Source of the DNA: a virus
Taxonomy: Duplodnaviria; Caudoviricetes
Strand: one strand, 5' to 3'
IMG/VR virus record: IMGVR_UViG_3300025126_000016
Location: 10,264 to 74,263 of that record
DNA length: 64,000 nt
Numbering within the stretch: position 1 is the first letter of the stretch; every line of letters starts with the position of its first letter. The position numbers and the translations under genes were made by a program. Positions 1 to 64,000 of this stretch are shown here, one piece after another. The notes below the pieces were generated by a model, which worked only from the letters and a program-made list of their open reading frames with translations, was not told the DNA's origin and made no database searches.

Positions 1-305
1 AGAATCTCGTTCCCACCCAAGAAGACAATCAGATGGTTTGGAGTTGAACCTCCCACGGTGCAGACCAAGAGGTCCGCAGGACGGGGTGGCCAGTTCTCGT
101 CTACGTCCAGCTTTTTGAATCCAGCGATTGGCCAGTATTCAGCAATTAAATCATCCTCGTCAGCGATCCAGTCATTCGGGCGAGCGAAGTCAGGCATCTC
201 AATGCCGAAGTTGACCTCGTAGAAATCTCGGACAGTAGTAAAGCAATCCTGCTTACCAAGATTAAATAGCTTACCTTCAAATTGTTTAGTCTCAAAGTTT
301 GACAT
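1..305 (-). CDS. NlpC/P60 tail-tip assembly protein (lambda gpK-like), partial, runs off window
   Basis: Hand translation MSNFETKQFEGKLFNLGKQDCFTTVRDFY...PNHLIVFLGG shows catalytic Cys (QDC) and His; follows gpL/gpM-like genes. Confidence 0.85.
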   Translation of the reverse strand, partial: MSNFETKQFEGKLFNLGKQDCFTTVRDFYEVNFGIEMPDFARPNDWIADEDDLIAEYWPIAGFKKLDVDENWPPRPADLLVCTVGGSTPNHLIVFLGGNEI

Positions 306-777
306 GAGGATAGGCCGGTCTAGTGTACTTGACGTACGGGATGGTAGTTGAAGAGTTAGGACTAAAGCGACCCAACACTAGGTTAATGCTGAATCGGTTG
401 TAATCTTTTACCTGTTTAATACTGTACTTAGTGACAATCTTATTGTTTACATTGTTGAGCATATCTTCTAGCTCAACAGTGTATTTGATCAGCGTTCCCC
501 CATCGACCTGACCAGAAAAGAGGGCGGGCTTAAGAGCAGCTAGATCAACATCATCACCACCAATGGTGAGCGATGGGCGCTCTGGGCTACCGTCTGCTGT
601 CCGCTTTTCCCCGCTTAATGCACAAGGTACGGATTCGTAGAGGTCCCCGAGATAACTCTGCTCTGGACCGGATTTGAAGAACACGGTTGCACCCGTCCGA
701 GTGGTCAACTCAAACAGGACAATTTCTGCGTCGGGTGCTAGCTCTTGCGAGCTTTCGATATTAGTTTGATCTACCAT
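292..777 (-). CDS. Minor tail-tip protein (lambda gpL-like)
   Basis: 161 aa, N-terminal QELAPDAEIVLFEL motif, position between distal tail gene and NlpC/P60. Confidence 0.7.
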   Translation of the reverse strand: MVDQTNIESSQELAPDAEIVLFELTTRTGATVFFKSGPEQSYLGDLYESVPCALSGEKRTADGSPERPSLTIGGDDVDLAALKPALFSGQVDGGTLIKYTVELEDMLNNVNNKIVTKYSIKQVKDYNRFSINLVLGRFSPNSSTTIPYVKYTRPAYPHVKL

Positions 778-1184
778 TAGTCATTATATGTAGGATTGTG
801 GTGAACGGTCATGATTTCTAGTTCTTCAATCAGGCCACCGGAATTGGGAATGGCTTTCGGAACACTCACAGGATTTTCAAAACGGAGTTCAATTGAACCC
901 ATCCATTCATGTTCGTACCCAAACTCTTTCCACTTCCGGTGGTCCCTGTAGAACTTCTCAAGTCTACCGGCGTTATAGCTTGGGTTGGTAAGATAGTCGA
1001 TGGTCCCGTTGTCATTAAAATACCAGCGGAGTCCTCCTAGCAGGATTTTAAACTTACGACGATAGGGAACCACGGGGCGTGGCGTATAGTCCCAACCGTT
1101 GAAGTCCTTGATCGAAGGTTCCTCTGGAGCGATGGTCTCAGCGACTCTAGTGTCTGGGCAAAAGTCAAATAGGAACTCAGCCAT
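777..1184 (-). CDS. Distal/minor tail protein (lambda gpM-like)
   Basis: 135 aa directly after tape measure, LEKFYRDHRKWKEF motif typical of gpM-like proteins. Confidence 0.65.
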   Translation of the reverse strand: MAEFLFDFCPDTRVAETIAPEEPSIKDFNGWDYTPRPVVPYRRKFKILLGGLRWYFNDNGTIDYLTNPSYNAGRLEKFYRDHRKWKEFGYEHEWMGSIELRFENPVSVPKAIPNSGGLIEELEIMTVHHNPTYND

Positions 1185-4100
1185 TACGAGCCACCTGTTG
1201 AATTAGTTTCTTAGTCACACCGCCCTTTAGCACATCATTACTGAATGTTGCAAGGACATCATTCGGTCCCATCGTAGGCTTCTCTTCAGGAGCCACGACG
1301 TACACGTTGACGGGAGGAGCAGCACTGGCCTGCATGATGTTCATCTGAGGACCGGCATCCTTGAGAGCGTGAGCGCCTCTGGCATTGATAGCGTCAAGGA
1401 AGCCCTTACCGATACTCTGAGCAGCGGGGCGACGGATTACATACTCACCTTGAGCCGCGTTAATAAGTGTGCTGTCCCGAGTAGGCAGACCACTGCTGAT
1501 GGAACCACCACCATAGTAGCCCTTTGGTTGCTTCGGAGCAGGGACTTCCCCGCCTCTCCAGAGACCCCACGAGGCCAAGCTATCAGTAGCACTACCGAAC
1601 TTTGAGGACAGTCCACTCATGTTAGGCCCACCAATGGCACCAGCCAGAATAGAGAAGAACTGGTTGGCCAGCGCGACAGCTACCATTTCGAGCATCGCAT
1701 CGATGATGGTTGCAGCCATGTTCTTGAAGGCACCGCCGAGGGTTACGGTCCCGCTGACAACATCGGAGAAGAAGCCCTTGAAAGAAGAATGAAGGGCACG
1801 AAGCGGCTGGTCAAGGTTCTTGATAAGCTCCTGACCTAGGCCATCTGCGGCACCAATCTCGAGCTTCATAGCTTCCAGAGCCATCCTCATTCCACCGCCG
1901 AAAGTCATCGGGACTTCTCGAAGCACTCCATAGCTTGCCATGAGTGCTGCGTTAGCATCGATCAGGTCTTCGGTTCTGGTGTCAATGTTGCCGAGTTCTT
2001 CTTCGATTCCTCTGAGCGTGATTCGGCTTTCTTCCAGTTGGCCTCTGACCACAATGGCTTCGCCCTCTTTCACACCTTCCTGTGCAACGAACTCTTCCAT
2101 TCGGCTGAGGTCTTGTTCGATACGGCGCTTCTGCTCTGCAACCTCGGCAGCAAGCTCGGTAAGCTGACGGATACGTTCTTCATTAGCAGCCACACTGGCA
2201 AACTGATTGTTTCTTTCAGCAATGTCAGAACGGTTCTGCACCACCGTCTTCATGTATTCAGGGGTGTTCTCATTCCCGAGAGGATTGTTCAGTCCTTGAA
2301 CACGAGCCTGTGCGATAGCAAGAGCTTGCTCTGTTGGTCGCATAGCCTGCTTGAAATCATCGTCGATAGCTTCAACGCTTGTATCGATGAAGTTCTTAAG
2401 CACAGCCGCGAGGGTATCAGCCATTCTCTTGACTTCTTCGACCCGCATCTGTTCGATCTTACGACCGGCGGTAGCCATCATTTTGGCTCGCTGTTCCCGA
2501 GAAGGGTTAAGAGCTTCAATCTGTTGCATGGATAGCTCGGCTTCGCCCGTCAGCCAGCTGTCAAGTTGATCGTCCAGATCATCCAGTACGTCAGGAAGGT
2601 CATCTAGCTTAGGTGCATTCTTGAAAGTATCAAGAGTATTATTGTATAGCTCCTGACGGTACTCAAGTTCTTCCTTCGCAATGCGAGCATCGATACGTTC
2701 TAGTTCTTCCTCTCTGCGACGAGCTTCTCGTTCGGCTTTGCTGGCTGCTCTTTCAGCATCTTTAGCAGCTTCCTTGTCAACCGGAGGAGCCATGCGGTTG
2801 CGAGCAGCACGGGTGCTGGCACGAGCCTGCTCAAGGAGCGTAGCGGCATAAGGATTGTCGGCAACCTCTGATTCAATCTCGTCGTAGCGACGTTCTCTTT
2901 GGGTAAACTGCGCCTCTAGCTGCGCTCGGTTCATTCCACCAGAGTTTCCCTGCGAGGCGGCACGAGTTGAACGACCCGTATCTTCCTGCATAGAACGGAT
3001 CAGTTCTTGACCCTGGTCCGTCAGGGCGAACTCGGCAGTTCCCAAGCGTTCTGTATAAAGATCAGTATCCTGTCTAGCTCTAGTATAGCTATCAAGCGCA
3101 GTAGTCAGGCTGGCATAAGTCGTAGGATAACGCTGCTGCAGGGCAGGGTTTTTAAGTAGTAGCGAGTGAGCCTGCTGAAGACTTGACGTAGTATTACTAC
3201 GCATTAGGGTCTGCAGTCTTTCAGTGTCCCTCACTAGTTGTGGATTTTCTCTACGAGTTCTCGGAGTAAAGCTTACTCTGCTATCCCTACTAAATTTTCC
3301 GCTTACTCCACCAAGTTCTTGCAGAGCATTCTTGCGTTCCATATCGGCCTGAGCCAGTGCGGTCTGGGCAAGATTACGTAGCGTTTCCTGAGCCTTGCGA
3401 TCAAGGTTCACCAGTGACTGAATGAGTCCTGCGATTCCGCCTTGAGTCTTACTGAACTCATCACGAAGACCGGGGAAGCGAGAAGAAAGCTGGCTAACCG
3501 CAGAAGAAACACCGGTGGTTGTTTCGTTGAGATTACCGTTTGCTCCTGCGAGTTCTTCCTCACGCATGATCAGCTTCTGAGTTTCATCACGAAGACTCAG
3601 CTGATCCATTTCGAGCGAGGCCATCTGGGCAGAGGTGTCCTTGAGAGCGGTGGTAACATCCCCCAAGCTGTCACCCATCTGTGCCGCCCGGACTGCTGCT
3701 TCTTCTGCGGAGTAGCCTGCCGCTTCGAAAGAAGCTGCTGCCTCTTTCAGACTCACGCTTGAGTAATTGGCTTCTTGAGTAAGCAGCCCGAAAGCCTTTA
3801 GAGGTCTAGTTATTAGCTCGGCAATTGCGCCGATTGAAACAACGATACCTTCAAGCAGTACTAGCAACAGCTTTAGCACGGGAATAAGATTCTCACCGAT
3901 CCCTGCTCCGAACTCAGCCATAGTGTTCCATAGGCGCTGCCAACGGGCTTCGAGTGAATCGACACGAACGGCAGCAGCTTCTTGTGCTGCCCCTTCCTTT
4001 TCAGAAAGGACTAGGAGACGTTCGGTGTTTTCAATGTTGCGGCTAGCGGCAACATATGCAGCGGCAGCACGAGTTTCCATAGCACCATAGGCTTCGAAAC

Positions 4101-5928
4101 CTGCTGAGCGAAGGCGGCGAAGAACTTCATTCAGCCCCAAAACCTTAACGTCGATATCCGAGGTGCTTAAACCAATTCTTTGAAGCTGATCGATTAGCTT
4201 CTGCGAAGGGTTCATAAGATCGACCAGCATCTGACGAAGACCTGTGGCAGCGGTCGAGCCTCTAACACCGGCGTCGGCCAGCGAGGCGGTCGTGGCAACG
4301 AGTTCTTCAATCGTTACGTTGTTGGCAGCAGCGGTGTTACCAAGGTACTGCAAAGATTGCTGAACTTGGCTAACGCCCAGCTTCGATTCGTTCAGTGTCG
4401 TAACCAAGATATCGGTCACACGGCTGGCTTCACTCGCAGACATCTGGAAGGCACCCAGGGCCGAGGTAAGAATGTCAACGGACTCGGCGGGAGTCGAGCC
4501 GGAAGCGGCAGAAAGATTAACGACGCTCTGTAGCATCATCTTAAGTTCTTCACCGGCGAAACCTGCCTGAGCGATAATAGTGGCTGACTTGGTAAGCTCC
4601 ATCACACTATCAGCACTGTTCTTCGAGACCTCGAAGATGCCTGCGCTCAGTCGTTCCATTTCGGTAGTCGTGGAAGCAGACACGGCTTGCAACTGAGCAA
4701 GAGCATCTTCAAACTGAATAGCAAAGCTGATACCCTGTTGGATGCTGGAAATCAGGCCATAGATGGCCCCTGCAGCGACAGCGTAACTGGCGACACGACC
4801 GACGAGGGCACCTGCTCCGTAGGCTCCCCCACCTTTTTCAGTAAGGAAGTTACCTGGAGCAGCCTTTATTCCTGAGAAGAAACCACCCTTATATTCAGGG
4901 GTCTTGGGTGCAGCACTCTGCTCCCGATTACGCATCGCAATCGTCTCACCAATCTCTCTCTGGAGAAGCTTGTAGCGAGCGATAAGCTGATCAATACGAG
5001 CAGCGTTCTGCTGTTCAACCGGCTTGGCTAGCTCGGCGTTAAGCTGTCTCTTGGCTGTGATCAGGAAGTTGGTTTGGTTGGCGAGGCGCTGCTGTGAGTC
5101 GGCGATGCGGCGATAAGCCGAAGCTTCCCCGATAAGCTCGCGGTTCTTGAGACTACGTTCACCCTTGCGAGTAGCATCCGCAAGCAGAGCTTCTCTCTGC
5201 AACCGGGAATTAGTCAGAATCTGACGACCCTCTTCGCGCAGGGCTTCAATATTCAGACGAGTCTTTGCTTCGATCTTTTCTCTGGCACGAAGCTGATCCC
5301 CCATTGCGCCGAGTGCTTGTCTGGTGCTAGCGATCTGAGTAGAGTAGTCAGTCTTGAAACCGCCAGTTGCAAATGCTTTGGCGTTGGCCTTATCCAGCCG
5401 CTCAAACTGGTCAAGCATAGGAGCGAAGGCCTTTTGACCATCGCGGCTAAGCATCTGGATACGAGTGCGATAGTCGTCCGCAGTTCTGCTTAACTTAGCG
5501 TAAGCTTGAGCATTGTTTTGTAGATTGGCGTAGGCTCTCTGGTGAAAATCAGTAACCTCAACGCCGCGACGAGCCATCTTACCAAAGCTGGTATCTAAGT
5601 CTCGGATACGACCGCGAAGAACATCCACGGAGCGACCGTACTGATTGGTGGCGTTTCCTAATTCTGCGTAGGCACGGGCACGTTTACCGAGGGCCTGCAG
5701 AGATTCGGCCCCACCCATTCTTCTATTGGCATTGAAATTGGCTACAGCATCCAAGTTCTTGGAGGTCATCGCCAATGTTTTAATCTGTTGGGCAGCGACA
5801 GCACCAGCCTTATTCATCTTAGCAATAGTGTTATCCAAGCGCTTGTTCAGAACAGACAGCGCGTTTTCCATCCCCTTCGGGGTTAAATTAATGCCTACTT
5901 GAGCATTGATTTCATTATTAGCTGCCAT
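1177..5928 (-). CDS. Tail tape measure protein
   Basis: 1583 aa, Ala-rich helical; TP901-type core (FEDALAQLQAVS...GSTAATGLRQML); C-terminal GGG...GEYVIR motif. Confidence 0.95.
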   Translation of the reverse strand: MAANNEINAQVGINLTPKGMENALSVLNKRLDNTIAKMNKAGAVAAQQIKTLAMTSKNLDAVANFNANRRMGGAESLQALGKRARAYAELGNATNQYGRSVDVLRGRIRDLDTSFGKMARRGVEVTDFHQRAYANLQNNAQAYAKLSRTADDYRTRIQMLSRDGQKAFAPMLDQFERLDKANAKAFATGGFKTDYSTQIASTRQALGAMGDQLRAREKIEAKTRLNIEALREEGRQILTNSRLQREALLADATRKGERSLKNRELIGEASAYRRIADSQQRLANQTNFLITAKRQLNAELAKPVEQQNAARIDQLIARYKLLQREIGETIAMRNREQSAAPKTPEYKGGFFSGIKAAPGNFLTEKGGGAYGAGALVGRVASYAVAAGAIYGLISSIQQGISFAIQFEDALAQLQAVSASTTTEMERLSAGIFEVSKNSADSVMELTKSATIIAQAGFAGEELKMMLQSVVNLSAASGSTPAESVDILTSALGAFQMSASEASRVTDILVTTLNESKLGVSQVQQSLQYLGNTAAANNVTIEELVATTASLADAGVRGSTAATGLRQMLVDLMNPSQKLIDQLQRIGLSTSDIDVKVLGLNEVLRRLRSAGFEAYGAMETRAAAAYVAASRNIENTERLLVLSEKEGAAQEAAAVRVDSLEARWQRLWNTMAEFGAGIGENLIPVLKLLLVLLEGIVVSIGAIAELITRPLKAFGLLTQEANYSSVSLKEAAASFEAAGYSAEEAAVRAAQMGDSLGDVTTALKDTSAQMASLEMDQLSLRDETQKLIMREEELAGANGNLNETTTGVSSAVSQLSSRFPGLRDEFSKTQGGIAGLIQSLVNLDRKAQETLRNLAQTALAQADMERKNALQELGGVSGKFSRDSRVSFTPRTRRENPQLVRDTERLQTLMRSNTTSSLQQAHSLLLKNPALQQRYPTTYASLTTALDSYTRARQDTDLYTERLGTAEFALTDQGQELIRSMQEDTGRSTRAASQGNSGGMNRAQLEAQFTQRERRYDEIESEVADNPYAATLLEQARASTRAARNRMAPPVDKEAAKDAERAASKAEREARRREEELERIDARIAKEELEYRQELYNNTLDTFKNAPKLDDLPDVLDDLDDQLDSWLTGEAELSMQQIEALNPSREQRAKMMATAGRKIEQMRVEEVKRMADTLAAVLKNFIDTSVEAIDDDFKQAMRPTEQALAIAQARVQGLNNPLGNENTPEYMKTVVQNRSDIAERNNQFASVAANEERIRQLTELAAEVAEQKRRIEQDLSRMEEFVAQEGVKEGEAIVVRGQLEESRITLRGIEEELGNIDTRTEDLIDANAALMASYGVLREVPMTFGGGMRMALEAMKLEIGAADGLGQELIKNLDQPLRALHSSFKGFFSDVVSGTVTLGGAFKNMAATIIDAMLEMVAVALANQFFSILAGAIGGPNMSGLSSKFGSATDSLASWGLWRGGEVPAPKQPKGYYGGGSISSGLPTRDSTLINAAQGEYVIRRPAAQSIGKGFLDAINARGAHALKDAGPQMNIMQASAAPPVNVYVVAPEEKPTMGPNDVLATFSNDVLKGGVTKKLIQQVARNG

Positions 5929-5942
5929 TGTTACTCACTACC

Positions 5943-5987
5943 AAAAGAAAAGGCCCCCGTAGCTATACAGGGGCCTTCTTACTTTTT
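5943..5987. terminator. Intrinsic terminator hairpin after major tail gene
   Basis: AAGGCCCC/GGGGCCTT stem flanked by A- and T-tracts. Confidence 0.7.
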
Positions 5988-6002
5988 CAAGGGTGGAAGG
6001 GA

Positions 6003-6848
6003 TTAACCGCCAGCGTAAGCCTTGGCCAACATACGGGCGAATCCGGCGTAGCGAGGGCTGGTCAGAACCTTAGCCGCTTCTTCAGCCTTCGTCATAACGA
6101 TAGGCGAAAGCTCGAACGGCAGGTTGCTGTAATCCGTTTCGCTGAACGCGAGGTTGAAACCACGAGTAATTTTCAGCTTCGGAATGACAACCACGATAGG
6201 CTCATTGTTAGCCGACAGGGTTCCGGCGATCTTCGCGCAGAAGTAATCGTCCTGCTCAAACGAACCGGCTGCGATTTCATTCACAATCCAGACAGTCCAA
6301 CCAGCGCCTACGGCAACAGGAAGTTTTTCCGTAGTCAACGTGTAGGGACCAGTGCCCAAGTTGTCAGTAGTAGCAGCAGTCGTGGCAACGACATAGACTT
6401 CATCAGGTTGGTCAGGATTCTGGATCAGAACCGTAGCGCCTGAGGGGATGTCACCAACATCATCGATACCAGTAGTGGTGTCACCGGCGATGGGGTCGGA
6501 AGCAATTGTCAACGTAGTCGCGGCAGCAGCAGCAGCAGCATCTACCATACCACGGAGACGAACTACAGTCGATCCAGCCACACCGAGGGCGTACGACAGG
6601 TTCTTCGCGTCGAATTCATATCCTTCAAAGGTCGTCGTCATGTTGACGTTCGACTTCTGGGTATCAACAGTAAGCTGCTGGATACCATTCTTGAGCATGA
6701 TCTGGTCAGCCTGCTGCTCCATAGTAACCGACTTTACCATCCCTACTGAGTGGTCGTCAGGGTTCAGAGCAAATGCATCCTCCGAATACGGAGCAATCAT
6801 CACTGTGGCGTTACCGATCACAAATTTCGGGTTCTTAACGTCAGCCAT
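6003..6848 (-). CDS. Major tail tube protein
   Basis: 281 aa beta-rich protein upstream of TMP, followed by terminator; LAFSETDYSNLPFE motif. Confidence 0.8.
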   Translation of the reverse strand: MADVKNPKFVIGNATVMIAPYSEDAFALNPDDHSVGMVKSVTMEQQADQIMLKNGIQQLTVDTQKSNVNMTTTFEGYEFDAKNLSYALGVAGSTVVRLRGMVDAAAAAAATTLTIASDPIAGDTTTGIDDVGDIPSGATVLIQNPDQPDEVYVVATTAATTDNLGTGPYTLTTEKLPVAVGAGWTVWIVNEIAAGSFEQDDYFCAKIAGTLSANNEPIVVVIPKLKITRGFNLAFSETDYSNLPFELSPIVMTKAEEAAKVLTSPRYAGFARMLAKAYAGG

Positions 6849-6921
6849 TGAAACTTCCTATATAGTTAAACTCTGCAATTTATGCTTGACTTGTATAGGA
6901 TAAAATGCGAAGAGACGCAAC

Positions 6922-7164
6922 ATGAACCACGACAAACCAAAGCAGCGGGTAAAGACACTTAGTATCCGCATCCCCGAAGCTCTATACCTCACTGTTTCCC
7001 AATACGCAATCGATAATGATATGCCTTCCATGAATGCTGCTATCATTTCTCTGATTACCAATGGGCTTCATGCAGTTAGTAGCAAGGATGATACCATTAC
7101 TCAATTCATCCTTGAGTTAATCCCACGAGAAAAATTGGAAGAACTTATCAATGGCAAAGACTAA
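6922..7164 (+). CDS. Arc-like ribbon-helix-helix DNA-binding protein
   Basis: KTLSIRIPEALY...SMNAAIISLI matches the Arc/RHH pattern. Confidence 0.8.
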   Translation: MNHDKPKQRVKTLSIRIPEALYLTVSQYAIDNDMPSMNAAIISLITNGLHAVSSKDDTITQFILELIPREKLEELINGKD

Positions 7165-7597
7165 GCCTAATCGTCCCGAGAAACAGCTTGAACTGCCCGA
7201 GACCGGTCGTACCCTGACCATGACCTACCTGATGATGAACGACATTATGAGGTACGTCGGTGGTCCCGACGAGGCGATGGAACAGATCATGATGAATCAG
7301 TCCACTCGTGATGTCATCATTCGTCGTCTCTTCACCGATAACAACAAGCCCATTGAAAAGCTAGAGGACCTTGATCCTATCGAAGACATCAACATTGATA
7401 TCTTCGAAATGGATGATGTTCTCTCTTGGACGTTGGAACATGTCGCGTATTTTTTTATGAAAACCGCCGAGAAGATTCAGGCGGTAGTGGCAAAGTATCC
7501 CGAAATCAGCGGGGAGAAGACGACGTCCTCAAGCCCTTCCGAGAGTGGTTCGACACCCTCTCAGACCAAGACCAAGTCTGCTGGGCCTACGGAGTAA
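7151..7597 (+). CDS. Tail assembly chaperone (G-like)
   Basis: 148 aa acidic helical protein with overlapping -1 frame ORF, near TMP and tail tube. Confidence 0.65.
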   Translation: MAKTKPNRPEKQLELPETGRTLTMTYLMMNDIMRYVGGPDEAMEQIMMNQSTRDVIIRRLFTDNNKPIEKLEDLDPIEDINIDIFEMDDVLSWTLEHVAYFFMKTAEKIQAVVAKYPEISGEKTTSSSPSESGSTPSQTKTKSAGPTE

Positions 7598-7830
7598 AAC
7601 CCAGCGAATACATTGACCTCGCCGCGACTGAAATCTGGTACGATGTTACGTACAAATTAAGGGTTCGTCTCGGTGAGGCTACTGTCGGTCATTTACAGCA
7701 ACACTACACTATGGTAAAGATTCTGTCACAGGCCTTTGGCGGTGATGGTAAATCCGACACGATCAACGTGAACGAGATGAAATCTTCTGCTGAGGCGGTT
7801 ACAAGTTTGAACCAATTCTTCGGTGGATGA
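7450..7830 (+). CDS. Tail assembly chaperone C-terminal extension (GT-like), probably via -1 frameshift
   Basis: -1 frame open to 7830 with no good start; T TTT TTT slippery heptamer at 7450-7456 in phase with the upstream ORF. Confidence 0.55.
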   Translation, partial: FFYENRREDSGGSGKVSRNQRGEDDVLKPFREWFDTLSDQDQVCWAYGVKPSEYIDLAATEIWYDVTYKLRVRLGEATVGHLQQHYTMVKILSQAFGGDGKSDTINVNEMKSSAEAVTSLNQFFGG

Positions 7831-8372
7831 TGAGAAGCACAAGATCAAAATTTGACATCCAGTTTGATGTTATCGACAAGGGCAGCGGAAGTTTTTTCGG
7901 TGCCCTTGAAGATATTAACTTGTCCTCTGGTTCTACACTGGAATGGGCTGCTCCCCGTCGTATTTTGAAGGTGCCTGTTGATCTGCCTCTTAAAGGCGGA
8001 ATGGTGGTCCAAAGTCCTCAAGGCATGAAGTACATGGTGGCTTGGTATTCTCCAAGTGAGACCTCTCAAGGTGATCCATTCCGAGCCTTCAAACTATACC
8101 AAGCTACGGTAGTGGCCTCTCTCAAGAGAAGAAGTCAAGGCACTATTGATCCTCGCACCAATCTTCCCAAAGAGGGTGGTATGGGTGACCCTATTGATAT
8201 TTACGCCAGCTACGAGCCATTGCAAGAAGCCTTTGACCGTGAGCTTCGTATTCCCAACGAGAAAGGTCGTCTGATTACGAACGAGCCTATCTTCCGTGGA
8301 GATATTATCAACGGCGAAACGGTAATTGAAGTCCATGAATTTCAGGGACTTTGGGGTGCTGTTCTAGGTTAA
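7827..8372 (+). CDS. Putative head closure / head-tail adaptor
   Basis: 181 aa beta-rich protein within the neck gene block; function from context only. Confidence 0.45.
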   Translation: MMRSTRSKFDIQFDVIDKGSGSFFGALEDINLSSGSTLEWAAPRRILKVPVDLPLKGGMVVQSPQGMKYMVAWYSPSETSQGDPFRAFKLYQATVVASLKRRSQGTIDPRTNLPKEGGMGDPIDIYASYEPLQEAFDRELRIPNEKGRLITNEPIFRGDIINGETVIEVHEFQGLWGAVLG

Positions 8373-9164
8373 ACTTTTTTCCAACTTGCGGTACACCGCG
8401 TTAGGAATCTTTCTTCCCATGTAATAGCTGAGGAACGGCTCGATTACCGGACGGTACTTCTTCCGGCCCGTCAGCTTACGCTCAATCGAGTCGGCCAACG
8501 GGGCCAGAAGGTTGCGATTGTATTCAGCCTTTTGACCGATCCCTGGTAGGTCACCCATCCGCAGTCTACGAAGGGGCTTTACGTTCAGGGTTCCCAGCAT
8601 GATCTTATTGGACTGCCCACCAGCGGAGCGTCCCAAAGATGATGCCATACCCCCTCGGGTAATGCCATTTGGTTTGAAGGTGATGCTGATGGGACCATAG
8701 GCGCTACGGTACGTACTGACCTTACCTAGCTGATCCTGCAGCCGACCAGTGTTCTTGAACCATTTACGAGTGCCATACTTCTTGTACTTCCACCGCATAT
8801 AGGACTGAGTCCTTGCGGCCCATTCCCCCGTCATTGATGAGATACTCATCGGCCCTGATTGACCCTGCATGATGCTGGCGACGGCCCCATCGATACTGAG
8901 GACACCATCGGGTGGGTTTCGGTAGTTGGCGATCCCTACTCCCATTCGGGCAACGTCACGAGCCATTTTCTGTAGCTCTCGTTCTACAATGGGCGCGAAA
9001 TCTCTTTGTAGGTTAGCCTGTAGCTTACGCTGACGATTCTTTGCGGCACGAAATCCCACACCTGAGATTGCCATACCAATGGCTTGACGGCTTTCTCTTT
9101 TGGCATCACTCTTTCCCTTGAAGGTGAAGTTGATGTTGAGACGGATGTTCTCGTTACTTGGCAA
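8364..9164 (-). CDS. Putative neck/tail completion protein
   Basis: 266 aa basic protein between head-tail genes, TGRLQDQL motif reminiscent of HK97 gp10-like proteins. Confidence 0.5.
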   Translation of the reverse strand: MPSNENIRLNINFTFKGKSDAKRESRQAIGMAISGVGFRAAKNRQRKLQANLQRDFAPIVERELQKMARDVARMGVGIANYRNPPDGVLSIDGAVASIMQGQSGPMSISSMTGEWAARTQSYMRWKYKKYGTRKWFKNTGRLQDQLGKVSTYRSAYGPISITFKPNGITRGGMASSLGRSAGGQSNKIMLGTLNVKPLRRLRMGDLPGIGQKAEYNRNLLAPLADSIERKLTGRKKYRPVIEPFLSYYMGRKIPNAVYRKLEKSLT

Positions 9165-9630
9165 GGTCCGCTCGTTTCACACTGATGCCTACAGTACGTA
9201 CAGTTCTGGCTTCGGACTGACCGGCGGGCATGATGGTGAACGAAGTCACTTGTAGCTGAGCAAAAGGATTATTATCGTCGTCGTAGACGGTCCATACCTT
9301 GTAGCGAGGAGTGGCACCGCTATCCACAACGCATCTCTTTCTAATAAGATCGAGGATTTCTGCTTCTCGGAACAGGTTGGTATCGTGAACAACAGACAGC
9401 ACTACCGCGAACTCAATCTCTGGGCGGTGATCCTCAGTTTCATCATAAGCCCAATCAGCTACACCGATTAGATCGTGGTTAGGAAGTTCGTTCACTTCTT
9501 GACGAGCATCCCAAGCAATGTATTCCAAGTCGGGGCTAATACCCGCAGCCTTGGCATCGGAGATTACACCAGTAATCTGACCAACTAGGTTAGCGTAAAC
9601 TGTGGGTAGGTCGAAACGGCTATCTGCCAT
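9154..9630 (-). CDS. Putative tail terminator
   Basis: 158 aa acidic, position in neck block. Confidence 0.45.
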   Translation of the reverse strand: MADSRFDLPTVYANLVGQITGVISDAKAAGISPDLEYIAWDARQEVNELPNHDLIGVADWAYDETEDHRPEIEFAVVLSVVHDTNLFREAEILDLIRKRCVVDSGATPRYKVWTVYDDDNNPFAQLQVTSFTIMPAGQSEARTVRTVGISVKRADLAK

Positions 9631-9632
9631 TA

Positions 9633-10337
9633 TTAGGCTCCTGTAATTGCGTCAGGACCTCTATCAGATAGAACGAAAATGTCAACCAGCGGGAAGAACT
9701 CCGCGTCGGGATCAATCATTTCCAGAGCAGAGGTCAAGTGACCTTCAAGAGCCAACCTCATGCTTTCCCAATCTACGGAAGTCCAGCGTTCGTAGCTGCT
9801 GGTCCCGCTGTCATACTTCTTAGGCAGACGAATTTGAATGGTGTTGAACACCGATAGTGCCGTAGCTGCTTCGATAGCTTTCTTGATCTTGTAAGCATCG
9901 AAGCTACCATTGGTTTCATAAGGTGTCAGATCGACCGACTCGCCAATGTATTTGCGGAAGGCCATGTAGCCTTCAAAGAGATTGATTTCGTTGTCAGGCA
10001 ACTCATCTTCGTTCACGCCGAGAAGTTCTCGCACTCCTGCTTTGGTTACGGGGAATACGATGTCAGCGTGAATGATGTAGGAGAGCGACTCGTCGATTGC
10101 CTTGTCAGCAGTCGTGTAGCTCCAATCAAGGGTAAGTTCCTCGAACAGCGGGGCAACGAGAGAGTTGCTTCCTGCGGGGATGTCGATTACGTAACTTAGC
10201 TGACCCTGACTGATTGGAACCGTCTCCGTAAGGATAATGGTTCCGTCAGCCCGAGTCAGCGTATAGATAAGATCACTGGTAGGCGCACCAGAATCGAATT
10301 GCACCATATGTCTAAAACGCGTACCAGCTTCAATCAC
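9633..10337 (-). CDS. Putative head-tail connector/adaptor
   Basis: 234 aa downstream of capsid gene; beta-rich N-terminus and helical C-terminus. Confidence 0.5.
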   Translation of the reverse strand: MIEAGTRFRHMVQFDSGAPTSDLIYTLTRADGTIILTETVPISQGQLSYVIDIPAGSNSLVAPLFEELTLDWSYTTADKAIDESLSYIIHADIVFPVTKAGVRELLGVNEDELPDNEINLFEGYMAFRKYIGESVDLTPYETNGSFDAYKIKKAIEAATALSVFNTIQIRLPKKYDSGTSSYERWTSVDWESMRLALEGHLTSALEMIDPDAEFFPLVDIFVLSDRGPDAITGA

Positions 10338-10340
10338 GGA

Positions 10341-10592
10341 TTAGGCCTTCTTGAGGTTCTTACGTTCCATGTGAGTCTTCACGAAGGGATCACCTTCACG
10401 GACTTCAACAGCATCATCCTTGGTATACCGATTGCGGGTGCGAACGTCATAAAGCTCGAAATCTCCGGTCGTCTTGACCTTGATCATGTTCGGCTCTTCC
10501 TGGATGTAGGTAGCCACTTCCTTTTCTACCTGAGCAGGAGCTTCCTGCTTAGTTTCTTCCTGCTTAGTTTCTTTGTTTGCATTCTTAATCAT
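10341..10592 (-). CDS. Hypothetical virion-module protein
   Basis: 83 aa, AGGAG RBS, immediately after capsid terminator. Confidence 0.6.
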   Translation of the reverse strand: MIKNANKETKQEETKQEAPAQVEKEVATYIQEEPNMIKVKTTGDFELYDVRTRNRYTKDDAVEVREGDPFVKTHMERKNLKKA

Positions 10593-10610
10593 GCTTGCTC
10601 TCCTGATAGA

Positions 10611-10640
10611 AAAAGGGCGGGGACTAGCCCCGCCCTCTTA
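10611..10640 (-). terminator. Intrinsic terminator after major capsid gene
   Basis: AGGGCGGGG/CCCCGCCCT stem with T-tract on minus strand. Confidence 0.75.
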
Positions 10641-10650
10641 TTGTTGGGGA

Positions 10651-11856
10651 TTAAACTACTGCGTCGAGGTTAAGAATTTGGCGAGTGTCGCCGAAGATCA
10701 GGCGGTAACCTGCGTTCTTCGTGCTGTAGAGATTCACTCGCTGGTTCTTAATTACTCGTTCGCTCTCTTCGATGTCCGAACCGTTTTCAATCAGTTCTTC
10801 CAACGTGTCGTTCTTCGAGAAGCCCAGAAGCTGGTTCGGGGCTGCGTCGGAAACGAGAGCGAAGTTGATGTTGAAGTCAAGCTGCGGGTTAGCCTGAGCA
10901 GCCGAAACACCTGCGCGCTGCAGGACTTCGCTCTGGCTCATGCCTTCGGCGATGCTCGGCTTAGCGAACATCAGACGCCACTGGAGATAAGTATCCCAGT
11001 TACCGGCAACCGTATCAATCGGCGCACCAGCCTTGGCACGTTCAACGAGCCAAGCGGTCAGGATTTCCCAGTTGATCTTACCGGCGGCTACACCAGTTAC
11101 ACCAAGCGTGTTATCCGTGTTGATGCCCGAAGCGGCACGGGTAGCAGCAGGACCATGAACACCGTCACCGTTGACCATGAGAGCGTAAGCGGTCGAAACC
11201 TGAGCAATCTTGGTCTGCTTTTCAGCGCGCATAACATACGGAGTAACAAGGTCGAGGCTAGCACGACGCGAGAACTCGTAAGTCCATTCAAGTCCAACAC
11301 CGAACTTGAAGATTTTGACCGACTGGTCGCTGGCCTTGATGCTCCACACCGGGATGCGGGCACCTTCCGCGATCATGCCGTAACGGCCATAATCTTCTTC
11401 GCTGTCCTGAACAACAGTGGTAATCAGTTCCGTACCATTGATGGTGCGGCTCTGGGCGACGAGAGCTTCGGGAGTTTCAAACTCCGTCTGACGGTACTTC
11501 CACTGAACAACGTCGTCAATGACCTCAGGGAAGAGGGCACGAACACCGCGATACGAAGCAAACGCGTCGGCAGCAGCCTGCAGCGTTACCGCATTACGGT
11601 AGTCATTCTTGGTGGGAAGGCCAAGGAAAACCTTGGTAGCTTCGTAGCCATCCATGCCGAGTTCGGCGACTGCGCCTTCTGGCTGAACAGCCAAACGGAG
11701 ATAGTCAGCGGTGTTGAGTCCGTAGTCCTTGGCCTCAGCAAGCAGCTTAAGACCGGCTTCCTGAGACTCAGCGCCGTTGTCGCTCTTGAGCGCACCGACA
11801 ACCTCAGCTACAGGGCGACGGTTAGCAGTAAGCTCTGTAGTGGGCTTAAAGTTCAT
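10651..11856 (-). CDS. Major capsid protein (HK97-like fold)
   Basis: 401 aa after protease and decoration genes; KFGVGLEWTYEFSRRASLDLV...KIAQV pattern; strong RBS and terminator. Confidence 0.85.
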   Translation of the reverse strand: MNFKPTTELTANRRPVAEVVGALKSDNGAESQEAGLKLLAEAKDYGLNTADYLRLAVQPEGAVAELGMDGYEATKVFLGLPTKNDYRNAVTLQAAADAFASYRGVRALFPEVIDDVVQWKYRQTEFETPEALVAQSRTINGTELITTVVQDSEEDYGRYGMIAEGARIPVWSIKASDQSVKIFKFGVGLEWTYEFSRRASLDLVTPYVMRAEKQTKIAQVSTAYALMVNGDGVHGPAATRAASGINTDNTLGVTGVAAGKINWEILTAWLVERAKAGAPIDTVAGNWDTYLQWRLMFAKPSIAEGMSQSEVLQRAGVSAAQANPQLDFNINFALVSDAAPNQLLGFSKNDTLEELIENGSDIEESERVIKNQRVNLYSTKNAGYRLIFGDTRQILNLDAVV

Positions 11857-11887
11857 TTCAATATTCTCCTGTTATCTTTTCTAGTTC

Positions 11888-12292
11888 TTACTGTTCAACG
11901 ATTACATATTCGCCGGAAACGGCAAGAACAACGTTCTTGGCCGGGTCGGCGGCAAGAGCTGCCTTAACGAGACCAGCGCCTGCACCAACAACCGTGTTGC
12001 CACGGTTGACTACAGTACCGGTGCCCTTCTTGAGACGCTTACGGAAACGAGTTTCCACGGTTACCGTGACAACACCTTCCTGCGAGCGATCTTCGACCTG
12101 GAAAACTCGACCGTAAATTGCTTCATCAGCAGCGGCGAGCTTAACAGTAGCGTCAGCACTCGTGTCCAGCGACACGCAGCGACCGATGATTTCATCATCA
12201 GTCAGACCACCGTCTGCCGCGAGGAACATCGTGAATGCAAAGTCGTGCTGTGTGAAACCATCAAGCACTACCTGATTCGGATTGAAAGCCAT
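11888..12292 (-). CDS. Capsid decoration/auxiliary protein
   Basis: 134 aa Gly/Ala/Val-rich between protease and MCP. Confidence 0.65.
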   Translation of the reverse strand: MAFNPNQVVLDGFTQHDFAFTMFLAADGGLTDDEIIGRCVSLDTSADATVKLAAADEAIYGRVFQVEDRSQEGVVTVTVETRFRKRLKKGTGTVVNRGNTVVGAGAGLVKAALAADPAKNVVLAVSGEYVIVEQ

Positions 12293-12312
12293 ATTCTATT
12301 ACTCCTTAATTC

Positions 12313-13494
12313 TTACGAACGGAAGCTGTCGGCCTGAGCCTTGAGCTTTGTTTCTGCTTCACGCTTAGCGCGATCTTCGTCGGATTCGTCAGAACCTGCA
12401 CCCTGCGAGGCACCGCCTGCGGGGATAAGGGCACTGAGGCGAGTTTCGTTGCCCGTGATGAAGTCGACCATAGCCGGAACATCTTCGAGAACTTTCGCGT
12501 CAGTATCACCGTCGAGCGCCTTAAGAGCCACGTACTGCTTACCGATCAGGGTATTCAGAGCGGTCGTCTGGTCTTCGTTCAGCCCACCTTCGTCGTTATT
12601 GGCAGCTTCAAGCTGCGTCTTGAGGTCATCACGTTCAGTTGTCAGGGTCGTGATGGTTTCATCACGAGCCGAGAGGTCTGCCGTGAGGCGCTCATTCTCG
12701 CTGGTTGCTGCATTAAGCTTCGTCGAAAGGTCGATCTTGTCGTCCGTAAGTGCGGCGAGCTTAGTGCTTAGTTCCTTAAAATCCACTTTTTCTTCTCCTG
12801 GGTCACTAGCTGTTGCTGTGCAGTAAAAATTATTCAACTCAACACCCGCCGCAGCAAGTCTCTGAGCTTCTTGGCCCAACTTAGCATCAGATGGCGCAAT
12901 AATCTTGGAGTTTTTCGCTGCACCACGACTCACCAAGCTTAATTCCATTACTTCTTCTACACCAATTAGATTAGTGTGTACTCCTTCTTCGCCAATTTTA
13001 TGCCCTTCACCGCACTCGAGCGTAATGAAAGGCATGTAATCATCATTGGCTGCAGCTTCCATGTAGTCGTAACCACATTCTGAGCAAAGCATCTTCTCAG
13101 AAAGAAACTGAATTGATACTTCGTCAATAGAACCTGCGTTTAGTTTCGTGATGATCTTCTCTTCCGAGTTATCTACATAGAGATAACCGCGCAACTCGGT
13201 CTCGCCGTTCTCCATGGGAATGGCTTCACCGTAGAAGAACTTGCCGTAAGGCGTTCCACGCATATCGTGGTCCATCATCAAGGGGATGGGTTCTTCGTTT
13301 ACTCGGCGAGCAAGCTGAGCAATGGTATTCGGGCTGATCTTAGCCTTATGGAAAACAGTTCCCTGCTTGCCACGAAGAGCTACCGTGCTGGTTGCCCTTA
13401 CTTCGTACACGCGAAGACTAGACGTATCAACGCCTACACCAACGGTGGCTTGTAGAAGCGCGTTGATAAATGGAGTCTTTGTCAATTCTTTCAT
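12313..13494 (-). CDS. Prohead protease with C-terminal scaffold
   Basis: PLMMDHD His motif, SIQF and ELSLVSRGA Ser motif, coiled-coil acidic C-terminus. Confidence 0.85.
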   Translation of the reverse strand: MKELTKTPFINALLQATVGVGVDTSSLRVYEVRATSTVALRGKQGTVFHKAKISPNTIAQLARRVNEEPIPLMMDHDMRGTPYGKFFYGEAIPMENGETELRGYLYVDNSEEKIITKLNAGSIDEVSIQFLSEKMLCSECGYDYMEAAANDDYMPFITLECGEGHKIGEEGVHTNLIGVEEVMELSLVSRGAAKNSKIIAPSDAKLGQEAQRLAAAGVELNNFYCTATASDPGEEKVDFKELSTKLAALTDDKIDLSTKLNAATSENERLTADLSARDETITTLTTERDDLKTQLEAANNDEGGLNEDQTTALNTLIGKQYVALKALDGDTDAKVLEDVPAMVDFITGNETRLSALIPAGGASQGAGSDESDEDRAKREAETKLKAQADSFRS

Positions 13495-13533
13495 TTCAAT
13501 TACTCCGTAGTATCTTCTGTGCCAGTTTGCAAC

Positions 13534-15006
13534 TTAACCATTCTGAACCTCTCCTTGGCGTGTTCGGTTTGACTTAGCGTTTTGACCGCCCTCACTTACT
13601 TGACCTCTACCATTAGGATCATCGTTCGGGCTGATGTCTTCGGCGTTTACTTCGACGGTGGACTGATCAAGGAAGCCAGTGCCTGAAAGAACTGGCGCTC
13701 CCTCAGGTGGCAAACGACCATACATGTCGAGGTAATACTGTTCGTCGGTGATAAGACCGAGTGAGAGGTCTTGCTTAAGTCTCGAAGCCTTCATCGTGTA
13801 GTGCGGCTCAAGCTCTAAGATTGGACGCAGTTCAATTGGAGTGAAGTAGCACTCGACATGACCTTGGAATCCGGCGATACGAACTGCCAGCGTGAGAGCT
13901 TCACTCATCAGGGAAGCGACCGTCTCATTGAGGCTGTCGCAGTTCATGGCAAACAGTCGGCTCTCGGTGGATGCTGTATCTCCGGTTCCGCCCTTGCCTA
14001 CAACCGAAGGCATAGTCTTGAGAGCAGCTTGGTTCTGAGCGTCCAACGTTTCAATGACTTCGCTAATCTGCAGGCTGGCACCCGGATTCTTGTCGTTCAC
14101 CATACCAGCGGTGACTGCGTCCGTGTGAACGAAGGCTTGGTCAGGGCGAATGTTGGCGAAGGTAGAACGAACAGCAGCGATCTGAGTGTTGACAAATTCC
14201 TGACGCTTCTTGGCATCGTTGCGTAGACCGACAGGGGCATTAGCCATGAGGACGCTCTCAAGCACCGTGACGTCGATGCGAGGATAACCCGTCATACGCA
14301 TGATGTTGTAGAGTTCTTCAATCACCTGAGTACGAGCCGCAATCGTGTTGATACTCGACACAAACATTGAATAGCTGTAGACGCTCGAAGGATTCTGATG
14401 GAAGCTGGTCGAGAAGAACGTAGGAATGTTCAAGTTGATCAGGTCCTGTGAACCCGTCACCTTTTGCAAGGGGACGTATTGCCCCGGCTTGGTTTCTTCC
14501 CATTCAATGCTGGCCATGTCCACGTTACGAAGCTCGTAAGGCTCCATAGCCTTATCGTAAACTAGCTCGCAGCCAATAGCGCCGCGAAGCATAGTGCTGT
14601 AACGAAGATCGTCAAAGAACTTCTTCTTGGCTGACTTGGCATTGTAACCGAGAGTATAGTCGTTGCCGGTGAAAAGGCGGGTTAGAATATTGTTCGCCAA
14701 GGCGATTCCGTCTCTACTTAGCTGACCATTCAGATCGAACGCAGTTACTACCAAGTCTGCTGAGCTTGAGATAGTACCGTAGACGAAGATGGCTGAGGAT
14801 ACGTCGGGGTCGTGACGGGTAAGTCTATCAAGAAGTGTACGACTGTCGTCAGCGAGCCTAGAGTCAAAGAGACTAGTACGGTGTTCATCGTAACCCGGAA
14901 CCGAGATAGCTGTTTCGTTAGGATTAAATCCTGGAGTTGCTGCTGCACCTCCTGCTTTGTTCTTCTTCTTCGGAAGAATAAACTGGAAGCTATCTGCCAA
15001 AGCCAT
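13534..15006 (-). CDS. Portal protein
   Basis: 490 aa between terminase and protease. Confidence 0.8.
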   Translation of the reverse strand: MALADSFQFILPKKKNKAGGAAATPGFNPNETAISVPGYDEHRTSLFDSRLADDSRTLLDRLTRHDPDVSSAIFVYGTISSSADLVVTAFDLNGQLSRDGIALANNILTRLFTGNDYTLGYNAKSAKKKFFDDLRYSTMLRGAIGCELVYDKAMEPYELRNVDMASIEWEETKPGQYVPLQKVTGSQDLINLNIPTFFSTSFHQNPSSVYSYSMFVSSINTIAARTQVIEELYNIMRMTGYPRIDVTVLESVLMANAPVGLRNDAKKRQEFVNTQIAAVRSTFANIRPDQAFVHTDAVTAGMVNDKNPGASLQISEVIETLDAQNQAALKTMPSVVGKGGTGDTASTESRLFAMNCDSLNETVASLMSEALTLAVRIAGFQGHVECYFTPIELRPILELEPHYTMKASRLKQDLSLGLITDEQYYLDMYGRLPPEGAPVLSGTGFLDQSTVEVNAEDISPNDDPNGRGQVSEGGQNAKSNRTRQGEVQNG

Positions 15007-16720
15007 ACTTTTCTACGTCCTTATTTCTAAACCGGTCTCTTGGATCGTTCTGTTTACCCATATCCAGCCCAAGAATTGATAGTGTCATAGCAGTATCATT
15101 CAAATTATGCAAAAAGATATGCTCCGCAACTCGACGCGCCAATAAGGCAAAAGCCATACTATGGAAAAAGTGATCGTTTCCGTTCAACTTGACCCATTTC
15201 GGCTCCTTTTCGGGCGTTTCTTCACGCACCATATCCCTCAAGTGTGCCATTAAAGTGTCTTTATGGGAAGTGTAACCACCAATAACCGCAGCATTATTAA
15301 CTATCGAAGTTCGCACCATGTCGAGTGCGAAGGTACGATTGGCTGCGTAATAGATGAGATTACCCGCCTCGTCCTTCTTGGGTGCGAGGATAGCCTTGCC
15401 TTCATATGCGACAGGCATCATCACACCGCTGGTGTTCTCACGCAGCGAGTCTACCTCGGGAGTATAGGGATATCGGTCAGCACACATTTGCACGACGTTG
15501 TACTGCTTGGTGATTTCTGCCAGAGCAGTATGAAGCTGAGAGGAGTGGCAAGTCCTGAACAGGAACCAAGGGTCTTTCCCTTCATCTGGCTCTCCCACCA
15601 CCGTGATGTGGCATATAGCGCCCATATCGACTCCGACGAAAGCAGCAGCACTGGTCTCTACCTGACGCCCATTGGAGGCGAGGCAGGACTTGATTGCGTC
15701 TTCTGGAATCTGTGCGGAAGCGGGGCTGTAAGGCTCGCCCAACACAGTGTTGTGGAAGCCCTTCTCGTTTTCGTTCAACTTGTACTTGGCAAGCTGCTTG
15801 AAGATATACTCCAGAGAAATACGATCCGTCGAGAACGGATTAACCTTGTAGCCTCTGAAATTGTCTCTGCTCGGATGCTTGGCAACCCACTCTCTCAGGT
15901 CAGGATTATGGAGGTCCAGTCGGGAGCTACACTTGCTACACTTAACGTAAGCCTTCTTGAGATTAAGCCCCGTGATCTGCTCAGGGGTCATGTCCACCAA
16001 CTTGTCTACCTCGAAGCTGAGGTCAGGAATATGAACCCAATCGTGTTCGAACAGGGGGACTTGGTGATGGTTGCATGACTCGCAGCGTACCAAGTACATG
16101 TGCTGATCGGTCAAGGCAAAGTTCTTGTCTACGCCATATCCCATGTAGGTCGGGGTAGAGAAAGCTTGAGTGATCTTGTAGTCAGAGTTCTGCAGACGAG
16201 ACTGGAACAGACCGATCATGGCCTCGTCGGAAAGATCGAGTTCGTCGTGGAACAGGATGTCAGCGGGAATAGAGGTAGCGGGACCTTCATTACAGCCTGT
16301 GATGTAGCCCCAACTGTCTCCGATCTGGATGAGGTCCTGACGACGTACTGGCTTCTCTACCATTGGTGGGTTGAAGACATGATCGTTCTTTAGGATGGGA
16401 GAGATACGAGTCGTATAGACACGCTTGTACATGTCTTCCGTGGGCAGCGTGAAGATGCCTGATACACCGTTCATGCGGCGAAGGAAGGCAAGGAACTTGC
16501 GAACCTGAACTTCGGTCAGACCAATCTGAGAACACTTGATGACCGACATGTTCGGATGCATGTCGTTCGCAATCTGCTCTTGGAATGGATAGCGGTCGAA
16601 GTTGAAAGGCTTGCGATTGAGCGTGGTATGCTCTTTAAGCCAGTCGCCCAATGGGACTTCGTCGCCTGCGGCGAGGAACTTCGTACTGGCTTGTTTATGT
16701 AGTTCGGAAAACAGCTTCAT
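14990..16720 (-). CDS. terL: Terminase large subunit (lambda gpA-like)
   Basis: YPFQEQI motif, Walker A KCSQIGLTE, Walker B LFHDELD, Zn-ribbon CxxC pairs, nuclease GVDMG and NDHFFHS. Confidence 0.93.
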   Translation of the reverse strand: MKLFSELHKQASTKFLAAGDEVPLGDWLKEHTTLNRKPFNFDRYPFQEQIANDMHPNMSVIKCSQIGLTEVQVRKFLAFLRRMNGVSGIFTLPTEDMYKRVYTTRISPILKNDHVFNPPMVEKPVRRQDLIQIGDSWGYITGCNEGPATSIPADILFHDELDLSDEAMIGLFQSRLQNSDYKITQAFSTPTYMGYGVDKNFALTDQHMYLVRCESCNHHQVPLFEHDWVHIPDLSFEVDKLVDMTPEQITGLNLKKAYVKCSKCSSRLDLHNPDLREWVAKHPSRDNFRGYKVNPFSTDRISLEYIFKQLAKYKLNENEKGFHNTVLGEPYSPASAQIPEDAIKSCLASNGRQVETSAAAFVGVDMGAICHITVVGEPDEGKDPWFLFRTCHSSQLHTALAEITKQYNVVQMCADRYPYTPEVDSLRENTSGVMMPVAYEGKAILAPKKDEAGNLIYYAANRTFALDMVRTSIVNNAAVIGGYTSHKDTLMAHLRDMVREETPEKEPKWVKLNGNDHFFHSMAFALLARRVAEHIFLHNLNDTAMTLSILGLDMGKQNDPRDRFRNKDVEKYGFGR

Positions 16721-16760
16721 TTAACTAAGTTTGCAACTTGACCTATTTTTCATGCGCGGG

Positions 16761-16789
16761 TTGACGGCTGGATTTCGGCTGTGTATATC
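16761..16789 (+). promoter_or_regulatory. Sigma70-like promoter for the terS/primase operon
   Basis: TTGACG-17 nt-TATATC. Confidence 0.6.
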
Positions 16790-16825
16790 GCCTATCAGTC
16801 AATCACGCAAGGAATTAGAACCGGT

Positions 16826-17329
16826 ATGGAAAAATACCCAGCCATCAGCCTGACTGAGCTACAGAAGATCAAGAATGTAGTTGAGCAGGCAGAGAACGAT
16901 CCGAAATATCTCGACGGGCGAATCGCCCCTTACGACAAGCAAACTAGAGAGTTGCTAAAGAGCTTCTTCCCCGATCCCGTCGTAGCTGCTACTATAGAGG
17001 GTGGTGAGGAGAAAGGCAAGGTTGGTCGCCCGAAGAAAGGACCAGTCATTCCCATGTCTGAACTCGAAGGAGAGTTCGACGACCTTCGAAAGGAAATCCA
17101 ATCTCTCAAGACCGACGCCAAAGGGTTGGAGCCTCACGAGCGTATTCAGGTTGTAAAGACGAGAGCCGCATTGATTGAGAAAATCCTGTCCATGAAGGAA
17201 CGGATTGGTAATATCAACAGAGTAAACAAGTTCATGGCCTTAGTCATGGAGATTCTCGAAGCTGAACTTCCGCAAGAGTCGCGGCTTCGTATTATTGAGA
17301 AACTCGCCGAGTATAAAGAAGAGGAATAA
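16826..17329 (+). CDS. Putative terminase small subunit
   Basis: Helical protein divergent from terL with GRPKK and coiled-coil; assignment by context. Confidence 0.4.
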   Translation: MEKYPAISLTELQKIKNVVEQAENDPKYLDGRIAPYDKQTRELLKSFFPDPVVAATIEGGEEKGKVGRPKKGPVIPMSELEGEFDDLRKEIQSLKTDAKGLEPHERIQVVKTRAALIEKILSMKERIGNINRVNKFMALVMEILEAELPQESRLRIIEKLAEYKEEE

Positions 17330-17331
17330 TT

Positions 17332-19794
17332 GTGACAGTTTTTGGAACACACGCACCCCAGTATTGGGCAGTAGGACTGCCTGTCATTCCGCTAAAACCA
17401 TTTGACTCTCCAGAGAAGGGTGCCGGTAAGGCTCCCATTCTTCCTGACTGGACTCGCTACGGCACTCAGCAGCCAAGCCAGCTTGAGAAGGCCATGTGGG
17501 TCAAGGCATACCCTAACCACAACATCGGACTTCCTTTTGGTGCTGCCTCTGGTCTTTGTGCTATCGATATCGATACCGAAGACGAGGACCTGATCGCTGC
17601 CATTCTGGAGGTGCTGCCTCCTACGCCGTGGACCCGTATTGGTGCCAAGGGTATGGGCTTGATCTACAAGTGGTCTGGACAACGTAACTTCAAGCTGCGT
17701 GGCGAGGAAGGCGGGATGATTCTCGAATTCCTCGGCATGGGCAACCAGATGGTTGTACCACCTTCGATCCACCCTGATACGAAGAAGCCTTACACTGCCG
17801 ACAACAACCTCTATGATGTCATGGATCAAATCCAACCGCTGCCTAACGACATCGATCAGAAGCTCCGTGAGCTTCTCGGGGACAAGGGCTTCAAGGTAAA
17901 CAAGGGTACTCGCTCTGGTCCTGTGGATGTCGTGCCGGAAGGTGAACGTGATGTCCAGATGATCCGTCATGCTGGCTATCTTGCTCGTGTCGTTCTTGGC
18001 ATGGACAAGTCTGCTCAGTTCAGTCTTGCCGATGCTATTGAGCAGATGACCCACTGGGTTCGCACGTACACTGCCTCAGTGTCTGGCGATGACATGGACC
18101 CCGGGAAAGGCGTAGCCAAGCTGCTTGAGTTCTTGGTCAAGGACCTTGAAAAGGGCAAGTCTCTTCCAGAAGGTTGGGATGCTGACCTTGATGAGAAGTG
18201 GGAAGAGAATGACACGATCAAACTTATCCGTGAGAAAAATCAGGTCTCACGTTGGACCGTTACGAAGGCTCGTGAATGGCTCAGCGGTAAGATCGCCGAA
18301 CGACCGAATGACGACGATTGGGCTATGGCTCGTGTTCAGGAGCTTCTCTCGCTTGTTGCGAAGGATGATAAATTTTCTGAAATGGATTTTCGTGCACTGA
18401 TCGGCTTCATCCAGAAGTCGGCTGGCAATGATAACCTTAAGTTTGGTAAAGCTGATCTTCTGCAGGGCTACAAGACAGCCAAGCGTGAGGCCGAGGGTGG
18501 TGAGGATTGGGAAGACCATGAAACCATTGCTCGTGCCGTGCTTGAACAGATTGAACGAATTGGCGAGCTACGTTTCGACAAGGATCGTTTTTGGCAGTGG
18601 AATGGCTCGTGTTTCAAGCACATGCCTCACGAAGATATTTACATGGAGATTGCTAACAATGTTAAAGGGTCGAAACTTGTTCAACGACATAACGATTACG
18701 CCAGTATCACGAAGGTCCTCGAACGTATGTGTCGTAAGCCACTCGGTGAAGCCTACGAGACTGGTATCAATTTTGCTAATGGTTGGGTTGGGGAAGACCT
18801 TGTGGTCTTGGATCACTCGGCGAAATACGGAGCTACATTCACCCTTCCGTTTGAATACAAACCCGAGCTTGCATCGCGGGCTAATCGATTCTTCGAGTTC
18901 CTCGGCGACTGTTGGGGCAACGAAGATGATTTCCAAGACAGGGTCAAATGTCTCCAAGAGGCATTTGCCGCAACCCTGTTCGGAATCGCTACGGAGTATC
19001 AGAGAGCATTCCTCCTCGTAGGCAAGGCAGGCACGGGTAAGACCGTGATGCTGGACATCCTGGAGGCTCTGGTTCCACCCGAGGGGGTAGCTTCGCTATC
19101 ACCCGAAGTCTGGGGCAAGCAGTTCTCTCAGGTCAGCTTGATCGGCAAGGTGGTAAACATCTGCCCCGAGCTTCCCGAGAACGGGGTGATCGCCGGTAAC
19201 TCGTTCAAGGCCGTGGTTGAAGGTTCTCCGCAGGAGACTGAATACAAGGGTCGTGACAAGTTTCGCTATCGTCCCAAGTCTGCTCACTGGTTCGGCTCTA
19301 ACTTCATGCCGATCAGTCGTGATACCAGTCGTGGTTTTACTCGTCGCTGGATCATGCTGGACTTCCATAACGTCGTGCCAGAGAAGCAGCGTATCAAGAA
19401 CCTTGCTGACAGCATCATTGCCGATGAGCGTGAGGCTATCGTGGCTTGGGCACTTGAAGGTCTGGAACGGTTGCGTAAGCAGGGTGATTATACCAAGCCT
19501 GCTTCGCACAAGAGACGTATGGAGCAGTTGCGCCGCATCAATAACTCGGTCAAGGCTTTCCTTGATGCAAACACCAACGTCATCATGAACGAAGGTGGAG
19601 TGACGATGATGCGTGAACTCTATGACCAGTACAACTTCCATCAGAAGGATATTGGTCGTGGTACACCTGTGTCATACGAGCGGTTCGGGCAGATGCTCGA
19701 AGACCTCGACTTTGCAGTTGAAATGGAGCCTGATGGCATGGGTCACAGGGATTGGGTAGTCAAAGGCGTGAGCCTCAAGCGTGGAGCAGATTGA
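17332..19794 (+). CDS. Bifunctional primase-polymerase fused to D5-like SF3 helicase
   Basis: N-terminal Prim-Pol (NIGLPFG...AIDID, VVPPSIHP); Walker A GKAGTGKT; D5 motifs. Confidence 0.92.
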   Translation: MTVFGTHAPQYWAVGLPVIPLKPFDSPEKGAGKAPILPDWTRYGTQQPSQLEKAMWVKAYPNHNIGLPFGAASGLCAIDIDTEDEDLIAAILEVLPPTPWTRIGAKGMGLIYKWSGQRNFKLRGEEGGMILEFLGMGNQMVVPPSIHPDTKKPYTADNNLYDVMDQIQPLPNDIDQKLRELLGDKGFKVNKGTRSGPVDVVPEGERDVQMIRHAGYLARVVLGMDKSAQFSLADAIEQMTHWVRTYTASVSGDDMDPGKGVAKLLEFLVKDLEKGKSLPEGWDADLDEKWEENDTIKLIREKNQVSRWTVTKAREWLSGKIAERPNDDDWAMARVQELLSLVAKDDKFSEMDFRALIGFIQKSAGNDNLKFGKADLLQGYKTAKREAEGGEDWEDHETIARAVLEQIERIGELRFDKDRFWQWNGSCFKHMPHEDIYMEIANNVKGSKLVQRHNDYASITKVLERMCRKPLGEAYETGINFANGWVGEDLVVLDHSAKYGATFTLPFEYKPELASRANRFFEFLGDCWGNEDDFQDRVKCLQEAFAATLFGIATEYQRAFLLVGKAGTGKTVMLDILEALVPPEGVASLSPEVWGKQFSQVSLIGKVVNICPELPENGVIAGNSFKAVVEGSPQETEYKGRDKFRYRPKSAHWFGSNFMPISRDTSRGFTRRWIMLDFHNVVPEKQRIKNLADSIIADEREAIVAWALEGLERLRKQGDYTKPASHKRRMEQLRRINNSVKAFLDANTNVIMNEGGVTMMRELYDQYNFHQKDIGRGTPVSYERFGQMLEDLDFAVEMEPDGMGHRDWVVKGVSLKRGAD

Positions 19795-20233
19795 TATGGC
19801 TGATGTAAAATGGGATAACCGCATGATGGCGCTTGCGGAGCATGTGGCTGAATGGAGCAAGGACCCCTCGACGAAAGTCGGGGCGGTCATCATGAGGGGT
19901 GATAGGACTGTCGCCTCTATGGGCTACAATGGTTTTCCTCGTGGGGTCATGGATCAGATTGATCGCTATGCCAACCGTGAGGTCAAGTACACTATGGTAG
20001 TCCACGCAGAGGCCAATGCTATTGTTGCAGCTGCTGGCTCTGTCTCGGGTATGACGATCTACTGCACTCTGTTTCCCTGCTGTGAGTGTGCGAAGCTCAT
20101 TATACAGTCAGGCTTGAGGGAGGTGGTGGTCAAGTCTCTGGAGAAGAACGAGAGATACTACGACAGCATGACCACTTCTCAGAAGATGTTCAGGGAAGCT
20201 GGAGTTATCCTTCGGGAAGTCGGAAAGCCTTAA
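19781..20233 (+). CDS. dCMP deaminase
   Basis: SKDPSTKVGA, HAEANA and PCCEC zinc motifs. Confidence 0.95.
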   Translation: MEQIDMADVKWDNRMMALAEHVAEWSKDPSTKVGAVIMRGDRTVASMGYNGFPRGVMDQIDRYANREVKYTMVVHAEANAIVAAAGSVSGMTIYCTLFPCCECAKLIIQSGLREVVVKSLEKNERYYDSMTTSQKMFREAGVILREVGKP

Positions 20234-20406
20234 GTGCGGGATAAAACTTGAAGGACAACTGACGGGGGTCGGACTTAGGTTCGGCCCCCATTTCTATGTA
20301 GAGAACATCACCCTTTTCTACCTTGAAGCTGGCCAGAGCATCTATCTCTTGTCGAGCTTCAATCATTGCTTCGATGGTGGTAACTTTAGCGGTTCCCCCG
20401 AGAGGG

Positions 20407-20940
20407 TTAATCTCTATCTGCATAAATCCTCTTGCTTAGTTGCTGGAAGAAGCTCCACGACTTCCTGTTCACCCAACGGGCGCAGTGAGCGAAGCAGCGG
20501 AACACGGTGAATGCGGGCCAGTAGAAAAACCAGCACATGATACGAGTACGAAACTCATATGGATCAGGAGGAAGCGTCATCATGTCCTCGGCATTCATCG
20601 GTTTGAATGCTTGCTGAGCCATATGGCGTAGCTCATACTCGGATTCCGTGTAAGGCCCGATGGTCTTGACAAAGAACCCGATACGGTAGACCAAGTTGAT
20701 CCACTTGGCAGTTGTGAAGATCGCTGCAAAAAGGAAGTAGGCCACAATCGCCATGCCGAATGTGATTGGTTCGGGAGAGTAAGTGGTAAACCCGAACACA
20801 TAGGTCCAGGTGGCGATAGCCCAAAGAGTGGGAGTGGTCAGTCCTTCACGGCGTTCGGCGTAAACACTAGTTACGATACAGAAAAACAAAAGGAGGAGCC
20901 AATAGATGGCTTCTCCATAAATGATTAGCGGAGTAATCAC
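20407..20940 (-). CDS. Multi-pass membrane protein
   Basis: 177 aa with several hydrophobic segments. Confidence 0.65.
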   Translation of the reverse strand: MITPLIIYGEAIYWLLLLFFCIVTSVYAERREGLTTPTLWAIATWTYVFGFTTYSPEPITFGMAIVAYFLFAAIFTTAKWINLVYRIGFFVKTIGPYTESEYELRHMAQQAFKPMNAEDMMTLPPDPYEFRTRIMCWFFYWPAFTVFRCFAHCARWVNRKSWSFFQQLSKRIYADRD

Positions 20941-21047
20941 CGGTCCCTCTTGGGAGGGACTTCGTAGACATCAGGCTTACGCTTTAGTTCTCTACGAACA
21001 AAATAAAGTGCGGCACCGACAATCACGATCCCAATTACTATCTCCAT
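20937..21047 (-). CDS. Small membrane protein (36 aa)
   Basis: Hand translation MEIVIGIVIVGAALYFVRRELKRKPDVYEVPPKRDR, GAGGAG RBS. Confidence 0.6.
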   Translation of the reverse strand: MEIVIGIVIVGAALYFVRRELKRKPDVYEVPPKRDR

Positions 21048-21049
21048 AC

Positions 21050-21334
21050 TTACTCCTCATAGAAGGTTGATTCATCCTTCGCTCGCTGTCGGTCGATAGA
21101 CTCGATAGCAGCTACAGCGATACTGGCAACCTTCACCATACACTTGCGAAACTCATCTGTCACGGTGGTTTCGAGTGGTAGGAACGTGCCCTTCATCCAT
21201 CGGGTAGCGTACTGCCCGATGTAAGCGGCCCACATCCAAGGGGTGTTCTTGGTATCATCCGTCTCGGTGCCCCACTTTTCGTTCTGGTAGTCACGCTCGG
21301 CGTTGATTTCGTTGTAAATGTCCATTCGGTTCAT
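21050..21334 (-). CDS. Hypothetical phage protein
   Basis: 94 aa, ERDYQNEKWG motif common in phage helical proteins. Confidence 0.6.
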   Translation of the reverse strand: MNRMDIYNEINAERDYQNEKWGTETDDTKNTPWMWAAYIGQYATRWMKGTFLPLETTVTDEFRKCMVKVASIAVAAIESIDRQRAKDESTFYEE

Positions 21335-21335
21335 A

Positions 21336-21578
21336 TCAAAACTCCAATCCTGATTTGTCGAATGAAATAGCCAGCCAGCCTTTTGAGGGAATGTGGGCTA
21401 CTCCTGCAGAATCGATCACTCGGTGTGAATCTGGGTCTGACTCTTTCACGTAGAGTGTCTCGGGGCCGTAGATAGTGTAGACCACACCGTCTGGATAATG
21501 GTACCTCCGATTTACTTCTTGATAGATGTTGTGCATCTTGAAGCCATCGAGGTTCTTATCGTCGCTAAACATCAGCAT
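21336..21578 (-). CDS. Hypothetical protein
   Basis: 80 aa in tightly coupled gene run. Confidence 0.55.
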   Translation of the reverse strand: MLMFSDDKNLDGFKMHNIYQEVNRRYHYPDGVVYTIYGPETLYVKESDPDSHRVIDSAGVAHIPSKGWLAISFDKSGLEF

Positions 21579-22111
21579 TTCTTCCCGTCAGCTTTGAGCC
21601 GGTTTTCGACTTTGTGATCGGCTCTCTTTGCGTTGTAATCCTTCTTCGCATTGATAACTTCCATGAGGTCAAAGTCGTAGACCTCGGCAATGCGGAAAAG
21701 GGTGGCGTAGGCGTCCTGAACTGCCTCGTGGTATTTCTCGGTGTTGCTCTTGCGGTATCCCTCAAGGGCGTGACCGGAAATCAGGACTACGACCGTCATG
21801 AGGTCGTTCAGCGGATTGCCGACAACAGCCTGAGACTCGCCTACGTCTAGATCAATTTGGTCTGCGCCAGCCAAATCCAGAATTCGGATGGCTGCGTCAG
21901 CAATTTCGACATGGAATGCAGGGTAGTCAGGAAGATGGCCATCGGGGTCAAATCCGTCTGTGTATGCCTCGACTAGCTCGCTTGTAATCAGGCATAGCAT
22001 TTCGGGGCGGTTACGGGTCTCAAGAATCGAAGTGTTGGTCTTGAGGTCTGTCCACCAGCCTGCCGTAACATTAGCTTGGTGGGTTTCGTCGCGTAGTAGA
22101 TTATGGTTCAT
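21572..22111 (-). CDS. MazG-like nucleotide pyrophosphohydrolase
   Basis: LITSELVEA...EIADAAIRILD and KKDYNAKRADH motifs. Confidence 0.75.
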   Translation of the reverse strand: MNHNLLRDETHQANVTAGWWTDLKTNTSILETRNRPEMLCLITSELVEAYTDGFDPDGHLPDYPAFHVEIADAAIRILDLAGADQIDLDVGESQAVVGNPLNDLMTVVVLISGHALEGYRKSNTEKYHEAVQDAYATLFRIAEVYDFDLMEVINAKKDYNAKRADHKVENRLKADGKKC

Positions 22112-22160
22112 AGGGGTTCCTTTCCATCTATGGAGGAACCCCCTATGTCAGATGATGGGG

Positions 22161-22985
22161 TCAGTTGTCAAGATACTGATTGGCTACAAAGCCCACTTTA
22201 TTTTTGTACTTGACCTTGTCCCAGCCCGGATAGATGTTGTGATCCAGTACCTGCACGTTGTATCCGACGTAGAGGTGGGTCAGAATCTTCGAGGTGTAGC
22301 TGGCTCGCTCACGAAGTCGTAGTCCATTCGCGGTGACTTTCGCTGTTCCTTCTGCGGGAGCCTTTTTGGTGGGCGTGGGAGTGGGGGACGAAACTGCGAC
22401 TTCGTTGACATACTTCTCCTTCATCTTTGCCATGAACTCGTCGAGGGCAGGGCCGGGGTCCTGCTTACGACCGGGTGCTACATCTTCGTGCCCGACGATA
22501 TCCTTGATGTCGTACTCGGCGCAAATGGCTGCGATCACTTCCTCGGTAGCCTCAAGCTGAGGGACCTTGTAGGTTTCCCAATGTGACAGACCATTGCGGT
22601 CGCCGTGGAAAATGTGCTCGGAAGGTACTGTAGTTCCAGCGTGGGTCTTGCCGTTTTTCAGCCAGCCCCAATTGTCGATTTCAATTCCGATGGAGAACGC
22701 GTTTACATTCTTGCGTCCATTGTAGTTCGAAGAACCTGCATGCCACGCCCGACGGTTGAAAGGCACGATCTGGTGGATCGATCCGTTACGTCCAGTCACG
22801 ACATGAGCGGATGCTCGGCTTGAGGCACGGCTCAGGTAAGAGGCGTCTCCCTCTCCATCTTCCCCTCCTGAGGCGGTGTAGTGAAGCACGATAATCTCGG
22901 GCTTGATTGTTCCACTGCTCACGTTCGGAGACTGGATGGAAGTGTCGACCTTTGGGTCGCTAAGCATGTGGTTCTGAATCTTCAT
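22161..22985 (-). CDS. Endolysin: N-acetylmuramoyl-L-alanine amidase (Amidase_2) with C-terminal SH3b domain
   Basis: IVLHYT, SAHVV, RAWHAG, SIGIEI, GHEDVAPGRKQDPG; SH3b LRLRE...GFVANQYL; likely start MKIQNH at 22985. Confidence 0.92.
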   Translation of the reverse strand: MKIQNHMLSDPKVDTSIQSPNVSSGTIKPEIIVLHYTASGGEDGEGDASYLSRASSRASAHVVTGRNGSIHQIVPFNRRAWHAGSSNYNGRKNVNAFSIGIEIDNWGWLKNGKTHAGTTVPSEHIFHGDRNGLSHWETYKVPQLEATEEVIAAICAEYDIKDIVGHEDVAPGRKQDPGPALDEFMAKMKEKYVNEVAVSSPTPTPTKKAPAEGTAKVTANGLRLRERASYTSKILTHLYVGYNVQVLDHNIYPGWDKVKYKNKVGFVANQYLDN

Positions 22986-22998
22986 GGGGGCCGATATA

Positions 22999-23264
22999 CT
23001 ACTCTTCTGACTTCGAGTCAATAATTCTAAGCAAACCGCCCATAGTTGCATCAAGCTTTTCATGTAATCGTTCCTCTCGGGGTTCTTCTGCTCTAAAAAT
23101 TGCTTGTGCCAGTACCATTGCTCCACCAGCCAATACGGCATCGTACCAAGTCTTCGGATCGGTATAAATCCAATAAGCCGTGAGGCGATTGCTGCCCACA
23201 TCGCAAAAGGTGACGCTAATGCGTGTACCACCTTTTCGGTTATCGGATGAAAGGCTCGACTCAT
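22999..23264 (-). pseudogene. Holin-like membrane protein split by a -1 frame discontinuity near 23185
   Basis: MSRAF...FAMWAAIA (frame A) joined to LTAYW...LHEKLD (frame B) gives a two-TM protein resembling Fet4/DUF1003-type proteins. Confidence 0.5.
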
Positions 23265-23335
23265 CGCATTTCCCTTGGGTTAACGTACTTGGCTCTGTAT
23301 CTGGCTCGATCCTTCAACAGTAACAGGAGTTAGGT

Positions 23336-23659
23336 TTGACTGACAGTGACGTAAAAGAATTAGCAAATGTAATATACCACGAGGCCCGAGGAGAGTCTAG
23401 GCAAGGCCAGATCGCTGTAGGGCAGGTTGTTATGAACCGCGTGGCCGATCCCAGATACCCGAACACGATCCGAGGGGTGATCTGGCAACCGAAACAGTTT
23501 TCGAATATGCGTTATCACGGCAATTGGAGACGCTGTGAGGGGGTCGCTCGGGAGGTTTTGAGCGGCGAATGCGAAGCAGTGGTCGGAAATTCGTTGAGTT
23601 TTCGGTCATTTCGGCCCAAAAATTACCGATATCGGGTCGGAAATCACTATTTTTTCTGA
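23336..23659 (+). CDS. SleB-like cell wall hydrolase (Hydrolase_2)
   Basis: LANVIYHEARGE, VGQVVMNRV, YPNTIRGVIWQPKQFS, VGNHYF motifs; TTG start with AGGAG. Confidence 0.9.
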   Translation: MTDSDVKELANVIYHEARGESRQGQIAVGQVVMNRVADPRYPNTIRGVIWQPKQFSNMRYHGNWRRCEGVAREVLSGECEAVVGNSLSFRSFRPKNYRYRVGNHYFF

Positions 23660-23673
23660 TTTTCAACAATTTA

Positions 23674-23713
23674 GGCCCTAATGACGCGTGTATTGGTCAT
23701 TAGGGCCTTTTTT
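23674..23713 (+). terminator. Intrinsic terminator between convergent sleB-like gene and tRNA cluster
   Basis: 12-bp stem GGCCCTAATGAC/GTCATTAGGGCC plus T-tract. Confidence 0.75.
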
Positions 23714-23801
23714 GACTCATGCATGAGTCAATGTTCCCGTTCGGGGTAATTTTAGGGGTTTGGGCCTGAATCTGGCTCTTTTGTTCCCGTTCGGGAAAAA
23801 T

Positions 23802-23887
23802 TGGTGCGTCTGGGAGGACTCGAACCTCCAAAGGTATCTGTGTTTGAAACAGTGCCGTATTCCAGTTCCGACTTAGCCCACAGACGC
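23802..23887 (-). tRNA. trnL: tRNA-Leu(CAA), expanded D region and shortened variable arm
   Basis: GCGTCTG/CAGACGC acceptor, A73-CCA, loop TTCAAAC, T-arm GGAGG-TTCGAGT-CCTCC. Confidence 0.8.
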
Positions 23888-23892
23888 GAAAA

Positions 23893-23978
23893 TGGTAGGA
23901 GCGGCGAGACTCGAACTCGCAAAGGTCACCGCTTCTAAGGCGGCGGGGTATTCCATTTTCCACTTAGCCCACGCTCCC
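23893..23978 (-). tRNA. trnL: tRNA-Leu(TAG), expanded D region and shortened variable arm
   Basis: GGGAGCG/CGCTCCT acceptor, loop CTTAGAA, A73-CCA. Confidence 0.85.
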
Positions 23979-23992
23979 ACATGGTTTTGGAT

Positions 23993-24077
23993 TGGTCCGT
24001 GGGTGTGGACTCGAACCACTCCCGTTTCCGGTCACGTTTTACAGACGATCTGCTGGAACCCCCAGCTTTACCCACGG
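23993..24077 (-). tRNA. trnY: tRNA-Tyr(GTA), atypical (C1-G72)
   Basis: CCGTGGG/CCCACGG acceptor, loop CTGTAAA, variable stem CCG-GAAA-CGG, A73-CCA. Confidence 0.75.
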
Positions 24078-24081
24078 ATTT

Positions 24082-24172
24082 TGGAGGAAGCAGCTGGTCC
24101 CTATCCAGATGCCATATCTCAGGCACGTACGGATTAGCAATCCGTCCCAGACAGGTGTCTGGTTCTGCTTCC
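24082..24172 (-). tRNA. trnS: tRNA-Ser(GCT), atypical T-loop and D-arm
   Basis: GGAAGCA/TGCTTCC acceptor, ACGGA-TTGCTAA-TCCGT anticodon arm, long variable arm, T-loop ATAGGGA, U73-CCA. Confidence 0.7.
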
Positions 24173-24182
24173 GTGTCAATGT

Positions 24183-24239
24183 TGGAGGAGGGTAGAGGAA
24201 TCGAACCCCTAGGGATTTCAAGACCCGTTTGCACCCTCC
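24183..24239 (-). tRNA. 57-nt tRNA-Ser(TGA)-like RNA lacking D-arm and variable arm
   Basis: GGAGGGT/ACCCTCC acceptor, loop CTTGAAA, T-arm AGGGG-TTCGATT-CCTCT, U73-CCA; only about 5 nt between acceptor and anticodon stems. Confidence 0.75.
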
Positions 24240-24264
24240 TTCGAGGGCAGACACATGCCCTCGG

Positions 24265-24318
24265 TCAGTCTAGGAGACTGAGTCGATAGGACGATAAAGG
24301 TGACAGGTTGTTTCTCAT
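24265..24318 (-). CDS. Leader peptide MRNNLSPLSSYRLSLLD (candidate attenuator uORF, probably leaderless)
   Basis: 17 codons, 10 Leu/Ser/Tyr; ATG 5 nt after the -10 box; stop 25 nt before the Ser/Ser/Tyr/Leu/Leu tRNA run. Confidence 0.7.
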   Translation of the reverse strand: MRNNLSPLSSYRLSLLD

Positions 24319-24323
24319 GGGGG

Positions 24324-24352
24324 TCAATTAGACGTTGATGGTTTCGTTGTCA
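24324..24352 (-). promoter_or_regulatory. Sigma70-like promoter for leader plus class II tRNA operon
   Basis: TTGACA-17 nt-TAATTG on minus strand, predicted +1 at or next to the leader AUG. Confidence 0.65.
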
Positions 24353-24849
24353 AGAGGGTACTTGACTGGTGTGCTTGGAATCCGCTTGATCCTCAAGGAC
24401 AGGAGCTTGACTAGGCGACTGAGCCAGTATCTCGATTCCAGTTCTTCCACGGTTACTCGGCGACGGGCAGCTTCCATGATGGTGTACCGTCTGTCTCCTA
24501 CCCAATAGCATTCTGCTGCGTGACCGAAGAGGTCGAAGTCATCAGAGTCCACCTTGCGAACGAAGACTGCACTCAGTCCCCAAGCAAGTAGCCCCAGTGC
24601 CGGATGCACGAACAGGGCAATGATCAATGCAGGGATAAAGCCGGGCACCCAAGTGATCCAGCTTTCGAAAATCTCATGGGCTGCGGTAGCCTGCCTGTCT
24701 TGGTTTCTTTCTCGGAACCAGTCCTCGTCTGCCAGCCAGAACCAGAATGGGTTGTTCGTACCCGAGGCTCCTTGGCGAAACTTGAATGGCCAGATGCCAA
24801 GCATTGGGCCGATGAGGAGGATGAAGGCAGTGAGGAAGAAATATGTCAT
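24328..24849 (-). CDS. Membrane protein
   Basis: Start MTYFFL; N-terminal and central hydrophobic segments. Confidence 0.6.
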   Translation of the reverse strand: MTYFFLTAFILLIGPMLGIWPFKFRQGASGTNNPFWFWLADEDWFRERNQDRQATAAHEIFESWITWVPGFIPALIIALFVHPALGLLAWGLSAVFVRKVDSDDFDLFGHAAECYWVGDRRYTIMEAARRRVTVEELESRYWLSRLVKLLSLRIKRIPSTPVKYPLDNETINV

Positions 24850-24902
24850 GAGCGCCTTATACCACTCAATATGCGATCTGCCAATAGGGGTGATTTTTGT
24901 AT

Positions 24903-24960
24903 CAAGTTGCAAACTTATTATATTTTTTTACTTTTCCTAGAGACTCTAAAATATATAATA
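24903..24960 (+). repeat. AT-rich 58-bp element, copy 1 of 3
   Basis: CAAGTTGCAAACTTATTATATTTT...GAGACTCTAAAATATATAATA; recurs at 28199 and 48427. Confidence 0.85.
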
Positions 24961-25074
24961 GAACCTAAATGTCATTCATCCTGAGTCAAGGTAAAGATGC
25001 TAAGGACTGATTTCCCGAGGCGTTTCCTTTCCGCCTTGAAGACCCAGAGACAATTGCGTGTCCTCTTTGGGTGT

Positions 25075-25160
25075 GAGAGCCAGGTCCAGATGCCTAAGGT
25101 CTTTTCGTCTTCACCTTGAGGTTGACACTGACACTGACACTGACACTGGACCTGGCTCTC
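25075..25160. repeat. 15-bp inverted repeat enclosing a (TGACAC)4 tandem repeat
   Basis: GAGAGCCAGGTCCAG 25075-25089 / CTGGACCTGGCTCTC 25146-25160; tandem 25123-25148. Confidence 0.85.
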
Positions 25161-25289
25161 CTCGATACGCAATCACATATATGCTGTGATGTATTTTCAG
25201 ATTTTCCAAAAATTATAATAAATCGGGACCTACCCCAGTATTGCGGGCGCACGCCTACGCGCACGCGAAAGGGTCCTACCCTTTCCCTT

Positions 25290-25645
25290 TATTTTTCAAC
25301 GACTTACGAGCAGAACCAGACCCACAGCCCGGCTAAGCCACTGAAAACAAAGGAGAAAACAAGACTTTACGGGGCAACCGCCGGTCAGCGCCACCAGAGG
25401 CAGAAAAGAAAAGCCTTATTTATCAATAGCTTACGCCTTTCGTTCATCTTGACCACGGCGAATTATGAACAGAAAAAAGCGTTTGTTTTCAGAGGCTTAT
25501 CATCGTTCATAAAACTCTAGGTTTTCCTGAACAGAATTAAAAGCGTTTGTTTTCAGAGGCTTAGAAGAGGGGCAATTACTGAACGGATTAAGGGAAAGCG
25601 TTCACTAACCCCAAAGAAAAATCAATGAAAACAAGCACTTGTCGA
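25290..25645. promoter_or_regulatory. Cluster of IHF-like sites with 25-bp direct repeat; candidate genome end/packaging region
   Basis: TATCAATAGCTTA (25421) fits WATCAANNNNTTR; variants near 25293, 25334 (minus), 25487, 25551, 25629; AAAAGCGTTTGTTTTCAGAGGCTTA at 25475 and 25539. Confidence 0.5.
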
Positions 25646-25807
25646 TTTAGTTTGCAATTTGCTTCCGCTCTGCTAGTTTCCAAACTCCAATTGAGACAAG
25701 CCACAGCGGGACGCTCCGCAAGGGCCTTGCCTCTCCATCGCCCGCAAGGGCAAACCAACTAGAAGCCTAGCTTCTGGAAGCGGGCAAGCTATGCCCAAAA
25801 CGAAAAT

Positions 25808-25824
25808 ATCGCATATTATGCGAT
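25808..25824. promoter_or_regulatory. Palindromic operator ATCGCATA-W-TATGCGAT, copy 1
   Basis: Same palindrome recurs within 26595-26627 and 26868-26892. Confidence 0.7.
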
Positions 25825-25844
25825 TTTGAATAGGGAATGAAAAA

Positions 25845-26585
25845 ATGACTGACTTTAATACGACACTCGCAAGTCTCGCAACCGCTGCAAAGAAAGCGGG
25901 TGAGGCTGAAAACAAGGTTGCAGAGAAAGCAACCGCACACGCACCGTTCGCTCTGGAAGCTATGCTCTCCGGCACAATGTCACTTGAGGGTTGGATCAAT
26001 GCCGCTTGTGACGCGGCAGGAGTGAAAAGCACTAAGGGCAAGCGCAATGCCGCCGCCCTACGGGAGAAAGGTTTCGGTGGCCTTTACAATATGGCAACCG
26101 CCCTCAAGTGGGTTGATGATAACCGCCTTCGGGAAACTGAAAATCAGACAACCGGCAACATTGCGGTTGACATTCTGGCCTATCAATTCTGCCGCATTGA
26201 TTGGAACGGTGACGTTGCAAGGGATTACCTTGTCTCGAAAGGTGAATTGCCTGCCGTAGCTAAGGGCATGGATGCTGAAACCGCCATTGCAACCGCCGCC
26301 GAAACCGGTGAGGAAAGCGAACGGCTCCAGCATAGCGTCGACTATCACGTGGCGATTAAAGCCCCTAGCACGTTCGCCGCTTTCTTGAAAGCCGCGAAGG
26401 CCGCTTGCAAGGTGGAAAGCACCTTTGCTGACAGGCTCGAAAAAATGGCGACGAAAATTGCCGAATTGGAAGCGGGTGACATTGCTGCAAGCCAAGCGGC
26501 ACTTGCCAAGCTATCCGATGCAATCGCAACCGCCGTTGCATCGCTGGCAACCGCCGAAACTGAAGCGGAAGTAGTCAACGGCTAA
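25845..26585 (+). CDS. Ala-rich hypothetical early protein
   Basis: 246 aa with RBS, first gene of the rightward early block. Confidence 0.75.
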   Translation: MTDFNTTLASLATAAKKAGEAENKVAEKATAHAPFALEAMLSGTMSLEGWINAACDAAGVKSTKGKRNAAALREKGFGGLYNMATALKWVDDNRLRETENQTTGNIAVDILAYQFCRIDWNGDVARDYLVSKGELPAVAKGMDAETAIATAAETGEESERLQHSVDYHVAIKAPSTFAAFLKAAKAACKVESTFADRLEKMATKIAELEAGDIAASQAALAKLSDAIATAVASLATAETEAEVVNG

Positions 26586-26594
26586 ACCTTGGAC

Positions 26595-26627
26595 GGGGAA
26601 AAATCGCATATTATGCGATTTTTCCCC
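26595..26627. promoter_or_regulatory. Palindromic operator copy 2 (16-bp-arm inverted repeat; may also terminate transcription)
   Basis: GGGGAAAAATCGCATA-T-TATGCGATTTTTCCCC. Confidence 0.7.
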
Positions 26628-26707
26628 TTCCCTTTTCGGGATTTTTCTTTCGCGCTCGCGTGTGGCGAGGGCGGCAGCAAATTCCTGGAGCCTAACGGAG
26701 AATCCGC

Positions 26708-27214
26708 ATGAAAAACAATTTCCAGCAATTTGCCAACTTTGGCAGTCCGTGGATCACGCCTGAGCAATACCGCGATGAAGAGCGGGATGCTGCCGATTTC
26801 ATGTGTGCGCCCGGTCGCCGCCGATCGGCCCGTCAATTCGTCGAGATACGGCAGCGGGACCAGATGCAAAAATCGCATAATATGCGATTTTCGGAAACCA
26901 AACCCCAAGTAGAAAAGAGCCAGAGCCAGTGCGCCCGAGTGCTATCAATCCGCAATCGCCTCGCCAGTCATGCGCCTGAACCGGCTGCACTGGCAGACTG
27001 GCAGCTTCAGAGCCGTGTGTTCGTCTCCACTAAGCGGGATGAGGCCGATGTGGCAACTGCGAAAAAACCCAAAGTGTTTCATGCGTATGATCGCAAGTTT
27101 CTTGCGCCGTTCAGGCGAGTGCTGAACCAGAGCCTGAAAGCACATATTATGTTTACGTATTATACGGACATTGTGCGTGAATTTGGCTCTGTCTCTGAAT
27201 TTTCTCAAGGTTGA
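26708..27214 (+). CDS. Hypothetical early protein (contains operator copy 3)
   Basis: 168 aa, GGAG RBS. Confidence 0.6.
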   Translation: MKNNFQQFANFGSPWITPEQYRDEERDAADFMCAPGRRRSARQFVEIRQRDQMQKSHNMRFSETKPQVEKSQSQCARVLSIRNRLASHAPEPAALADWQLQSRVFVSTKRDEADVATAKKPKVFHAYDRKFLAPFRRVLNQSLKAHIMFTYYTDIVREFGSVSEFSQG

Positions 27215-27227
27215 AAGGTAAGTTGTG

Positions 27228-27377
27228 ATGTGGAAAGTGTTTCTGCCTCTGTGTGTGGTTGCCGGTCTGTATCAGACTGACGGTCAATGGGATATTTTTG
27301 ACATAGCGTTCATTGGATTCGCTCTGTTTTCGGCTCTGGCTTGGGCTATGGATAGCGAGCGGCATCTGCCGCACTAG
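27228..27377 (+). CDS. Small membrane protein (49 aa)
   Basis: Hand translation MWKVFLPLCVVAGLYQTDGQWDIFDIAFIGFALFSALAWAMDSERHLPH. Confidence 0.5.
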   Translation: MWKVFLPLCVVAGLYQTDGQWDIFDIAFIGFALFSALAWAMDSERHLPH

Positions 27378-27504
27378 GGCATAAATGCCAAATGTTGGGA
27401 CAATTCACCGCATTGTGGTGGAAATTCCCAACTATTGGTAAAACCTGGATTTTTCACCTAGGGCCATAGGTCCGAAGCTTCAATAACTTTCTGGAGTAAC
27501 TATT

Positions 27505-27795
27505 ATGCGTAATTACAAACTGAAAATCGCCCTGCGTTCGGCTCTCACCAAGAAGATTGAGGCCATCAAGTATTTCCGTGACTTCACCGGCTGTGGTCTG
27601 GTGCAGGCCAAGGAGGTGGTCGAACGGTTCGGAGAGAATAATTTCGAGATTATTCTGACCGAGCAGCAATTGGGCCGGTTAATGTATCTGCGGGACCATT
27701 CGAACAAGACCGGATACCCCCACGTATGGGGTTCGATCTATGAGTGTGAACCCTACGGCTCGAACGATATACTCGACATGCGGAATCCGGGATGA
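27505..27795 (+). CDS. Ribosomal protein bL12 (L7/L12) C-terminal-domain-like protein
   Basis: KKIEAIKYFRDFTGCGLVQAKEVVE matches the KIxxIKxxRxxTGxGLxEAKxxVE signature. Confidence 0.75.
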   Translation: MRNYKLKIALRSALTKKIEAIKYFRDFTGCGLVQAKEVVERFGENNFEIILTEQQLGRLMYLRDHSNKTGYPHVWGSIYECEPYGSNDILDMRNPG

Positions 27796-27935
27796 AACGG
27801 TCCCGCTTCAAGCACATCCTGTGCAATTCGCAATGGTGGCTGGTATTCGTCAACTCTCGGGGGGACGAATACTGGCTGCGGCCTGTGGCCGAGCAAGGCC
27901 AACGTTTCCGCTAACCGGAGTAATTCCAATGTTCG

Positions 27936-28184
27936 ATGATCTTGCAGAGCAATCTGAATATCCAACCGAGGAGGACGAAGATGTGTGCGATACCCCAACC
28001 AACTGAGGATTGGCCATGTTCGGCCATGTATCATGAGGACGAGAACTCAGGCGCAATGTCCCTGATGTTCGAGAGACCCCTATCAGCCAATGAGAGATAC
28101 AGAGTCCGCCACCAAATCACCACCAATAGCCATTGGTTGGACGAGCAGACGCTTTTCATACCTGATCTGGCATTCACCGAATAG
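27936..28184 (+). CDS. Hypothetical early protein
   Basis: 82 aa ORF; start uncertain. Confidence 0.4.
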   Translation: MILQSNLNIQPRRTKMCAIPQPTEDWPCSAMYHEDENSGAMSLMFERPLSANERYRVRHQITTNSHWLDEQTLFIPDLAFTE

Positions 28185-28198
28185 GGTAATTTTTTATA

Positions 28199-28257
28199 CA
28201 AGTTGCAAACTTATTATATTTTTTTTAATTTCCGAGAGAGTCTAAAAATATATAATA
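28199..28257 (+). repeat. AT-rich 58-bp element, copy 2
   Basis: Near-identical to 24903-24960. Confidence 0.85.
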
Positions 28258-28438
28258 AGGACCAAAACTTGTTCAGCACTGGTTAAGAGACAGAGCCAGA
28301 TTCACCCTCAGATGCTGGGCGTGGGTCTGGCTCTCGTCAATGCAGCCTTCGCTAAACCATCCACCATATCGACCGTCAGGTGTTTGTGACCGAGAAACTG
28401 GACGCATTCGCCATGCTCGTACTACTGGAGAAAATCAT

Positions 28439-28627
28439 ATGTACTACGTGTTTGCAATAGACCCAGAGCTGGGCGAAGAATCTGGTTCCCAAGTGATCCA
28501 GACCAACAACACTACCGAACTCAACGATGCTGTGGCCAGTCTATTGTCCGACGGGTTCGGACTCGAAACAATTCGCGTGGTCGAAGCATCCAACGCCAAG
28601 GGAGTATCTTTCAATGTCAACTCTTAA
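28439..28627 (+). CDS. Hypothetical early protein
   Basis: MYYVFAIDPELG..., GGAG RBS. Confidence 0.55.
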   Translation: MYYVFAIDPELGEESGSQVIQTNNTTELNDAVASLLSDGFGLETIRVVEASNAKGVSFNVNS

Positions 28628-28804
28628 ATACCAAGCCGTATCGGGCCTGAACGAACAAAAGGGATATTCGCGGGAAGGTTATAGCTGCCGATACCGTGCC
28701 CAGAACGGTAACAAGTGCGCCGTGGGTATGCTCATCAAGGACGAGGACTACACTCCCGAAAGAGGAAGCACTTCGTTTCTTCAAACGATACAAGGAGTAC
28801 GTTA

Positions 28805-29098
28805 ATGAACAGCCAGTTACAGAAAAAACTAATGGCCGCGTTTCCTGATAGCGTCTACATAGCAAGTCACACTTCCACTGACTGGTCGAGCGTTCAATTC
28901 GACGGTCAGCGGCACCAAATCTGTCTGGGCGTTGAATTCGATATCAGTGTCGCTTGTGCGATTGTGTCACAAATCAAGAACGAGACGCTGGACCTAGGTA
29001 TCGACGGATATGTGGTTGGTCACCCGACAATTACGGAAGTGGCTCCTATTCACGACACGACATTCATAACAGTGGAGGTCGTGACCCTTAACGATTAA
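28805..29098 (+). CDS. Hypothetical protein
   Basis: MNSQLQKK..., AAGGAG RBS; WSSVQFDGQRHQI motif recalls a sphingomonad-associated small protein family (unverified). Confidence 0.6.
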   Translation: MNSQLQKKLMAAFPDSVYIASHTSTDWSSVQFDGQRHQICLGVEFDISVACAIVSQIKNETLDLGIDGYVVGHPTITEVAPIHDTTFITVEVVTLND

Positions 29099-29114
29099 CG
29101 AAAGGTATGCTATC

Positions 29115-29414
29115 ATGACGCAAGCAGGACCAACACCCCGACAGGCGATCTTCGATGCGATCAAGGCCGAGGTACTCATTGAAGACAAGGGCCTCGACGT
29201 TGTTGCTCTCAAGACCGATTGGGGCATGACCCTCAAGTTCCAGAGACAGAACAAGACCCTGCCGTGGAGGGTTACTTTCAACTCAAATGGTGAGAGCGGA
29301 ATCTACAAACCGGAAACCGCCTCGCTCCCGAGAGTACAGCAGAGTTACGGTCCCAACCAACTATTGGAACTGCGGGACCAGATCATTACTTATATCCGTA
29401 ATGGTTACATTTAA
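29115..29414 (+). CDS. Hypothetical early protein
   Basis: 99 aa with RBS. Confidence 0.6.
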   Translation: MTQAGPTPRQAIFDAIKAEVLIEDKGLDVVALKTDWGMTLKFQRQNKTLPWRVTFNSNGESGIYKPETASLPRVQQSYGPNQLLELRDQIITYIRNGYI

Positions 29415-29576
29415 AATCTAGGAGATTTACTATGTCTGATTCGAAATTCATTCCTGTTCAGGAATTCTTCGACAATCCTCCATCCAAGGCAGATCAGCCA
29501 TACAAGCTGACCATGTTCCATATAGATGGAACCCAATCCGAGACCGTGATCGAGCATGGCACGAAGGAGAACGCTA

Positions 29577-29732
29577 ATGGGTGCAAGTGACTTCCAGCTA
29601 GGCTATCAGGCCTACTACCGAGACGAACCATTCGACACGGCTCGAACCGAGCAATGGAAGGAGGGTTGGATAACTGCCGAAAATGAAGATTTCGCCGGTG
29701 AATACGAAGAAGATATGGATTACGGAGAATAA
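29577..29732 (+). CDS. Ribosome modulation factor (RMF)-like small protein, 51 aa
   Basis: Hand translation MGASDFQLGYQAYYRDEPFDTARTEQWKEGWITAENEDF...; shares QxGYQA, P[YF]xT, QWxxGWxxA with E. coli RMF; AAGGAG RBS. Confidence 0.55.
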   Translation: MGASDFQLGYQAYYRDEPFDTARTEQWKEGWITAENEDFAGEYEEDMDYGE

Positions 29733-29734
29733 TT

Positions 29735-30070
29735 ATGACCACGATTACCTATAAGGACCGCCGCCCCGAGACCGATCACGCAACTCGTATGCGAGTTCGC
29801 CGCGCTCGTCAGAATGCATGGACGCCAGGTTTTACTCCTGTCACTAACCAGAAAATTCTGGCTCGCATCAATGCCATGCAAACCCTGCTGACCGCAGGTT
29901 ACAAGCAGCGTTTCGAGGACGGAAAGATCAAGAAGATGCCGAGTGACAGCGCAATCCGGCAGGAAGCCGAGAATACTGTGGCCAAGACCTTGGCACAGAC
30001 CCCTGTCGGTGTTCGAACCCGCCCGTTCCGTGGAACCGGCAAAGATTATCGGGTGCAGGCAAATGGGTAA
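29735..30070 (+). CDS. Hypothetical basic early protein
   Basis: 111 aa, GGAG RBS. Confidence 0.6.
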   Translation: MTTITYKDRRPETDHATRMRVRRARQNAWTPGFTPVTNQKILARINAMQTLLTAGYKQRFEDGKIKKMPSDSAIRQEAENTVAKTLAQTPVGVRTRPFRGTGKDYRVQANG

Positions 30071-30290
30071 GCTCAACACTCGAATTCATGAACAGGAAGA
30101 CCAACCAGAACAACTGTGGTTCCGGCTCAAGAGCACAGGTGTGCTCTACCGTCGAGGTCTGGACGGATTATGTATAAGTAGAGGAGGACGCATCACCTCC
30201 TTAAATTACTCTGGAGAAGTGTACAAGACTTTCGAGTCCGACAGTTATGAACCACTTCCAGAAGGAACAGTGATTGAAATCACTCTGTAG
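30063..30290 (+). CDS. Hypothetical protein
   Basis: Start MGKLNT overlapping the previous stop. Confidence 0.55.
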   Translation: MGKLNTRIHEQEDQPEQLWFRLKSTGVLYRRGLDGLCISRGGRITSLNYSGEVYKTFESDSYEPLPEGTVIEITL

Positions 30291-30301
30291 AGGAAAGTAA
30301 G

Positions 30302-30802
30302 ATGAACAAGAAGAATCTACGCAAACTCGCCAAGTACCTGATGGCCCTGCCGAAGGATTATCGGGCATTTGAAATGCGGAGCTTTATGGAAAAGGCTACC
30401 GCCGATGAAGTTCGTGACTATATCGCCAAGAATGGCAATATGTGCGGCAGTTGTGCTTGTGCTGTAGGGCATGGGCCACATGCTGGAATTACCCTTGAAA
30501 TCTCGGATGATGATTGGGATAATTTCTTTATCTGCAATGATGATGGAGGAGTGGCCAGCATCTGGGCGTTCTATTGCGAACATGCTTTTGACATCACGTT
30601 CGGTAACCGAGATTTCGAATGGTTCTTCGGCGGTGAGTGGGATAAGGTAGACAACACCCCGCAAGGGGCCGCTGCTCGAATCCTGTATGTGCTGGATGGA
30701 AACGAAATCCCTGACGATTTTGAGGACTCTCTTGAATTGTCCGTAAGTTCGGATGAGGCCCAACTGGTGATGTGCCAACGCTATATGAGGTATATGAAAT
30801 GA
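30302..30802 (+). CDS. Hypothetical Cys-motif phage protein
   Basis: FEMRSF...CGSCACAVGH motif. Confidence 0.7.
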   Translation: MNKKNLRKLAKYLMALPKDYRAFEMRSFMEKATADEVRDYIAKNGNMCGSCACAVGHGPHAGITLEISDDDWDNFFICNDDGGVASIWAFYCEHAFDITFGNRDFEWFFGGEWDKVDNTPQGAAARILYVLDGNEIPDDFEDSLELSVSSDEAQLVMCQRYMRYMK

Positions 30803-30910
30803 ACGTCCCGCAGATTTCAAAAGCGAATCCGAGACTTCGGACAAGCAGCGACAGTGTCTGGCCCCTTCGGGGGCCGGATGGCCGGACGTTTGCAGAAAGG
30901 AAAGCAGACA

Positions 30911-31177
30911 ATGAGAAAGGCGATAATCCACGTTAACCGCCAGCATATTGGAATGAACGCCAAAGACGGGGGCGACCGTCCCGTCTACACAATCAAGAAA
31001 ACCCCAAGCGCCAAGGCTCTGTATGCTCGTGAGGTCAACATCAATGGACCGAGCAAACTGATCTATAACGGCGACCAGCTTAATTGCGGGGCCAGAGCTT
31101 GGATTGAGTGTGATTACAAGGACATAGAACCCATAGGAGGTTGGTATGACTTTAAGGAAGCCCGTAGGGCAGCATAG
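30911..31177 (+). CDS. Conserved hypothetical phage protein
   Basis: IIHVNRQHI...GPSKLIY...CGARAWIE motif. Confidence 0.7.
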   Translation: MRKAIIHVNRQHIGMNAKDGGDRPVYTIKKTPSAKALYAREVNINGPSKLIYNGDQLNCGARAWIECDYKDIEPIGGWYDFKEARRAA

Positions 31178-31200
31178 ACTGTTGCCGAACCACGATTGGT

Positions 31201-31863
31201 GTGATACCTGCGGTGGTGAAGGAATCGTTTGGGTCGGGAACGGCCCGAGCGAACGAGAAGAACAGTGCGAGGAATGTGATGGGGAAGGCCAATCCGAAAC
31301 TCAATGTGAAGAAGCATAAGATACTGTGGGTTGATCGCAACCGACTGGTCCTGTGCGGCCTGTTGGATAAATATCCCACAATGTCTAGTGTAACTCGCAG
31401 GATTCTGACTCCTTCAACTCATAGGTACACGGCAGCACAGCGCATGCATATTGTCGCCACGTACTGGACTCCCGAACTTCCCCGCTCTTGGGTGTTCTAT
31501 CAATTTGAACGCATGGGGGGTAGTTTTACTGCTGCCAAGAAAGTATTCGAACACCAAGCTTACCAAGAACCTGGCCGAAGCAAGTATTCTTTTCTAGGGA
31601 CCAACAACTTGGCCTTTATAGGTCATGAGGAAATAGAAAGGTATTACTTACGAAGAGATAGGAACGCGATCATGTCTCATCCGAGTTGGGCGATACCTTA
31701 CTTCAACGATGCTCGCAAACAGGGTGTCAAGTTACAGGAGATAGCTGACCGTCTGGAACTGACGATGAATCAAGTAAAGCATATGGTCTATGATGTTGCC
31801 CCTCGGGGTATATTCAGACCAAATGTGAAGAATCCAAATCTAGGAAATCCTTGGAAACATTGA
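31201..31863 (+). CDS. Putative DNA-binding protein with C-terminal HTH
   Basis: GVKLQEIADRLELTMNQVKHMV; start uncertain. Confidence 0.55.
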   Translation: MIPAVVKESFGSGTARANEKNSARNVMGKANPKLNVKKHKILWVDRNRLVLCGLLDKYPTMSSVTRRILTPSTHRYTAAQRMHIVATYWTPELPRSWVFYQFERMGGSFTAAKKVFEHQAYQEPGRSKYSFLGTNNLAFIGHEEIERYYLRRDRNAIMSHPSWAIPYFNDARKQGVKLQEIADRLELTMNQVKHMVYDVAPRGIFRPNVKNPNLGNPWKH

Positions 31864-31875
31864 AAGGAAATCTAA

Positions 31876-33948
31876 ATGCGTACTCTGAAAGAGGCAACCC
31901 CCGTTACCAAGAGTAATGTGGGCGAAACCAAGAGGGCGACTATTAAAGCGTCCGCTAAAATCTTCAACTTCTTCTCCGAGCAAATCTATTCGGACAAGTA
32001 TACGGCAATCTGGCGCGAACTGGTGGCTAACGCTATCGACGCTCAGAAGATGAACGGTGAAACCCGGCCACCTATTGTGACCGCACCGTCAATGCTTGAG
32101 CCTTACGCCAAGGTTCGGGACTTCGGGTGCAGCATGGACCACGAGTTCATGATGGACAAGTTCATGGCATTTACGGATGCCTCGACCAAAGAGCATTCGG
32201 ATGATTTCATCGGTGGGTTCGGAATTGGTTCGAAAGCACCGCTGGCTTACACTCAGCAGTATTCAATCAAGTGCTACCTAGGCGGAATCGTTCGGGTCTA
32301 CTCCATCTTCAAGGATGAGGAAGATTGCCCGAGCATTGCATTCCTATCCGAAGATAGCACCGACGAGCCTGATGGTGTAGAGGTAGGATTTCCTGTACGT
32401 CAGGACGATGTTCAGCGTTTCACTGATACATTGGTCAAGACGCTCCAGTATTTCAATCCTCTGCCAATTCTGGAAGGCACAGAGCTTGAACTCAAGGCTA
32501 TCGAATATGATGTTCGGGGCGACAAGTGGGGTATCCGTTTCTTCAAACCGAACGGTAACCGCAATGGCCGTATCATTGTAGGTGGTGTGTCATATCCTCT
32601 GGATAGTAGTGCGATCACTTACACATACAAGAACCTTCGAAAGTTCATGAACATGGGCCTCGACATTTTCCTCGACATTGGGGAAGTGAATATCGCCCTG
32701 TCTCGTGAGCATGTCACTCATGATGAGGAATTGCTGACGAAGATCGAAAGCATCCTCGAAGGCATTGCCGAGGAATACGGCAAGCAGCTATCTGCCAAGT
32801 TTGCTGGAGCTAAGACGCTCTGGGAAGCCAAGGCATTGCTCAATGATCTGATCGAAGATGCCGACTACTCGCTGCGGGAAATCCTGCAAAATTATGCGGT
32901 GTGGGACGGAGACAAGATCACGGGCAACATCATGGCCCCGAAGCTTCCGTTGCTCTATGTCGCCTATGGTAACTTCGGTTACAACTATAAGGGTAGGCAG
33001 CACGGCCATTACGGCATCCCGACCACAGAGGCGGTCAATCCCCGCTTCCGTGCTTGGACCGACAACTGCCGGTTCCAGCCTCATACGTTCGACATGATCG
33101 TATGGGACGATGATACCGACAAGTCCACGTTAAGGATGCGTACCTGCGTTGAAGCCAACTCGGGTAAGCGAATCCTGATCGTTCGCAATAATGCTCCTGA
33201 TGATAAGGACGATGTGACGCTCAAGCAATTCCTTGAGGCGATCGGCAATCCACCGGGCGCATTGGTCACAAAGTTGAGCAGCTACAAACCTGCAAAGGTG
33301 CATCGCAATGCGCCAGGTTCAGTGGCTACTCGTCCGTTCAGTTGCTACGTTCGGGACACCAACCCGTATGTAAACAGCAGTCGGGACCATGCCCTGCCTT
33401 CGGACGGTGGCATGTATATTGTGATGAACAACTTTGCTGCCAAGTCCAGCAGCAATGATATTCAGATTGCTCGTCGTAGCAAGCCTGAAAACATCGTGTG
33501 GCTCAACCTCACTGACTTCAAGGCAAGTGGGATTGAGAACGACCCGAAGTGGTACTCTGTCGAAGAGGGTGTCAAGAAGGTCAAGGAAGAATATCGCAAG
33601 GAATACAAAGACTTGCCAGAAGCCACTGGCTGGCACATGGCTCGTCAGGATTATTCCATGAACGATGTTCTCCTGCATATCGACGAGTTGGCTGAGTTGG
33701 ACAACTTCCCGAAGCGAGGTCCTTTGTTGCAAATTTTGCGCTTGCATGAGAAGCACAAGGACGTTACCACCACCGAGCATCAGGCAGTTCGTAGAGAACT
33801 ACTCAAGGTGGACGGAACGGGTCATTTTGCCCGTATCCGTAAGTTGGTCGAAGATGTAAAGGCCAAGCATCCGCTAATTGCGGAGTTGTGCGATGATTCA
33901 ATGCTGTTTCGTCGTTCATCGAATGAAATGAAAAATCGGTTGTTCTAA
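31876..33948 (+). CDS. rIIA: rIIA-like protein (GHKL ATPase domain)
   Basis: IYSDKYTAIWRELVANAIDA, VRDFGCSM, STK...GGFGIGSKAPLAY, LSRE motifs; followed by rIIB. Confidence 0.9.
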   Translation: MRTLKEATPVTKSNVGETKRATIKASAKIFNFFSEQIYSDKYTAIWRELVANAIDAQKMNGETRPPIVTAPSMLEPYAKVRDFGCSMDHEFMMDKFMAFTDASTKEHSDDFIGGFGIGSKAPLAYTQQYSIKCYLGGIVRVYSIFKDEEDCPSIAFLSEDSTDEPDGVEVGFPVRQDDVQRFTDTLVKTLQYFNPLPILEGTELELKAIEYDVRGDKWGIRFFKPNGNRNGRIIVGGVSYPLDSSAITYTYKNLRKFMNMGLDIFLDIGEVNIALSREHVTHDEELLTKIESILEGIAEEYGKQLSAKFAGAKTLWEAKALLNDLIEDADYSLREILQNYAVWDGDKITGNIMAPKLPLLYVAYGNFGYNYKGRQHGHYGIPTTEAVNPRFRAWTDNCRFQPHTFDMIVWDDDTDKSTLRMRTCVEANSGKRILIVRNNAPDDKDDVTLKQFLEAIGNPPGALVTKLSSYKPAKVHRNAPGSVATRPFSCYVRDTNPYVNSSRDHALPSDGGMYIVMNNFAAKSSSNDIQIARRSKPENIVWLNLTDFKASGIENDPKWYSVEEGVKKVKEEYRKEYKDLPEATGWHMARQDYSMNDVLLHIDELAELDNFPKRGPLLQILRLHEKHKDVTTTEHQAVRRELLKVDGTGHFARIRKLVEDVKAKHPLIAELCDDSMLFRRSSNEMKNRLF

Positions 33949-33962
33949 AGGAAGGAAGTAAA

Positions 33963-35120
33963 ATGAGTACTTTTAATGCAGGTGATAAGGTCCGTGTCTT
34001 GGTCAATGATTTTGGACAAATCGGGCCGGCTGATGACGATTACATCGAAGAAGGTGAAATCGGCACCGTCGTAAGCTTCAATAGTGAGTCTAATATCTAT
34101 TACGTTACTGGTGAAAACGCCAAGAGCAATTGGAGTTATTACGACTACGAACTCGAAGCAGTGAAAGGAAATAACATGCACGTTGCTATGATTACCAATA
34201 CCACTGGTGCTACGATTGTTATCGGGACGAATGTCCATACGATTGCTAACGATCATCCGAATTTCGAGACCATCAAGGATGCCTATGCTGACCCAAGTCG
34301 GCACGAGGAACTTGAGGACCTGATTTCGGTGACGAAGGCCATCAACAAGCATTCGGCCAGCACCAATATCCGTGTCGAAAACGGCAAGCTGTTCTACGGC
34401 GACCGTGAAATGCGAACCGGTCTTGCTCGTCGCATCATCCAGATGGTGAGCGAAGGCAAGGAAGGGCAGGCCGCTCCGCTTGTCAACTTCATGGGGAACG
34501 TGATGCTCAACCCGAGCTATCGCGCCGTGGAAGGTCTGTACGAGTGGCTCGAACGTTCGAACCTGCCCATCACCCCTGACGGTTGCTTCATTGCATGGAA
34601 GATGGTCCGTGATGATTACAAGGACATCTATTCCGGCAAGTTCGACAATTCGGTTGGTTGCGTGGTTGAAATTCCTCGCAATCAGGTGGACGAAAACCCT
34701 GACCGCACCTCTTCGAGTGGCCTTCACTTCTGCTCGAATGACTATCTGTCCAGCGGTTACGCTCGTGGTGGCCGCACGATGATGGTCAAGGTCAATCCTC
34801 GTGATGTTGGTGCCTTCCCGCACGACTACAACATCAGCAAGGGCCGTTGCTGCCGCTATGAAGTGATCGAAGAGGTCACTCATGAAGAAGCACAGACCCG
34901 CTTCACTCGGACGCCGACTGCCGTGTATCGCGGCGGAACGCAAGCCCGCAAGATTGTCGAACGTCTCGACACTCGGGGCGACCGTGCCGAAATCACTCTC
35001 GTCTTTACTGACGGGTCTCGGCAGACCACGAAGAATCGCCTCGGTGATACTACTTCGTATGAACAGAAGGGCGATACCGTGACGCTGCTGCCTTCGGGCC
35101 GTACGATCACCCTCGACTAA
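33963..35120 (+). CDS. rIIB: rIIB-like protein with N-terminal SH3-like extension
   Basis: LPITPDGCFIAWKMV, MPRNQVDENPDRTSSSGLHF-type motif, RCCRYEV; second strong RBS and ATG at 34176. Confidence 0.88.
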   Translation: MSTFNAGDKVRVLVNDFGQIGPADDDYIEEGEIGTVVSFNSESNIYYVTGENAKSNWSYYDYELEAVKGNNMHVAMITNTTGATIVIGTNVHTIANDHPNFETIKDAYADPSRHEELEDLISVTKAINKHSASTNIRVENGKLFYGDREMRTGLARRIIQMVSEGKEGQAAPLVNFMGNVMLNPSYRAVEGLYEWLERSNLPITPDGCFIAWKMVRDDYKDIYSGKFDNSVGCVVEIPRNQVDENPDRTSSSGLHFCSNDYLSSGYARGGRTMMVKVNPRDVGAFPHDYNISKGRCCRYEVIEEVTHEEAQTRFTRTPTAVYRGGTQARKIVERLDTRGDRAEITLVFTDGSRQTTKNRLGDTTSYEQKGDTVTLLPSGRTITLD

Positions 35121-35132
35121 TCTGATCGACTA

Positions 35133-35178
35133 GAGACTGGCAGGACTTCCCTATTCGTCCTGTCAGTCTCACCTTTTT
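35133..35178 (+). terminator. Intrinsic terminator after rIIB
   Basis: GAGACTGGCAGGAC/GTCCTGTCAGTCTC stem plus T-tract. Confidence 0.8.
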
Positions 35179-35190
35179 GGAGTATCTGAA

Positions 35191-35658
35191 ATGACTGATG
35201 CAGAACGAGAAGAACTTGAAACTCTTCGTGCCAAAGTGGCCAATATGGAGAGAATACAAGCAGACTATCAAAACCCTGATGTGCTACTTCTACAAGGTAG
35301 ATTAGGTCACTACGAAGGAGAATACTCTGCGATTTCAGTAAAGACCCAAACCGGTCTAGTGTATCTGGCCGAAGCCGTAGAAGATATGGTGTCTTGGCAA
35401 GGTTCCATCATGACTATTCAATTTCACATAGCGACTGAACCTCTCAACTTCTATGAGCTTGAGGAAAATCTAGTTAAAACCGCTATGGGCAACACCACTG
35501 CGAAGTATTCTCACGCTTATTCTGACCTGACGGGCTGCTTGTGGACTAACGAAGAAGTCAAAGTCGATAAGCACGACATTCTGAGAGAAATCTGCTCTAT
35601 TATGAGTTCAATGAAGGGGGACAAATACATTGCCTTTAGGGCCGAGAAGAAGTCATGA
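35191..35658 (+). CDS. Hypothetical protein
   Basis: 155 aa, GGAG RBS. Confidence 0.65.
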   Translation: MTDAEREELETLRAKVANMERIQADYQNPDVLLLQGRLGHYEGEYSAISVKTQTGLVYLAEAVEDMVSWQGSIMTIQFHIATEPLNFYELEENLVKTAMGNTTAKYSHAYSDLTGCLWTNEEVKVDKHDILREICSIMSSMKGDKYIAFRAEKKS

Positions 35659-36039
35659 TTTCTTTTTTTATTTGGGGTTATCGTAGGTCTGGTGATAATT
35701 GCTTGGGGATGGAGAAAGGAAGCTAAATCCTCCAAGCGACTCTACCAGTGGAGACAAGAGCAGGTTGGAAATCTTCTCGTAAAGATTAATAAAAAACCTT
35801 CTATCCCCACAGGCGGGGGCGGTGGGTTCAATCCCGCTCCGCAGCAGACCAGGATTTTTGGGAATGCCAAGACCGAAGTTATGATCGCCGAATGGCTGGA
35901 GCAGCAGTGGTCGCCGCTTGGGGACGACATCACAGACATGGAAAATTCAAGACAAATCGCCGCTCGTATTCGTAGAGGAGAATATCTCAATGAACTTGTA
36001 TCGACTGAAAGACGGGACCTTTGTAGGGACGCAGGCTGA
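35655..36039 (+). pseudogene. Membrane-anchored protein with apparent extra T in a T7 run near 35663
   Basis: Removing one T joins ATG 35655 to the 35692 frame, giving MISFLFGVIVGLVIIAWGWRK. Confidence 0.5.
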
Positions 36040-36340
36040 TGCCAAGCAGTCAGGACAAGAATGGGAACCCTTCGACTTCCCAATCAACCCCAAATCCGAC
36101 ACCATCCAAGCGCTCAACCGACTTGTTGCGGAAGAGGCACCACAAGCGCCGCAACCAGCAGAGCCGACGACGGACGAGGTAACCTTCGCCGAACGCATGG
36201 TGACACAAACCGCTGATGGAAAGCAGACAGTGGAAGGTGCTGTCGAACTCATTATGACATGTAGCTCCATCACGTTGGGCCGACTCTCAAAGGCGGTCGC
36301 AATCCGCTTTGGAGAATTAGCGAAAAGGAAACGGAAATGA
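35990..36340 (+). CDS. Hypothetical protein
   Basis: Start MNLYRLKDG with GAGGAG RBS. Confidence 0.7.
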   Translation: MNLYRLKDGTFVGTQADAKQSGQEWEPFDFPINPKSDTIQALNRLVAEEAPQAPQPAEPTTDEVTFAERMVTQTADGKQTVEGAVELIMTCSSITLGRLSKAVAIRFGELAKRKRK

Positions 36341-36528
36341 CCTACTATACCCTCGGGTCCAAAGAACGACCCATGTACAATCCTGAGGATGATCCGCAGC
36401 ATTGCTTCATCACTCTGGAAGAGAGGCTGAGGAAGTTGGAGTTTCTGGAAAAGGAACTACCCGAGGCGAAGTTGACCCATGTGTGGTACATTCAGGGTCT
36501 GTTCCACGCCTATAGATGTGGAGAGTAA
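36337..36528 (+). CDS. Hypothetical protein
   Basis: 63 aa, coupled start/stop overlap. Confidence 0.55.
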   Translation: MTYYTLGSKERPMYNPEDDPQHCFITLEERLRKLEFLEKELPEAKLTHVWYIQGLFHAYRCGE

Positions 36529-36529
36529 A

Positions 36530-37225
36530 ATGGTTACTGTAGTAAGCCTGTTCGACGAGAGCGGAAACATGGGCCGACCGTGGGCCGAGAGAGGCGCGGC
36601 GGTATATTGTTTCGACACTCAGAACAAGAACACGGTAAAGCACACTGACGGTGGCGGCATCATGTTCTTCTTCGATAATGATCTTAACGACGATGCTGTA
36701 ATCCAGAACATTCACGAAATTGTCCGGCCCGACATCATCTTTGGTTTCCCGCCCTGCACTGATCTTGCAGTCTCGGGTGCTGCTCACTTTGAGAATAAAC
36801 GTATCAAGGATGTCAACTTCCAGATCAATGCTGTATCACTTGCTCGTCAGGTTGAAAAGCTAGGTAATCTGACAGGCAAACCTTGGTTCGCAGAGAATCC
36901 GGTATCGGTCCTCTCGACCATGTGGCGCAAGCCCGATCACATGTTTCACCCTTATGAGTATGGCGGGTATCTGCCGGAAGATGATGTTCACCCTCGTTGG
37001 CCCGACTATATTGCGCCGCGAGACAAATACCGCAAGAAAACCTGCCTATGGACCGGCAATGGTTTCATCATGCCCCTGAAGAAATCTGTGGGCGACCCTG
37101 GTGCAGATTCGGCTCAACACAGTAAGTTGGGCGGCAAGTCTGCCAAGACGAAACAAATTCGTAGTGAGACCCCTCGTGGTTTCGCTCAAGCAGTAATGGA
37201 GGTTAATTATGCAGCTGCCAGTTGA
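36530..37225 (+). CDS. Orphan DNA cytosine-C5 methyltransferase
   Basis: VVSLFD motif I, GFPPCTDL catalytic PC, ENPVS, RSETPRGF. Confidence 0.85.
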   Translation: MVTVVSLFDESGNMGRPWAERGAAVYCFDTQNKNTVKHTDGGGIMFFFDNDLNDDAVIQNIHEIVRPDIIFGFPPCTDLAVSGAAHFENKRIKDVNFQINAVSLARQVEKLGNLTGKPWFAENPVSVLSTMWRKPDHMFHPYEYGGYLPEDDVHPRWPDYIAPRDKYRKKTCLWTGNGFIMPLKKSVGDPGADSAQHSKLGGKSAKTKQIRSETPRGFAQAVMEVNYAAAS

Positions 37226-37566
37226 AGGATACCGCCCTGCCCCCGGAATTTGGGGGTTATGTCCGAGAAATCACTCTCTTGGATTCCAAAAATGTTATCG
37301 CCATTAGTGTGAGGGCAAACCAGAGTAAGAAAGGCACTGGAAAAATCTGGCGTAAAGCGATCTATGTCTTGGATGAAAAATCCAATGATTGGGACTTTCT
37401 ATGCGAGGTAAGAAAAACCACTACTTGGAGAGGACCATCATTCAAGGTTGATTACTTTCCAAACGGAGCAAACGGCAGAGCCGCAGGGAAATGGTGTGAC
37501 TCTTGGTTTAACGACGAGGCAGACGCCGAGAAATTTATGGACCTGACATGGGAGTTCTTTGTATGA
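37222..37566 (+). CDS. Hypothetical protein
   Basis: 114 aa, coupled to upstream gene. Confidence 0.6.
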   Translation: MKDTALPPEFGGYVREITLLDSKNVIAISVRANQSKKGTGKIWRKAIYVLDEKSNDWDFLCEVRKTTTWRGPSFKVDYFPNGANGRAAGKWCDSWFNDEADAEKFMDLTWEFFV

Positions 37567-37799
37567 CATGGCAACCCATCGAGGAAATGGTCCCTGACTC
37601 AGCTATCTGGGTGATTAAGTACACGCTCTATACTGACGACTTGGGAAATTTCGTTGATGCCGATCACCATGAGGCAGAGCCTTTCACCGACTGTCATGGC
37701 TGGTATGAAACCGAGGCAGAGGCCCTAAAGGTGATGAACCACTTCCCAAAACCCAACAGCTACAGAGTAGAACGGGTTCACAAAAGGAGACTAAAATGA
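37563..37799 (+). CDS. Hypothetical protein
   Basis: Start MTWQPIE, coupled. Confidence 0.55.
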   Translation: MTWQPIEEMVPDSAIWVIKYTLYTDDLGNFVDADHHEAEPFTDCHGWYETEAEALKVMNHFPKPNSYRVERVHKRRLK

Positions 37800-38563
37800 C
37801 CCAACCATCTAATCTAACTCAACTAAAGAAGCATCTGGGCGTCAACTCCCTGCTTTCCGGCGAGGGCACCAATCCAAAGGTTGCCAAGAACGAAAAGCTA
37901 GGGGTTCTCGGTGCAGTGCTTCACCTTGCACCTGCCGACTTGTCTGGCTTTGAGGTCTGTCCGATGCGTTCGGCAGGCTGTACGGCAGCATGTCTGCACA
38001 CCGCAGGAAACCCGGCATATCTCAAGAACAAGAACGAGGCTCGTATCAAACGGACCAAGGCGTTCTTTGCTGACCGTGAGGCCTTCATGAACCTTCTGGT
38101 TCTGGAGATTGCCAAGATGAAGAAGTCTGCGGACGATCAGAAGCTCGACCTTGCTGTGAGACTGAATGGGACCAGCGATATTCGTTGGGAAACCGTGAAG
38201 TTTACGGTATGGGATTGGGTGCGAGAGCGGGCCGGAATCCTTGGTGGCAAAGGCACGATTTTGGAGCAGTTCTATGACATTCAGTTCTACGACTACACCA
38301 AAATCCACAACCGTAAGCGCATCCCTCACAATTACCACTTGACGTTCAGTTTGAACGAGACTAATCGTAAGTTTGCAACTAAGCAGGACCGAAACATTGC
38401 TGTCGTGTTCTCTGGCAAACTCCCCGACGAGTATCTCGGTCGGCCTGTGATTGACGGGGACGAGACTGATTACCGACCCGAGGACCCCGAGGGTGTGGTA
38501 GTTGGCCTCAAGGTAAAGGGTAAAGGTCGTCAGGACGAGACTGGCTTCGTAATTCATCTTTAA
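37796..38563 (+). CDS. GP88-family Fe-S/radical-SAM-like phage protein
   Basis: CPMRSAGCTAACL, VRLNGTSD, FYDYTK, YHLTFS, DGDETDYRPED...VVGLKVKG. Confidence 0.8.
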   Translation: MTQPSNLTQLKKHLGVNSLLSGEGTNPKVAKNEKLGVLGAVLHLAPADLSGFEVCPMRSAGCTAACLHTAGNPAYLKNKNEARIKRTKAFFADREAFMNLLVLEIAKMKKSADDQKLDLAVRLNGTSDIRWETVKFTVWDWVRERAGILGGKGTILEQFYDIQFYDYTKIHNRKRIPHNYHLTFSLNETNRKFATKQDRNIAVVFSGKLPDEYLGRPVIDGDETDYRPEDPEGVVVGLKVKGKGRQDETGFVIHL

Positions 38564-38578
38564 TTGAAAGGAAAAATA

Positions 38579-39145
38579 ATGTCTGATTTCAAAGAAGGCG
38601 ACAAGGTTCGCGTAGTATCCAGCATATACACCTCGATCATTGAAGGAGAGGTTGGAGAAATCATCAAGATTTACTCGAATATCCAAGTCCCAAGTGGCCA
38701 AAGGTATGTTGTGCAGGTAGCTGACAAGATACCTCTGCGCTTCTTTGCACGAGAACTCGAACTGGTCGATCAACCCCTCATTGGGGCAGGAGCGAGAGTC
38801 CGATGCATCAAGGAAGGACGGTACTTCGGTAAGGAAGGAACAGTAGTTTCCGTCCGCACTGATGCCACTGCTCCCTACAACATTAAATGGGACGGGGCGA
38901 GCTTGGACAGCGTGAATGGCGGTCACTGGACTCGTGGTGCTGTTGAAGAAATCACTCAGCAACAGGACGACTCTCAAGATGAGGAAATCGCTCAACTTAA
39001 GGGTCTGCTCTACGATTGCCACTGGTTGTTCAGCTATTATGCAAAGCAGCATGCTTCCAAGGGGACCAATGAAGCCATGTACAAGGCTCTGATGAACCAG
39101 ATGATGACTGACCGGATTAGTGATGTTATCGAAACTGATAGCTGA
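38579..39145 (+). CDS. Protein with two SH3/KOW-like GDKVRV modules
   Basis: FKEGDKVRVV...RELELV and IGAGARVRCI repeats; strong RBS at 38579. Confidence 0.65.
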   Translation: MSDFKEGDKVRVVSSIYTSIIEGEVGEIIKIYSNIQVPSGQRYVVQVADKIPLRFFARELELVDQPLIGAGARVRCIKEGRYFGKEGTVVSVRTDATAPYNIKWDGASLDSVNGGHWTRGAVEEITQQQDDSQDEEIAQLKGLLYDCHWLFSYYAKQHASKGTNEAMYKALMNQMMTDRISDVIETDS

Positions 39146-39509
39146 TCGGGTCCACCCCGAGGATATTGCAGTGATCTGCGGCAGACATGCTGTCGCAGTT
39201 CGCCGCATGTTACCCAAGGGGTATCAACCCAAGGCGAGGCTGAAAACTCCCTACGGACTAACCGATGAAACCGCAGGCCTTAGGGCCAGGCTCGGAGGCA
39301 TTATTGCCGCTATGAGCGAAAAGGGATTGACTCGGGAAAGGATAGGGGAGTTGACAGGTCTCAATAAACGTGAGAGCTATAGAGCAGAGCGTCGTCCGTT
39401 CGCTCACGACTGGACGCTCTCACAAATCGAAAGGACATTATCTTATGAAGCTGGAACAGGACGCATTCACATTCTGGACGCTGATGCGGAGGATGAGGAA
39501 CAGTCCTAA
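39120..39509 (+). CDS. Putative HTH DNA-binding protein
   Basis: GLTRERIGELTGLNKRESYRAE. Confidence 0.55.
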   Translation: MMLSKLIADRVHPEDIAVICGRHAVAVRRMLPKGYQPKARLKTPYGLTDETAGLRARLGGIIAAMSEKGLTRERIGELTGLNKRESYRAERRPFAHDWTLSQIERTLSYEAGTGRIHILDADAEDEEQS

Positions 39510-39643
39510 TCTTATTGTCCGAAAGTTTGCTCGTGAGAATGAGCTACCCACCCTTGCAGCGACCACCAATTCGCCGAAACTGGCCGCTCGCATTCATCGT
39601 GAAATCGGCACCTAACTAACCGCTTAATCTAAAGGAAATCGAA

Positions 39644-39973
39644 ATGAATACTCAAACTACACTCGCCGCCCAGATCGCAATGCTCGACGCTCGCATCAAG
39701 GCACAGAACGAAGAACTGGCCCAACTCAAGGCCGACCTGATAGCAGAAGTCGGTGATGCGGGTGCTACTATCGAAACTTCGATTGCCACCGTTACGGTGA
39801 CGAAGCAGACCGAAGACCGCAACACTGGTCAGGTCGTATTCTCTCTGGATGTCAACACCTTCCTCGCTCAGGACGAGCGTGTGCAGGCCAACCTTGTGAA
39901 GCAGGGCGTGGTATCCAAGCAGCAGAAGATCACCCGAGGACAGGCCCCAAGCGTTCGCGTTAAGGCCAAGTAA
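39644..39973 (+). CDS. Hypothetical protein
   Basis: 109 aa, AAAGGAAAT RBS, followed by terminator. Confidence 0.75.
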   Translation: MNTQTTLAAQIAMLDARIKAQNEELAQLKADLIAEVGDAGATIETSIATVTVTKQTEDRNTGQVVFSLDVNTFLAQDERVQANLVKQGVVSKQQKITRGQAPSVRVKAK

Positions 39974-39981
39974 TAGAGGGA

Positions 39982-40018
39982 GAGGCGTTCTGGATTTGTT
40001 CCAGAACGCCTCATTTTT
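39982..40018 (+). terminator. Intrinsic terminator
   Basis: GAGGCGTTCTGGA/TCCAGAACGCCTC stem plus T-tract. Confidence 0.8.
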
Positions 40019-40038
40019 GAAAATAAATGGAGGTCAGT

Positions 40039-40278
40039 ATGACCATCACTCGCGTATTCAAACCTCTGGAAGAAAAGACCAGAGAAGGACTGATTGAACA
40101 AATCAAGCGGATGCAGGACCGCGCTCATATGCAGAGAGCCACGCAAAACGCAGTGGAAAAGGCGTACCTGACCCGTCTGGCCAATTATCGTAAGGCTAAA
40201 GCTCTGGCCAATGAGAGAGCAGACAGGGCCGAGGCCGCAATGCGAGCCATGCTCGACAACTTTGGAGATATCGGATGA
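40039..40278 (+). CDS. Hypothetical coiled-coil protein
   Basis: GGAGG RBS before MTITRV. Confidence 0.6.
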   Translation: MTITRVFKPLEEKTREGLIEQIKRMQDRAHMQRATQNAVEKAYLTRLANYRKAKALANERADRAEAAMRAMLDNFGDIG

Positions 40279-41399
40279 TCGTACACCCCACAATCTACAA
40301 GTATGACACGAAAGGAAATTGCCGTGTCTGGCGAATGGAAATCGACGGAGCAAAATATAGGACCGTGGCGGGTATCGAAGGGGGAAGTTTGGTTGAATCT
40401 AAGTGGACCACTGCTAAGGGTAAGAACGTGGGACGAGCGAACGAAACTTCGCCCGAAGAACAGGCCGAGCTTGAGGTAGCCAGCAAGTACGAGAACAAGC
40501 TGAGCCGAGAGTATTCTGAAACGAAGGAAGCTGCCAAGTCTGGTGCTCACTTCTTCAAGCCGATGCTTGCCCAACCCTACAAGGGCCTACCCCTGTGGCA
40601 GGACCTTTATGTTCAGCCTAAGTTGGATGGAATGCGCTGCATCGCTACGAAGGATGGACTATTCTCTCGTCAGGGTAAGCCAATCCTTGGCTGTCCTCAC
40701 ATCTTTGAGGCGCTGGAAGCAGCCTTCAAGAAAGACCCGATGCTTATCATCGACGGTGAGCTTTACAACCATCACCTCAAGGACGACTTCCCTCGTCTCA
40801 TGAGCCTGTGCAAGAAGCAGGACCCAACTGACGAGCAGCTTGCTGAATCCGCAGAGCTTGTGGAATACTACGTATATGATTGCCCATCCAAAGCAGACTT
40901 CAAGTTTAGCACCAGGATGGTGTTTCTCTCACAAGCATTACAAGATGCTGGCATCAATACTGTAGATGATTATGGTCCTATTGTTCCGACCGCTACTTTG
41001 AAGATTACTTCGGACGACCCCGTGAAATTCTTCAATGACTTCCACGGCAAGTGCGTGGCCGCAGGACATGAAGGTTCGATGCTTCGACTCGACAAGCCTT
41101 ATGAACAGAAGCGGAGCAAGCATCTACTCAAGCGAAAGGATTTTCTGGATGATGAATTCGAAGTGGTTCGACTCGTTGAGGGCGAAGGCAACTGGTCTGG
41201 TGCTGTCAAGAGCGTACTCTGCCGAGCCAAGAACGGAAAAGAGTTTGGCTCAGGAGTTAAGGGAAGCCGAGAGTATGCCGAGTCTCTCATGGGAAGAGAT
41301 TTTAGCACTGCCAAGGTCCGATATTTTGAACTAACACCAGACGGTGTGCCGCGATTCGGCATCTGTCTTGAACTTTATGAAGGAGAACGTGATGATTAA
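40275..41399 (+). CDS. ATP-dependent DNA ligase
   Basis: KPMLA, QPKLDGMRC, IIDGELY, EGSML, KRSKHLLKRKDF, OB domain GVPRF. Confidence 0.93.
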   Translation: MIVHPTIYKYDTKGNCRVWRMEIDGAKYRTVAGIEGGSLVESKWTTAKGKNVGRANETSPEEQAELEVASKYENKLSREYSETKEAAKSGAHFFKPMLAQPYKGLPLWQDLYVQPKLDGMRCIATKDGLFSRQGKPILGCPHIFEALEAAFKKDPMLIIDGELYNHHLKDDFPRLMSLCKKQDPTDEQLAESAELVEYYVYDCPSKADFKFSTRMVFLSQALQDAGINTVDDYGPIVPTATLKITSDDPVKFFNDFHGKCVAAGHEGSMLRLDKPYEQKRSKHLLKRKDFLDDEFEVVRLVEGEGNWSGAVKSVLCRAKNGKEFGSGVKGSREYAESLMGRDFSTAKVRYFELTPDGVPRFGICLELYEGERDD

Positions 41400-41601
41400 G
41401 AACGTCATAACAGTAGCACTGGCTCTGGGACTAGCAGCCTGTGCAACCACCGTGGTCCAGAAACCCGGAGCAAGTCCATCGCAGACTAATCGAGATATTC
41501 AGGAGTGTGAATACGAGGGGATGAAAGCCTCTCCGATGAACGCCCTGATTGCTCGTCAGATCACAGCAAAATGTCTCAAGATGAAAGGATACACATTCTA
41601 A
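41389..41601 (+). CDS. Small lipoprotein
   Basis: Start MIKNVIT, lipobox LAAC. Confidence 0.7.
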   Translation: MMIKNVITVALALGLAACATTVVQKPGASPSQTNRDIQECEYEGMKASPMNALIARQITAKCLKMKGYTF

Positions 41602-42020
41602 TGATTGACCCAGACAAGCCACTTGAAGCGTACCACCCGCAGCACGGGACGGTTCCTCTGAAAATTCGGCACACAAATAACGATCCCGTTAGTCCGAAAA
41701 GCGGGTATTACCAGACGGATAAATCTCCTCATGGCCGCTCGAATGAGTATTGGAGGAAGGACTGGACTTGTTGCTGCGGAAGCGAGTGGGTTATTCGTAA
41801 CTTACCCGATTTCTCGCAAGAAAGCATCCGAGAAATGTGGAAACTGGTTCAGCAAGCTAGTGATGGTATTTCTGTCATGCATCGTGCCCAAGCGTTTATT
41901 CTCAACCACCGTCAAGACCCTGTCGCCCTGCTGGCTAACTCGGTAGACCTGACACCGGAGGAACTTGAGAAGATTCTCGAAGAGAGGGGTCTGGAGATTA
42001 GTTATGAAGAAGATTCCTGA
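41571..42020 (+). CDS. Hypothetical protein
   Basis: 149 aa in continuous gene run. Confidence 0.55.
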   Translation: MSQDERIHILMIDPDKPLEAYHPQHGTVPLKIRHTNNDPVSPKSGYYQTDKSPHGRSNEYWRKDWTCCCGSEWVIRNLPDFSQESIREMWKLVQQASDGISVMHRAQAFILNHRQDPVALLANSVDLTPEELEKILEERGLEISYEEDS

Positions 42021-42590
42021 CACTTGGAAACAGGTGCTGGAAGATATTCAGAAAGTGTGTCCCTCTGCCGTACTGGCAGGGGGCGCACTCCGAGACCTAG
42101 TGTTTGATGTCGAGGTCAAGGACTTGGATATCTTCATCGAAGCTGGCAATGAGAACGAAGCTTGGGGCAGTTTCAAAGCCTTGGGCGGGAAGATTCCTGA
42201 GCCTCAGAAAATTATGGGTGGCTTGTCCTGCATTGATGAGAGGGTGTCTACCCTCAGAGTATGCAGGAAGTTATCCTAGTCGAGGACTACGCAGGAGACA
42301 ACCCAACAGGTATCCCTATACAGTTGATCTTCGTTAACTGGAAAACGGAGCGCAGTCACGAACGGTTCGACATCGGCATCTGCCGTATCAGTTACGATGG
42401 AAGGGATGTCAGTATCTCCCGTGATTTCGAGCAAGATTCCTCGGATCAAGTGATCAACATCAGGCGGTGCGAAAATAAGTGGATGCTTGGTGCCACTATC
42501 AACAGGTATCTGAGATTGAAGAAGAAATATCCCGATTGGGAGATAAAATTGGATGGAGTAGACCTCAAGGAGGTTGACACTCATATCTGA
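42004..42590 (+). pseudogene. tRNA nucleotidyltransferase/poly(A) polymerase head-domain-like protein split into two overlapping frames
   Basis: GGALRD...KDLDIF in 42004-42279; RFDIGICRI and RYLRLKKKY in 42261-42590; -1 frame open from 42240. Confidence 0.7.
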
Positions 42591-42602
42591 TAGGCGTATA
42601 TG
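42574..42602 (+). promoter_or_regulatory. Sigma70-like promoter for tmRNA operon
   Basis: TTGACA-17 nt-TATATG. Confidence 0.75.
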
Positions 42603-42608
42603 CGCCGA

Positions 42609-42938
42609 ACCAGTCGCTTGAAGCGGCTTTGAAGTGAGGGCAAGACGCGGGGGCAGTACCCGCCGCCTCCACCAGATTGACTGATATGAGACCAATTGGA
42701 AAGTCTCTGCTAGGTCAAACCGGCGGGACGCAGGTTCAATTCCTGCTTTCAGTCAATCTGATGGGGGCGAACCAGGATCGATTGCCAAGCGGACGAGTTG
42801 TTAGGCTGTGAGCGTGGCTGCTTTGAAAAGCCAAGTTTGATAAATGCAAACGACAATGACATGCCAGTCATGAAAATGGCAATTGCGGCCTAATTAGGCA
42901 AAGCGGGGTCCAAAGGAACCTGTCAACAGAATCCCTTT
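42609..42938 (+). ncRNA. ssrA: Circularly permuted two-piece tmRNA (acceptor piece to 42674, coding piece from 42763), tag ANDNDMPVMKMAIAA
   Basis: GCGGG-GGCAGTA-CCCGC T-arm, CGCCTCC-ACCA; GGGGGCG with G3.U70; tag frame 42846-42893; alpha-type 3' element GCGGGGTCC...GGAACCTGTCAACAGAATCC. Confidence 0.92.
42680..42753 (+). ncRNA. tRNA-like cloverleaf within the tmRNA intervening segment
   Basis: ACTGATA/TTTCAGT stem, D-arm AGAC-CAATTGGAAA-GTCT, T-arm GCAGG-TTCAATT-CCTGC; imperfect anticodon arm, no CCA. Confidence 0.75.
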
Positions 42939-42966
42939 TAGTTTAACCAAGAGAAGGAATACCATT

Positions 42967-43113
42967 ATGAATCGTAAGTACGCAGTCCTTGGAGCAGCCG
43001 CTCTGGCCTTTGCCGTAGCAGCTTGTGAACCTGCTGAGGAGCAGGAAGAAGAAGTAGTAGTTGAAGCCGGTGGACCGGTTGACGCTGATGGAGCAGACGA
43101 AAATGCGAACTAA
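42967..43113 (+). CDS. Small acidic lipoprotein (48 aa)
   Basis: Hand translation MNRKYAVLGAAALAFAVAACEPAEEQEEEVVVEAGGPVDADGADENAN; lipobox VAAC; AAGGA RBS. Confidence 0.75.
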   Translation: MNRKYAVLGAAALAFAVAACEPAEEQEEEVVVEAGGPVDADGADENAN

Positions 43114-43579
43114 GATTGCCCTCATCGCTGGTGCCCTCGCCCTTGGCGTAGCTGCACCGGCCTCGGCCAATGAGTTTGGTGGCCTGTATGCCTCGGCAAC
43201 TGCCGGTGTGCAGGACGTAACTCAGGTTCCGACTGCTGACGACATCGTTTACGGTGCCAACGCCGGTGTCAACATTCCTCTGGGCGATGCAATCGTCGGC
43301 CTTGAGGCAACTGCTGACAACGTCTTCGAAGACAGCCGCGAAATCGGAGCCTCGGCCCGTCTCGGTTATACCTTCGACGACGTAATGCTGTATGGTGAAG
43401 CAGGCTACACCAACTACCGTGACGTATTCAGTCGTGAACTGGATGGTCTGCGTGTAGGTGCTGGCCTCGAATACAACATCAGCAACAACACTTTTGTGTC
43501 GGCTGAATACAGGTACACGGACTTCGAAGCTGGCGTTGGAAAACACGCTGGACTTGTTGGCCTCGGTATCCGCTTTTAA
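43103..43579 (+). CDS. Outer-membrane beta-barrel protein (OmpA/OmpW-like transmembrane domain)
   Basis: Signal peptide to APASA; amphipathic strands ARLGY, LYGEAGY, VGAGLEY, AEYRYTDF; C-terminal Phe. Confidence 0.88.
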   Translation: MRTKIALIAGALALGVAAPASANEFGGLYASATAGVQDVTQVPTADDIVYGANAGVNIPLGDAIVGLEATADNVFEDSREIGASARLGYTFDDVMLYGEAGYTNYRDVFSRELDGLRVGAGLEYNISNNTFVSAEYRYTDFEAGVGKHAGLVGLGIRF

Positions 43580-43601
43580 GTCGGCAACGACTTGTGTGTG
43601 G

Positions 43602-43631
43602 GAAAGGGGGCTTTTCAGCCCCCTTTCTTTT
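43602..43631 (+). terminator. Intrinsic terminator after OMP gene
   Basis: GAAAGGGGGCT/AGCCCCCTTTC stem plus T-tract. Confidence 0.8.
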
Positions 43632-43638
43632 GTCCAAT

Positions 43639-43720
43639 ACCCTCGTAACCAGTTCGGTCTTCTACACCGCTATCTGTAATGGAGTTGAAAATGTGGGTTC
43701 GAGTCGCACCTAGGGTTCCA
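43639..43720 (+). ncRNA. tRNA-like RNA with undetermined anticodon
   Basis: ACCCTCG/CTAGGGT acceptor, T-arm GTGGG-TTCGAGT-CGCAC, U73-CCA; core region non-canonical. Confidence 0.65.
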
Positions 43721-43743
43721 TTCTAATCTAAAAGGAAATATCT

Positions 43744-43914
43744 ATGAAGTTTGTTCTAGTCTGTGTCGCAGAAGAAGATGAAACCGGTCACGTTACCCAT
43801 GTACAGGACAGCGGAGGTTACGGTTACATGCTCTCAAACGGAGACGTTCTCGAAATCGACCTAGCCAAGGGTGAAAGTATCGACATCATTCATAGTGACG
43901 AAGAAGTAAATTAA
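43744..43914 (+). CDS. Small acidic protein (56 aa) ending 1 nt before tRNA-Thr
   Basis: MKFVLVCVAEEDETG...DEEVN, AAGGAAAT RBS. Confidence 0.65.
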   Translation: MKFVLVCVAEEDETGHVTHVQDSGGYGYMLSNGDVLEIDLAKGESIDIIHSDEEVN

Positions 43915-43915
43915 C

Positions 43916-43991
43916 GCCGGATTAGCTCAGATGGCAGAGCAGCTGATTTGTAACCAGAAGGTCGTGGGTTCGATGCCTACATCCGGCACCA
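43916..43991 (+). tRNA. trnT: tRNA-Thr(TGT)
   Basis: Canonical cloverleaf, loop TTTGTAA, CCA. Confidence 0.93.
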
Positions 43992-43995
43992 GATT

Positions 43996-44070
43996 GCGGA
44001 AGTAGCTCAGTGGTAGAGCAGGTGGTTGAAGTTCACCGTGTCAGCGGTTCGATTCCATTCTTCTGCACCA
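43996..44070 (+). tRNA. trnF: tRNA-Phe(GAA)
   Basis: Loop TTGAAGT, A73-CCA. Confidence 0.85.
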
Positions 44071-44075
44071 GATAC

Positions 44076-44150
44076 GGGCCTGTAGCTTAATGGGAGAGCA
44101 GCATCCTTGCAAGATGTTAGGTGAGAGTTCGAATCTCTCTAGGTCCACCA
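44076..44150 (+). tRNA. trnA: tRNA-Ala(TGC)
   Basis: G3.U70, loop CTTGCAA, CCA. Confidence 0.93.
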
Positions 44151-44155
44151 GACAT

Positions 44156-44233
44156 GGCCCCGAGGTCCGAAGAGTCGAGGCCTCGCACTGTCTATGCGAG
44201 TTCAAGCGGGTTCGAGTCCCGCCGGGGTCGCCA
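44156..44233 (+). tRNA. trnD: tRNA-Asp(GTC)
   Basis: Loop CTGTCTA, G73-CCA. Confidence 0.88.
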
Positions 44234-44240
44234 TGTTTGA

Positions 44241-44313
44241 GCGGGTGTGGCTATGCTAGCCAGCTGGCCTTCCAAGCCATGCCAAGAGGGTTGGATTCCC
44301 TCCATCCGCTCCA
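44241..44313 (+). tRNA. trnG: tRNA-Gly(TCC), reduced D-loop
   Basis: Loop CTTCCAA, U73-CCA; D-arm GGCTA-TGC-TAGCC; T-loop TTGGATT. Confidence 0.8.
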
Positions 44314-44317
44314 ATGT

Positions 44318-44392
44318 TGCACGGTCGTCTAATCGGTAAGACGCTCGACTCTGACTCCTGAAACGTAGGTTCGAACCCTGCCCGTGCATCCA
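44318..44392 (+). tRNA. trnQ: tRNA-Gln(CTG)
   Basis: U1-A72, loop CTCTGAC, CCA. Confidence 0.85.
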
Positions 44393-44393
44393 C

Positions 44394-44467
44394 TGCCCCT
44401 TCGTCTAGTGGTAGGACCGGAGCCTTTGAAGCTTTTAACGCTGGTTCGAATCAAGCAGGGGCATCCA
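44394..44467 (+). tRNA. trnQ: tRNA-Gln(TTG)
   Basis: U1-A72, loop CTTTGAA, CCA. Confidence 0.85.
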
Positions 44468-44530
44468 GATTTTTACGAAAATTTTTCAGAAGATTTTGGG
44501 TCGAGTTTTAGAAAGGCAAAAGTTAGAGGG

Positions 44531-44559
44531 TTGACACCTAAAAAGACCTCGTCTATATG
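44531..44559 (+). promoter_or_regulatory. Sigma70-like promoter for leader plus Met/Asn/Pro/Trp/His tRNA operon
   Basis: TTGACA-17 nt-TATATG preceded by an AT-rich tract. Confidence 0.78.
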
Positions 44560-44635
44560 ACCCTCCACGGGCCGAGGGGATTCCCATCTCCTTAATGCGG
44601 TTTAACCACCCTCGGCCCACCTATTGGAGTTAGAA

Positions 44636-44722
44636 ATGCGTTACATGAATGTAAATCATTGGCGACCCAATACACACGCATGGGTGCGACATCCCATGCG
44701 TGAACAAGCTGTCGGCGGCTAA
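44636..44722 (+). CDS. Leader peptide MRYMNVNHWRPNTHAWVRHPMREQAVGG (candidate attenuator uORF)
   Basis: GGAG RBS at 44626; 28 codons, 13 Met/Asn/His/Trp/Pro; stop inside hairpin 22 nt before tRNA-Met. Confidence 0.7.
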   Translation: MRYMNVNHWRPNTHAWVRHPMREQAVGG

Positions 44723-44744
44723 CTAACTCCCGCCGATACTCTGT

Positions 44745-44820
44745 TGCAGAGTAGAGAAGCGGCATCTCACCACCCTCATAAGGTCGGAAACCGTGGGTTC
44801 GAGTCCCACCTCTGCAACCA
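44745..44820 (+). tRNA. trnM: tRNA-Met(CAT), initiator-like D-arm
   Basis: Loop CTCATAA, TGCAGAG/CTCTGCA acceptor, A73-CCA. Confidence 0.85.
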
Positions 44821-44837
44821 TTTCCCAAAATATATGT

Positions 44838-44912
44838 TGATGCGTAGCATAATGGCAATGTACGTCACTGTTAATGACGGGGATGCAGGTTCGAGTCCTG
44901 CCGTATCAGCCA
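44838..44912 (+). tRNA. trnN: tRNA-Asn(GTT)
   Basis: U1-A72, loop CTGTTAA, G73-CCA. Confidence 0.9.
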
Positions 44913-44913
44913 T

Positions 44914-44991
44914 CTAGGAGTAGCTCAGTCTGGCCAGAGCATCCCGTTTGGGGCGGGAGGGCCGAAGGTTCGAATCCTTCCTTCTAGACCA
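44914..44991 (+). tRNA. trnP: tRNA-Pro(TGG)
   Basis: C1-G72, loop TTTGGGG, A73-CCA. Confidence 0.92.
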
Positions 44992-44992
44992 C

Positions 44993-45067
44993 AGGTCGGA
45001 GCATACGGGTTATGCCTCTTGGACTCCAAATCCGAGAGAGAGGGTTCGATTCCCTCCCCTCCTGCCA
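44993..45067 (+). tRNA. trnW: tRNA-Trp(CCA)
   Basis: Loop CTCCAAA, G73-CCA; two acceptor-stem mismatches. Confidence 0.85.
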
Positions 45068-45074
45068 TTTTCTT

Positions 45075-45281
45075 CGAGCCTTTTCCGAGGGGCTGGGAGT
45101 GCCAGAGTAGCCTTGTAGACCAGAGGAGTAGTTATCCTGCTGCCGAATAGGTTCTGGTTCGTTGGTTGTAGACCGACATTGGAATGACGAGTAGAGCCTA
45201 AGAGCCTAACTAGCTTGGAAGCGAACTCGGGGTTCAGTGCCGCCAACGAGGTAAGACTCCCAGTCACGCGGAAAGGGCTTG
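45075..45281 (+). ncRNA. Unassigned structured RNA (about 210 nt) between tRNA-Trp and tRNA-His
   Basis: Closing stems GAGCCTTTTCCG/CGGAAAGGGCTT and GGCTGGGAGT/ACTCCCAGTC; inner helices ACCAGA/TCTGGT and TCGTTGG/CCAACGA; no useful ORF. Confidence 0.65.
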
Positions 45282-45291
45282 ATCACACGGT

Positions 45292-45363
45292 GTTGTTGGT
45301 GTTAATGGTAGCATGGCCGGATGTGACCCGGCAGGTGAGGGTTCGATTCCCCACTTCAACCCA
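45292..45363 (+). tRNA. trnH: tRNA-His(GTG), G-1:C73 type, imperfect acceptor
   Basis: GCCGG-ATGTGAC-CCGGC anticodon arm, T-loop TTCGATT, C73-CCA. Confidence 0.78.
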
Positions 45364-45386
45364 ATCTTTAATCTGAAAGGAATCCT

Positions 45387-45545
45387 ATGAAACACGTTCT
45401 GATCCTGAACCCGAGTGAGGACGGGAGCTACGTCGGGGAGGCTAAGGTGCCTCTGGATAATCCCGCAGGTTTCAATGTCTCTCTGAAAGTGTGCAAGGCC
45501 ACGAAGAAAGCTATCGTGGTGTTAGACGAGAAGGTGAACCGGTGA
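45387..45545 (+). CDS. Hypothetical protein (52 aa)
   Basis: MKHVLILNPSEDG..., AAAGGA RBS. Confidence 0.65.
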   Translation: MKHVLILNPSEDGSYVGEAKVPLDNPAGFNVSLKVCKATKKAIVVLDEKVNR

Positions 45546-45818
45546 TGTTCATAATCGCAACTGACGATCTTGAGTATTACATCCCTTGGTCCCGCAAAAC
45601 TTGTGGACACACAGCCGTAGATGTGGCAAAGAAAGGTAGCCGGGGGCAACGTGCCTCGGCTATTTGATAATGAGCTTAGTGCAAAACTGGCTCTAGGCAA
45701 GTGGCTGTCTGGGCCACTCAGAGGAGTCTTTGAGGAAGACTACGGATGGTACCCTGAATCTGACACTGACCCCAATCGAAAGATAGAATGGGAGGGCAAG
45801 CTTGCCCCCGAGAAATAG
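45545..45818 (+). pseudogene. Small phage protein interrupted by two apparent +1 indels
   Basis: MFIIATDDL / SYYIPWSRKTCGHT / GGNVPRLFDNELSAKLALGKWLSG lie in three successive frames. Confidence 0.4.
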
Positions 45819-45842
45819 AACTTAATCTAATCTAAAGGAAAT

Positions 45843-47225
45843 ATGATGATTGCCCTTCGTGACTATCAGGTAAACGACCTCGCTGTTGCGATCAAGAATC
45901 CCCGCAGCTTTAACTTCTCTGAACCAGGCACTGGTAAGACGCCAGTGTTCTGTGCCCTGTCGTGGTACTACTGGACGAAGAAGGGCAAGAAGACTATCAT
46001 CGTTCAGCCCAACCACCTTCGTAACAAGAATCGTCTCGAAGTTATTCGCTTCTCGGGATTCGAACCCCATGAAGTGAAAGTGATTGAGCGTCTGGACGAG
46101 ACCCTCGGACCTCGCAAGCGCAAGAGTGTGCCCGAGGCCAACCAACAGACTGGTTACATCAACTACATCGACGATCCTGAAATCAAAGTGTTCGTCGTTG
46201 GCTTTACGTTCCTGAAAAACTATTGGAAAGAGCTAGTAGAGAAGCACCCCGAGATTGATCTGGTAGTGATCGACGAAGGCCATGAAGGCTACAAGACCTA
46301 CAACAGTAAGGCCAGCCGTGAACTCTATGCTCTCATGGATAGGACGGAAGGCTTTTACTATTGCACGGGTACGCCTATTGATGGTCGCCTCGACTCTTGC
46401 TTCACTGCTATCCATATTGTCTGCCCTCAATACTACGGCAGCTACCTTGGATTCAGGGCGCAGCATGCTGGTTTCATCGACGACTACGACAAGGTGGTGT
46501 TCTGGCAGAACGAGGAGAAAGTGACAGAAATCTTCAATCGTCACGGTGTCATTCATACGTGGGAAGAAGTCCACGGTGAAGAGAAGCGCCATGTTGAAAT
46601 CGTGGACGACATCAAGATGAATGAGAAGATGCTGGAAGCTTATACCGAGTTCGAAGAAATGGCCTGTGTCGAGCTTGAGGGTATGTTCCTCGACGGAAGT
46701 AATCCCGGAGTTGCAACGATGCGAGCGAGGCAGATCATTAACTGCCCACATATCTTTGACATCAAGGAACGCACAGCCAAGCATGATTACCTTGAAGGGT
46801 TGGCTCAGCCGGGTATGGTTGTGTTCGGGTCGATGCCTGAGGAAGTTGAAGCCAACGCCGAAATCCTGCGAGAGCTAGGATTGTCGGTCGGGGTAATGCA
46901 CGGAGGGGTGAGCAATGCCAAGCGCGTAGAGATTGATCGTGCCTACGTAGCTGGTGAGCTTGACGTTATCTGTGCAACCCCGGCCGTGGCCGCGACTGGT
47001 TGGAACTGGCAGCGGACCAAGATCATCGTGTTCACTTCGCTGTCCTACAGCGACTCCAATGTTGAACAGGCTATCAAGCGAGGAGAGCGAGAGGCTCGGG
47101 ATGAACATCTGCAAGTCTACTTCCTTGAGTATCTAAAGAGTGTGGACCAGAAGGTCCGTAAGATCGTGGTGAAGAAAGAAAACCTGAGCCATACGGTTAT
47201 GGAAAATGTGAAAGGATTGAGCTAA
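45843..47225 (+). CDS. SF2 (SNF2-like) DNA helicase
   Basis: EPGTGKT Walker A, VIDEGH, TGTP, ATGWNWQ and EQAIKRGER motifs. Confidence 0.92.
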   Translation: MMIALRDYQVNDLAVAIKNPRSFNFSEPGTGKTPVFCALSWYYWTKKGKKTIIVQPNHLRNKNRLEVIRFSGFEPHEVKVIERLDETLGPRKRKSVPEANQQTGYINYIDDPEIKVFVVGFTFLKNYWKELVEKHPEIDLVVIDEGHEGYKTYNSKASRELYALMDRTEGFYYCTGTPIDGRLDSCFTAIHIVCPQYYGSYLGFRAQHAGFIDDYDKVVFWQNEEKVTEIFNRHGVIHTWEEVHGEEKRHVEIVDDIKMNEKMLEAYTEFEEMACVELEGMFLDGSNPGVATMRARQIINCPHIFDIKERTAKHDYLEGLAQPGMVVFGSMPEEVEANAEILRELGLSVGVMHGGVSNAKRVEIDRAYVAGELDVICATPAVAATGWNWQRTKIIVFTSLSYSDSNVEQAIKRGEREARDEHLQVYFLEYLKSVDQKVRKIVVKKENLSHTVMENVKGLS

Positions 47226-48436
47226 TGCTACCTGATTGGTTGATCACTCTGGTTCAGGAGAATGAGTTCGCGCAGGGGGCGTTGATAGCGGCCCCTGCTA
47301 CGGCTCTGACGTATACTGCTCGGAATGTTCCATTGAAAATTTGGGATAGTATGAGGCACTTTGTGAGTTACGATCTTACGTTTCGTTCTGATAAGGACGA
47401 ATATTATTACGTGAACAAGATCGTTACGGAGCAAATGATTTCTACTAAGTGGTCTCGTGAGTTCACCTACGAGAACATTTCAATGTGGGATGAGGCCGAA
47501 GCGAAGGACAAGGAAATCTATTCCGGTATGGCCATCGGTTACGGTCGCCATTGGGGTAAGTATAAAGGCAAGCCTGTCATTGTCCACCGGCACATGGAAG
47601 AGAGTAGTGCCACTGAGGTCTTCAAGGAACTACTGACGGTCACGTTCCTTGGCTTTGGGACCAAGGGTGTTGCACAATTTTGTGATGAGGTAGCTGATAC
47701 GATGAGAAAAGAGAGCCAGGAACAGAGGCTTAAGCTGCGACGGAACGGTCGTAACTGCTGGTCTTCGCATGGGTATTTGCCTCTGCGACCGATGAGTAGC
47801 GTGTTCACTAGTGGTAATCTGAAAGAAAACTTGAGTGAGGCTATTCAAAACTTTCATGATAGCGAAGCAGAGTATCGTGAGAAGGGTATCCCATACCACT
47901 TGGGCATGTTGCTCAAGGGACCACCGGGTACTGGCAAGACCAGTCTGATCCATGCGCTCGCCTCGAAGCTCAAGAGAGATATCCTGTTCCTTAACCTGTC
48001 GGGGGTTGAGGACGAGAACGAACTGATGGAGCTTATTGGGTGCCGTTGTGACTGGCACAAGAGCATCCTCGTGATCGAAGACATCGACGCGGTGAAAGCT
48101 AACGTGGCAAGAGACTCGGACTCAGATGGTATCTCCCTGTCTACTCTGCTCAATGTGCTGGACGGTTTCCTCACCCCTCATGGTCTGGTCACGATTGCGA
48201 CCACGAACCATCCTGAGAAACTGGACCCGGCTCTGATCCGCAGCGGTCGATTTGACATTGTGGCAGAAATGGGGCCGCTTGATTGGGCAGAGGCGGAGCA
48301 AATGGCAAGCCTGCTGATGGGTGAAAAGAACCATTTTGGTGAGTTTCGTGAAATCTATACACCAAAAGTAGGTGCTGAGCTACGGGAAGCGATGTTGAAC
48401 CGGTCTCTTTCGAGGCTTTTTCTCTCTAAGTTGTAA
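47225..48436 (+). CDS. BCS1-like AAA+ ATPase
   Basis: N-terminal TM segment, RPMSSVF, YREKGIPYHLGMLLKGPPGTGKTS, IEDID, TTNHPEKLDPALIRSGRFD. Confidence 0.88.
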   Translation: MLPDWLITLVQENEFAQGALIAAPATALTYTARNVPLKIWDSMRHFVSYDLTFRSDKDEYYYVNKIVTEQMISTKWSREFTYENISMWDEAEAKDKEIYSGMAIGYGRHWGKYKGKPVIVHRHMEESSATEVFKELLTVTFLGFGTKGVAQFCDEVADTMRKESQEQRLKLRRNGRNCWSSHGYLPLRPMSSVFTSGNLKENLSEAIQNFHDSEAEYREKGIPYHLGMLLKGPPGTGKTSLIHALASKLKRDILFLNLSGVEDENELMELIGCRCDWHKSILVIEDIDAVKANVARDSDSDGISLSTLLNVLDGFLTPHGLVTIATTNHPEKLDPALIRSGRFDIVAEMGPLDWAEAEQMASLLMGEKNHFGEFREIYTPKVGAELREAMLNRSLSRLFLSKL

Positions 48437-48484
48437 ACTTGTTATATATTTTTAGATTCCCGAGAGATTCTAAAATATATAATA
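48427..48484 (+). repeat. AT-rich 58-bp element, copy 3
   Basis: TAAGTTGTAAACTTGTTATATATTTTTAGA...TCTAAAATATATAATA with near-perfect internal inverted repeat. Confidence 0.8.
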
Positions 48485-48522
48485 CACTATAAGGATAGTT
48501 ACAAACGTAACCAAGTTAACTC

Positions 48523-48551
48523 TTGACAAGACCTAGAGCCAAACTCTATAG
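48523..48551 (+). promoter_or_regulatory. Sigma70-like promoter
   Basis: TTGACA-17 nt-CTATAG. Confidence 0.6.
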
Positions 48552-48574
48552 GCCCTGACCCGAAAGGAAATCTG

Positions 48575-49186
48575 ATGTTGAATCTGAATACCTATTGTAC
48601 CCACAGCTACCATGAGTTGCCGAACGTGAACCTGTTCGACTTCGATGGAGTGCTGGCGTATCCTCTAGAGGAAGGGCTTTTCCAGCTACCTCTTGGGCCT
48701 CACGATGTTGAGTTCGTGTCGAAGATGGCTTACAGGCACGACCTGAACCTGAGCCGTGAGAGCTTCAAGTCCTCTCGCTACATCTGCATCCAGGCTGCCT
48801 TGTATGACGCAGGCATCCCCATCAAGCGGGGGCCAGCCTTCCAACATATTCTGGAAGGTCCATATCATATCATCACCGCTCGGAGCGATCGGTTCGCAGT
48901 GGCTCGTGTGCAGGAGTTCATCGAAAACAACATGCACAGCCATGAGCGTCCGATCAAGGTCATGCATGTGGACCACCTCCCCAAGGGACAAATGATTCAG
49001 ATGCTGCTTGACAGACATCAGGACAATCGCTATTCATTCTACGACGACAGGGAGAAGCACGTTGTTTCCGCTCGGTCGTTAAAAAATCCTCGTCTGGATG
49101 TTTATCATATTGACAACGATATGACTGACGTCTATGTAGAGGCTTCGAAATTCTATAACGAAACAATCTTGGAACTAGCTCTGTGA
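48575..49186 (+). CDS. HAD-superfamily phosphatase
   Basis: LFDFDGVL motif I, IITAR motif II, FYDD motif IV. Confidence 0.8.
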   Translation: MLNLNTYCTHSYHELPNVNLFDFDGVLAYPLEEGLFQLPLGPHDVEFVSKMAYRHDLNLSRESFKSSRYICIQAALYDAGIPIKRGPAFQHILEGPYHIITARSDRFAVARVQEFIENNMHSHERPIKVMHVDHLPKGQMIQMLLDRHQDNRYSFYDDREKHVVSARSLKNPRLDVYHIDNDMTDVYVEASKFYNETILELAL

Positions 49187-49608
49187 CAAAAACTGGCCGT
49201 GTGATAATTGTCGAACGATACACACGCGAAATCATTACAACCAATCCTGATGTCCTCTTCGTCTTCGGAGATAACCTAGCTCGTGTGGGCTACGGTGGTC
49301 AGGCTCGGGAAGCCAGAGGTTGCAAGAACGCTGTGGGGATACCTACCAAGGTGTCTCCTATGCAAAAGATTACGGACGAACTCGTCCAACTGAATCCTGC
49401 TAGGTACTGTGTGCCTGTCAGGGAAGCCTTCGACAAGCTTCATGCTCACCTGAAAGAGGGCAAGCATGTGGTCTGGCCGAAGGACGGAGTGGGAACAGGC
49501 TTAGCTGCCCTACCTACTCATGCACCGAGGTTCCTTGAGGGCATTGAGGCTCACAAGGAACGGTTGTTCAACCAAGCAAGTATGGTTGTGCGGCATAACT
49601 TCAACTAA
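49183..49608 (+). CDS. Conserved phage protein (FVFGDN...GGQA family)
   Basis: LFVFGDNLARVGYGGQAREARG...GIPTK and GVGTGLA motifs. Confidence 0.75.
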   Translation: MTKTGRVIIVERYTREIITTNPDVLFVFGDNLARVGYGGQAREARGCKNAVGIPTKVSPMQKITDELVQLNPARYCVPVREAFDKLHAHLKEGKHVVWPKDGVGTGLAALPTHAPRFLEGIEAHKERLFNQASMVVRHNFN

Positions 49609-49629
49609 TCGAATAAGGAAATATCTACT

Positions 49630-50319
49630 ATGAGCAATCAGATTGACGACGCCATCGCCGCAGCCGAAGCCAAGGCAGCAGAAACCACCGGTACTGACGT
49701 AGCTACTACGCAGTCGGGTGGAGAGCTTGCTCAGGCCCCACAGGGTGGTGCACTCGATATGTCGCTCACGGGCTTCCTCAAGTCGGGTGGTCTTAGCCCT
49801 GACAAGTGGGTGCAAGTGAAGGACACGGGCTTCCGTCTCGACAAGAACGAGAAGGCGCTCATCGAAGAGGTCGAAGTTGATATCGACTTCATCAACGTCA
49901 AGCTGTTCCAGGGTCTGCGTATCGCACTCCTCGGCAACAAGTACGAGTACATCAAGACCTATGATGGCCGTACCGAAGCAAAGACTGGTCAGGCTTGGGG
50001 CGCAGCCGTAGCGGAAGCTAACGGTCGCAGCATCAGCCCGCAGAACCCGTATCGTGGTGCTGACATCCTTATGGTCAACACCTCGGAGGTTACTCAGGGT
50101 AAGAGCAAGATTGAAGCAGGCACGAAGCTCGGTTACACGACTTCGATCACCGGCTTTGCTCCTTTCCAGAGCTTCCTCGCTGGCCTCATTGAGGCAGGCA
50201 AGGTCACGGTAGGTGCCGACGGTCAGACCCTTAGCGGAACCGTACGTACCAAGGTCACGCATGAAGCCAAGAGCAATGCTGACTACGAGTGGGGTATTCT
50301 GAACTTCGAAGAAGCGTAA
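49630..50319 (+). CDS. Putative single-stranded DNA-binding protein
   Basis: 229 aa, strong RBS, beta-rich core, followed by hairpin; in replication block; function inferred. Confidence 0.4.
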   Translation: MSNQIDDAIAAAEAKAAETTGTDVATTQSGGELAQAPQGGALDMSLTGFLKSGGLSPDKWVQVKDTGFRLDKNEKALIEEVEVDIDFINVKLFQGLRIALLGNKYEYIKTYDGRTEAKTGQAWGAAVAEANGRSISPQNPYRGADILMVNTSEVTQGKSKIEAGTKLGYTTSITGFAPFQSFLAGLIEAGKVTVGADGQTLSGTVRTKVTHEAKSNADYEWGILNFEEA

Positions 50320-50408
50320 TCACCCCTTATCACCGCTTGACTGAGGGGAGCCTTGAGGTTTATACCTTGGGGTTCCCCCTCAACCATTTTACGATAAGGA
50401 AAATATCA

Positions 50409-52229
50409 ATGACAATTACCTCGGTCCCTAGCCGTGATACCCTGCTGACCCCCTTCGGAAAAGAAACTCTCTCGGACCGATACCTTCTAAAAGACGAAAC
50501 ATATCAAGACCTTTTTGTACGTGTTGCCGAAGCATACGGTGACGATGAAGCTCACTCACAGCGCATGTACGACTACATGAGCCAACTGTGGTTCATGCCA
50601 GCTACTCCTGTGCTGTCCAATGGAGGAACAACTCGTGGACTTCCTATCAGTTGTTATCTTAACAGCGTTGACGATTCTCTTGACGGAATTGTTAATACGT
50701 GGAACGAGAACGTCTGGCTGGCCTCGCGTGGTGGCGGGATCGGTACTTACTGGGGCAATGTGCGTGGTATTGGTGAACCCGTGGGGCTTAACGGCACTAC
50801 AAGCGGTATCATTCCCTTCATCAATGTTATGGATAGCCTCACTCTGGCTATTAGTCAGGGGTCTCTTCGCAGAGGGTCCGCTGCTGTTTACATCGACGTC
50901 AGCCACCCCGAAATCGAAGAGTTCCTTGAAATCCGCAAGCCTTCCGGTGACTTCAATCGAAAGAGCCTTAACCTCCACCACGGAGTCCTCATCACCGACG
51001 AGTTCATGAGAGCGGTCAAGGCAGGAGAGAAGTTTCAGCTTCGTTCTCCCAAGACTAACGAGGTACGTGGAGAGGTAGATGCCCGTTCGCTGTTCCAGAA
51101 ACTGGTCGAGACTCGTCTCGCAACTGGGGAACCTTACATGGTGTTCGTGGATCATGTTAATAAGGCGATGCCTCTGCACCACCGCAAGCTAGGTCTCAAG
51201 GTCACAACCTCGAACCTCTGTGCCGAGATTACGTTGCCTACTGGCTTCGACCATTTGGGTAATGATCGCACTGCGGTGTGCTGTCTTTCCTCGCTGAATT
51301 TGGAGACATGGGATGAGTGGAAAGACAATGGCGATTTCATTGCCGATGTCATGCGGTTTCTGGACAACGTTCTGCAAGACTATATCGACCGTGCCCCTGA
51401 TAGCATGGCTCGTGCCAAGTATGCTGCTATGCGTGAGCGTAGCGTTGGCCTTGGTGTTATGGGATTCCACAGTTACCTACAGTCCAAAAAGATCGCTTTC
51501 GAAGGTCCTATGGCGAAAGCTCTCAACCTTCGTTTCTTCACTCATATCCAGGAGCAAGTAAATAACGCCAGCAAATGCCTTGCAGACGAAAGAGGGCCTT
51601 GTCCCGACGCAGCTGACGCAGGGGAACATGAGCGTTTCTCCTGCAAAACTTCTGTCGCGCCAACTGCTTCCATTAGCATCATCGCTGGAGGAACGTCAGC
51701 ATGCATTGAACCCATCCCGGCAAACATCTACACCCACAAAACCCTGAGTGGCAGTCATGTTGTCAAGAACAAGTATCTTGATGAAGTCATTTGGGAACAT
51801 GTAAATGGCAAGTGTGGCATCGAGGACATGCATCAGAGAGACTATGATAGTATCTGGAATAGTATCCTCGAACAAGGTGGCTCGGTTCAGCACCTTGACT
51901 GGATGGACGACCACCTAAAGAGGGTGTTCAAGACCAGCTTTGAGATTGATCAGCGTTGGATTCTTGAGTTTGCAGGAGACCGTGCCCCGATGATCGATCA
52001 GGCACAGTCAATCAACCTGTTCATCCCTGCGGATATTGATAAGTGGGACCTTACTATGCTGCACTATGATGCATGGCGTCGAGGTATCAAGAGCCTCTAC
52101 TACCTACGGTCCAAGTCCATTCAACGCGCAGGCTTTGCAGGTGGTGTGGATTCTGATAACAAGATGGAACGAGAACACGTATACGTCGAGTCCGTCACTA
52201 ACTACGAGGAGTGTTTGGCATGTCAATAA
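50409..52229 (+). CDS. nrdA: Ribonucleotide reductase class Ia alpha subunit
   Basis: FMPATPVL, PISCYL, RRGS, SNLCAEI, VCCLSSLNL, APTASISII, KSLYYLRS, C-terminal ECLACQ. Confidence 0.97.
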   Translation: MTITSVPSRDTLLTPFGKETLSDRYLLKDETYQDLFVRVAEAYGDDEAHSQRMYDYMSQLWFMPATPVLSNGGTTRGLPISCYLNSVDDSLDGIVNTWNENVWLASRGGGIGTYWGNVRGIGEPVGLNGTTSGIIPFINVMDSLTLAISQGSLRRGSAAVYIDVSHPEIEEFLEIRKPSGDFNRKSLNLHHGVLITDEFMRAVKAGEKFQLRSPKTNEVRGEVDARSLFQKLVETRLATGEPYMVFVDHVNKAMPLHHRKLGLKVTTSNLCAEITLPTGFDHLGNDRTAVCCLSSLNLETWDEWKDNGDFIADVMRFLDNVLQDYIDRAPDSMARAKYAAMRERSVGLGVMGFHSYLQSKKIAFEGPMAKALNLRFFTHIQEQVNNASKCLADERGPCPDAADAGEHERFSCKTSVAPTASISIIAGGTSACIEPIPANIYTHKTLSGSHVVKNKYLDEVIWEHVNGKCGIEDMHQRDYDSIWNSILEQGGSVQHLDWMDDHLKRVFKTSFEIDQRWILEFAGDRAPMIDQAQSINLFIPADIDKWDLTMLHYDAWRRGIKSLYYLRSKSIQRAGFAGGVDSDNKMEREHVYVESVTNYEECLACQ

Positions 52230-52534
52230 GGATCATCCAGAACCAGGTCGAGTGTCTGAAATGTGGAGACCGTCCGTTCAGCGCCCATCGCCACGACTAC
52301 AGAGAGTGTAAGTGTGGAGCCATCGCAGTAGACGGTGGTCTTGAGTATCTACGTAGAGTAGGAGACCTGAGTAGTTTCAAGGAACTGTCTATTTCTCTTC
52401 CCGAGGAAGCAGTTGAAGCCGCAGTAGTAGAAATAGCAAAAGCAGACATAGATGGTAGAAACAGCTTTGGACTATTCTGTGCAGCAATGAGGTCTCTAAG
52501 AGATAATGGAGTTACTTTTAATGAGTCTACTTAA
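52220..52534 (+). CDS. Zinc-ribbon protein
   Basis: CLKCGD...CKCGAIAVDGG motif. Confidence 0.75.
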   Translation: MSIRIIQNQVECLKCGDRPFSAHRHDYRECKCGAIAVDGGLEYLRRVGDLSSFKELSISLPEEAVEAAVVEIAKADIDGRNSFGLFCAAMRSLRDNGVTFNEST

Positions 52535-53495
52535 ACCCACCCTGACATATAAGCCGTTCTCCCACCCTTGGGCGTACGAGTATTGGAAGTTGCAGCAACA
52601 GGTTCACTGGATGCCAGAGGAAGTGCCTCTAGGACCAGACATTGCTGACTGGAATGGCAAGCTCACGCCCGAGGAAAAGAACCTACTGACGCAAATCTTT
52701 AGGTTCTTCACTCAGGCTGATGTCGAAGTCCAGGATTGCTACCACGATAAGTACGGTCGCGTGTTCAAGCCTACCGAAGTCAAGATGATGCTGACTGCGT
52801 TCTCGAATATGGAGACGATTCATATCGCAGCGTACTCTCACCTTCTCGACACCATCGGCATGGATGAGAGCGAGTATAGTGCGTTCCTTGAGTATGATGC
52901 CATGCGAGACAAGCACGACTACATGAGTCAGTTTGGTGTCGACAACGACGAGGACATTGCATGCACCCTAGCCATGTTCGGTGGCTTCACGGAAGGTGTG
53001 CAGTTGTTCGCTTCGTTTGCTATGTTGATGAACTTCCCACGCTTCAACAAGATGAAGGGCATGGGACAGATCGTAAGCTGGTCTGTGCGTGATGAGTCTC
53101 TCCACTGTGAGGGTATCATCCGTCTCTTCCATGAGTTCTGCAGGGAGAGGCAGTGCCTGACCCCGCTGGTGAAGGAACGTATCATGGCCCAAGCAGAGAA
53201 GGTCATCATGCTTGAGGATAACTTCATCGACTTGGCCTTTGAAATGGGACCTATTCATGGCATGACTCCGCAAGGGATCAAGCGGTACATCCGCTACATC
53301 ATGGACTGGCGCTTGAGGCAGCTTAAGCTTGAACCCATCTATAACATCGAAGAACACCCACTACCGTGGCTGTCTCCGCTGTTGAACGGCGTAGAACATG
53401 CTAACTTCTTCGAGCAGAGGGCAACCGAATACTCGAAGGGAGCCACGCGTGGCAGCTGGCAGAATGTGTGGAGTAGATTTGATGCGTATAATTGA
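52521..53495 (+). CDS. nrdB: Ribonucleotide reductase class Ia beta subunit
   Basis: HWMPEE, FFTQAD, ETIHIAAY, EGVQLF, RDESLH, NFFEQRATEY. Confidence 0.97.
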   Translation: MSLLKPTLTYKPFSHPWAYEYWKLQQQVHWMPEEVPLGPDIADWNGKLTPEEKNLLTQIFRFFTQADVEVQDCYHDKYGRVFKPTEVKMMLTAFSNMETIHIAAYSHLLDTIGMDESEYSAFLEYDAMRDKHDYMSQFGVDNDEDIACTLAMFGGFTEGVQLFASFAMLMNFPRFNKMKGMGQIVSWSVRDESLHCEGIIRLFHEFCRERQCLTPLVKERIMAQAEKVIMLEDNFIDLAFEMGPIHGMTPQGIKRYIRYIMDWRLRQLKLEPIYNIEEHPLPWLSPLLNGVEHANFFEQRATEYSKGATRGSWQNVWSRFDAYN

Positions 53496-54261
53496 CGGTA
53501 ACAACCTGTTGCACCGTCTTGCTATTGACAGGGTGGGCTTCGGAGTCCACCCTGTCAGGCAACTGTTCAATCGATTGTGTAGCCCGGCAGAGACCACAAT
53601 CATTGTCTGGGACGGCCCATACGCCAACAGTAGACGCAAAGCCATCTATGAAAAATACAAGGCTAACCGTAAGCCCAAGGAAGAGTCGAAGGTAGAGTTC
53701 TTCGATGTCGCCAAGGGTGTGCTGTCGTTCACTCCCACCATCCAGATGGAGCTACACGGATGGGAGTCTGATGATGTCATTGGCACTCTCGTCAAGAGGT
53801 ATCACAAGGATCACAACATCACCGTTGAGACCAACGATGGTGACTTCTGGCAGCTAAGCGACAAGTGCCACCTTCCTCTCGTGTCAAAGAAATGGCATAA
53901 ATTCTCACCGGACTCTTGCCTTTTGTTCAAGGCACTGGTAGGCGAGAGCAAGGACAACGTGACTGGTGTAAGGGGCTTCGGCCCCACATCTTGGGAGAAG
54001 ATTCCCGAGATTCAGAGACAGAAACTGGTCGCTTATATCAAGACTGATTCCTTTATTGATTTTCAGGATGAAGTATACGGTCTGTTCCCGCCTGGAGTTA
54101 GGAAGAACTATTCTACCGAAGCTCTCTGGAAGGAAATAAATCTATGCTGGAAGCTTAATAGCTTTTGGGACGTACCACTCGAAGAGATTGATGCCAGCAT
54201 GAAAGTAGGCAAACAGAACTTCGCAGCAGCAGATATCTATATGGAGCAATTCTTAATATGA
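53482..54261 (+). CDS. 5'-3' exonuclease / flap endonuclease
   Basis: IIDGNN, VWDG, YKANR, ESDDVI, TNDGD, KDNVTGVRGFG. Confidence 0.92.
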   Translation: MRIIDGNNLLHRLAIDRVGFGVHPVRQLFNRLCSPAETTIIVWDGPYANSRRKAIYEKYKANRKPKEESKVEFFDVAKGVLSFTPTIQMELHGWESDDVIGTLVKRYHKDHNITVETNDGDFWQLSDKCHLPLVSKKWHKFSPDSCLLFKALVGESKDNVTGVRGFGPTSWEKIPEIQRQKLVAYIKTDSFIDFQDEVYGLFPPGVRKNYSTEALWKEINLCWKLNSFWDVPLEEIDASMKVGKQNFAAADIYMEQFLI

Positions 54262-54446
54262 CACAGGTAAGATGCAAAGTCTGCGCCAATGAGCCGCGTA
54301 GTAGCCAGTTACATTGTCACGAATGCAAGGGAAGCACTTGGGTGGAAGACCCTACCCAAAACAAATGCACCCACCCCAATGAAAGCTACGATCCTATGTG
54401 CGGTGGTTGGGAATGTCCTGACTGCGGTGATAGTGGCCCCCTGTAA
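54258..54446 (+). CDS. Small zinc-finger protein
   Basis: Multiple CxxC motifs in 62 aa. Confidence 0.6.
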   Translation: MTQVRCKVCANEPRSSQLHCHECKGSTWVEDPTQNKCTHPNESYDPMCGGWECPDCGDSGPL

Positions 54447-54456
54447 GGAGAAATCT

Positions 54457-57051
54457 ATGTCTGAACTACCCATCAAGACTGTTCTGATTGATGCCCGTAC
54501 GCCTGAGAGCGTAATCATGGCAGCATTTTCAGAGCTTCGTCAGTGTGAAGTCTACGGTATCGACTGTGAGACTGAGGACAGCCAAGCCCACGATGGCATC
54601 AAGCAACTCAAGAAAAAGAAGCTGATCTTCGATCACCGCAGAGCCACCATCACTGGCTTCTCGTGGTGGGTAGAGGGCAGCGACACTGCTTACTACGTCA
54701 ACCTCGGCCACTTGGACAGCGAGAATCGTCTGCCAGAGAGCTTCGTCTATCAGTTCCTCGACAACGTGCCGAAGGAAGCGATGGGCATTGCTCACAATGC
54801 TCCCTACGAGTTGACTACGTTCAAGCAGCGGTTCAACGTGTGGCTCCCCAACCTAGTCTGCTCCATGCAGATGGCTGTGTCTCACCACGGACCGGACAAC
54901 TACGACCAGAGCAAATTCTACAACACTCCGTTGCTGAACATCAAGCCAATCATAGGTGACATTCAGGAGGAGTTTGCCACCTATGATCCCAAGAAGCACA
55001 AACGTCGTCTGACTGCTAGCCAAGCGTTCGTGTTCGGACAGTGGGCAGGTAAGACCACCAAGGCTGCTCACAGCTACAATGGCTTCGTGGACAAGATCGC
55101 TTGGAGCTACGGACTCAAGAAGCTAGTCAAGCAAATCTTCGGCTACACGATGACCGAGTTCAAGGATGTGGTCGGTGACAAGGACCACATGGGCAACTTG
55201 ACTGGTGACGAGACTGTCCAGTACGGTGCCGAAGATGCCTACTGGTGCGTGAAGGTCTTCCGCTACTTTTATGATAAGATGATGCGTGAGACACCACAGA
55301 CGTTGGTGACGTTCTTCCGTCAAGAGAACCCCATGATCTACGTCTATGCAGAGGCAGCAGTCGAAGGTCTTGAGCTTAACGTCGAGGCCGTTTACGAACG
55401 TCAACAGCTTGAACGCAAGAACGTGGCTCAGTTGCTGCGAGACATCAAGGCTGCTCTAAAAGAGCTACTGCCCTTCGACCAAGAGCCTAACTCTGAAATG
55501 ATGCGTCTGCAGCCATACTACGTCAAGGCGTGGCAGAAGAAGCGTAAGCAGATCGTTGATTGGGTCAACAAGCCTGACAGTGATGATGATTTTGAAATGG
55601 TCACTCAGGTCTCTAATCCCATCGGCAACGAGTGGGCTGGCATCGAAGGCAACGGTCGTCTTAACATCAACTACTGGCAGACTGCCCGAGTGATTTTCTA
55701 CGATCTTCTCGGTCATAAGCCTGTGCGTATCAGCGGCAAGGTAGCCAGCGATGCCGAAGCTCGTGGTCGTGTAGCCATGACCTACGAGCAGGAAGACAAT
55801 CAGAAGGCACTCAAGCTCCTTCATCTTATGGGTAAGATGGGTGGTGTCGAACAGGCAGTGAAGCTATACATCACTCCCTACACCAAGCTTATCGACCCTG
55901 AGACTGGCCGTGTCTACCCTAACATCAACAGCATGCTGGCCACTCGCCGCATGGCCATGCAGAACCCCAACGCTATGCAGTTGGCCAAGTACGGAGACAG
56001 TGCCTATGTTAGGTCGTATTTTGAATCGGATGAAAGAGACCATGTGGTGCTTAGTGCTGACTGGTCTGGTGTTGAGCTTGTGCTTATTGGTGACCTTAGT
56101 GGTGACCCTGAATTTGGTCGTGTGTTCGGTCAAATCCCCTACGACGATCTCCATTCCGGTGCGGCGGCAGATTGCCTTGCAGTTAAAACTCTTCCGGGAC
56201 TGACTCTGGACGAATTTCTTGCCTTTAAGAAAGGTCAGAACCCGAATAATCGTGACTTAAGACATATTGTTTCCGGCGAGCCTATGGACCCACGGAGCTT
56301 CTTCAAGCTAACTCGTGGTACGCCTGTCGGCAAGGGAGCCAACTTCAACTACTGGTACTCTGGCGCTCTCGGTACGGTCGGTGAGAACCTTGGCTGGACC
56401 GAAGAGGAAATGTGGGCTGGTACTGAGCGGTACAGAGAACGCTTCTGGAAGGCAGAAGAGTGGCGCGTGGGGGTCTGTGACGAAATCACCAAGAAGGGCT
56501 TCGTTACCTTGCCTGACGGGCACCGTAGAGTACGTTTCGAGGCTACCTCCGAATGGTGGCTTGCCATGCAACGTAAGTTTGCCCAGATCAGTGCCAACCC
56601 TGCCGTAGGAAACTTCGCAGAGTTGTTCATGAAGGCTACGCAGACCAGAGCCAGAAACCAAGCGGTCAACGCCATGATCCAAGGTTCCTGTGCAGGCATG
56701 GCTAAGCAGGCAATCATCAAGATTCGTGAGACTGCTGACCCACGGTTCTTCCGCTTCATGATGCCTATTCACGACGAACTCGTATTCTCTGTTCATAAAG
56801 ACTACGTGCTTGAATTTATCGTATTGATGAAGGCGGCTATGAATACTCAACCGACCTTCGTCAAGAATTTGCCCTTGCATTGCACTGTTGCTGTTGGTAA
56901 GACTTTCGGTGTTAAGGATCAGATTGAGCTTGACGAAGCAGAACCGATTGAAGGTGTTATTCCAGAATCGTATGCTGGCAAGCCACTGCCCGAAAACATT
57001 GTGCAAGAGGTAGTCAACTACGTAATGGAAAGCAAAAATAATGAACATTGA
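54457..57051 (+). CDS. Family A DNA polymerase with 3'-5' exonuclease
   Basis: IDCETE, AHNAPYE exonuclease motifs; SADWSGVEL motif A; GKGANFNYWY motif B (Phe at 762-equivalent); IHDELV motif C. Confidence 0.96.
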   Translation: MSELPIKTVLIDARTPESVIMAAFSELRQCEVYGIDCETEDSQAHDGIKQLKKKKLIFDHRRATITGFSWWVEGSDTAYYVNLGHLDSENRLPESFVYQFLDNVPKEAMGIAHNAPYELTTFKQRFNVWLPNLVCSMQMAVSHHGPDNYDQSKFYNTPLLNIKPIIGDIQEEFATYDPKKHKRRLTASQAFVFGQWAGKTTKAAHSYNGFVDKIAWSYGLKKLVKQIFGYTMTEFKDVVGDKDHMGNLTGDETVQYGAEDAYWCVKVFRYFYDKMMRETPQTLVTFFRQENPMIYVYAEAAVEGLELNVEAVYERQQLERKNVAQLLRDIKAALKELLPFDQEPNSEMMRLQPYYVKAWQKKRKQIVDWVNKPDSDDDFEMVTQVSNPIGNEWAGIEGNGRLNINYWQTARVIFYDLLGHKPVRISGKVASDAEARGRVAMTYEQEDNQKALKLLHLMGKMGGVEQAVKLYITPYTKLIDPETGRVYPNINSMLATRRMAMQNPNAMQLAKYGDSAYVRSYFESDERDHVVLSADWSGVELVLIGDLSGDPEFGRVFGQIPYDDLHSGAAADCLAVKTLPGLTLDEFLAFKKGQNPNNRDLRHIVSGEPMDPRSFFKLTRGTPVGKGANFNYWYSGALGTVGENLGWTEEEMWAGTERYRERFWKAEEWRVGVCDEITKKGFVTLPDGHRRVRFEATSEWWLAMQRKFAQISANPAVGNFAELFMKATQTRARNQAVNAMIQGSCAGMAKQAIIKIRETADPRFFRFMMPIHDELVFSVHKDYVLEFIVLMKAAMNTQPTFVKNLPLHCTVAVGKTFGVKDQIELDEAEPIEGVIPESYAGKPLPENIVQEVVNYVMESKNNEH

Positions 57052-57397
57052 ATACCTGTCCCACCACGAGGCCGCTCAGTTTCATGATATGATTCACGAA
57101 GACGGGGAGTTAGCTACCCTCTTCGGAACACTCATGGTACAGATGGAAGTGGATACTGACTACGATACCTTCCTTATCTCCTTTGATGATGAAGATACTA
57201 TCCGCATCATGGTTGAGGACTCTCCGTATATTGTAGTCATGGACGAAGATACTTGTACCATTGAGCTTTATCTCCGAAACGATACCGAGGAAGAGCCAGA
57301 GCTAGCTGGTGAGTACGACTTCAATGAGGATGGGGTGATGACTCTGGTTGACACCATTGCCAGTCGAGTCCTCGGAGAAGAGACAGATGGCGCGTAA
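57041..57397 (+). CDS. Highly acidic hypothetical protein
   Basis: 118 aa Asp/Glu-rich. Confidence 0.65.
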   Translation: MNIEYLSHHEAAQFHDMIHEDGELATLFGTLMVQMEVDTDYDTFLISFDDEDTIRIMVEDSPYIVVMDEDTCTIELYLRNDTEEEPELAGEYDFNEDGVMTLVDTIASRVLGEETDGA

Positions 57398-57800
57398 CTC
57401 TGGTAAAAAGAGTGAAGCTATCTTTGAAGATAATGTCTCGGGGTTGGTCTTCCGGCTCCGAGACAAAGCTGATCTTGTAGGATTGAACAAGGGGAAGAAT
57501 GTTGCTGCTTTCGGTAACCCTAGTGATTATATTATTGTTGAGCTTGACCGTGCTTATCTTGCTGAGGTCAAATCGACGACTAGCACGACGAGCTTCTCTC
57601 TTAGCGGGTTTACACCGGCTCAACGATCCGCAATGTACAAGATGCACAAAAGCGGGATGGGACATCACTACCTAGTTTACATCCACTCCCTGCACCACGA
57701 CACATGGCACCTGATCACTGCTGATGAGTATGTTGAAACGATCAAATCAGGAAAGAAATCTATCAAATGGAAAGACCTAACTACCCAGATATCATGGTAG
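57387..57800 (+). CDS. PD-(D/E)xK Holliday-junction resolvase-like nuclease
   Basis: GKKSE, PSDYII, LAEVKST. Confidence 0.8.
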   Translation: MARNSGKKSEAIFEDNVSGLVFRLRDKADLVGLNKGKNVAAFGNPSDYIIVELDRAYLAEVKSTTSTTSFSLSGFTPAQRSAMYKMHKSGMGHHYLVYIHSLHHDTWHLITADEYVETIKSGKKSIKWKDLTTQISW

Positions 57801-58351
57801 ATATCGAAACGACCGGCCTACAGCCGAATGCTTCCGCCATCATCCAGATCGGTGCCGTGCCATTCAACTTCGACACGAAGGAAATCGACACGGATAACAT
57901 GTATTGTCAGAGCTTGACGATGCCGAAGAATCGTTACTGGAACAGTGGCACAGAAGATTTTTGGCTCGGCCAGAACCGTGAGACTTACATGAGCATCATG
58001 GCCAAAGCGCGTCCTTACAAGGAAGTCGTCAAGGAGTTCTATAACTGGTGTATTCAGCGCATGCTGGCTACCGAGGAAGGTGATCTCCGCTGGTGGAGCA
58101 AGGGCTGGATGGATCATGCTACCGTGGATAGTTATTTCCTGGATGCTGGACTCGATATGCCATTCAACTTCCGTCAGGCAAAAGACATGCGTTCGTTTAT
58201 CGCTGGCTTGAGCGGTGAGGCTACTTATGAAGACCCGAAAGTAGAGATGGTTGGAACCCACCACAACGCGCTGCATGATTGCCTCACGCAGCTTCGTATG
58301 TTGTTCAAAGCAAAGGATGAAACATGTCAGAGCGTAGTGATTTCCGCCTAA
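57767..58351 (+). CDS. DEDDh 3'-5' exonuclease
   Basis: VDIETTG, IQIGAV, HHNALHDC. Confidence 0.9.
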   Translation: MERPNYPDIMVDIETTGLQPNASAIIQIGAVPFNFDTKEIDTDNMYCQSLTMPKNRYWNSGTEDFWLGQNRETYMSIMAKARPYKEVVKEFYNWCIQRMLATEEGDLRWWSKGWMDHATVDSYFLDAGLDMPFNFRQAKDMRSFIAGLSGEATYEDPKVEMVGTHHNALHDCLTQLRMLFKAKDETCQSVVISA

Positions 58352-59277
58352 TCGGAGACCCTCACATTACACGCAAGTTCTTGAACAATGTCCCTCTCGC
58401 CCGTCGTGGCGAGAGGGAGAAAGCTTTGTTCGATGATTTCAAATCTCGTCTCTATCAGGGAACGGAGAAGTATGTCATTATGGTAGGGGACCTCTTTGAG
58501 AAGCCTCTTACTACGGTAGCTGACCTTCACGAGACCATGAAGATACTGCTCACTGCTGCTGCTCGTCAGCCTAAGCGTCAGTTTTTCATGATGTGCGGCA
58601 ACCACGATATCTCTCCTCAAAAGAATAATCCCGGCTCGTTCGATGTCCTCGTGATGCTGAACGGCTATTTCGACAATCTGCATTTCGTCGTCAAACCCAC
58701 AGTAATCGACCGCATCGCTTTGTTTCCTTGGGAATGGAGTCGCACAGCCAAAGAGCAACTTGAGGATATAGAAGCAGGAACGTTCGACATGGCTGTGGGT
58801 CATTGGGACTTGGTGGCTTATGATGATATGCACATGGATCACTTTTGTCCTGCTGCCGCACTGACGGAAATGGGAGCGAAGAAAATCTACAGCGGCCACT
58901 GGCACGTAGCAGGAGACTACAAGGTGGAAGGTCACACCGTTCACTGTACTGGCTCCATGCAGCCTATGACTCACGCAGAGGACCCTGATGGGAAGCTGTA
59001 TGTGACTCTGACGCTGGAAGAGTATGAGGAAACTGACAAGGCTAAACTCAAGGACAAGTATGTCCGTGTTATTGCTGATGAAAATGATGTCGTGGACAGG
59101 TTAGAAGACTGTCTCGGCTTCAAGGTTCAGAAGAACAAAGGCCACGAGTATGAGTACGAGCCTGTTGAAGTTGATATGTTCGACTCTAAAGAAGTCGTCA
59201 AGAAAAGTTTGAAGAAGCACAACGTACCGAAAGACGTTGGAGCGTTCATCATGGAGAAACTAGATGTTGATTCTTAA
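58324..59277 (+). CDS. Mre11/SbcD-like metallophosphoesterase nuclease
   Basis: GDPH, VGDLF, GNHD, GHW, SGHWH, TGS motifs. Confidence 0.9.
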   Translation: MSERSDFRLIGDPHITRKFLNNVPLARRGEREKALFDDFKSRLYQGTEKYVIMVGDLFEKPLTTVADLHETMKILLTAAARQPKRQFFMMCGNHDISPQKNNPGSFDVLVMLNGYFDNLHFVVKPTVIDRIALFPWEWSRTAKEQLEDIEAGTFDMAVGHWDLVAYDDMHMDHFCPAAALTEMGAKKIYSGHWHVAGDYKVEGHTVHCTGSMQPMTHAEDPDGKLYVTLTLEEYEETDKAKLKDKYVRVIADENDVVDRLEDCLGFKVQKNKGHEYEYEPVEVDMFDSKEVVKKSLKKHNVPKDVGAFIMEKLDVDS

Positions 59278-59473
59278 TTTTATTCGTGCCCTGCTGATCT
59301 TCTTCGGTATCGGGCTGTACCGTATTTCTCAGATGGACTTCCTGAGCATCAGTGAGGGGATATCGTTGTTCGCTATCATCTTCATTGGTCTGATGCTCAG
59401 GGAAATTATTGAGGACTACGTAGTCAGGCAGTTCAACCCCGAAGACCAAGTAGGTCGAGTTTTCCGGGGCTAG
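59264..59473 (+). CDS. Small two-TM membrane protein
   Basis: 69 aa hydrophobic. Confidence 0.6.
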   Translation: MLILNFIRALLIFFGIGLYRISQMDFLSISEGISLFAIIFIGLMLREIIEDYVVRQFNPEDQVGRVFRG

Positions 59474-59765
59474 CCTTCTCAATGGCCTCACGATCACGTT
59501 CCTCGCAGCGTTCGATAATCTCGATTGCAGCAATACGTTTGTCATCTGAGGTCTCTACCTTGGCAGTCTGACCGATTCCAAAATTGATCCAGTTCTTAAG
59601 GGTGGCGAGAGCATCGTCACCCTTTTCTGGTGCAGGGGTATGCTCTGTAGCTTCCCTGTAGGTGTCAGGAACCAGGCTGCTGCATGTCGTCGTCGGAGCA
59701 TACACCGAAGTTGACACACAAGCCCCTAGCACCAGCGTCATGGGCAGAACCAAAATCTTGTGCAT
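59433..59765 (-). CDS. Outer-membrane spanin (Rz1-like lipoprotein)
   Basis: Start MHKILV, lipobox LGAC, overlaps i-spanin 3' end. Confidence 0.8.
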   Translation of the reverse strand: MHKILVLPMTLVLGACVSTSVYAPTTTCSSLVPDTYREATEHTPAPEKGDDALATLKNWINFGIGQTAKVETSDDKRIAAIEIIERCEERDREAIEKASPGKLDLLGLRG

Positions 59766-60033
59766 TGTTGACTTCCTTCTCAATCGTTCTAACAGTTTCA
59801 TACCGTTCTACTTCACGGCGGTTAATCTCTGTTACCGTATTGACAGCATCCTGTCCACTCTCAATGGCAGCGTCGTTACGTTCTTCGGCTACCTCAGCAG
59901 CAACTTCCTTGTCCTTAGTCATAAGGTCATCAACGAAGTTATATACCAACAGACCGGCAACTGCGACTACGGCCAAAAGACCCAGACGCCAAGCGATGCT
60001 CAAACCATTAGGCCAGCTTTTCATGATGGCCAC
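59665..60033 (-). CDS. Inner-membrane spanin (Rz-like)
   Basis: N-terminal TM plus coiled coil. Confidence 0.8.
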   Translation of the reverse strand: MAIMKSWPNGLSIAWRLGLLAVVAVAGLLVYNFVDDLMTKDKEVAAEVAEERNDAAIESGQDAVNTVTEINRREVERYETVRTIEKEVNNAQDFGSAHDAGARGLCVNFGVCSDDDMQQPGS

Positions 60034-60398
60034 CTTCCAATTGCTCTCAAGAGCTGCTCAAGATCAGCCACCGCCTTGTCTGCAGCATCCGAATCTGGAG
60101 CCTTGACCAAGCGAATAATGTGGTCGATCAGAGTTTCGATACGACCTTCAAGCTGCACCATGCTGGCTTTCAGGGTTCGATTCTCCTCTTGTAGCACTTC
60201 CAGCGCCATTGTCAAAGTTTCCATAGCCTTGGCACCCAGAGTAGTCTCTGAATTGATCTTGGCTACGGTAATATTCCCGTGATTAGTCAGGATACCCTTA
60301 ACGATGAAGCCAAGAATAGCAAAGAAAGCAGCCAAAATGATGGCTCCCAAGGTATTCTGATTGACTACCGTGGCGAAAAATTCAGGTAGCCCTGTCAT
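60021..60398 (-). CDS. Holin/antiholin-like single-TM coiled-coil protein
   Basis: TM LGAIILAAFFAILGFIV then coiled coil; in lysis block. Confidence 0.5.
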   Translation of the reverse strand: MTGLPEFFATVVNQNTLGAIILAAFFAILGFIVKGILTNHGNITVAKINSETTLGAKAMETLTMALEVLQEENRTLKASMVQLEGRIETLIDHIIRLVKAPDSDAADKAVADLEQLLRAIGRWPS

Positions 60399-60879
60399 TG
60401 ACTGCCTTCCTAGCTAGTTCCAGAGCCAGAGTAGTCTCTGCACTTTCGATCACTCCCTTGGTAAAGTTAGTATCTGTTTCATTCATGTGTGCTACTCTCA
60501 CAGCTAAGTCCAGGTTGTCTGTAGTAAACAACCAATAAAATCTCTCAAAGTCTACGATAGCTGCCACCCGTCTACCGATTAGGGCGATGATAGAGCCGAT
60601 CATTAGGGTGCATTGCAGCATCAGAGACCAAGGAATAGTCCATTCTGAGACTTCTCTCCCGCAGAATACCAAGATATTATAGCCGAGTGTTCCTGCCGAG
60701 AAGAAAAATACCACTGACTGATAAAGGGACATGGGGAATGCGTCGCCTTTAAGCAGACTTACAAAGCCCTTGAAAGACCACGACATATTGTACAGGAGCA
60801 ACGGGGTAAGCAGAATACGTAGCACTATCAGTGCGGTAGCTGCCAAACCTAGTGACAGGTACGTATCAAGCAGTTCCAT
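60382..60879 (-). CDS. Multi-TM membrane protein in lysis block
   Basis: Three hydrophobic segments. Confidence 0.6.
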   Translation of the reverse strand: MELLDTYLSLGLAATALIVLRILLTPLLLYNMSWSFKGFVSLLKGDAFPMSLYQSVVFFFSAGTLGYNILVFCGREVSEWTIPWSLMLQCTLMIGSIIALIGRRVAAIVDFERFYWLFTTDNLDLAVRVAHMNETDTNFTKGVIESAETTLALELARKAVNDRAT

Positions 60880-61177
60880 CTGTCTTGCCCTTTACCTTAT
60901 TAACAGAGGCATCGGCAAAATCCTTAGCAATTGCCTGACCAGAACGGCCAAACACATAGGCTGTGAACATGATCTGGATGGTTGCGTAGTAGTTGTCGTC
61001 CATAGCTGCGAAGAACCCTACGAATACCCGCATGGCGCGGTCACCCGCAGTAGGCGCAAACAGCTCAATCAACGCAAAGATGAAGCCCCCGAACACGAGC
61101 AGCCCGACCATCACGGCAAGCGAGCCGGGACGGACTAAGGCAATGAATTTATTCAGCCAAGGAGGGCAATTTTCCAT
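60866..61177 (-). CDS. Putative holin
   Basis: 103 aa, two to three TM, AYVFGRS motif, basic C-terminus. Confidence 0.6.
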   Translation of the reverse strand: MENCPPWLNKFIALVRPGSLAVMVGLLVFGGFIFALIELFAPTAGDRAMRVFVGFFAAMDDNYYATIQIMFTAYVFGRSGQAIAKDFADASVNKVKGKTDGTA

Positions 61178-61214
61178 GTTGACAACGACCTCTGTTGTAT
61201 CTTATGAGGGACTC

Positions 61215-63053
61215 ATGCTAGAATCCATTAGATATGTGGTTACCTTTAATACCACAGGTCGCACCTTAAAAAACGAAATAAGTTTCAAACCGGGCCTCAC
61301 CGTAATCAAGGGTGAGAACGAGTCTGGCAAGAGCTTTGTACTTGAAATGATTAGATATGCTCTTTTCGGATCGGATGCTCTACGTGGTACTCGCGCAGAC
61401 TACGATAAACTAGACGTCACCTTAGTCATTAGCATTAAGGGCAAGAGATATACCATTGTTCGCAAAGGAAATAAAGCCACCGTTAATGGTGATGAAGCCG
61501 TAGGCACCACCGCGAGCAACGATTACATCAAGAAGCAGCTAGGGTTCGGTCTCTCTGTCTTCGATATCTCGGGTCATGCCATGCAGGGAGAGCTTGATAA
61601 GCTGACCAAAGACCTCGGCCCTACGGAACGTCGTCGCATCATTGATGAAGTGACAGGGCTGAACCAGTTTGAGGCCGCAGAAAAAGATTGCAGAACTCAA
61701 GCAAACGAAATGCGTAAGGTAGCTGAGGCTCTGGAAGCGCAGCTAGTTGAACCTGTTGAGCCTGTAAAACCAGACTCTTACGAGGAAAGCTCTGCTTTAA
61801 GATCACGGCTTGATAAAGAACTTCGCAACAAGGCTATCCGAGATAACTTCGAGGAAATGGATGAACCCGTCGAGCCAGAGAAGCCCGAAGGGAACCCTGA
61901 TGCGATTGAGCATGAGGAAGAACGCAGACAGTGGTATCGTCAACGCGATACTCTGGAAACCAAATTAGCCCGTCTACCGGAGATTGATCAGACCTATGAC
62001 AAAGAGCAGCTTAAAGACTTCCTCCGCTTTATCGAACAGGAAGAACAAGGTCCCCTTCCAGAAGGATACAAGAAGTCAGACCTTGCACAGTGGCGGGGCG
62101 ATTGGGCAATTCTCGCCAGAGAATCTGAGCCTCTCAAGTGTCCTGAATGTGATGCAATTGTGCAAGGGAGGGAGCTACCTGCCAAGCCACCACTCACGCG
62201 CTCTGAAATTGACGAGGAAGAATGCCGACAAGCGCGGTGGGAAGGACATCGTTTTGACGATAGACTCCAGCCAAGCCCTCTCAGCAGGAAGGAAGTCGAA
62301 TCTCGACTATCTGCTTACAATGCTGCGCCAGAGAGAGTTATGCTTCAAAAGCAACTCAAAGACCTCGGAGCAGAGCCGAAAGATCGCAGTGAAGAAAGCA
62401 ACGCGTGGAGGGCTTACGAACGAGCTATTGAAAAATATGCCGACCTGAAACATGCCTATGGCAACTACCTGCAGAAGAAGCAGATCGTAGACAATCTCCC
62501 GCAGCCAGAGCCTTTCTTGCAGGAGACCTACGAAATGTCCCTGCGCTATGAGACCTTGCTTGGGAAATATGAGACGACAAAAGACATCTATGAGACTCAA
62601 GTAGCGAAGCTTGAGAAGGTCAAGGAAAGCCATGAGGGTTACAAGCGTGGCTCCGCTGCGCTAAAGGAAGCTCGCAAGGAAGTGAAGCGGTATCTCGTGC
62701 CTTCTCTGAGCAGAGTTGCCTCTGCCCTGCTGGCTGAAATGACAGATGGCGAACGTCGTCATATTTTTATTGATGAAGATTTCAATATTTGGGTTGACAA
62801 ACAACCGGTTCAGACGTTATCTGGGTCAGGTGTTTCGGTGGTGAACCTGGCCCTCCGCGTGGCTTTGGGTCAGGTTCTCACTCAGTCCGTCATTCCAATC
62901 TTCTTGGCTGACGAAATTGATGCAAACATGGCTGAAAAAAGAACACAGGCTACTCATGGTAGTCTACGTCGGCTCAAGAGCAAACTGAAACAGATTTTGG
63001 TAGTAACTCACAAGGACTTTGAGGAAAGTGATCACACCCTATGGATAACCTAG
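61215..63053 (+). CDS. Rad50/SbcC-like ATPase
   Basis: GENESGKS Walker A, CPEC hook, LSGSG signature, LADE, VVTH. Confidence 0.92.
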   Translation: MLESIRYVVTFNTTGRTLKNEISFKPGLTVIKGENESGKSFVLEMIRYALFGSDALRGTRADYDKLDVTLVISIKGKRYTIVRKGNKATVNGDEAVGTTASNDYIKKQLGFGLSVFDISGHAMQGELDKLTKDLGPTERRRIIDEVTGLNQFEAAEKDCRTQANEMRKVAEALEAQLVEPVEPVKPDSYEESSALRSRLDKELRNKAIRDNFEEMDEPVEPEKPEGNPDAIEHEEERRQWYRQRDTLETKLARLPEIDQTYDKEQLKDFLRFIEQEEQGPLPEGYKKSDLAQWRGDWAILARESEPLKCPECDAIVQGRELPAKPPLTRSEIDEEECRQARWEGHRFDDRLQPSPLSRKEVESRLSAYNAAPERVMLQKQLKDLGAEPKDRSEESNAWRAYERAIEKYADLKHAYGNYLQKKQIVDNLPQPEPFLQETYEMSLRYETLLGKYETTKDIYETQVAKLEKVKESHEGYKRGSAALKEARKEVKRYLVPSLSRVASALLAEMTDGERRHIFIDEDFNIWVDKQPVQTLSGSGVSVVNLALRVALGQVLTQSVIPIFLADEIDANMAEKRTQATHGSLRRLKSKLKQILVVTHKDFEESDHTLWIT

Positions 63054-63427
63054 AAAAAGACGTTCGGGAAGAGCTGGCCAAGCACGGTTCAGTGTTCAAG
63101 ACTTGTCGCCACCTCGGTATCGACAACGTCGAGTACGTGTCGAATATCGCTAACGACATGAAGAAAGACATCAAGCCTGACCTGTCTGGTTGTAGCCATG
63201 ATGGGTATGGTAAACCTTCCCTCAGGGAAAACCTTGTTGCTCGTAGCTTGGCGAGCGAGGTATGGGACAATGAGCGACCAGAGGTTGCTGATGCTCGTGC
63301 CAAGTACGAGGCGGGAACGCATGATATGGCAACAGGGAGAGACGGACCGTATGTGCTTCTATATCTCTTTGCTCGCGGTGTGAAGTCTCCTCGCCCCGAC
63401 TATTTTACCCCTACAATCGAAAGGTAA
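63041..63427 (+). CDS. Hypothetical protein
   Basis: 128 aa, coupled. Confidence 0.65.
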   Translation: MDNLEKDVREELAKHGSVFKTCRHLGIDNVEYVSNIANDMKKDIKPDLSGCSHDGYGKPSLRENLVARSLASEVWDNERPEVADARAKYEAGTHDMATGRDGPYVLLYLFARGVKSPRPDYFTPTIER

Positions 63428-63429
63428 TT

Positions 63430-64000
63430 ATGAAAAAGGTAGATGTATTGGACCACGGTTACGTGGAACTCCTTCGTGTGGATGGCAACGATGAATTTCT
63501 CGCACAGACAGCAAGAACATCGACGCAGAGTTCGGGTGATCCGCAGAAGGATGCACGACTCGTTACTCGTCTTGTTCGGGATCGGCACACTAGTCCTATT
63601 GAGTTTGGGGGAGTAGTCCTCGAAATCAAGATGCCAATCTTCGTTGCAAGGCAGTGGATGCGTCACCGCACCGGAGCCTTTAACGAGTTCTCCATGCGGT
63701 ACACCGAGGCACCAAACGAGTATTATGTTCCAGAGCCAGAGCGGTGTCAGGCACAGAGTACCTTCAACAAGCAGGGTTCGGCTGAGCATCTGGGCGACGA
63801 TAACGCAGAGGAAATCCGTAAGGTTATCGTCGGCAACTCTGAATCTGCCTACGAAATGTACCGGCATCTTCTGGAGTTGGGCCTCACTCGCGAGCTTGCC
63901 CGTTCGGTCCTGCCAGTCAACTTCTACACGAAGGTCCGCTGGAAGATCGATATGCATAACCTCATGCATTTCATGAAGTTACGGGAAGATGCTCATGCTC
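63430..64000 (+). CDS. thyX: FAD-dependent thymidylate synthase, partial, runs off window
   Basis: HTSPIEF, RQWMRHRTGAFNEFSMRY signature, ELARSVLP, NLMHF. Confidence 0.96.
   Translation, partial: MKKVDVLDHGYVELLRVDGNDEFLAQTARTSTQSSGDPQKDARLVTRLVRDRHTSPIEFGGVVLEIKMPIFVARQWMRHRTGAFNEFSMRYTEAPNEYYVPEPERCQAQSTFNKQGSAEHLGDDNAEEIRKVIVGNSESAYEMYRHLLELGLTRELARSVLPVNFYTKVRWKIDMHNLMHFMKLREDAHA

Follow-up and report, generated by a model that had tools for sequence, protein, structure and literature searches.

The window analysed in this work, a stretch of 64,000 nucleotides of viral DNA, is derived from a 74-kb IMG/VR virus record, that of an uncultured phage, with an estimated completeness of 88%, and its gene content includes a large terminase, a portal protein, a major head protein, a primase, an rIIA-like protein and an amidase. 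On the minus strand of this window, a short leader followed by a block of tRNA-like genes is flanked on one side by an ORF of 194 aa (24912-24328) and on the other by a convergent gene for a cell-wall hydrolase (23336-23659). The 194-aa ORF had no match in PHROG, it was not assigned to any family, and a search of viral contigs with its protein sequence revealed no relative. Based upon the large terminase, the cultured relatives of this virus are Caulobacter phage Seuss, Pseudoalteromonas phage KB12-38, Achromobacter phage JWF, Acinetobacter phage fJoAci04 and Xylophilus phage Lumi. As each of these phages carries only 0-1 tRNA genes, none of them serves as a laboratory model.

The initial annotation of this region described a leader ORF followed by tRNA genes for Ser, Ser, Tyr, Leu and Leu. 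Five tRNA-like genes do follow the leader, but the standard run of ARAGORN called none of the five and the first of them is a relic. This gene (t1, minus strand, 24183-24239) is a 57-nt remnant of a tRNA-Ser(UGA), as is evident from its comparison with the full gene of 91 nt that is present in L369, the closest relative. The window copy differs from the latter by two internal deletions: the acceptor stem, T arm, anticodon loop and CCA are retained, the D arm and the variable arm are deleted, and two further changes weaken the anticodon stem. The second gene (t2, minus strand, 24082-24172) folds as the cloverleaf of a tRNA-Ser(GCU) in which a 6-bp D stem encloses a loop of 4 nt, the variable arm is long and the T loop is non-standard; it was called by ARAGORN only in the mitochondrial mode, and its homologues are called as Ser-GCT. 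It is followed by a cloverleaf corresponding to a tRNA-Tyr(GUA) (t3, minus strand, 23993-24077), whose variable arm is long and whose acceptor contains the pair C1:G72, and by tRNA-Leu(UAG) (t4, minus strand, 23893-23978) and tRNA-Leu(CAA) (t5, minus strand, 23802-23887), which share an unusual build in which the D region is long and the variable region is short. The Rfam tRNA model was passed only by t4 and t5 (34.6 and 30.5 bits, respectively); t2 and t3 fold as cloverleaves and their homologues are recognised. A pattern search based upon the D region of the Leu tRNAs identified no relative, and a similar search based upon the acceptor of the tRNA-Tyr returned mostly chance matches and likewise no relative.

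The promoter of the leader, as read from the minus strand, consists of a -35 hexamer TTGACA (24348-24353), a 17-nt spacer and a weak -10 element TAATTG (24325-24330) that matches TATAAT at 2/6 positions. The last codons of the 194-aa ORF hold the -35 hexamer and its stop codon TAA sits within the -10 element, and as both elements thus lie inside the end of this ORF, read-through transcripts may also reach the leader. In L369, the homologue of the 194-aa ORF terminates just before the -35 hexamer. The ATG of the leader (24318-24316) is found 6 nt past the -10 element. The motif proposed in the initial annotation is therefore present, but the gap to the start codon is 6 nt rather than the 5 nt given there, and the poor -10 match accounts for the absence of this promoter from the promoter-scan list.

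To place these features in an evolutionary context, relatives were gathered by means of the terminase, a scan of metagenomes in which the adjacent hydrolase served as the query, and a protein search combined with contig look-ups. These yielded nine distinct homologous loci, i.e., the window and eight others. The arrangement TTGAC[AT]-17-TAnnnn-6/7 nt-ATG is kept in 8 of these 9 loci, including the window, with TTGACT present in one of them; the homologues contain TAnnnn at the -10 position, and in two of them this element matches the consensus at 5/6 positions. The flanking sequences are otherwise dissimilar among the loci that keep this spacing, and its retention in such dissimilar surroundings argues for a real promoter and for a transcript start at or next to the ATG. 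Because the ATG is only 6 nt beyond the -10 element, the transcript of the window leader is probably leaderless, and a Shine-Dalgarno sequence is absent before the ORF. Locus L370 is without the leaderless promoter; a terminator is located upstream of its ORF, and only 7/13 of its codons are matched.

The leader ORF of the window (minus strand, 24265-24318) comprises 17 codons and a TGA stop (24267-24265), and Leu, Ser or Tyr is specified by 10 of its 16 non-initiator codons, as the initial annotation had described. The hand binomial estimate of about 1e-3 that accompanied this description is reproduced here as 8e-4, and for four of the leaders the corresponding values range from 8e-4 to 1.5e-5. 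When all ATG ORFs of 12-40 codons in the six frames of the window were considered, a Leu/Ser/Tyr content of 62.5% was reached by only 2 of the 422 small ORFs, one of which is the leader itself, and the last ten codons of the leader are nearly all Ser, Leu or Tyr. By a manual count with strict wobble, 7 of the 10 Leu/Ser/Tyr codons in the window ORF are readable by the five anticodons, which is not above the share of Leu/Ser/Tyr codons that these anticodons cover. Matching at the codon (anticodon) level is no better than matching at the amino-acid level by this count, and it is at the amino-acid level that the correspondence between the leader and the tRNAs stands.

In all nine homologous loci, an ATG ORF ending in TGA is present that comprises 13-18 codons, or 13-17 if the ATG is not counted, and Leu, Ser and Tyr account for 54-79% of its codons (7/13 to 12/16). 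The enrichment, whose retention in relatives had been put forward in the initial annotation as something to be checked, is thus kept throughout this group; due to their shared ancestry, however, the nine loci do not constitute nine independent trials. In the relative G002 (locus L148) and in L367, the tRNA block is absent beside the hydrolase gene and the leader is absent too. In a codon alignment of the homologous leaders, the synonymous share of the pairwise codon differences is 34% in the leader frame versus 14% and 11% when the two alternative frames are read. The codons TCC, AGT, TCA and TCG all occur in one column in which serine is invariant, and leucine columns contain TTA, CTT and CTA. 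This excess of synonymous changes, which includes serine switches between TCN and AGY codons, favours translation of the leader frame, and it is from this pattern of substitution that we infer translation. Additionally, many of the replacements among these leaders remain within Leu/Ser/Tyr, and the composition is retained even though the ends of the peptides are free to vary in sequence as well as in length. A core of about 8 residues, in which the Arg codon CGA is invariant, is common to 7 of the 9 loci, and within hairpin 1 (described below) a CGA CTC AGY segment is invariant at the nucleotide level. Judging from these comparisons, selection appears to act on what is decoded and not on the sequence of the peptide, as expected for regulatory codons.

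A second leader is present on the plus strand of the same window (44531-44744), where a TTGACA-17-TATATG promoter and a structured 5' UTR precede a 28-codon ORF (44636-44722), and a hairpin around its stop codon ends at a tRNA-Met gene (44745). In this ORF, 12/27 codons are for Met, Asn, Pro, Trp or His, and tRNAs for Met, Asn, Pro, Trp and His then follow. Similarly, in the relative G002 a near-leaderless ORF of 29 codons (L151, minus strand, 5473-5384) is found before a tRNA block, and 26 of its 28 codons belong to the set Glu/Ile/Val/Arg/Phe/Thr/Ala/Gly/Gln, whose tRNAs are located downstream. When each leader was scored against its own tRNA block and against the other blocks, the own-block p values were between 8e-4 and 2e-6 in 6 of the 7 leaders and the other-block scores were not significant; the exception was the relative's leader for the Met/Asn/Pro/Trp block, with a matched p of 0.14. 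The composition of these leaders thus tracks the local tRNA content, as the initial annotation had proposed to examine. When tRNA runs from contigs of unrelated phages were screened blindly, three leaders from L047 and one from L078 ranked at the top, and a U-tract hairpin is present before the tRNAs in all four cases. Upon masked folding in L047, the terminator formed when a ribosome was placed at the stop codon and an antiterminator when the ribosome was stalled upstream. In a swap test, in which amino-acid sets were exchanged among 52 tRNA runs, 7 runs reached p<0.01 where 1.25 were expected, and none of 500 shuffles reached that number. Two further candidates from the general screen, L058 and L129, proved on inspection not to be leaders.

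Two hairpins and the lack of a U-tract had been reported in the initial annotation, and both observations hold. In RNAfold, hairpin 1 (minus strand, 24265-24281) has 7 bp and covers the stop codon together with the five sense codons before it, and hairpin 2 (minus strand, 24242-24263) has 8 bp without a U-tract and extends from 2 nt after the stop codon to 2 nt before the first tRNA-like gene. The 79-nt leader of the window is more stable than its shuffled versions (z -3.3, with none of 200 shuffles as good), and the leader RNAs compared with shuffles gave z values of -3.3, -2.4, -3.3 and -3.9, with one at -0.8. In all nine loci a hairpin begins at or over the stop codon, and only 0-5 nt separate its end from tRNA-Ser(UGA). 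The stop codon itself is part of the hairpin's 5' arm or precedes this arm by no more than 2 nt in these nine loci, and the second leader of the window is alike in this regard. Since genes abut tRNAs elsewhere in the clade, the spacing of 0-5 nt between the hairpin and the tRNA could also reflect compaction. An automatic alignment of the hairpins misplaced one arm and yielded only one compensated pair, and separate folds were used instead.

With regard to the output side, the 8 nt that follow the stem contain at most 2 T in all nine loci and the terminator scan lists no entry here; ordinary U-tract terminators are used elsewhere in this phage. Free and masked folds revealed two independent hairpins and no antiterminator or competing helix, and a search with the T-box model returned no match at E values of up to 1 in positions 22500-25500. 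With no terminator present, the designation of this leader as a candidate attenuator, as made in the initial annotation, is not supported in the strict sense. The same annotation had suggested a switch in which TGCCCTC of the second hairpin pairs with GAGGGTG of the first tRNA. In masked folds with a ribosome at the stop codon, the tRNA acceptor stem was lost in 3 of 4 loci but not at the window locus, and when the hairpin sequence was randomised, 2 of those 3 loci still lost the acceptor stem in more than half of the trials. The proposed switch was therefore largely not specific in these controls, and the window locus keeps its acceptor stem. No hairpin-arm/tRNA switch was seen in the leaders before other blocks, where it was also looked for. 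On this basis, pairing of the 3' arm of the hairpin with the 5' strand of the tRNA is retained here only as a weak possibility. Pairing between the body of the ORF and the 5' strand of tRNA-Ser was also considered; it occurs in the minimum-energy folds of four loci, yet it is an effect of composition, as it is no better than that of codon-shuffled ORFs (p 0.20-0.95) and shows no preference for its own partner. Lastly, the C-rich and rut-like character ascribed to the leader is not a distinguishing one. The leader ORFs contain 24-31% C and 10-17% G, as expected from Ser/Leu/Tyr codons alone, whereas in the leaders before the clade's other blocks C is about equal to or below G. As this makeup follows codon usage and is absent in the other leaders, an involvement of Rho is possible but unsupported.

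Taken together, these sequence comparisons show the leader ORF to be real, conserved and matched in composition to its tRNAs. The conserved and enriched ORF, the coding type of its substitutions and the leaders that track other tRNA blocks favour a ribosome-based sensor of cognate decoding, and we consider it probable, with some reservation, that the leader is a cis-acting sensor of this type for Ser, Leu and Tyr. The sensing side of this proposal has good support from the comparisons, and its output side does not. According to this proposal, the short ORF would be translated, probably on a leaderless transcript from the TTGACA-17-TAnnnn promoter, and what the leader would report is the speed of the ribosome on Ser, Leu and Tyr codons. 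The terminal Ser/Leu/Tyr codons lead directly into the hairpin region that stretches from the stop codon up to where the first tRNA starts. It is this geometry that is conserved, with regulatory codons in the last ten positions, a stop codon in the 5' arm and a hairpin whose end coincides with the 5' processing site of the tRNA. When charged cognate tRNAs are scarce, ribosomes would dwell on these codons, the hairpin region would be altered and more mature tRNA would be made, and when decoding is fast, the ribosome would depart and the yield of tRNA would drop. The net result would be a supply-and-demand loop for the set of long-arm (class II) tRNAs of this phage. We infer that stalling would raise, rather than lower, the output of tRNA, the sign of this effect being uncertain. 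The genes downstream of the leader encode untranslated RNAs, and its output must hence be transcription, processing or stability. As the effector we rank first a hairpin that would gate the 5' processing or the stability of the precursor and that a ribosome waiting on the final codons would keep open, and second a short leader RNA that would be shielded from Rho; an intrinsic terminator of the classical kind is excluded for this clade. Such a hairpin gate would directly affect only the first tRNA, which in the genome from the window is the relic. Cleavage of tRNAs by a defence nuclease, which the initial annotation had proposed as a trigger, is one of several possible causes of stalling, and nothing favours an anticodon nuclease over supply-and-demand tuning.

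In the boldest version of this proposal, the leader of this clade would have no role in transcription, and ribosomes dwelling on the terminal Ser/Leu codons would keep open a hairpin reaching from the stop codon to the RNase P site of the first tRNA. The 5' maturation or the survival of the tRNA precursor, and not its synthesis, would then be tuned to decoding capacity by a ribosome-gated switch in RNA processing that needs no terminator; we regard this version as rather unlikely. Several other explanations of this locus were weighed against a sensor of cognate decoding. An unlikely one is that the ORF is translated constitutively and merely covers the start of an untranslated tRNA transcript, e.g., against Rho or nucleases, with no sensing involved. 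The leaderless layout without a terminator or antiterminator is consistent with such a cover, as are the protein genes that abut or overlap the 5' ends of tRNAs elsewhere in the clade, where translation beside tRNAs is common. However, a cover of this kind would account neither for the composition that follows the tRNA block in three leaders and in unrelated phages, nor for the replacements that stay within Leu/Ser/Tyr. The general layout, in which regulatory codons fill a short ORF behind a promoter and a hairpin is placed at its stop codon, also fits classical transcription attenuation by an intrinsic terminator, of the type known from the amino-acid operons or seen in L047, and the presence of this class in other phages speaks in its favour. 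However, the shortage of T past the stem in all nine loci, the lack of an antiterminator helix and the empty terminator scan make a classical attenuator very improbable at this locus.

The remaining two explanations concern the ORF itself. The core shared by 7 of the 9 loci, with its invariant Arg codon, could be expected if the ORF encoded a small functional peptide rich in Ser, Leu and Tyr, whose place before the tRNAs is incidental. This we find distinctly improbable, as the ends of the peptide vary freely while its composition stays, unrelated peptides mirror other tRNA blocks, and the ORF is missing where the tRNA block is missing. A chance ORF within a conserved non-coding leader RNA, of which only the promoter and the hairpins are functional, could explain why the ORF is short and without a Shine-Dalgarno sequence, and the nucleotide-level invariance of the CGA CTC AGY segment within hairpin 1 is in accordance with it. 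It is at odds with the frame that is open from ATG to TGA in nine loci, the synonymous excess that is confined to the leader frame, the rarity of such enrichment among the small ORFs of the window (2/422) and the independent matched leaders elsewhere, and in view of these observations there is very little chance of its being correct. A sensor of cognate decoding therefore remains the explanation that we prefer.

The leader that is described here resembles a number of known regulatory systems, and it differs from each of them. In the attenuators of amino-acid operons (trpL, hisL, leuL, pheL), a short ORF behind a promoter likewise carries codons that report on supply and ends in hairpins, and in the multivalent leader of ilvGMEDA several amino acids are sensed together, as is proposed for the window leader. 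In contrast to these attenuators, the window leader heads tRNAs and not enzymes, it is probably leaderless, and it has no U-tract terminator or antiterminator. In the leaders of cat, cmlA and erm, a single hairpin hides a ribosome-binding site and the stalling of the ribosome on the leader is caused by a drug. The hairpin abuts the functional start of the next gene, its 5' arm is shared with the 3' end of the leader, and a ribosome held on the leader would open it; this arrangement is also encountered in the window; however, the hairpin of the window adjoins a 5' processing site of a tRNA, and stalling would stem from scarce tRNAs. The T-box riboswitch also ties expression to the state of particular tRNAs, but it binds the tRNA directly and requires no ORF. 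The leaders from L047 and L078 are similar to that of the window in mirroring their tRNA block, with one leader for each block and often right after the promoter. They carry a U-tract terminator, and in L047 also an antiterminator, whereas both are lacking in the clade of the window, where the promoters belong to the TTGACA/TAnnnn type.

Rho-dependent control by leader peptides is exemplified by tnaC of the tna operon and by mgtL and mgtP of Salmonella (PMC3641672). In leaders of this type, transcription proceeds or stops according to whether a short ORF is translated, and an adjacent intrinsic terminator is lacking, the latter being a feature that is common to the window. In contrast to these leaders, any rut site in the window leader would be indistinguishable from codon composition, and the nascent peptide is not implied to sense a free amino acid. 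The leaderless polycysteine short ORFs of mycobacteria are reported to act as cysteine-responsive attenuators (bioRxiv 10.1101/834739). These ORFs resemble the window leader in being leaderless, in containing regulatory codons and in being placed at the head of an operon, but they control protein-coding genes, whereas the window leader heads untranslated RNAs. A search of the full-text literature retrieved no paper on leader peptides that precede tRNA genes.

The tRNAs of phages are usually regarded either as supplements that serve codon usage or as substitutes for host tRNAs that are lost during infection, and to our knowledge almost nothing is known about how their expression is regulated. 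The window adds to the phages with matched leaders a lineage that is characterised by sigma-70-type promoters, a leaderless start and the lack of a terminator, and in this lineage, being without a terminator, the sensing idea appears to be coupled to a different output. Such leaders may also offer compact parts for codon-specific sensors. If the proposed explanation is correct, control by leader peptides would reach beyond the enzymes of amino-acid synthesis to include the adaptor RNAs, and phages would gauge decoding capacity by means of the ribosome itself, with each tRNA block adjusted separately.

In addition to the leader ORF, a 17-codon, Leu/Ser/Tyr-rich ORF on the minus strand (24318-24265) that precedes the Ser/Ser/Tyr/Leu/Leu tRNA block, a second matched leader is present on the plus strand (44531-44744), where the motif TTGACA-17-TATATG is followed by a 5' UTR containing a 10-bp hairpin and then by a 28-codon ORF. 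Codons for Met, Asn, Pro, Trp, and His account for 12/27 of this ORF and the same five tRNAs are found downstream; the hairpin at its stop codon reaches as far as tRNA-Met. Within the 5' UTR of this leader, an additional 12-codon ORF (44595-44633, plus strand) was observed, in which Asn, His, Pro, and Trp make up 5 of the 11 codons. This ORF, which is among just two small ORFs of the window that scored above the threshold, could be a tandem leader or could have arisen by chance.

The first gene of the Ser/Ser/Tyr/Leu/Leu block is a 57-nt remnant of tRNA-Ser(UGA) (24183-24239, minus strand). In comparison to the full 91-nt gene in L369, the closest relative, its D arm and variable arm have been lost through two clean deletions, whereas the acceptor stem, T arm, anticodon loop, and CCA are retained. 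This remnant could represent a pseudogene or, alternatively, a minihelix that is retained for a different use. The remaining tRNAs of the block (Ser(GCU), Tyr, and two Leu; 23802-24172, minus strand) are oddly built and were missed by standard finders. The tRNA-Ser(GCU) has a D stem of 6 bp with a 4-nt loop and its T loop lacks the usual TTCRA, the tRNA-Tyr has C1:G72, and in both tRNAs-Leu a long D region is combined with a short variable region. An extra tRNA (44241-44310, plus strand) passed the Rfam search (31.8 bits) and was not called by ARAGORN; its anticodon loop, read by eye, suggests Gly(UCC).

Several tRNAs are closely adjoined by protein-coding ORFs. A 56-aa ORF (43745-43916, plus strand) ends with its stop codon directly against base 1 of tRNA-Thr, and a similar small protein gene (45388-45546, plus strand) is located downstream of tRNA-His. 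In the relative phage G002, the 5' ends of tRNAs are likewise abutted or overlapped by ORFs. Immediately past the Ser/Ser/Tyr/Leu/Leu block are two copies of the 13-nt word CCCGAACGGGAAC (23732-23795, minus strand), and similar words occur at the corresponding site in G002 (L148, about 5230-5290), which lies beside a hydrolase gene and is without the tRNA block. G002 lacks tRNAs for Ser, Leu, and Tyr and also lacks a Ser/Leu/Tyr leader; at its L151 locus, a permuted tmRNA (6029-6344, minus strand; Rfam 100.7 bits) is the first in a block of about 16 tRNAs.

In the homologous block of L163, an ORF with a putative LAGLIDADG-like motif, judged by eye, is inserted between tRNA-Ser(GCU) and tRNA-Tyr (about 2970-2500, minus strand). 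The relative G001 matches an 85-kb contig (L368; NCBI GCA_002686575.1, NYXW01000001.1) across the 1.2-kb stretch compared. This contig is filed within a metagenome-assembled genome labelled Flavobacteriaceae, which is probably a binning artefact, because Bacteroidota-type promoters are not what is seen here.

Of the nine homologous leader loci, L370 (about 3950-4050, minus strand) has a U-tract terminator between its TTGACA-17-TATCTG motif and its leader ORF, which shows a lower enrichment (7/13); this arrangement may represent different wiring or a decaying copy. The only Arg codon within the Leu/Ser/Tyr run of the leader is codon 12 (24285-24283, minus strand), just before the hairpin that spans the last codons and the stop (24281-24265, minus strand). 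All seven of the homologous loci having this codon carry CGA, which may mark a programmed slow codon or a structural constraint.

What the first reader, a model, noticed from the sequence alone, without database searches (positions are those of the whole stretch)
24183..24239. 57-nt tRNA-Ser(UGA)-like RNA lacking both D-arm and variable arm
Seen: perfect acceptor stem, canonical T-arm, U33/A37 anticodon loop and encoded CCA, but the D-arm is replaced by about 5 nt and the long variable arm is gone. Established: bacterial SerRS depends on the long variable arm, and D-armless tRNA-Ser is known mainly from animal mitochondria. Clean loss of two arms with intact ends argues against random decay. 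Inference: a nuclease decoy, an uncharged-tRNA mimic, or the RNase P-cleavable switch element of the upstream leader.
Basis: partly seen in the sequence, partly recalled or inferred. Interest (0 to 1): 0.8.

Follow-up and report, generated by a model that had tools for sequence, protein, structure and literature searches.

The report
Cut-down remnant of phage serine tRNA
A phage from aquifer metagenomes carries a 57-base serine-tRNA look-alike that has lost two of its four arms; related phages have the full-length gene at the same spot, so it is most likely a recently truncated leftover and not a new kind of working tRNA.

Summary
At window 24239..24183 (minus strand) lies a 57-nt element with a perfect 7-bp acceptor stem, a 5-bp T-stem with a UUCGAUU loop, a CUUGAAA anticodon loop (UGA) and an encoded U73-CCA. 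It has no D-arm and no variable arm.

It opens a minus-strand operon of five non-canonical class-II-type tRNAs: Ser, Ser, Tyr, Leu, Leu. Three syntenic relatives (contigs L071 and L078, Erythrobacter phage XM05) carry an 89-90 nt (8/4)-type tRNA-Ser at the same position. Alignment shows the element is that gene minus 12 nt (D hairpin) and minus 20 nt (end of the anticodon stem plus the variable arm).

The deletions are real: contigs assembled separately from four aquifer runs are identical here, at depth up to 629.

I found no second truncated copy in IMG/VR, JGI metagenomes, GenBank phages or 786 kb of fetched phage loci. The tRNA-like fold is not the predicted favoured fold, no SerRS is encoded, and bacterial serine identity depends on the missing arm.

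Best reading, at 0.6: a truncated relic of a known phage (8/4) tRNA-Ser. It is probably still co-transcribed and excised. A selected non-decoding role is not excluded (about 0.2). Expression could not be tested.

The parts
24183..24239 (-). 57-nt truncated tRNA-Ser(UGA)-derived element (element A): acceptor stem, 5-nt connector, weak anticodon hairpin, T-arm, U73, CCA
   Evidence: Sequence read. Rfam tRNA-Sec model 23.6 bits with the D/variable-arm block empty. Aligns to full-length relatives with two gaps of 12 and 20 nt. Identical in contigs of four runs.
24233..24239 (-). Acceptor stem, 5' strand (GGAGGGU). It pairs 7/7 with 24187-24193. The same 7-mer occurs in L071, L078 and XM05.
24228..24232 (-). 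Connector GCAAA that stands where the D-arm is in relatives (12-nt deletion)
   Evidence: Pairwise alignments. L071 has GC on both sides of the deleted block (2-nt microhomology).
24211..24227 (-). Anticodon hairpin: loop CUUGAAA, anticodon UGA at 24218-24220. The stem has three G-C pairs plus C.U and U.U.
   Evidence: Relatives have 5-6 paired positions here.
24194..24210 (-). T-arm: 5-bp stem (one G.U) with loop UUCGAUU. It follows the anticodon hairpin directly, at the site of the 20-nt variable-arm deletion.
24183..24193 (-). Acceptor 3' strand, discriminator U73 and encoded CCA
   Evidence: The genome-wide acceptor/T-arm/NCCA scan recovers it.
24241..24300 (-). Leader directly upstream, with two hairpins (24280-24266 and 24263-24242). 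It is conserved in L071 and L078 ahead of their full-length tRNA-Ser.
   Evidence: Fold z-score -4.9. Sequences. The pattern scan finds it only in the L071 contig.
23802..24172 (-). The rest of the operon: Ser(GCU) 24172-24082, Tyr(GUA) 24077-23993, Leu(UAG) 23978-23893, Leu(CAA) 23887-23802. All encode CCA and all are non-canonical.
   Evidence: The same gene order occurs in L071 and L078.

Best explanation
Element A is a truncated descendant of the phage's (8/4)-type tRNA-Ser(UGA) gene, the first gene of a five-tRNA operon.

Shown: two deletions removed the D hairpin (12 nt) and the variable arm together with the last two bases of the anticodon stem (20 nt).

Inferred:
- The operon is still transcribed, and the intact acceptor/T-arm half with its CCA can still be recognised by RNase P and the 3'-end processing enzymes. 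A 57-nt RNA is therefore probably released as a by-product.
- It is not charged by the host SerRS, which relies on the variable arm and the tertiary shape.
- It does not decode. The phage has simply lost its own UCN-reading serine tRNA.
- The intact ends reflect a recent event, or a weak need for correct processing of the operon, and not a new dedicated function.
For: (1) Homology and synteny. L071, L078 and phage XM05 carry 89-90 nt tRNA-Ser genes with the same acceptor 7-mer at the head of the same Ser-Ser-Tyr-Leu-Leu or Ser-Tyr-Leu array, between the same flanking blocks. Global alignments place exactly two gaps, 12 and 20 nt, over the D and variable arms.
(2) Model scores. The full-length relatives score 35-44 bits on Rfam tRNA-Sec, as expected for 8/4 tRNAs; A scores 23.6 bits with that block empty.
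(3) No second example. An IMG/VR pattern scan gave 67 hits, all 80-91 nt. A JGI metagenome scan for the short form gave 0. No GenBank phage covers 80% or more of A. Among 583 tRNA-sized acceptor/T-arm structures in 786 kb of fetched phage DNA, only A is a convincing short form.
(4) Signs of lost constraint. The anticodon stem is reduced to three pairs. The tRNA-like fold has about 0.2% ensemble probability, whereas L078 and XM05 fold into 8/4 cloverleaves at minimum energy.
(5) No phage SerRS in the 74-kb record. Serine identity rests mainly on the variable arm (PMC9976931).
(6) Precedent. Phage tRNA clusters hold annotated tRNA pseudogenes, for example KVP40 tRNA-Pseudo-2. The same genome has a second degenerate tRNA-like stretch at 43641-43722.
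Against: The acceptor stem (7/7), T-stem (5/5), T-loop, anticodon loop and CCA are all intact. A long-dead pseudogene would not be expected to look like this.

The retained columns are 86% identical to a distant phage's tRNA-Ser. That is more than the 71-75% identity between this phage and L071/L078 across the neighbouring tRNAs.

Two separate deletions that each remove exactly one arm are an unusual pattern.

The form is the one assembled in all four runs laid, at depth up to 629, so it is not strongly deleterious.

The Tyr tRNA next door also has only three good anticodon-stem pairs. A weak stem is therefore not by itself proof of decay in this phage.
Confidence: 0.6

Rival explanations
1. 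A selected, non-decoding tRNA-like RNA. The retained acceptor/T-arm half plus the Ser-type anticodon loop could act as a sponge or decoy for a host factor that attacks tRNA-Ser, such as an anticodon-loop nuclease or a 3'-end-modifying toxin. Alternatively it could serve as the RNase P/3'-processing signal that frees the structured leader and the next tRNA.
For: The top half and anticodon loop are intact despite two deletions. The element is fixed in the assembled population of four runs. It sits first in the operon, right after a strongly folded, conserved leader. Phage tRNAs are known to counter tRNA-targeting defences (PMC10264068, PMC11464382, PMC11555353).
Against: In those papers full-length, chargeable tRNAs replace or escape the nuclease's targets; none acts as an armless decoy. 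MenT3, the tRNA-Ser-specific toxin I could read about, needs the long variable loop and the D/T core (PMC11162799), both missing here. Relatives combine the same leader with a full-length tRNA, so processing does not need a minimal form. There is no conservation of the short form anywhere. The predicted fold disfavours a displayed anticodon hairpin.
Confidence: 0.22
2. A working minimal tRNA-Ser. Like D-armless mitochondrial tRNA-Ser, it would be charged with serine and read UCN codons on the host ribosome.
For: The shape resembles D-armless mt-tRNA-Ser: a 5-nt connector, a T-arm, a Ser anticodon and a length near 57 nt (PMC7609411). The phage uses UCN codons normally (37 per 1000) and has no other UCN-reading tRNA in the record.
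Against: Bacterial serine identity depends mainly on the variable arm and tertiary shape (PMC9976931). Mitochondrial armless tRNAs work with co-evolved SerRS (PMC9976931, PMC7609411), and no SerRS is encoded here. The anticodon stem has three pairs. The tRNA-like fold has about 0.2% ensemble probability. Relatives use the full-length form.
Confidence: 0.05
3. An assembly or sequencing artefact, or a minority allele, in which hairpins were skipped and the true genome holds a full-length gene.
For: Both gaps coincide with hairpins, which polymerases and assemblers can skip. All holders come from one aquifer campaign of 2017.
Against: Contigs assembled separately from four runs are identical over the whole 801-nt stretch. 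They show no inserted letters at either gap and no joint, at word depth 4.8 to 629. The neighbouring protein is on record on 24 contigs.
Confidence: 0.03

Closest known systems
(8/4) tRNA-Ser of alphaproteobacterial phages and some bacteria, part of the allo-tRNA group (Mukai et al. 2017, PMC5389517)
   Same: This is the parent family. Shared features are the GGAGGGU acceptor start, U73 (that paper reports G73 or U73), the Ser anticodon, a best match to the tRNA-Sec model, and a location in a phage tRNA cluster with an alpha-type two-piece tmRNA in the genome. Full-length members sit at the syntenic position in L071, L078 and XM05. Members with the same T-arm/acceptor 21-mer occur in Planctomycetota and Sulfidibacter.
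   Different: The family is defined by a long D-stem with a small loop and a long variable arm. Element A has neither, and it is 57 nt against 85-91.
[quoted passage not shown]
   Same: The D-arm is replaced by a short connector, the variable region is short, there is a Ser anticodon, and the size is 55-62 nt.
   Different: The mitochondrial forms are conserved across lineages and work with co-evolved SerRS. Element A is a singleton in a bacterial system, has a three-pair anticodon stem, and has no dedicated synthetase in the record.
tRNA pseudogenes in phage tRNA clusters, for example tRNA-Pseudo-2 of Vibrio phage KVP40 (AY283928.2)
   Same: A tRNA-derived stretch inside a phage tRNA array that fails tRNA models. 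The 3' part of A even aligns to KVP40's pseudo-tRNA.
   Different: The KVP40 example is near full length (82 nt). Here both arms are cut out cleanly and every remaining acceptor and T helix is perfect.
Acceptor/T-arm minihelices and tRNA-like processing signals such as mascRNA
   Same: The retained half is the part recognised by RNase P, CCA-adding enzyme and EF-Tu. This is why I infer that the RNA is still excised.
   Different: Those are model substrates or eukaryotic elements. No processing data exist for this RNA.

Membership tests
Bacterial class II tRNA-Ser (functional decoder) | Long variable arm (the main serine identity element) | tested here: not met
   No nucleotide lies between the anticodon hairpin and the T-stem. 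There is a 20-nt gap against relatives. The identity rule is from PMC9976931.
Bacterial class II tRNA-Ser (functional decoder) | D-arm giving the D/T-loop elbow | tested here: not met
   Replaced by GCAAA; 12-nt gap against relatives.
Bacterial class II tRNA-Ser (functional decoder) | Recognised by tRNA gene models | tested here: not met
   ARAGORN gives no call. Rfam RF00005 gives no hit at E<=10. RF01852 scores 23.6 bits, below the gathering score of 47.
Bacterial class II tRNA-Ser (functional decoder) | Serine anticodon in a 7-nt loop with U33 and a purine at 37 | tested here: met
   Loop CUUGAAA, anticodon UGA at 24220-24218.
(8/4) tRNA-Ser / allo-tRNA group (PMC5389517) | Descent from the family: sequence and position homologous to full-length members | tested here: met
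   Same acceptor 7-mer, anticodon loop and T-loop; 49/57 columns identical to XM05; syntenic with L071 and L078.
(8/4) tRNA-Ser / allo-tRNA group (PMC5389517) | 12-bp acceptor branch split 8/4 | tested here: inconclusive
   Both readings fit: 7/5, or 8/4 through a G8.U wobble. Their energies are -19.6 and -19.1 kcal/mol.
(8/4) tRNA-Ser / allo-tRNA group (PMC5389517) | Long D-stem with small loop, and long variable arm | tested here: not met
   Both are absent. They are present in L078 at minimum free energy.
D-armless mitochondrial-type tRNA-Ser | Armless form conserved among related genomes | tested here: not met
   No other short form in IMG/VR, JGI metagenomes, GenBank phages or the fetched loci. 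Relatives are full length.
D-armless mitochondrial-type tRNA-Ser | Dedicated or adapted SerRS | tested here: not met
   PF00587 and PF02403 are absent from the 74-kb record, with controls positive. The host enzyme is unknown.
D-armless mitochondrial-type tRNA-Ser | Aminoacylation and use in translation | not testable with these tools
   No RNA data were available. This needs charging assays.
tRNA pseudogene / truncated relic | Derived from a functional gene and lacking elements required for function | tested here: met
   The identity rules are from PMC9976931.
tRNA pseudogene / truncated relic | No function of the RNA product | not testable with these tools
   Expression, stability and phenotype are unknown.

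The most novel reading that the evidence does not exclude
The 57-nt RNA is a working tRNA without a D-arm or variable arm. It would be charged, by an unusual host or phage activity, and used on a bacterial ribosome to read UCN codons. That would be the first such armless decoder I know of outside organelles.
Probability: 0.05. Interest if true: 0.9.

Novelty: new member of a known kind. Interest (0 to 1): 0.3.

Why it matters
As a relic, it is a clean natural example of how hairpin-precise deletions turn a full tRNA gene into something that looks like a designed 'minimal tRNA'. It warns against reading function into such shapes without relatives.

It also shows that a phage lineage with a dedicated operon of remodelled class-II tRNAs can drop its UCN serine tRNA without visible cost.

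If the RNA proved stable and functional, it would extend armless tRNA biology from mitochondria to a bacterial virus. It would then bear on how much of a tRNA the bacterial processing, charging or defence machinery needs.

Tried and rejected
The 24 contigs that carry the neighbouring protein, and the 50%-identical relatives P0002 and P0003, could therefore not be fetched.
- The search for related loci with the upstream 194-aa ORF found no relative.
- Pattern scans for the leader and for the Tyr tRNA in IMG/VR found only the L071 contig. A scan for the odd Ser(GCU) tRNA found nothing.
- No RNA holder was listed among the sequencing runs, so expression is untested. Only contigs, not raw reads, could be laid, so minority alleles cannot be seen.
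- The sigma-70 consensus scan found no promoter in 23500-24500. This is uninformative.
- ARAGORN in mitochondrial mode does not call the element on its own strand.
- Serine codon usage shows no avoidance of UCA/UCN against relatives. This is not diagnostic.
- The genome-contig scan with the T-arm/acceptor 21-mer hit only full-length tRNA-Ser-like genes of unrelated bacteria, giving no host clue.
- Rejected: an attP-type tRNA fragment. The element holds both acceptor strands and sits inside a syntenic tRNA operon.
- Rejected: the leader hairpins as displaced D or variable arms, or a split or permuted tRNA. Relatives have both the hairpins and the arms.
- A MAFFT alignment of the Ser tRNAs was too poor at the 5' ends to build a covariance model. 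I used a direct structural scan instead.

Full report
**What is there.** The window is 64 kb of a 74-kb IMG/VR virus record. It encodes a tape measure protein, portal, large terminase, primase and rIIA. It also holds an alpha-type two-piece tmRNA and a plus-strand array of ordinary tRNAs at 43.9-45.4 kb.

On the minus strand at 24239..24183 lies the reported 57-nt element:
- a 7/7 Watson-Crick acceptor stem;
- a 5-nt connector (GCAAA);
- an anticodon hairpin with loop CUUGAAA (anticodon UGA);
- directly after it, a 5-bp T-stem with loop UUCGAUU;
- then U73 and an encoded CCA.

Three things were not mentioned. The anticodon stem has only three G-C pairs, flanked by C.U and U.U. ARAGORN and Rfam's tRNA model do not call the element, and the only hit is the tRNA-Sec model at 23.6 bits with the D/variable block empty. 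The three-way tRNA-like fold is 2.6 kcal/mol worse than a rod-like alternative, at about 0.2% of the ensemble.

**Context.** The element is the first of five CCA-encoding tRNA-like genes on the minus strand:
- Ser(UGA), the element itself;
- Ser(GCU), 24172-24082, 8/4 shape with an odd T-loop;
- Tyr(GUA), 24077-23993, 8/4;
- Leu(UAG), 23978-23893;
- Leu(CAA), 23887-23802, with a short variable region.

A strongly folded leader with two hairpins precedes it (24300-24241, z-score -4.9). A structural scan of the whole record found no other serine tRNA.

**Relatives.** The primase led to contig L071, and a Tyr-tRNA pattern led to the Tara contig L078. Both are 73-80% identical in DNA across the flanking genes and keep the same gene order. 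Both have the same leader hairpins, followed by a 90-nt tRNA-Ser(UGA), then Ser(GCU), Tyr, Leu, Leu. Erythrobacter phage XM05 has an 89-nt tRNA-Ser(CGA) with the same acceptor 7-mer, followed by Tyr and three Leu tRNAs.

Global alignment of the element to each relative gives two clean gaps against L071 and XM05. One of 12 nt covers the D hairpin. One of 20 nt covers the last two bases of the anticodon stem plus the variable arm. Of the retained columns, 49 of 57 are identical to XM05. In L071 the D-arm gap is flanked by GC on both sides, a 2-nt microhomology.

L078 and XM05 fold at minimum energy into 8/4 cloverleaves; L078 has a 6-bp D-stem with a 4-nt loop. All three full-length relatives match the tRNA-Sec model best, at 35-44 bits. 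This is the (8/4) tRNA-Ser type that Mukai et al. reported in tRNA clusters of alphaproteobacterial phages, with G73 or U73 (PMC5389517). The element is therefore a derived, cut-down member of a known phage tRNA family.

**Is the deletion real?** Twenty-two aquifer metagenome runs of 2017 hold this stretch. They are probably one sampling campaign. I laid Logan's separately assembled contigs of four of them on 23650-24450. All four are identical across the element, with no inserted letters at either gap and no joints, at word depth 4.8 to 629. A single-assembly artefact is excluded. Minority alleles cannot be seen in contigs.

**Is the short form found elsewhere?** No.
- A pattern that allows both forms gave 67 IMG/VR hits, all 80-91 nt.
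- A pattern specific to the short form gave nothing in JGI metagenomes.
- No GenBank phage matches more than the 3' 61% of the element.
- In 786 kb of fetched phage loci, a scan for acceptor plus T-arm structures found 583 of tRNA size. The element was the only convincing short one; three other short hits look like chance internal pairings of ordinary tRNAs.
- Bacterial genomes that share the exact T-arm/acceptor 21-mer show no 57-nt form. Where a 5' acceptor strand could be placed, in three of six matches, the genes are 80-81 nt.

**Function.** Serine identity in bacteria rests mainly on the variable arm and the tertiary shape (PMC9976931). D-armless mitochondrial tRNA-Ser work with co-evolved SerRS (PMC7609411, PMC9976931). 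The phage record encodes no SerRS. Codon usage gives no signal.

I therefore infer that the RNA is not charged and does not decode. The acceptor/T-arm half is intact and the operon must still be expressed for the four downstream tRNAs. So I infer that the RNA is still cut out by RNase P and 3'-end processing, as an inert by-product. This step rests on general knowledge of minihelix substrates, not on a test.

**Evidence against a plain relic.** All acceptor and T helices are perfect. The T-stem differs from XM05 by two fully compensated pairs. The retained sequence is better conserved than the neighbouring tRNAs are between this phage and L071/L078. These facts fit a recent truncation. They also leave room for a selected non-decoding role.

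For such a role I found no positive evidence. Published phage counter-defence tRNAs are full-length molecules (PMC10264068, PMC11464382, PMC11555353). The tRNA-Ser-specific toxin MenT3 needs the long variable loop (PMC11162799). The leader works with a full-length tRNA in relatives.

**Verdict.**
- Truncated relic of a phage (8/4) tRNA-Ser(UGA): 0.6.
- Selected tRNA-like decoy or processing element: about 0.2.
- Working armless decoder: about 0.05.
- Artefact or minority allele: about 0.03.

This is a new member of a known kind (tRNA remnants in phage tRNA clusters, compare KVP40), with an unusually tidy anatomy.

**Earlier notes of this scan.** They describe a similar cut-down tRNA leftover in another phage (e1-5707593) and claim a conserved D-armless tRNA-Arg family in phages (e1-185656). 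I did not test either. The second keeps me from setting the functional readings lower.

**Limits.** No RNA runs were listed. Only contigs, not reads, could be laid.

Noticed in passing
window 24082-24172 (-); L078 about 4534-4624 (+): A tRNA-Ser(GCU) with an 8-bp acceptor, 4-bp T-stem, 6-bp D-stem with a 4-nt loop, long variable arm, U73 and a non-standard T-loop (AUAGGGA). It folds to this cloverleaf at minimum energy (z-score -4.4). L078 has a homologue with changed stem sequences and T-loop AUCAAGA. Both ARAGORN and Rfam miss it.
   Followed up: partly
window 23993-24077 (-); L002 2501-2583; L003 about 2500-2584; L074-L079: An 8/4-type tRNA-Tyr(GUA) with a C1-G72 pair, a 5-bp D-stem and a small D-loop. 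The same type is present but unannotated in Rhodobacter phage RcXuper and Erythrobacter phage XM05, and in several metagenome contigs. ARAGORN misses it in the window and in most of the loci, though it does call it in L079 (tRNA-Tyr).
   Followed up: partly
window 23802-23887 and 23893-23978 (-): Two tRNA-Leu genes (CAA, UAG) with a short variable region of about 7 nt and an enlarged D region of about 25 nt. L071 and L078 also have a 77-nt Leu(CAA) without a long variable arm.
   Followed up: no
window 24241-24300 (-): A leader with two hairpins ahead of the tRNA operon (fold z-score -4.9). It is conserved with changed stem sequences in L071 and L078, has no Rfam match, and its role is unknown.
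   Followed up: partly
window 43641-43722 (+): A degenerate tRNA-like stretch ahead of the plus-strand tRNA array. It has a GUUCGAGUC T-loop motif, a CUGUAAU loop (Tyr-like) and a UCCA end, but mismatches in the acceptor and T stems. It shows no stable fold (z-score +1.1) and looks like a decayed tRNA.
   Followed up: partly
window 44241-44313 (+): A tRNA-like gene with a UCC anticodon (Gly) and T-loop UUGGAUU. Rfam finds it at 31.8 bits and my structural scan finds it, but ARAGORN does not.
   Followed up: no
window 24885-24975, 28180-28285, 48415-48500 (+); L071 14790-14885: An AT-rich repeat of 70-90 nt holding AAGTTGCAAACTT and TATATAATA, in three copies in the window and also in relatives. 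It is a candidate phage promoter element.
   Followed up: partly
window 23733-23746 and 23784-23797: Two copies of a TTCCCGTTCGGG-type palindrome just downstream of the tRNA operon. A similar motif opens the XM05 locus and lies in the L078 promoter region.
   Followed up: no
window 42070-42156 (+): A weak match (17.9 bits, below the cut-off) to the PolyA_pol / CCA-adding nucleotidyltransferase family in a 108-aa frame just upstream of the tmRNA. RcXuper has an annotated nucleotidyl transferase beside its tRNAs.
   Followed up: no
L071 14310-14399 (-): The full-length tRNA-Ser(UGA) of the relative L071 has an A.C mismatch in its T-stem and an extra U, giving an 8/5 arrangement. ARAGORN does not call it, so it may itself be impaired.
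   Followed up: no

Follow-up and report, generated by a model that had tools for sequence, protein, structure and literature searches.

Results

The tmRNA Locus and Its Surroundings

The window (the whole stretch of DNA that was analyzed, 64,000 nucleotides long) is the part from 10264 to 74263 of an IMG/VR virus record of 74 kb, the completeness of which is estimated at 88%. The phage is uncultured; aquifer metagenomes from 2017 contain it in at least 19 runs, and no RNA run is among those listed for the locus. In four aquifer runs, Logan contigs aligned over 42400-43400 represent the same strain and show no differences in the spacer described below.

A circularly permuted tmRNA gene lies among phage replication genes (ligase, helicase) and runs in the order acceptor piece, spacer, coding piece (Table 1). 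Both permuted-tmRNA models of Rfam matched it above the gathering cut-off: alpha_tmRNA (RF01849) at 42570-42940 with 100.6 bits (cut-off 50) and tmRNA_permuted (RF04321) at 42613-42893 with 94.4 bits (cut-off 47). The acceptor piece carries an alpha-type T arm, GCGGG-GGCAGTA-CCCGC, and the 3′ acceptor strand CGCCTCC, followed by ACCA. The acceptor stem (GGGGGCG/CGCCTCC) contains G3.U70, CCA is encoded, and the tag frame is terminated by a stop codon. Many other permuted tmRNAs of IMG/VR share the 31-nt stretch of T arm and acceptor letter for letter, and tmRNA sequence identity did not single out the lineage to which the gene is closest. Among cultured phages, the tmRNA region had no match.

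The Caulobacter-type two-piece tmRNA of Alphaproteobacteria was reportedly described by Keiler, Shapiro and Williams in 2000. The gene in the window shares with the alphaproteobacterial tmRNA of RF01849/RF04321 the gene order, the T loop GGCAGUA, the G3.U70 acceptor and a tag of the form ANDN..., but it is phage-encoded, stands ahead of a tRNA array and contains an 88-nt tRNA-shaped spacer.

The motif TTGACA-N16-18-TATANG has three matches in the window, against 0.05 expected. A generic sigma-70 scan did not flag the copy at 42574-42602. Judging from its consensus and placement, the shared motif may be the promoter type that this phage uses for stable-RNA operons.

Table 1. Positions of the tmRNA gene, its spacer and neighboring features in the window
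Feature	Positions	Strand	Evidence or remarks
tRNA genes or tRNA-like elements missed by default ARAGORN	23802-23978, 24183-24239	-	46.8, 38.3 and 22.7 bits
ATP-dependent DNA ligase gene	40275-41399		Upstream of tmRNA
Promoter-like motif TTGACA-N17-TATATG	42574-42602	+	Directly upstream of tmRNA acceptor piece; consensus match only
tmRNA acceptor piece	42613-42674	+	RF04321 and RF01849 alignments; ends ...CGCCTCCACCA at 42674
Closing helix, 5′ strand CAGATTGACTGA	42673-42684	+	Takes in CA of CCA; pair probabilities 0.88-1.0, minimum-energy precursor fold
Intervening segment, 88 nt	42675-42762	+	Between CCA (end 42674) and G1 (42763); absent from mature tmRNA
tRNA-shaped element	42680-42755	+	Rfam tRNA, R1, ARAGORN -ps80
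Acceptor of element	42680-42686/42747-42753	+	
D arm of element	42689-42706	+	
Defective anticodon arm of element	42707-42726	+	
T arm of element	42730-42746	+	
Closing helix, 3′ strand TCAGTCAATCTG	42749-42760	+	Precursor fold and pair probabilities
TGAT leader	42759-42762	+	Directly 5′ of tmRNA G1; U at -1
tmRNA coding piece	42763-42940	+	Begins GGGGGCGAA at G42763 (G1); 5′ acceptor strand GGGGGCG
Tag reading frame	42846-42893	+	Encodes ANDNDMPVMKMAIAA, then stop
Sub-threshold tRNA-like element with encoded CCA	43639-43720	+	R1 22.7 bits
tRNA gene array	43916-45363		3′ of tmRNA
tRNA gene or tRNA-like element missed by default ARAGORN	44241-44313	+	Rfam 31.8 bits, R1 40.6 bits
Other copies of promoter-like motif	44531-44559 (before tRNA operon), 48523-48552	+	
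Helicase gene	45843-47225		Downstream of tmRNA

Two small ORFs with signal-peptide-like N termini, 42967-43113 and 43061-43579 (+), follow the tmRNA and precede the tRNA array; one encodes a lipoprotein-like product of 48 aa, the other a product of 172 aa with 82% identity to its homologue in the related phage L122. Both may be co-transcribed with the tmRNA. The sub-threshold element at 43639-43720, not called by ARAGORN, directly follows a terminator-like hairpin (~43601-43632) upstream of the array. In contigs of aquifer run X18, other tmRNA genes of the community were seen with the same 28-34 nt end of the tRNA-like domain (42649-42676, 2 mismatches). Their spacer letters differ from those of the window, with 23 letters between the sides of the joint that form a short hairpin, and the organisms from which they derive may be candidate hosts.

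The Spacer Contains a Degenerate tRNA-Shaped Element

A sequence-only reading of this DNA had placed a complete tRNA cloverleaf in the 88-nt spacer. The spacer, with the features ascribed to it, was borne out by the Rfam tmRNA matches and the spacer analysis. For the tRNA models the spacer was searched alone; in a joint search, the tRNA match is masked by clan competition with the tmRNA model. Rfam tRNA (RF00005) then matched 42680-42754 over model positions 1-71 with 25.1 bits, below its 29-bit gathering cut-off and with the anticodon arm bypassed by a local end. A covariance model built here from 90 phage tRNAs (R1) aligned all four arms at 42680-42755, full length, with 20.7 bits. Outside tRNA genes, the next R1 matches in the 3-kb neighborhood reached 7 bits at most, and over the 64-kb window only tRNA genes and three tRNA-like hits were found at E 1 or better. 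Chance as the source of the tRNA resemblance was ruled out by the covariance-model scores against the window-wide background. ARAGORN did not call the element at default thresholds; it was called only at 80% thresholds (-ps80), where 30 of 12,100 shuffled spacers (0.25%) scored as well.

In the R1 alignment and the ARAGORN drawing, the acceptor, D and T arms are canonically spaced, with G18G19 and a TTCRANN T loop. The 7-bp acceptor is made up of six pairs and one U.U, U8 is present, the 4-bp D stem (42689-42692/42703-42706) closes the GG-containing loop CAAUUGGAAA, and the T arm GCAGG-TTCAATT-CCTGC is perfect, with the loop UUCAAUU. In place of the normal 5-bp stem and 7-nt loop, the anticodon arm has two G-C pairs, two G.U pairs and one A/C mismatch below an 8-nt loop, which folds preferentially into a 3-bp stem with a triloop. 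CCA is encoded in all 13 plus-strand tRNA genes checked; the spacer element has none and continues AATCTGAT. R1 scores of the array tRNAs were 36-71 bits, compared with 20.7 bits for the element.

The D-loop GG, the T arm, the imperfect anticodon stem and the missing CCA had all been reported correctly in the sequence-only reading. Its canonical spacing holds for the arms as placed, but the variable region measures 4 nt, not 5. The complete cloverleaf holds insofar as all arms can be aligned; with a weak anticodon arm, one acceptor U.U and a disfavored D stem, it is a tRNA-shaped element and not a tRNA gene. A protein-coding reading, by way of a 44-codon ORF that runs through the spacer (42677-42811, +), was considered and rejected: the ORF lacks a Shine-Dalgarno sequence and matches no PHROG.

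Nearest-neighbor energies make the closing helix, the middle stem and the T arm near-certain. The D stem is thermodynamically disfavored in the spacer alone (pair probability ~0.03), and the cloverleaf is less stable than the minimum-energy fold by 2.6 kcal/mol. The closing helix, CAGAUUGACUGA/UCAGUCAAUCUG, is a perfect 12-bp duplex that pairs the CA of the tmRNA CCA. Stacked on the tmRNA acceptor stem, it forms a helix of ~21 bp with one C/A mismatch.

Closing Helices Are Standard in Long Phage Spacers

A pattern scan of IMG/VR with CCTCCACCA-N70-100-GGGGGCGAA returned at least 105 further distinct spacers, or 106 with that of the window. Among the matches listed, a closing helix of at least 8 bp was present in 96 of the 105 other long phage spacers (median 11 bp); these helices start 0-1 nt after the CCA and end 4-5 nt before G1. 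TGAT ends 92 of the 106 spacers listed, that of the window included. Among these matches, both counts mark the extension of the helix and the pairing of the CCA as generic; they are the standard architecture of long phage permuted-tmRNA spacers and not special to this gene. The extension of the stem into the tmRNA acceptor with the CCA paired, as the sequence-only reading had it, is thus real in the form of a 12-bp helix that pairs CA, but it does not set this gene apart.

The IMG/VR loci L002-L121 share a common plan: a closing helix of ~11 bp encloses a structured interior that varies, and TGAT is conserved ahead of G1. The interiors of the long phage spacers are mutually unrelated. With R1, a whole-tRNA-like spacer was found in none of 95 long-spacer loci among the matches listed; R1 hits of 15-26 bits at these loci all end, where coordinates could be checked, at the tmRNA's own CCA.

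The same helix architecture was observed in some cellular Alphaproteobacteria. The cellular sample comprised 151 Alphaproteobacteria genomes, including one unpublished genome (G041) on which no result depends. In this sample RF04321 match spans were mostly 190-240 nt, compared with 281 nt here, and no tRNA-like spacer was found in the 19 longest matches. Long structured spacers are a minority among the sampled genomes, in agreement with the earlier statement that intervening segments are usually short. Neither degenerate tRNA-shaped spacers nor the architecture of closing helix and TGAT were found described in the accessible literature.

Whole tRNA-Like Spacers Are Rare but Recurrent

Among the matches listed, two of the 105 other, unselected spacers contain the T-arm 11-mer GGTTCRANTCC, where base frequencies would predict 0.017. 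T-arm-like hairpins with a stem of at least 4 bp occurred in 3 of the 106 unselected long spacers listed, compared with 0.29 in shuffles, a modest enrichment. In ~23 distinct phage spacers retrieved by a scan targeted at GGTTCRANTCC, the closing helix is adjoined by a T-arm hairpin or by two of them. Two spacers from this targeted scan gave whole-cloverleaf matches with a crippled anticodon arm: L151 (25.2 bits, 5-nt loop) and L199 (17.9 bits, 39-nt insert). Whole tRNA-like spacers are therefore rare but recurrent. In a family of T-arm-bearing spacers, F1 (L160, L200, L209, L210, L228), compensatory substitutions were observed in the closing helix and the first hairpin.

The spacers of L181, L201 and L230 each have a pair of T-arm-like hairpins, such as GGTGG-TTCGATT-CCACC and GAGG-TTCGATT-CCTC. 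A near-identical tmRNA spacer with a tRNA-Cys-like fold was seen in an IMG/VR viral contig (L063) and in a Lysobacterales MAG (L301); the latter contig is probably a prophage or a misbinned phage.

The Insert Is Absent from the Closest Relatives

A search with the ligase led to 12 related viral loci, of which only the two closest, L122 (79% identity) and L123 (69%), were found to have a tmRNA. In both it is syntenic, between orthologous genes and ahead of the tRNA array, and the spacers are GTTAT (5 nt) in L122 and TAAT (4 nt) in L123. The last four spacer letters before G1 read TTAT, TAAT and TGAT in L122, L123 and the window, respectively. When 42676-42758 is taken out of the spacer, G+TGAT remains, close to the GTTAT of L122; by comparison with both relatives, the spacer consists of a residual spacer G...TGAT and an 83-nt insert, 42676-42758. 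A metagenome scan with the ligase for closer relatives gave only L252, with tmRNA and spacer identical to those of L122, and truncated contigs.

The ligase tree, rooted on nine relatives with no tmRNA found near the ligase, has the topology (L123,(own,L122)) with support 99/97. Given this topology and the 4-5 nt spacers of the sister phages, the parsimonious reading is that the 83-nt insert was gained once, in the lineage of this phage. The sequence-only reading had considered a relic of the permutation event; both the spacers of 4-5 nt at the syntenic position in the nearest phages and the later gain indicated by the ligase tree speak against such a relic. The segment is also unconserved, the insert being absent from L122 and L123.

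The T loop within 42643-42674 is the alphaproteobacterial GGCAGUA, and the sisters L122 and L123 have a canonical TTCRANN loop at the syntenic gene. This contrast suggests recombination or conversion of the tRNA-like domain at the tmRNA locus. The ligase tree may therefore differ from the true history of this locus.

Two IMG/VR pattern scans and BLAST against ~380 loci revealed no significant homologue of the insert, and in cultured phages the only matches, none of them significant, were to the T arms of tRNAs of mixed isotype. Aligned globally to 521 tRNAs that ARAGORN had called in the loci, the insert showed only generic T-arm similarity, which pointed to no parent tRNA. Neither a paralogue nor a free-standing copy of the insert was found in these searches. 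None of the relatives found carries the insert.

Discussion

Comparison with Known Systems

The two-piece circularly permuted tmRNA of Alphaproteobacteria is of the Caulobacter type, as relayed in part through PMC3978253. One intact tRNA-Ala has been described in the intervening sequence of a permuted tmRNA, a high-scoring tRNA from a nominally archaeal MAG, and was called unique among the sequences of that study (Nawrocki, Petrov, Williams and co-authors 2025, PMC11915505). In the pipeline of the same study, tmRNA calls overlapped by strong tRNA hits were rejected unless the gene was clearly permuted (PMC11915505). In both cases a tRNA-type unit lies inside the permuted gene, after the CCA that ends the acceptor piece and before G1, with which the coding piece begins. 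The unit in the window, in contrast, scores 25 bits, lacks an anticodon loop and CCA, and is phage-borne and enclosed in a 12-bp closing helix; it is a degenerate tRNA-like element and not a high-scoring intact tRNA.

The position of the element also invites comparison with the tRNA array of the phage itself. The inter-tRNA spacers of this array are 4-5 nt long and start with GA (GATT, GATAC, GACAT). The tmRNA CCA is likewise followed by GATTG and then by +1 of the tRNA-like fold, and the tmRNA and a tRNA operon are preceded by copies of one promoter-like motif. With the array-like spacing CCA-GATTG-(+1), the element is placed in the precursor as a further unit of the tRNA array would be. The spacer unit differs from the array tRNAs in its lower R1 score, in the lack of CCA and in having both leader and trailer paired.

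tRNA-like folds serve as processing signals in several other settings, as in the tRNA punctuation of mitochondrial transcripts, the t-elements of plant mitochondria and the release of mascRNA from MALAT1. Shared with these signals is a non-decoding tRNA-shaped fold within a longer precursor, which could direct cuts by RNase P or RNase Z. Those signals are eukaryotic or organellar and were shown by experiment, whereas cleavage here would be a prediction for an element that is unconserved. The Rfam model of mascRNA (RF01684) had no match in the spacer.

Origin and Processing of the Insert

We lean toward the view that the insert is tRNA-derived optional cargo, presumably excised by tRNA-processing enzymes and dispensable for maturation of the tmRNA. 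An ancestral spacer of ~5 nt (G...TGAT) would have received a lineage-specific insert of 83 nt, a degenerate tRNA-derived RNA in which the acceptor/T-arm stack and the D arm with its GG would have been kept, with neither a usable anticodon loop nor CCA. The element would thereby be placed as an extra unit of a tRNA array, [acceptor piece...CCA]-GAUUG-[tRNA-like]-AAUCUGAU-[G1 coding piece]. It would be a passenger in a spacer that tolerates inserts, and would not act as a decoding tRNA.

The 5′ ends of tmRNA are made by RNase P and the 3′ ends by exonucleolytic trimming. On the optional-cargo reading, RNase P would cut 5′ of the tmRNA G1, where the U at -1 is conserved, and a second time where the tRNA-like fold begins, ~5 nt past the CCA. 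The resulting trailer of 4-5 nt, as in the relatives, would then be trimmed back to the CCA by 3′ exonucleases. The geometry of the 5′ end of the element is compatible with RNase P cleavage. The RNase P route is weakened by the 5′ leader of the tRNA-like fold, in which pairing continues for 7 more bp, and RNAs with a paired leader are usually inferior RNase P substrates. Nearest-neighbor energies, which do not favor the D stem, also speak against the optional-cargo reading. Alternatively, RNase III or RNase E could act on the 21-bp coaxial helix.

The uneven decay of the element here and in L151 and L199 hints that a tRNA body, once present, is kept, either for excision or for a use of the excised RNA. 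That the body is kept by selection, as an RNase P handle that frees the CCA or as a released tRNA mimic acting on host tRNA-binding or tRNA-targeting proteins, we regard as rather unlikely. The form in which the tRNA-shaped fold is a selected processing handle, recruiting RNase P (or RNase Z or the CCA-adding enzyme) to a long spacer and freeing the CCA, would make the element necessary for this gene and not for tmRNA genes generally. The pattern of preservation agrees with it, with 6 of 7 acceptor pairs (12 of 12 in the extended register), 4 of 4 in the D stem, 5 of 5 in the T stem and canonical loops next to a crippled anticodon arm, and the same decay pattern recurs in L151 and L199. The predicted +1 lies 5 nt past the CCA, equal to the trailer length of the relatives, and the T-arm-bearing spacers of family F1, in other phage lineages, keep their hairpins by compensatory changes. 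This handle is nonetheless unlikely, given that none of the 95 long-spacer loci scanned, among the matches listed, has a tRNA-like fold and that 4-5 nt suffice in the sisters. The relatives without the element indicate that tmRNA as such does not need it, and for the same reason a processing guide, one of the roles proposed in the sequence-only reading, is improbable as a required part: the relatives manage with spacers of 4-5 nt. As to a released product, the intact D loop (GG) and T loop (TTCAATT) could form an elbow, and the position inside a strongly expressed stable-RNA precursor would favor a stable small RNA of ~76-83 nt that acts in trans, as a decoy for host tRNA-binding or tRNA-cleaving defense proteins or for tRNA-modifying enzymes. 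Such a role is quite unlikely for an element that has no CCA and is unconserved, with no significant homologue in ~380 loci, two IMG/VR pattern scans and cultured phages.

On a different view of its origin, the insert would be what remains of an earlier acceptor piece or of the permutation, its T arm stemming from a former tRNA-like domain displaced by the upstream alpha-type acceptor piece. MAFFT does align the GGAC-T-arm of the spacer with the genuine tmRNA T arms of the sisters, 16 nt separate the T stem from G1 in the spacer and in the sisters alike, and the functional T loop is alpha-type here and canonical there. Outside the T arm, however, the similarity is not significant (local alignments, z ~2.5), and the 3′ strand of the spacer is complementary to its own 5′ end (12/12) and not to G1-G7. 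The element moreover has a D arm, whereas tRNA-like domains of tmRNA have no D stem, and parsimony on the ligase tree favors a later gain; taken together, these observations make such a relic very unlikely. It is barely credible that the element works in decoding as a tRNA whose anticodon loop is expanded to 8 nt, reading for instance frameshifts or quadruplets. Relaxed ARAGORN does draw a cloverleaf with an 8-nt loop and reads "tcaa", but the score is under the Rfam tRNA cut-off, the anticodon stem is weak and its loop prefers the 3-bp stem with triloop, CCA is missing where every other tRNA checked encodes it, and the acceptor has neither G3.U70 nor any other alanine-type identity feature.

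Implications

The spacers of permuted tmRNA genes are treated as discarded filler in the accessible literature. Taken alone, the locus described here is a modest result, a single degenerate element that is unconserved. It is, however, among several which show that phage tmRNA spacers accept tRNA-derived inserts behaving as extra members of an array. As a practical matter for annotation, tRNA finders can hit inside tmRNA genes, and pipelines discarding tmRNA calls overlapped by tRNAs may lose such genes. Were the tRNA body to prove selected, it would reveal either a rule for the removal of long spacers, by two RNase P cuts and trimming, or a new kind of phage tRNA-mimic RNA. If so, this locus together with L151 and L199 would represent a recurrent, previously undescribed class of phage "tRNA-body" RNAs in tmRNA spacers.

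Follow-up and report, generated by a model that had tools for sequence, protein, structure and literature searches.

A short leader ORF with codons matched to a downstream tRNA operon in an uncultured marine phage and in its relatives

In an uncultured marine phage, a short open reading frame (ORF) separates a predicted promoter from an operon of five tRNA genes, and it is rich in codons for the five amino acids, Met, Asn, Pro, Trp and His, to which these tRNAs correspond. Eight lineages keep the ORF and its compositional bias while sequence and length mostly change, and for this reason the sequence comparison supports the view that neither the leader ORF nor its match to the tRNA set behind it is due to chance. 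The best explanation is a promoter-proximal, translated leader mini-gene, which would belong to the tRNA operon and be coupled to the decoding of Met, Asn, Pro, Trp and His codons; this reading is given about even chances of being right. From it we infer that the leader may sense tRNA supply.

The promoter, the leader and the tRNA operon

The window, which is the whole stretch of 64,000 nucleotides that was analysed, comes from an IMG/VR virus record of 74 kb. ARAGORN reports, in this order, tRNAs for Thr, Phe, Ala, Asp, Gln and Gln, a 277-nt gap (44468-44744), tRNA-Met(CAU), Asn, Pro and Trp, a spacer and finally His; a weak tRNA-Gly(UCC) at 44241-44313 falls in the upstream Thr to Gln block. 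The run confirms the five tRNAs of the operon, all of which lie on the + strand, as do the elements of the leader. The tRNA(CAU), at 44745-44820, is called Met and could also be Ile2; it is followed by tRNA-Asn(GUU) at 44838-44912, tRNA-Pro(UGG) at 44914-44991 and tRNA-Trp(CCA) at 44993-45067, the last being an ARAGORN call with a weak Rfam match. A conserved spacer RNA of about 220 nt, with no Rfam match, occupies 45068-45288 inside the operon, and tRNA-His(GUG), at 45289-45362, was called by ARAGORN and scores 22 bits with Rfam, under the gathering score. A degenerate tRNA or a known RNA family was also considered for the 277-nt gap; Rfam at E up to 10 and permissive ARAGORN returned no match.

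The earlier note had described in this gap a promoter, a 10-bp hairpin, a Shine-Dalgarno (SD) sequence, a 28-codon ORF, further hairpins and several pairings, and all of them are present. The promoter had been read as TTGACA-17-TATATG; both hexamers exist, at 44531-44536 and 44554-44559, but the promoter is better described as TTGAC-N17-CTATAT (44531-44558), with the -35 at 44531-44535 and the -10, CTATAT, at 44553-44558. The sigma-70 consensus of S. meliloti is CTTGAC-N17-CTATAT (PMC2873474), and over TTGAC-N17-CTATAT the predicted promoter is an exact match to this alphaproteobacterial consensus; an E. coli-type scan overlooked it because the hexamer ends in G. This is the sole perfect copy of the motif within the window, where allowing one mismatch gives five matches against 0.71 expected. 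The same motif occurs in the same place in five relatives, perfect in L002 and L055 and with one mismatch in L056, L057 and L058, so that a perfect or one-off promoter is kept in six of the eight lineages. The window also contains a permuted alpha-type tmRNA (42570-42940), which, together with the consensus match, indicates that the host is probably an alphaproteobacterium.

Transcription is predicted to start about 2 nt 5′ of H1, a 5′-terminal hairpin of 10 bp with a 30-nt loop (44569-44618; arms 44569-44578 and 44609-44618). The SD, GGAG (44626-44629), is located 6 nt 5′ of the ATG of the leader ORF, MRYMNVNHWRPNTHAWVRHPMREQAVGG (44636-44722; ATG at 44636, TAA ending at 44722), and tRNA-Met begins 22 nt after its stop. 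In the L002 lineage the leader ORF is annotated as a gene by gene callers. L002 also retains H1, with one compensatory change (G-C to A-U). In L056, L057 and L058 the ORF starts about 10 nt past the -10 element, and both H1 and the SD are absent; the transcripts of these lineages are probably leaderless.

The leader folds far more stably than its shuffles (z = -4.8). For the SD two alternative partners are predicted, CCAATA (44667-44672) and CTAACTCC (44723-44730): the former, within the ORF, pairs with TATTGG of the SD region and forms H2, while the latter corresponds to an 8-bp helix between GGAGUUAG, containing the SD, and CUAACUCC, directly 3′ of the stop. H3, a hairpin of 10 bp with no mismatch, spans codons 14-22, which read H A W V R H P M R (44675-44702; arms 44675-44684 and 44693-44702), and is nucleotide-identical in L002 and L055. 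H4 (44710-44738; arms at about 44710-44718 and 44730-44738) has an 11-nt loop, CUAACUAACUC, the first UAA of which is the stop. When each lineage is folded separately, this 11-nt loop (CUAACUAAC) is carried by different stems in the window, L002, L055 and L057; a hairpin overlapping the stop, regarded in the earlier note as part of a shared layout, is not general, since in L057 the hairpin does not cover the stop. The loop word CTAACTAAC also terminates an ordinary gene at 39612, and thus it may be a simple two-frame stop signal. Finally, H5 (TACTCTG/CAGAGTA; 44737-44753, arms 44737-44743 and 44747-44753) pairs the last bases of the leader with positions 3-9 of tRNA-Met, and had been proposed as an "anti-acceptor". 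L002 retains it through one compensatory change, but it is lost in L057, which has an identical tRNA 5′ end, and in L003, and the proposal does not hold across the lineages. What all lineages have in common is that the last codons lie in a GC-rich hairpin and that the spacing between stop and tRNA is short and fairly constant (19-38 nt, L003 excepted).

The upstream neighbours of this region vary, as the window has a tRNA-Gln there, L002 four genes and L003 two, and one further lineage, L012, lacks promoter, leader and tRNAs altogether; the three elements therefore behave as one module. In relatives, genes for RtcB, an RNA ligase and a peptidyl-tRNA hydrolase adjoin the tRNA block, a neighbourhood in keeping with functions in the damage and repair of tRNA.

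Codon composition in the window and in related lineages

Codons for Met, Asn, Pro, Trp and His account for 12 of the 27 non-initiator codons of the window leader, and all 12 are found within codons 4-21. The binomial probability of this count is 1.7e-4 against the gene background of the window (14.5%) and 5.7e-4 against 10 of 61 codons, and none of 571 short ORFs of the window is equally rich. In a rank test, every ORF and start ending near the tRNA was considered and the real set was compared with all 15,504 sets of five residues; with the best ORF and start chosen, the set ranks 7/15504, and in the comparison of the lineages 6/15504. Leaving out Met, as the CAU tRNA is possibly Ile2, gives a rank of 4/4845, and leaving out His one of 45/4845. 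The remaining five frames of the same stretch contain 3-8 such codons each, which makes the excess specific to the ORF frame. A stricter null is provided by dinucleotide-preserving shuffles of the leader ORF itself, which predict 7.0 codons (p = 0.012); indeed, stems built of CAUG, UGG and CCC words code for Met, His, Trp and Pro on either strand, so that local composition explains part of the excess. The enrichment claimed in the earlier note is thus real, but weaker than a plain binomial implies. An origin of the leader from the downstream tRNAs, or complementarity to them, was considered and discarded, as only random matches of 7-9 nt were found.

Scans of IMG/VR and JGI recovered two lineages carrying the block, L002 and L003, and L055-L059 were added by using the helicase as the query of a protein search and then looking up the contigs. 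Their helicases are 70-87% identical to the neighbouring helicase of the window over the seven lineages, and 70-78% in L055-L059. DNA patterns of the peptide core, and scans of IMG/VR and GTDB, returned nothing beyond L002, L003 and one duplicate; the leader is identical in three further contigs of the window's phage. This phage is present in at least 63 assembly blocks, and the L002 type was encountered in Tara samples. A search for peptide homologues among 1.84 billion representative proteins returned, apart from a repeat protein judged spurious, just the peptide itself, from the same phage.

Each of the eight lineages has a short ORF that ends just 5′ of the first tRNA of the Met-Asn-Pro-Trp-His block, although in L003 the stop lies inside the tRNA, and in seven of them the set of five amino acids ranks 2-29 among 15,504. 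Besides the window, the leaders are MRNVLNNIADADGWGGLSHRPNTPAWVRHPMREGWRD in L002 (13 of 36 codons in the set, rank 28/15504), MRNELTNWRPNTPAWVRHPMREGYVD in L055 (10 of 25, rank 23/15504), MKNMNLHWRPNRTAQPFGG in L056 (8 of 18, rank 2/15504), MKNMTFHWRPNRTDAHPAEGVRI in L057 (8 of 22, rank 8/15504), MTNMSNHTWRPHPHNP in L058 (11 of 15, rank 2/15504) and MNYHNDITAPRWHNPVGLHHEGWGGD in L059 (11 of 25, rank 29/15504); the exception is the leader of L003, MKNHRVSLRQIRWHNPLWGLSIKLGVAG, with 7 of 27 and a rank of 747/15504. The peptides share a W-R-P-N or W-H-N-P core and are therefore homologous; outside the core they are largely unalignable, and their length ranges from 15 to 37 codons. Between the window and L002 there are indels of +30 and -3 nt, both in frame, through which the frame stays open, and while the whole leader is 69% identical between them, a 42-nt block differs at two nucleotides only; the corresponding peptide, RPNT.AWVRHPMRE, is nearly invariant in three lineages. 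Being homologous, the eight ORFs are not independent samples. When the four sequence types, which align only at W-R-P-N or W-H-N-P, are treated as roughly independent, Fisher's method gives p = 2.6e-10 when the set ranks are combined and 1.3e-5 when the dinucleotide shuffles are used instead.

The tRNA set is identical in the eight lineages, so that co-variation between leader composition and tRNA identity rests on a second leader of the same genome. At 24.3 kb, as had been noticed earlier, an unrelated leader, MRNNLSPLSSYRLSLLD, precedes tRNA-like genes with the anticodons Ser UGA, Ser GCU, Tyr GUA, Leu UAG and Leu CAA; these anticodons were read by eye, and ARAGORN called only Leu(UAG), in a permissive run. 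The leader matches in frame its own, different set, as the combination Ser/Tyr/Leu ranks 3/1140, with a shuffle p of 0.0034 and frame specificity. This second leader was not found in the relatives G001 and G002.

The same kind of match is not a general property of tRNA blocks. For the third block of the window (Thr-Phe-Ala-Asp-Gly-Gln-Gln) the leader shows no match, with a rank of 0.60; hence, the earlier view that the phage tRNAs are grouped into separately sensed modules finds support insofar as the Met to His unit behaves as a module, but is too broad as a general statement. A third leader family, which precedes Glu-Ile-Val blocks of relatives, retains a VVVRE(RE)I run, a point in favour of matched leaders, and has a whole-ORF rank of only 0.23-0.43, and the other tRNA blocks in the family, with ranks of 0.2-1.0, show no match. 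Ranks were roughly uniform, with no signal, for the tRNA clusters of three cultured alphaproteobacterial phages, Erythrobacter phage L02, Rhizobium phage V1VFA-S and Phaeobacter phage MD18. Rhizobium phage V1VFA-S has a Met-Asn-Trp tRNA block. A quick version of the rank test on Cellulophaga phage phi38:1 yielded values of 0.06, 0.30 and 0.009 and did not confirm such leaders there.

Possible output steps and competing explanations

The earlier note had proposed a sensing leader with an anti-acceptor pairing; neither a terminator nor a ribosome-dependent alternative fold was found, and a specific anti-acceptor and attenuator mechanism is not supported. Terminator-like sites are absent from 42400-46000 and from L059, no lineage contains a hairpin followed by a U-tract, and the ORF-end hairpins have U-poor tails in all folds. 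When the ribosome footprint was masked at each codon, in a purely thermodynamic model, H2 and H4 were exchanged for the helix between the SD and the stop region; no structure altering the fate of the tRNA appeared, and H5 and the tRNA fold were unchanged at every ribosome position. A ribosome-controlled anti-acceptor switch was also considered and rejected, as H5 is present wherever the ribosome is placed, gives way to the cloverleaf in the full transcript and is not kept across the lineages. Rho-loading tracts, rich in C and poor in G, are inconsistent among the lineages, with C/G counts per 30 nt of 14/1 in L002 and 10-12/6 in the window, and none in L003. A classical terminator/antiterminator is improbable. 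With no terminator present, a different output step is indicated, and, since a terminating ribosome would extend to within a few nt of the RNase P site, coupling of leader translation to the folding or processing of the tRNA precursor is suggested.

In the proposed mechanism, ribosomes translating the leader would slow at its Met, Asn, Pro, Trp and His codons whenever the charged tRNAs that read them are in short supply, a condition that might be brought about by early infection, by a mismatch with the host tRNA pool or by host defences that cleave tRNAs. The position of the ribosome would then alter the fate of the nascent tRNA precursor; candidates for the output step are melting of the ORF-end hairpin beside the RNase P site, access of Rho and stability of the leader. 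A sequestered SD, paired either to codons of the ORF or to the stop region, would fit translation mainly by the first, co-transcriptional ribosome. An unlikely, more specific version is a sensor of tRNA supply with no terminator, in which the speed of the pioneer ribosome, helped by a slow spot at W-R-P-N, would set the ORF-end hairpin, 19-38 nt from the RNase P site, open or closed, and would gate in this way transcription, maturation or survival of the five tRNAs; the sister leader at 24.3 kb would act likewise for Ser, Tyr and Leu. The conserved W-R-P-N core and the 42-nt block would also fit a functional peptide or an RNA motif.

A structured 5′ leader or processing cassette, acting with no sensing on transcript stability, antitermination or processing by RNase P or RNase E, is a somewhat unlikely explanation, in which the ORF would be incidental or tolerated and its composition a by-product of stems of CAUG, UGG and CCC. 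The fold z-scores of -4.8 and -5.7 are in keeping with it, as are the identity of the H3 stem sequence in three lineages and the conservation of the H4 loop on different stems, even in L057, in which the stop is upstream of the loop; moreover, frames of the reverse strand show some richness in the set as well (5-8 of 28), the shuffles expect 7.0 codons rather than 4, and the search for a terminator or switch was negative. By-product composition, however, agrees poorly with an enrichment that peaks in the ORF frame in all lineages tested and persists in lineages devoid of these stems (L058, 11/15; L059, 11/25; L056, 8/18). Likewise, an incidental ORF would hardly be expected to stay open through indels, or to be kept by the leaderless lineages, which have neither H1 nor the SD hairpin.

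It is less probable still that the ORF codes for a functional micropeptide centred on the W-R-P-N or W-H-N-P motif, for instance a binder of a host factor, co-transcribed with the tRNAs by happenstance and owing its richness in Trp, His, Asn, Pro and Met to peptide function. The core motif is indeed found in eight of eight lineages, RPNT.AWVRHPMRE hardly changes in three of them, the SD is good and the ORF is called by gene callers; nevertheless, length (15-37) and all but four residues vary freely while composition is kept, and the peptide has no hydrophobic or foldable segment. A micropeptide would also leave to coincidence that the enrichment concerns precisely the five isotypes encoded alongside (rank 2-29/15504), and that the genome contains another, unrelated leader that matches the different tRNAs behind it; relatives of the peptide among the 1.84 billion representative proteins come from the same phage only.

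A chance coincidence, picked from a scan of very many windows, is very improbable: although the conservative single-ORF p is about 0.01, the ORF was chosen after the fact in the earlier note and most other tRNA blocks have no match, the bias recurs over eight lineages whose sequence is largely unalignable (Fisher 1.3e-5 even with shuffles) and a second matched leader is present in the same genome. The relatives make the earlier observation considerably stronger.

Comparison with known leaders and significance

In its layout, the proposed translated leader mini-gene resembles the enterobacterial multivalent attenuators (thrL, the ilvGMEDA leader, hisL, trpL and pheL): the regulated genes are separated from the promoter by a short ORF, in which the amino acids concerned account for 40-70% of the codons, hairpins overlap the ORF, and the SD can be sequestered, so that translation is mainly by the first ribosome. 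Among them, thrL has Thr and Ile codons and the ilvGMEDA leader Ile, Leu and Val codons. The pheL attenuator has been described (PMC3082878). Unlike these systems, the phage leader is followed by tRNA genes instead of genes for biosynthetic enzymes, it samples five amino acids, it has neither a U-tract terminator nor a demonstrable antiterminator alternative, and in some lineages it is leaderless. Because a terminator was looked for and not found, the phage leader is not classed as a multivalent leader-peptide attenuator despite the similar layout.

Control of the tnaC type, in which a ribosome near the stop blocks Rho, shares with the phage leader an ORF end that adjoins the regulated region, and an intrinsic terminator is unnecessary; the phage leader differs in its inconsistent Rho-loading tract, in the highly structured tRNA that forms the downstream RNA and in having no demonstrated arrest motif. 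T-box riboswitches, similarly to the role proposed for the leader, sense tRNA status and control translation genes, but they bind the tRNA directly, with no translation; no T-box covariance match was obtained in 42400-45500 with Rfam at E up to 10. Full-text searches of the literature did not find leader ORFs described as being matched to tRNA genes. Attenuator-like leaders are reportedly mentioned in old papers on pheU and pheV, the tRNA-Phe genes of E. coli.

What this family contributes is a set of eight lineages for comparison, in which the composition persists although the sequence does not. The role and timing of phage tRNA genes have been debated for decades, between codon compensation and escape from tRNA-cleaving defences (see PMC10264068). 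If the leader is indeed coupled to decoding, phages would measure the capacity for decoding one isotype at a time and tune their supply of tRNA to it. If the terminator-less sensor were also true, the phage would replace those tRNAs that are lacking or destroyed in its host, by means of an output step unlike that of any known attenuator.

A leader family preceding Glu-Ile-Val tRNA blocks

A third leader family precedes Glu-Ile-Val(-Thr) tRNA blocks of relatives and was located in G001, the sequence of a further relative (17153-17280, reverse strand), and in L058 (1242-1328) and L059 (57-119), two of the related lineages that carry the Met-Asn-Pro-Trp-His block; the same perfect promoter lies upstream (reference: S. 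meliloti sigma-70 consensus, CTTGAC-N17-CTATAT), and the run VVVRE(RE)IQQ is kept in the encoded peptides. The Glu-Ile-Val(-Thr) tRNA block is absent from the window.

Genes and spacers in and beside the tRNA blocks

The window (45068-45288) and lineage L002 (3931-4130) share a conserved spacer, about 220 nt long, that separates tRNA-Trp from tRNA-His; its termini can pair (GGGCTGGGAG ... CTCCCAGTC), and no family match was found for it in Rfam. In L055-L058, the two tRNAs are nearly adjacent, in place of this spacer. Between tRNA-Met and tRNA-Asn, the block is split in L055 (2980-3291) and L056 (about 2110-2420) by an HNH-type ORF with the motif CANCH; G001 contains further HNH ORFs in its tRNA gaps (16361-16765 and 18263-18628).

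Beside the tRNA block, relatives have genes for RtcB, a ligase of RNA repair, for an RNA ligase of the PF09414 family and for the peptidyl-tRNA hydrolase PTH2 (L044, 4043-5275; L056, 3261-4490; L057, 330-4188); RtcB is absent between tRNA-His and the helicase in the window. The window also comprises a degenerate tRNA-Gly(UCC) (44241-44313), which Rfam (31.8 bits) and ARAGORN with its threshold lowered were alone in detecting; in relatives, the clusters contain a normal tRNA-Gly(UCC). The phage has its own gene for a permuted tmRNA of the alpha type at 42570-42940, where a near-consensus promoter, TTGACACTCATATCTGATAGGCGTATAT, begins at 42574; a tmRNA is also present in G001 and G002, another relative.

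The 75-kb contig of the L003 phage (L043, JAGVDA010000266.1) has been placed in a public MAG that carries the label Thermosynechococcus sp.; its placement there is probably a binning artefact and not a host clue.

The 24.3-kb leader and possible leaderless mRNAs

The second leader, on the minus strand, is a leaderless 17-codon ORF, MRNNLSPLSSYRLSLLD, preceded by the promoter CTTGAC-N17-CTAATT and followed on its 3′ side by five tRNA-like genes (window 23802-24352), read as Ser UGA, Ser GCU, Tyr GUA, Leu UAG and Leu CAA. None of the five was called by ARAGORN at default, two were scored by Rfam, both weakly, and the first lacks the D-arm. The L/S/Y match of the ORF is specific to its reading frame (rank 3/1140 among three-residue sets). 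At two minus-strand promoters (22994-22960 and 24350-24318), ...CCCCCATG follows the -10 element within 5-8 nt, a proximity which suggests that leaderless mRNAs are used by the phage.
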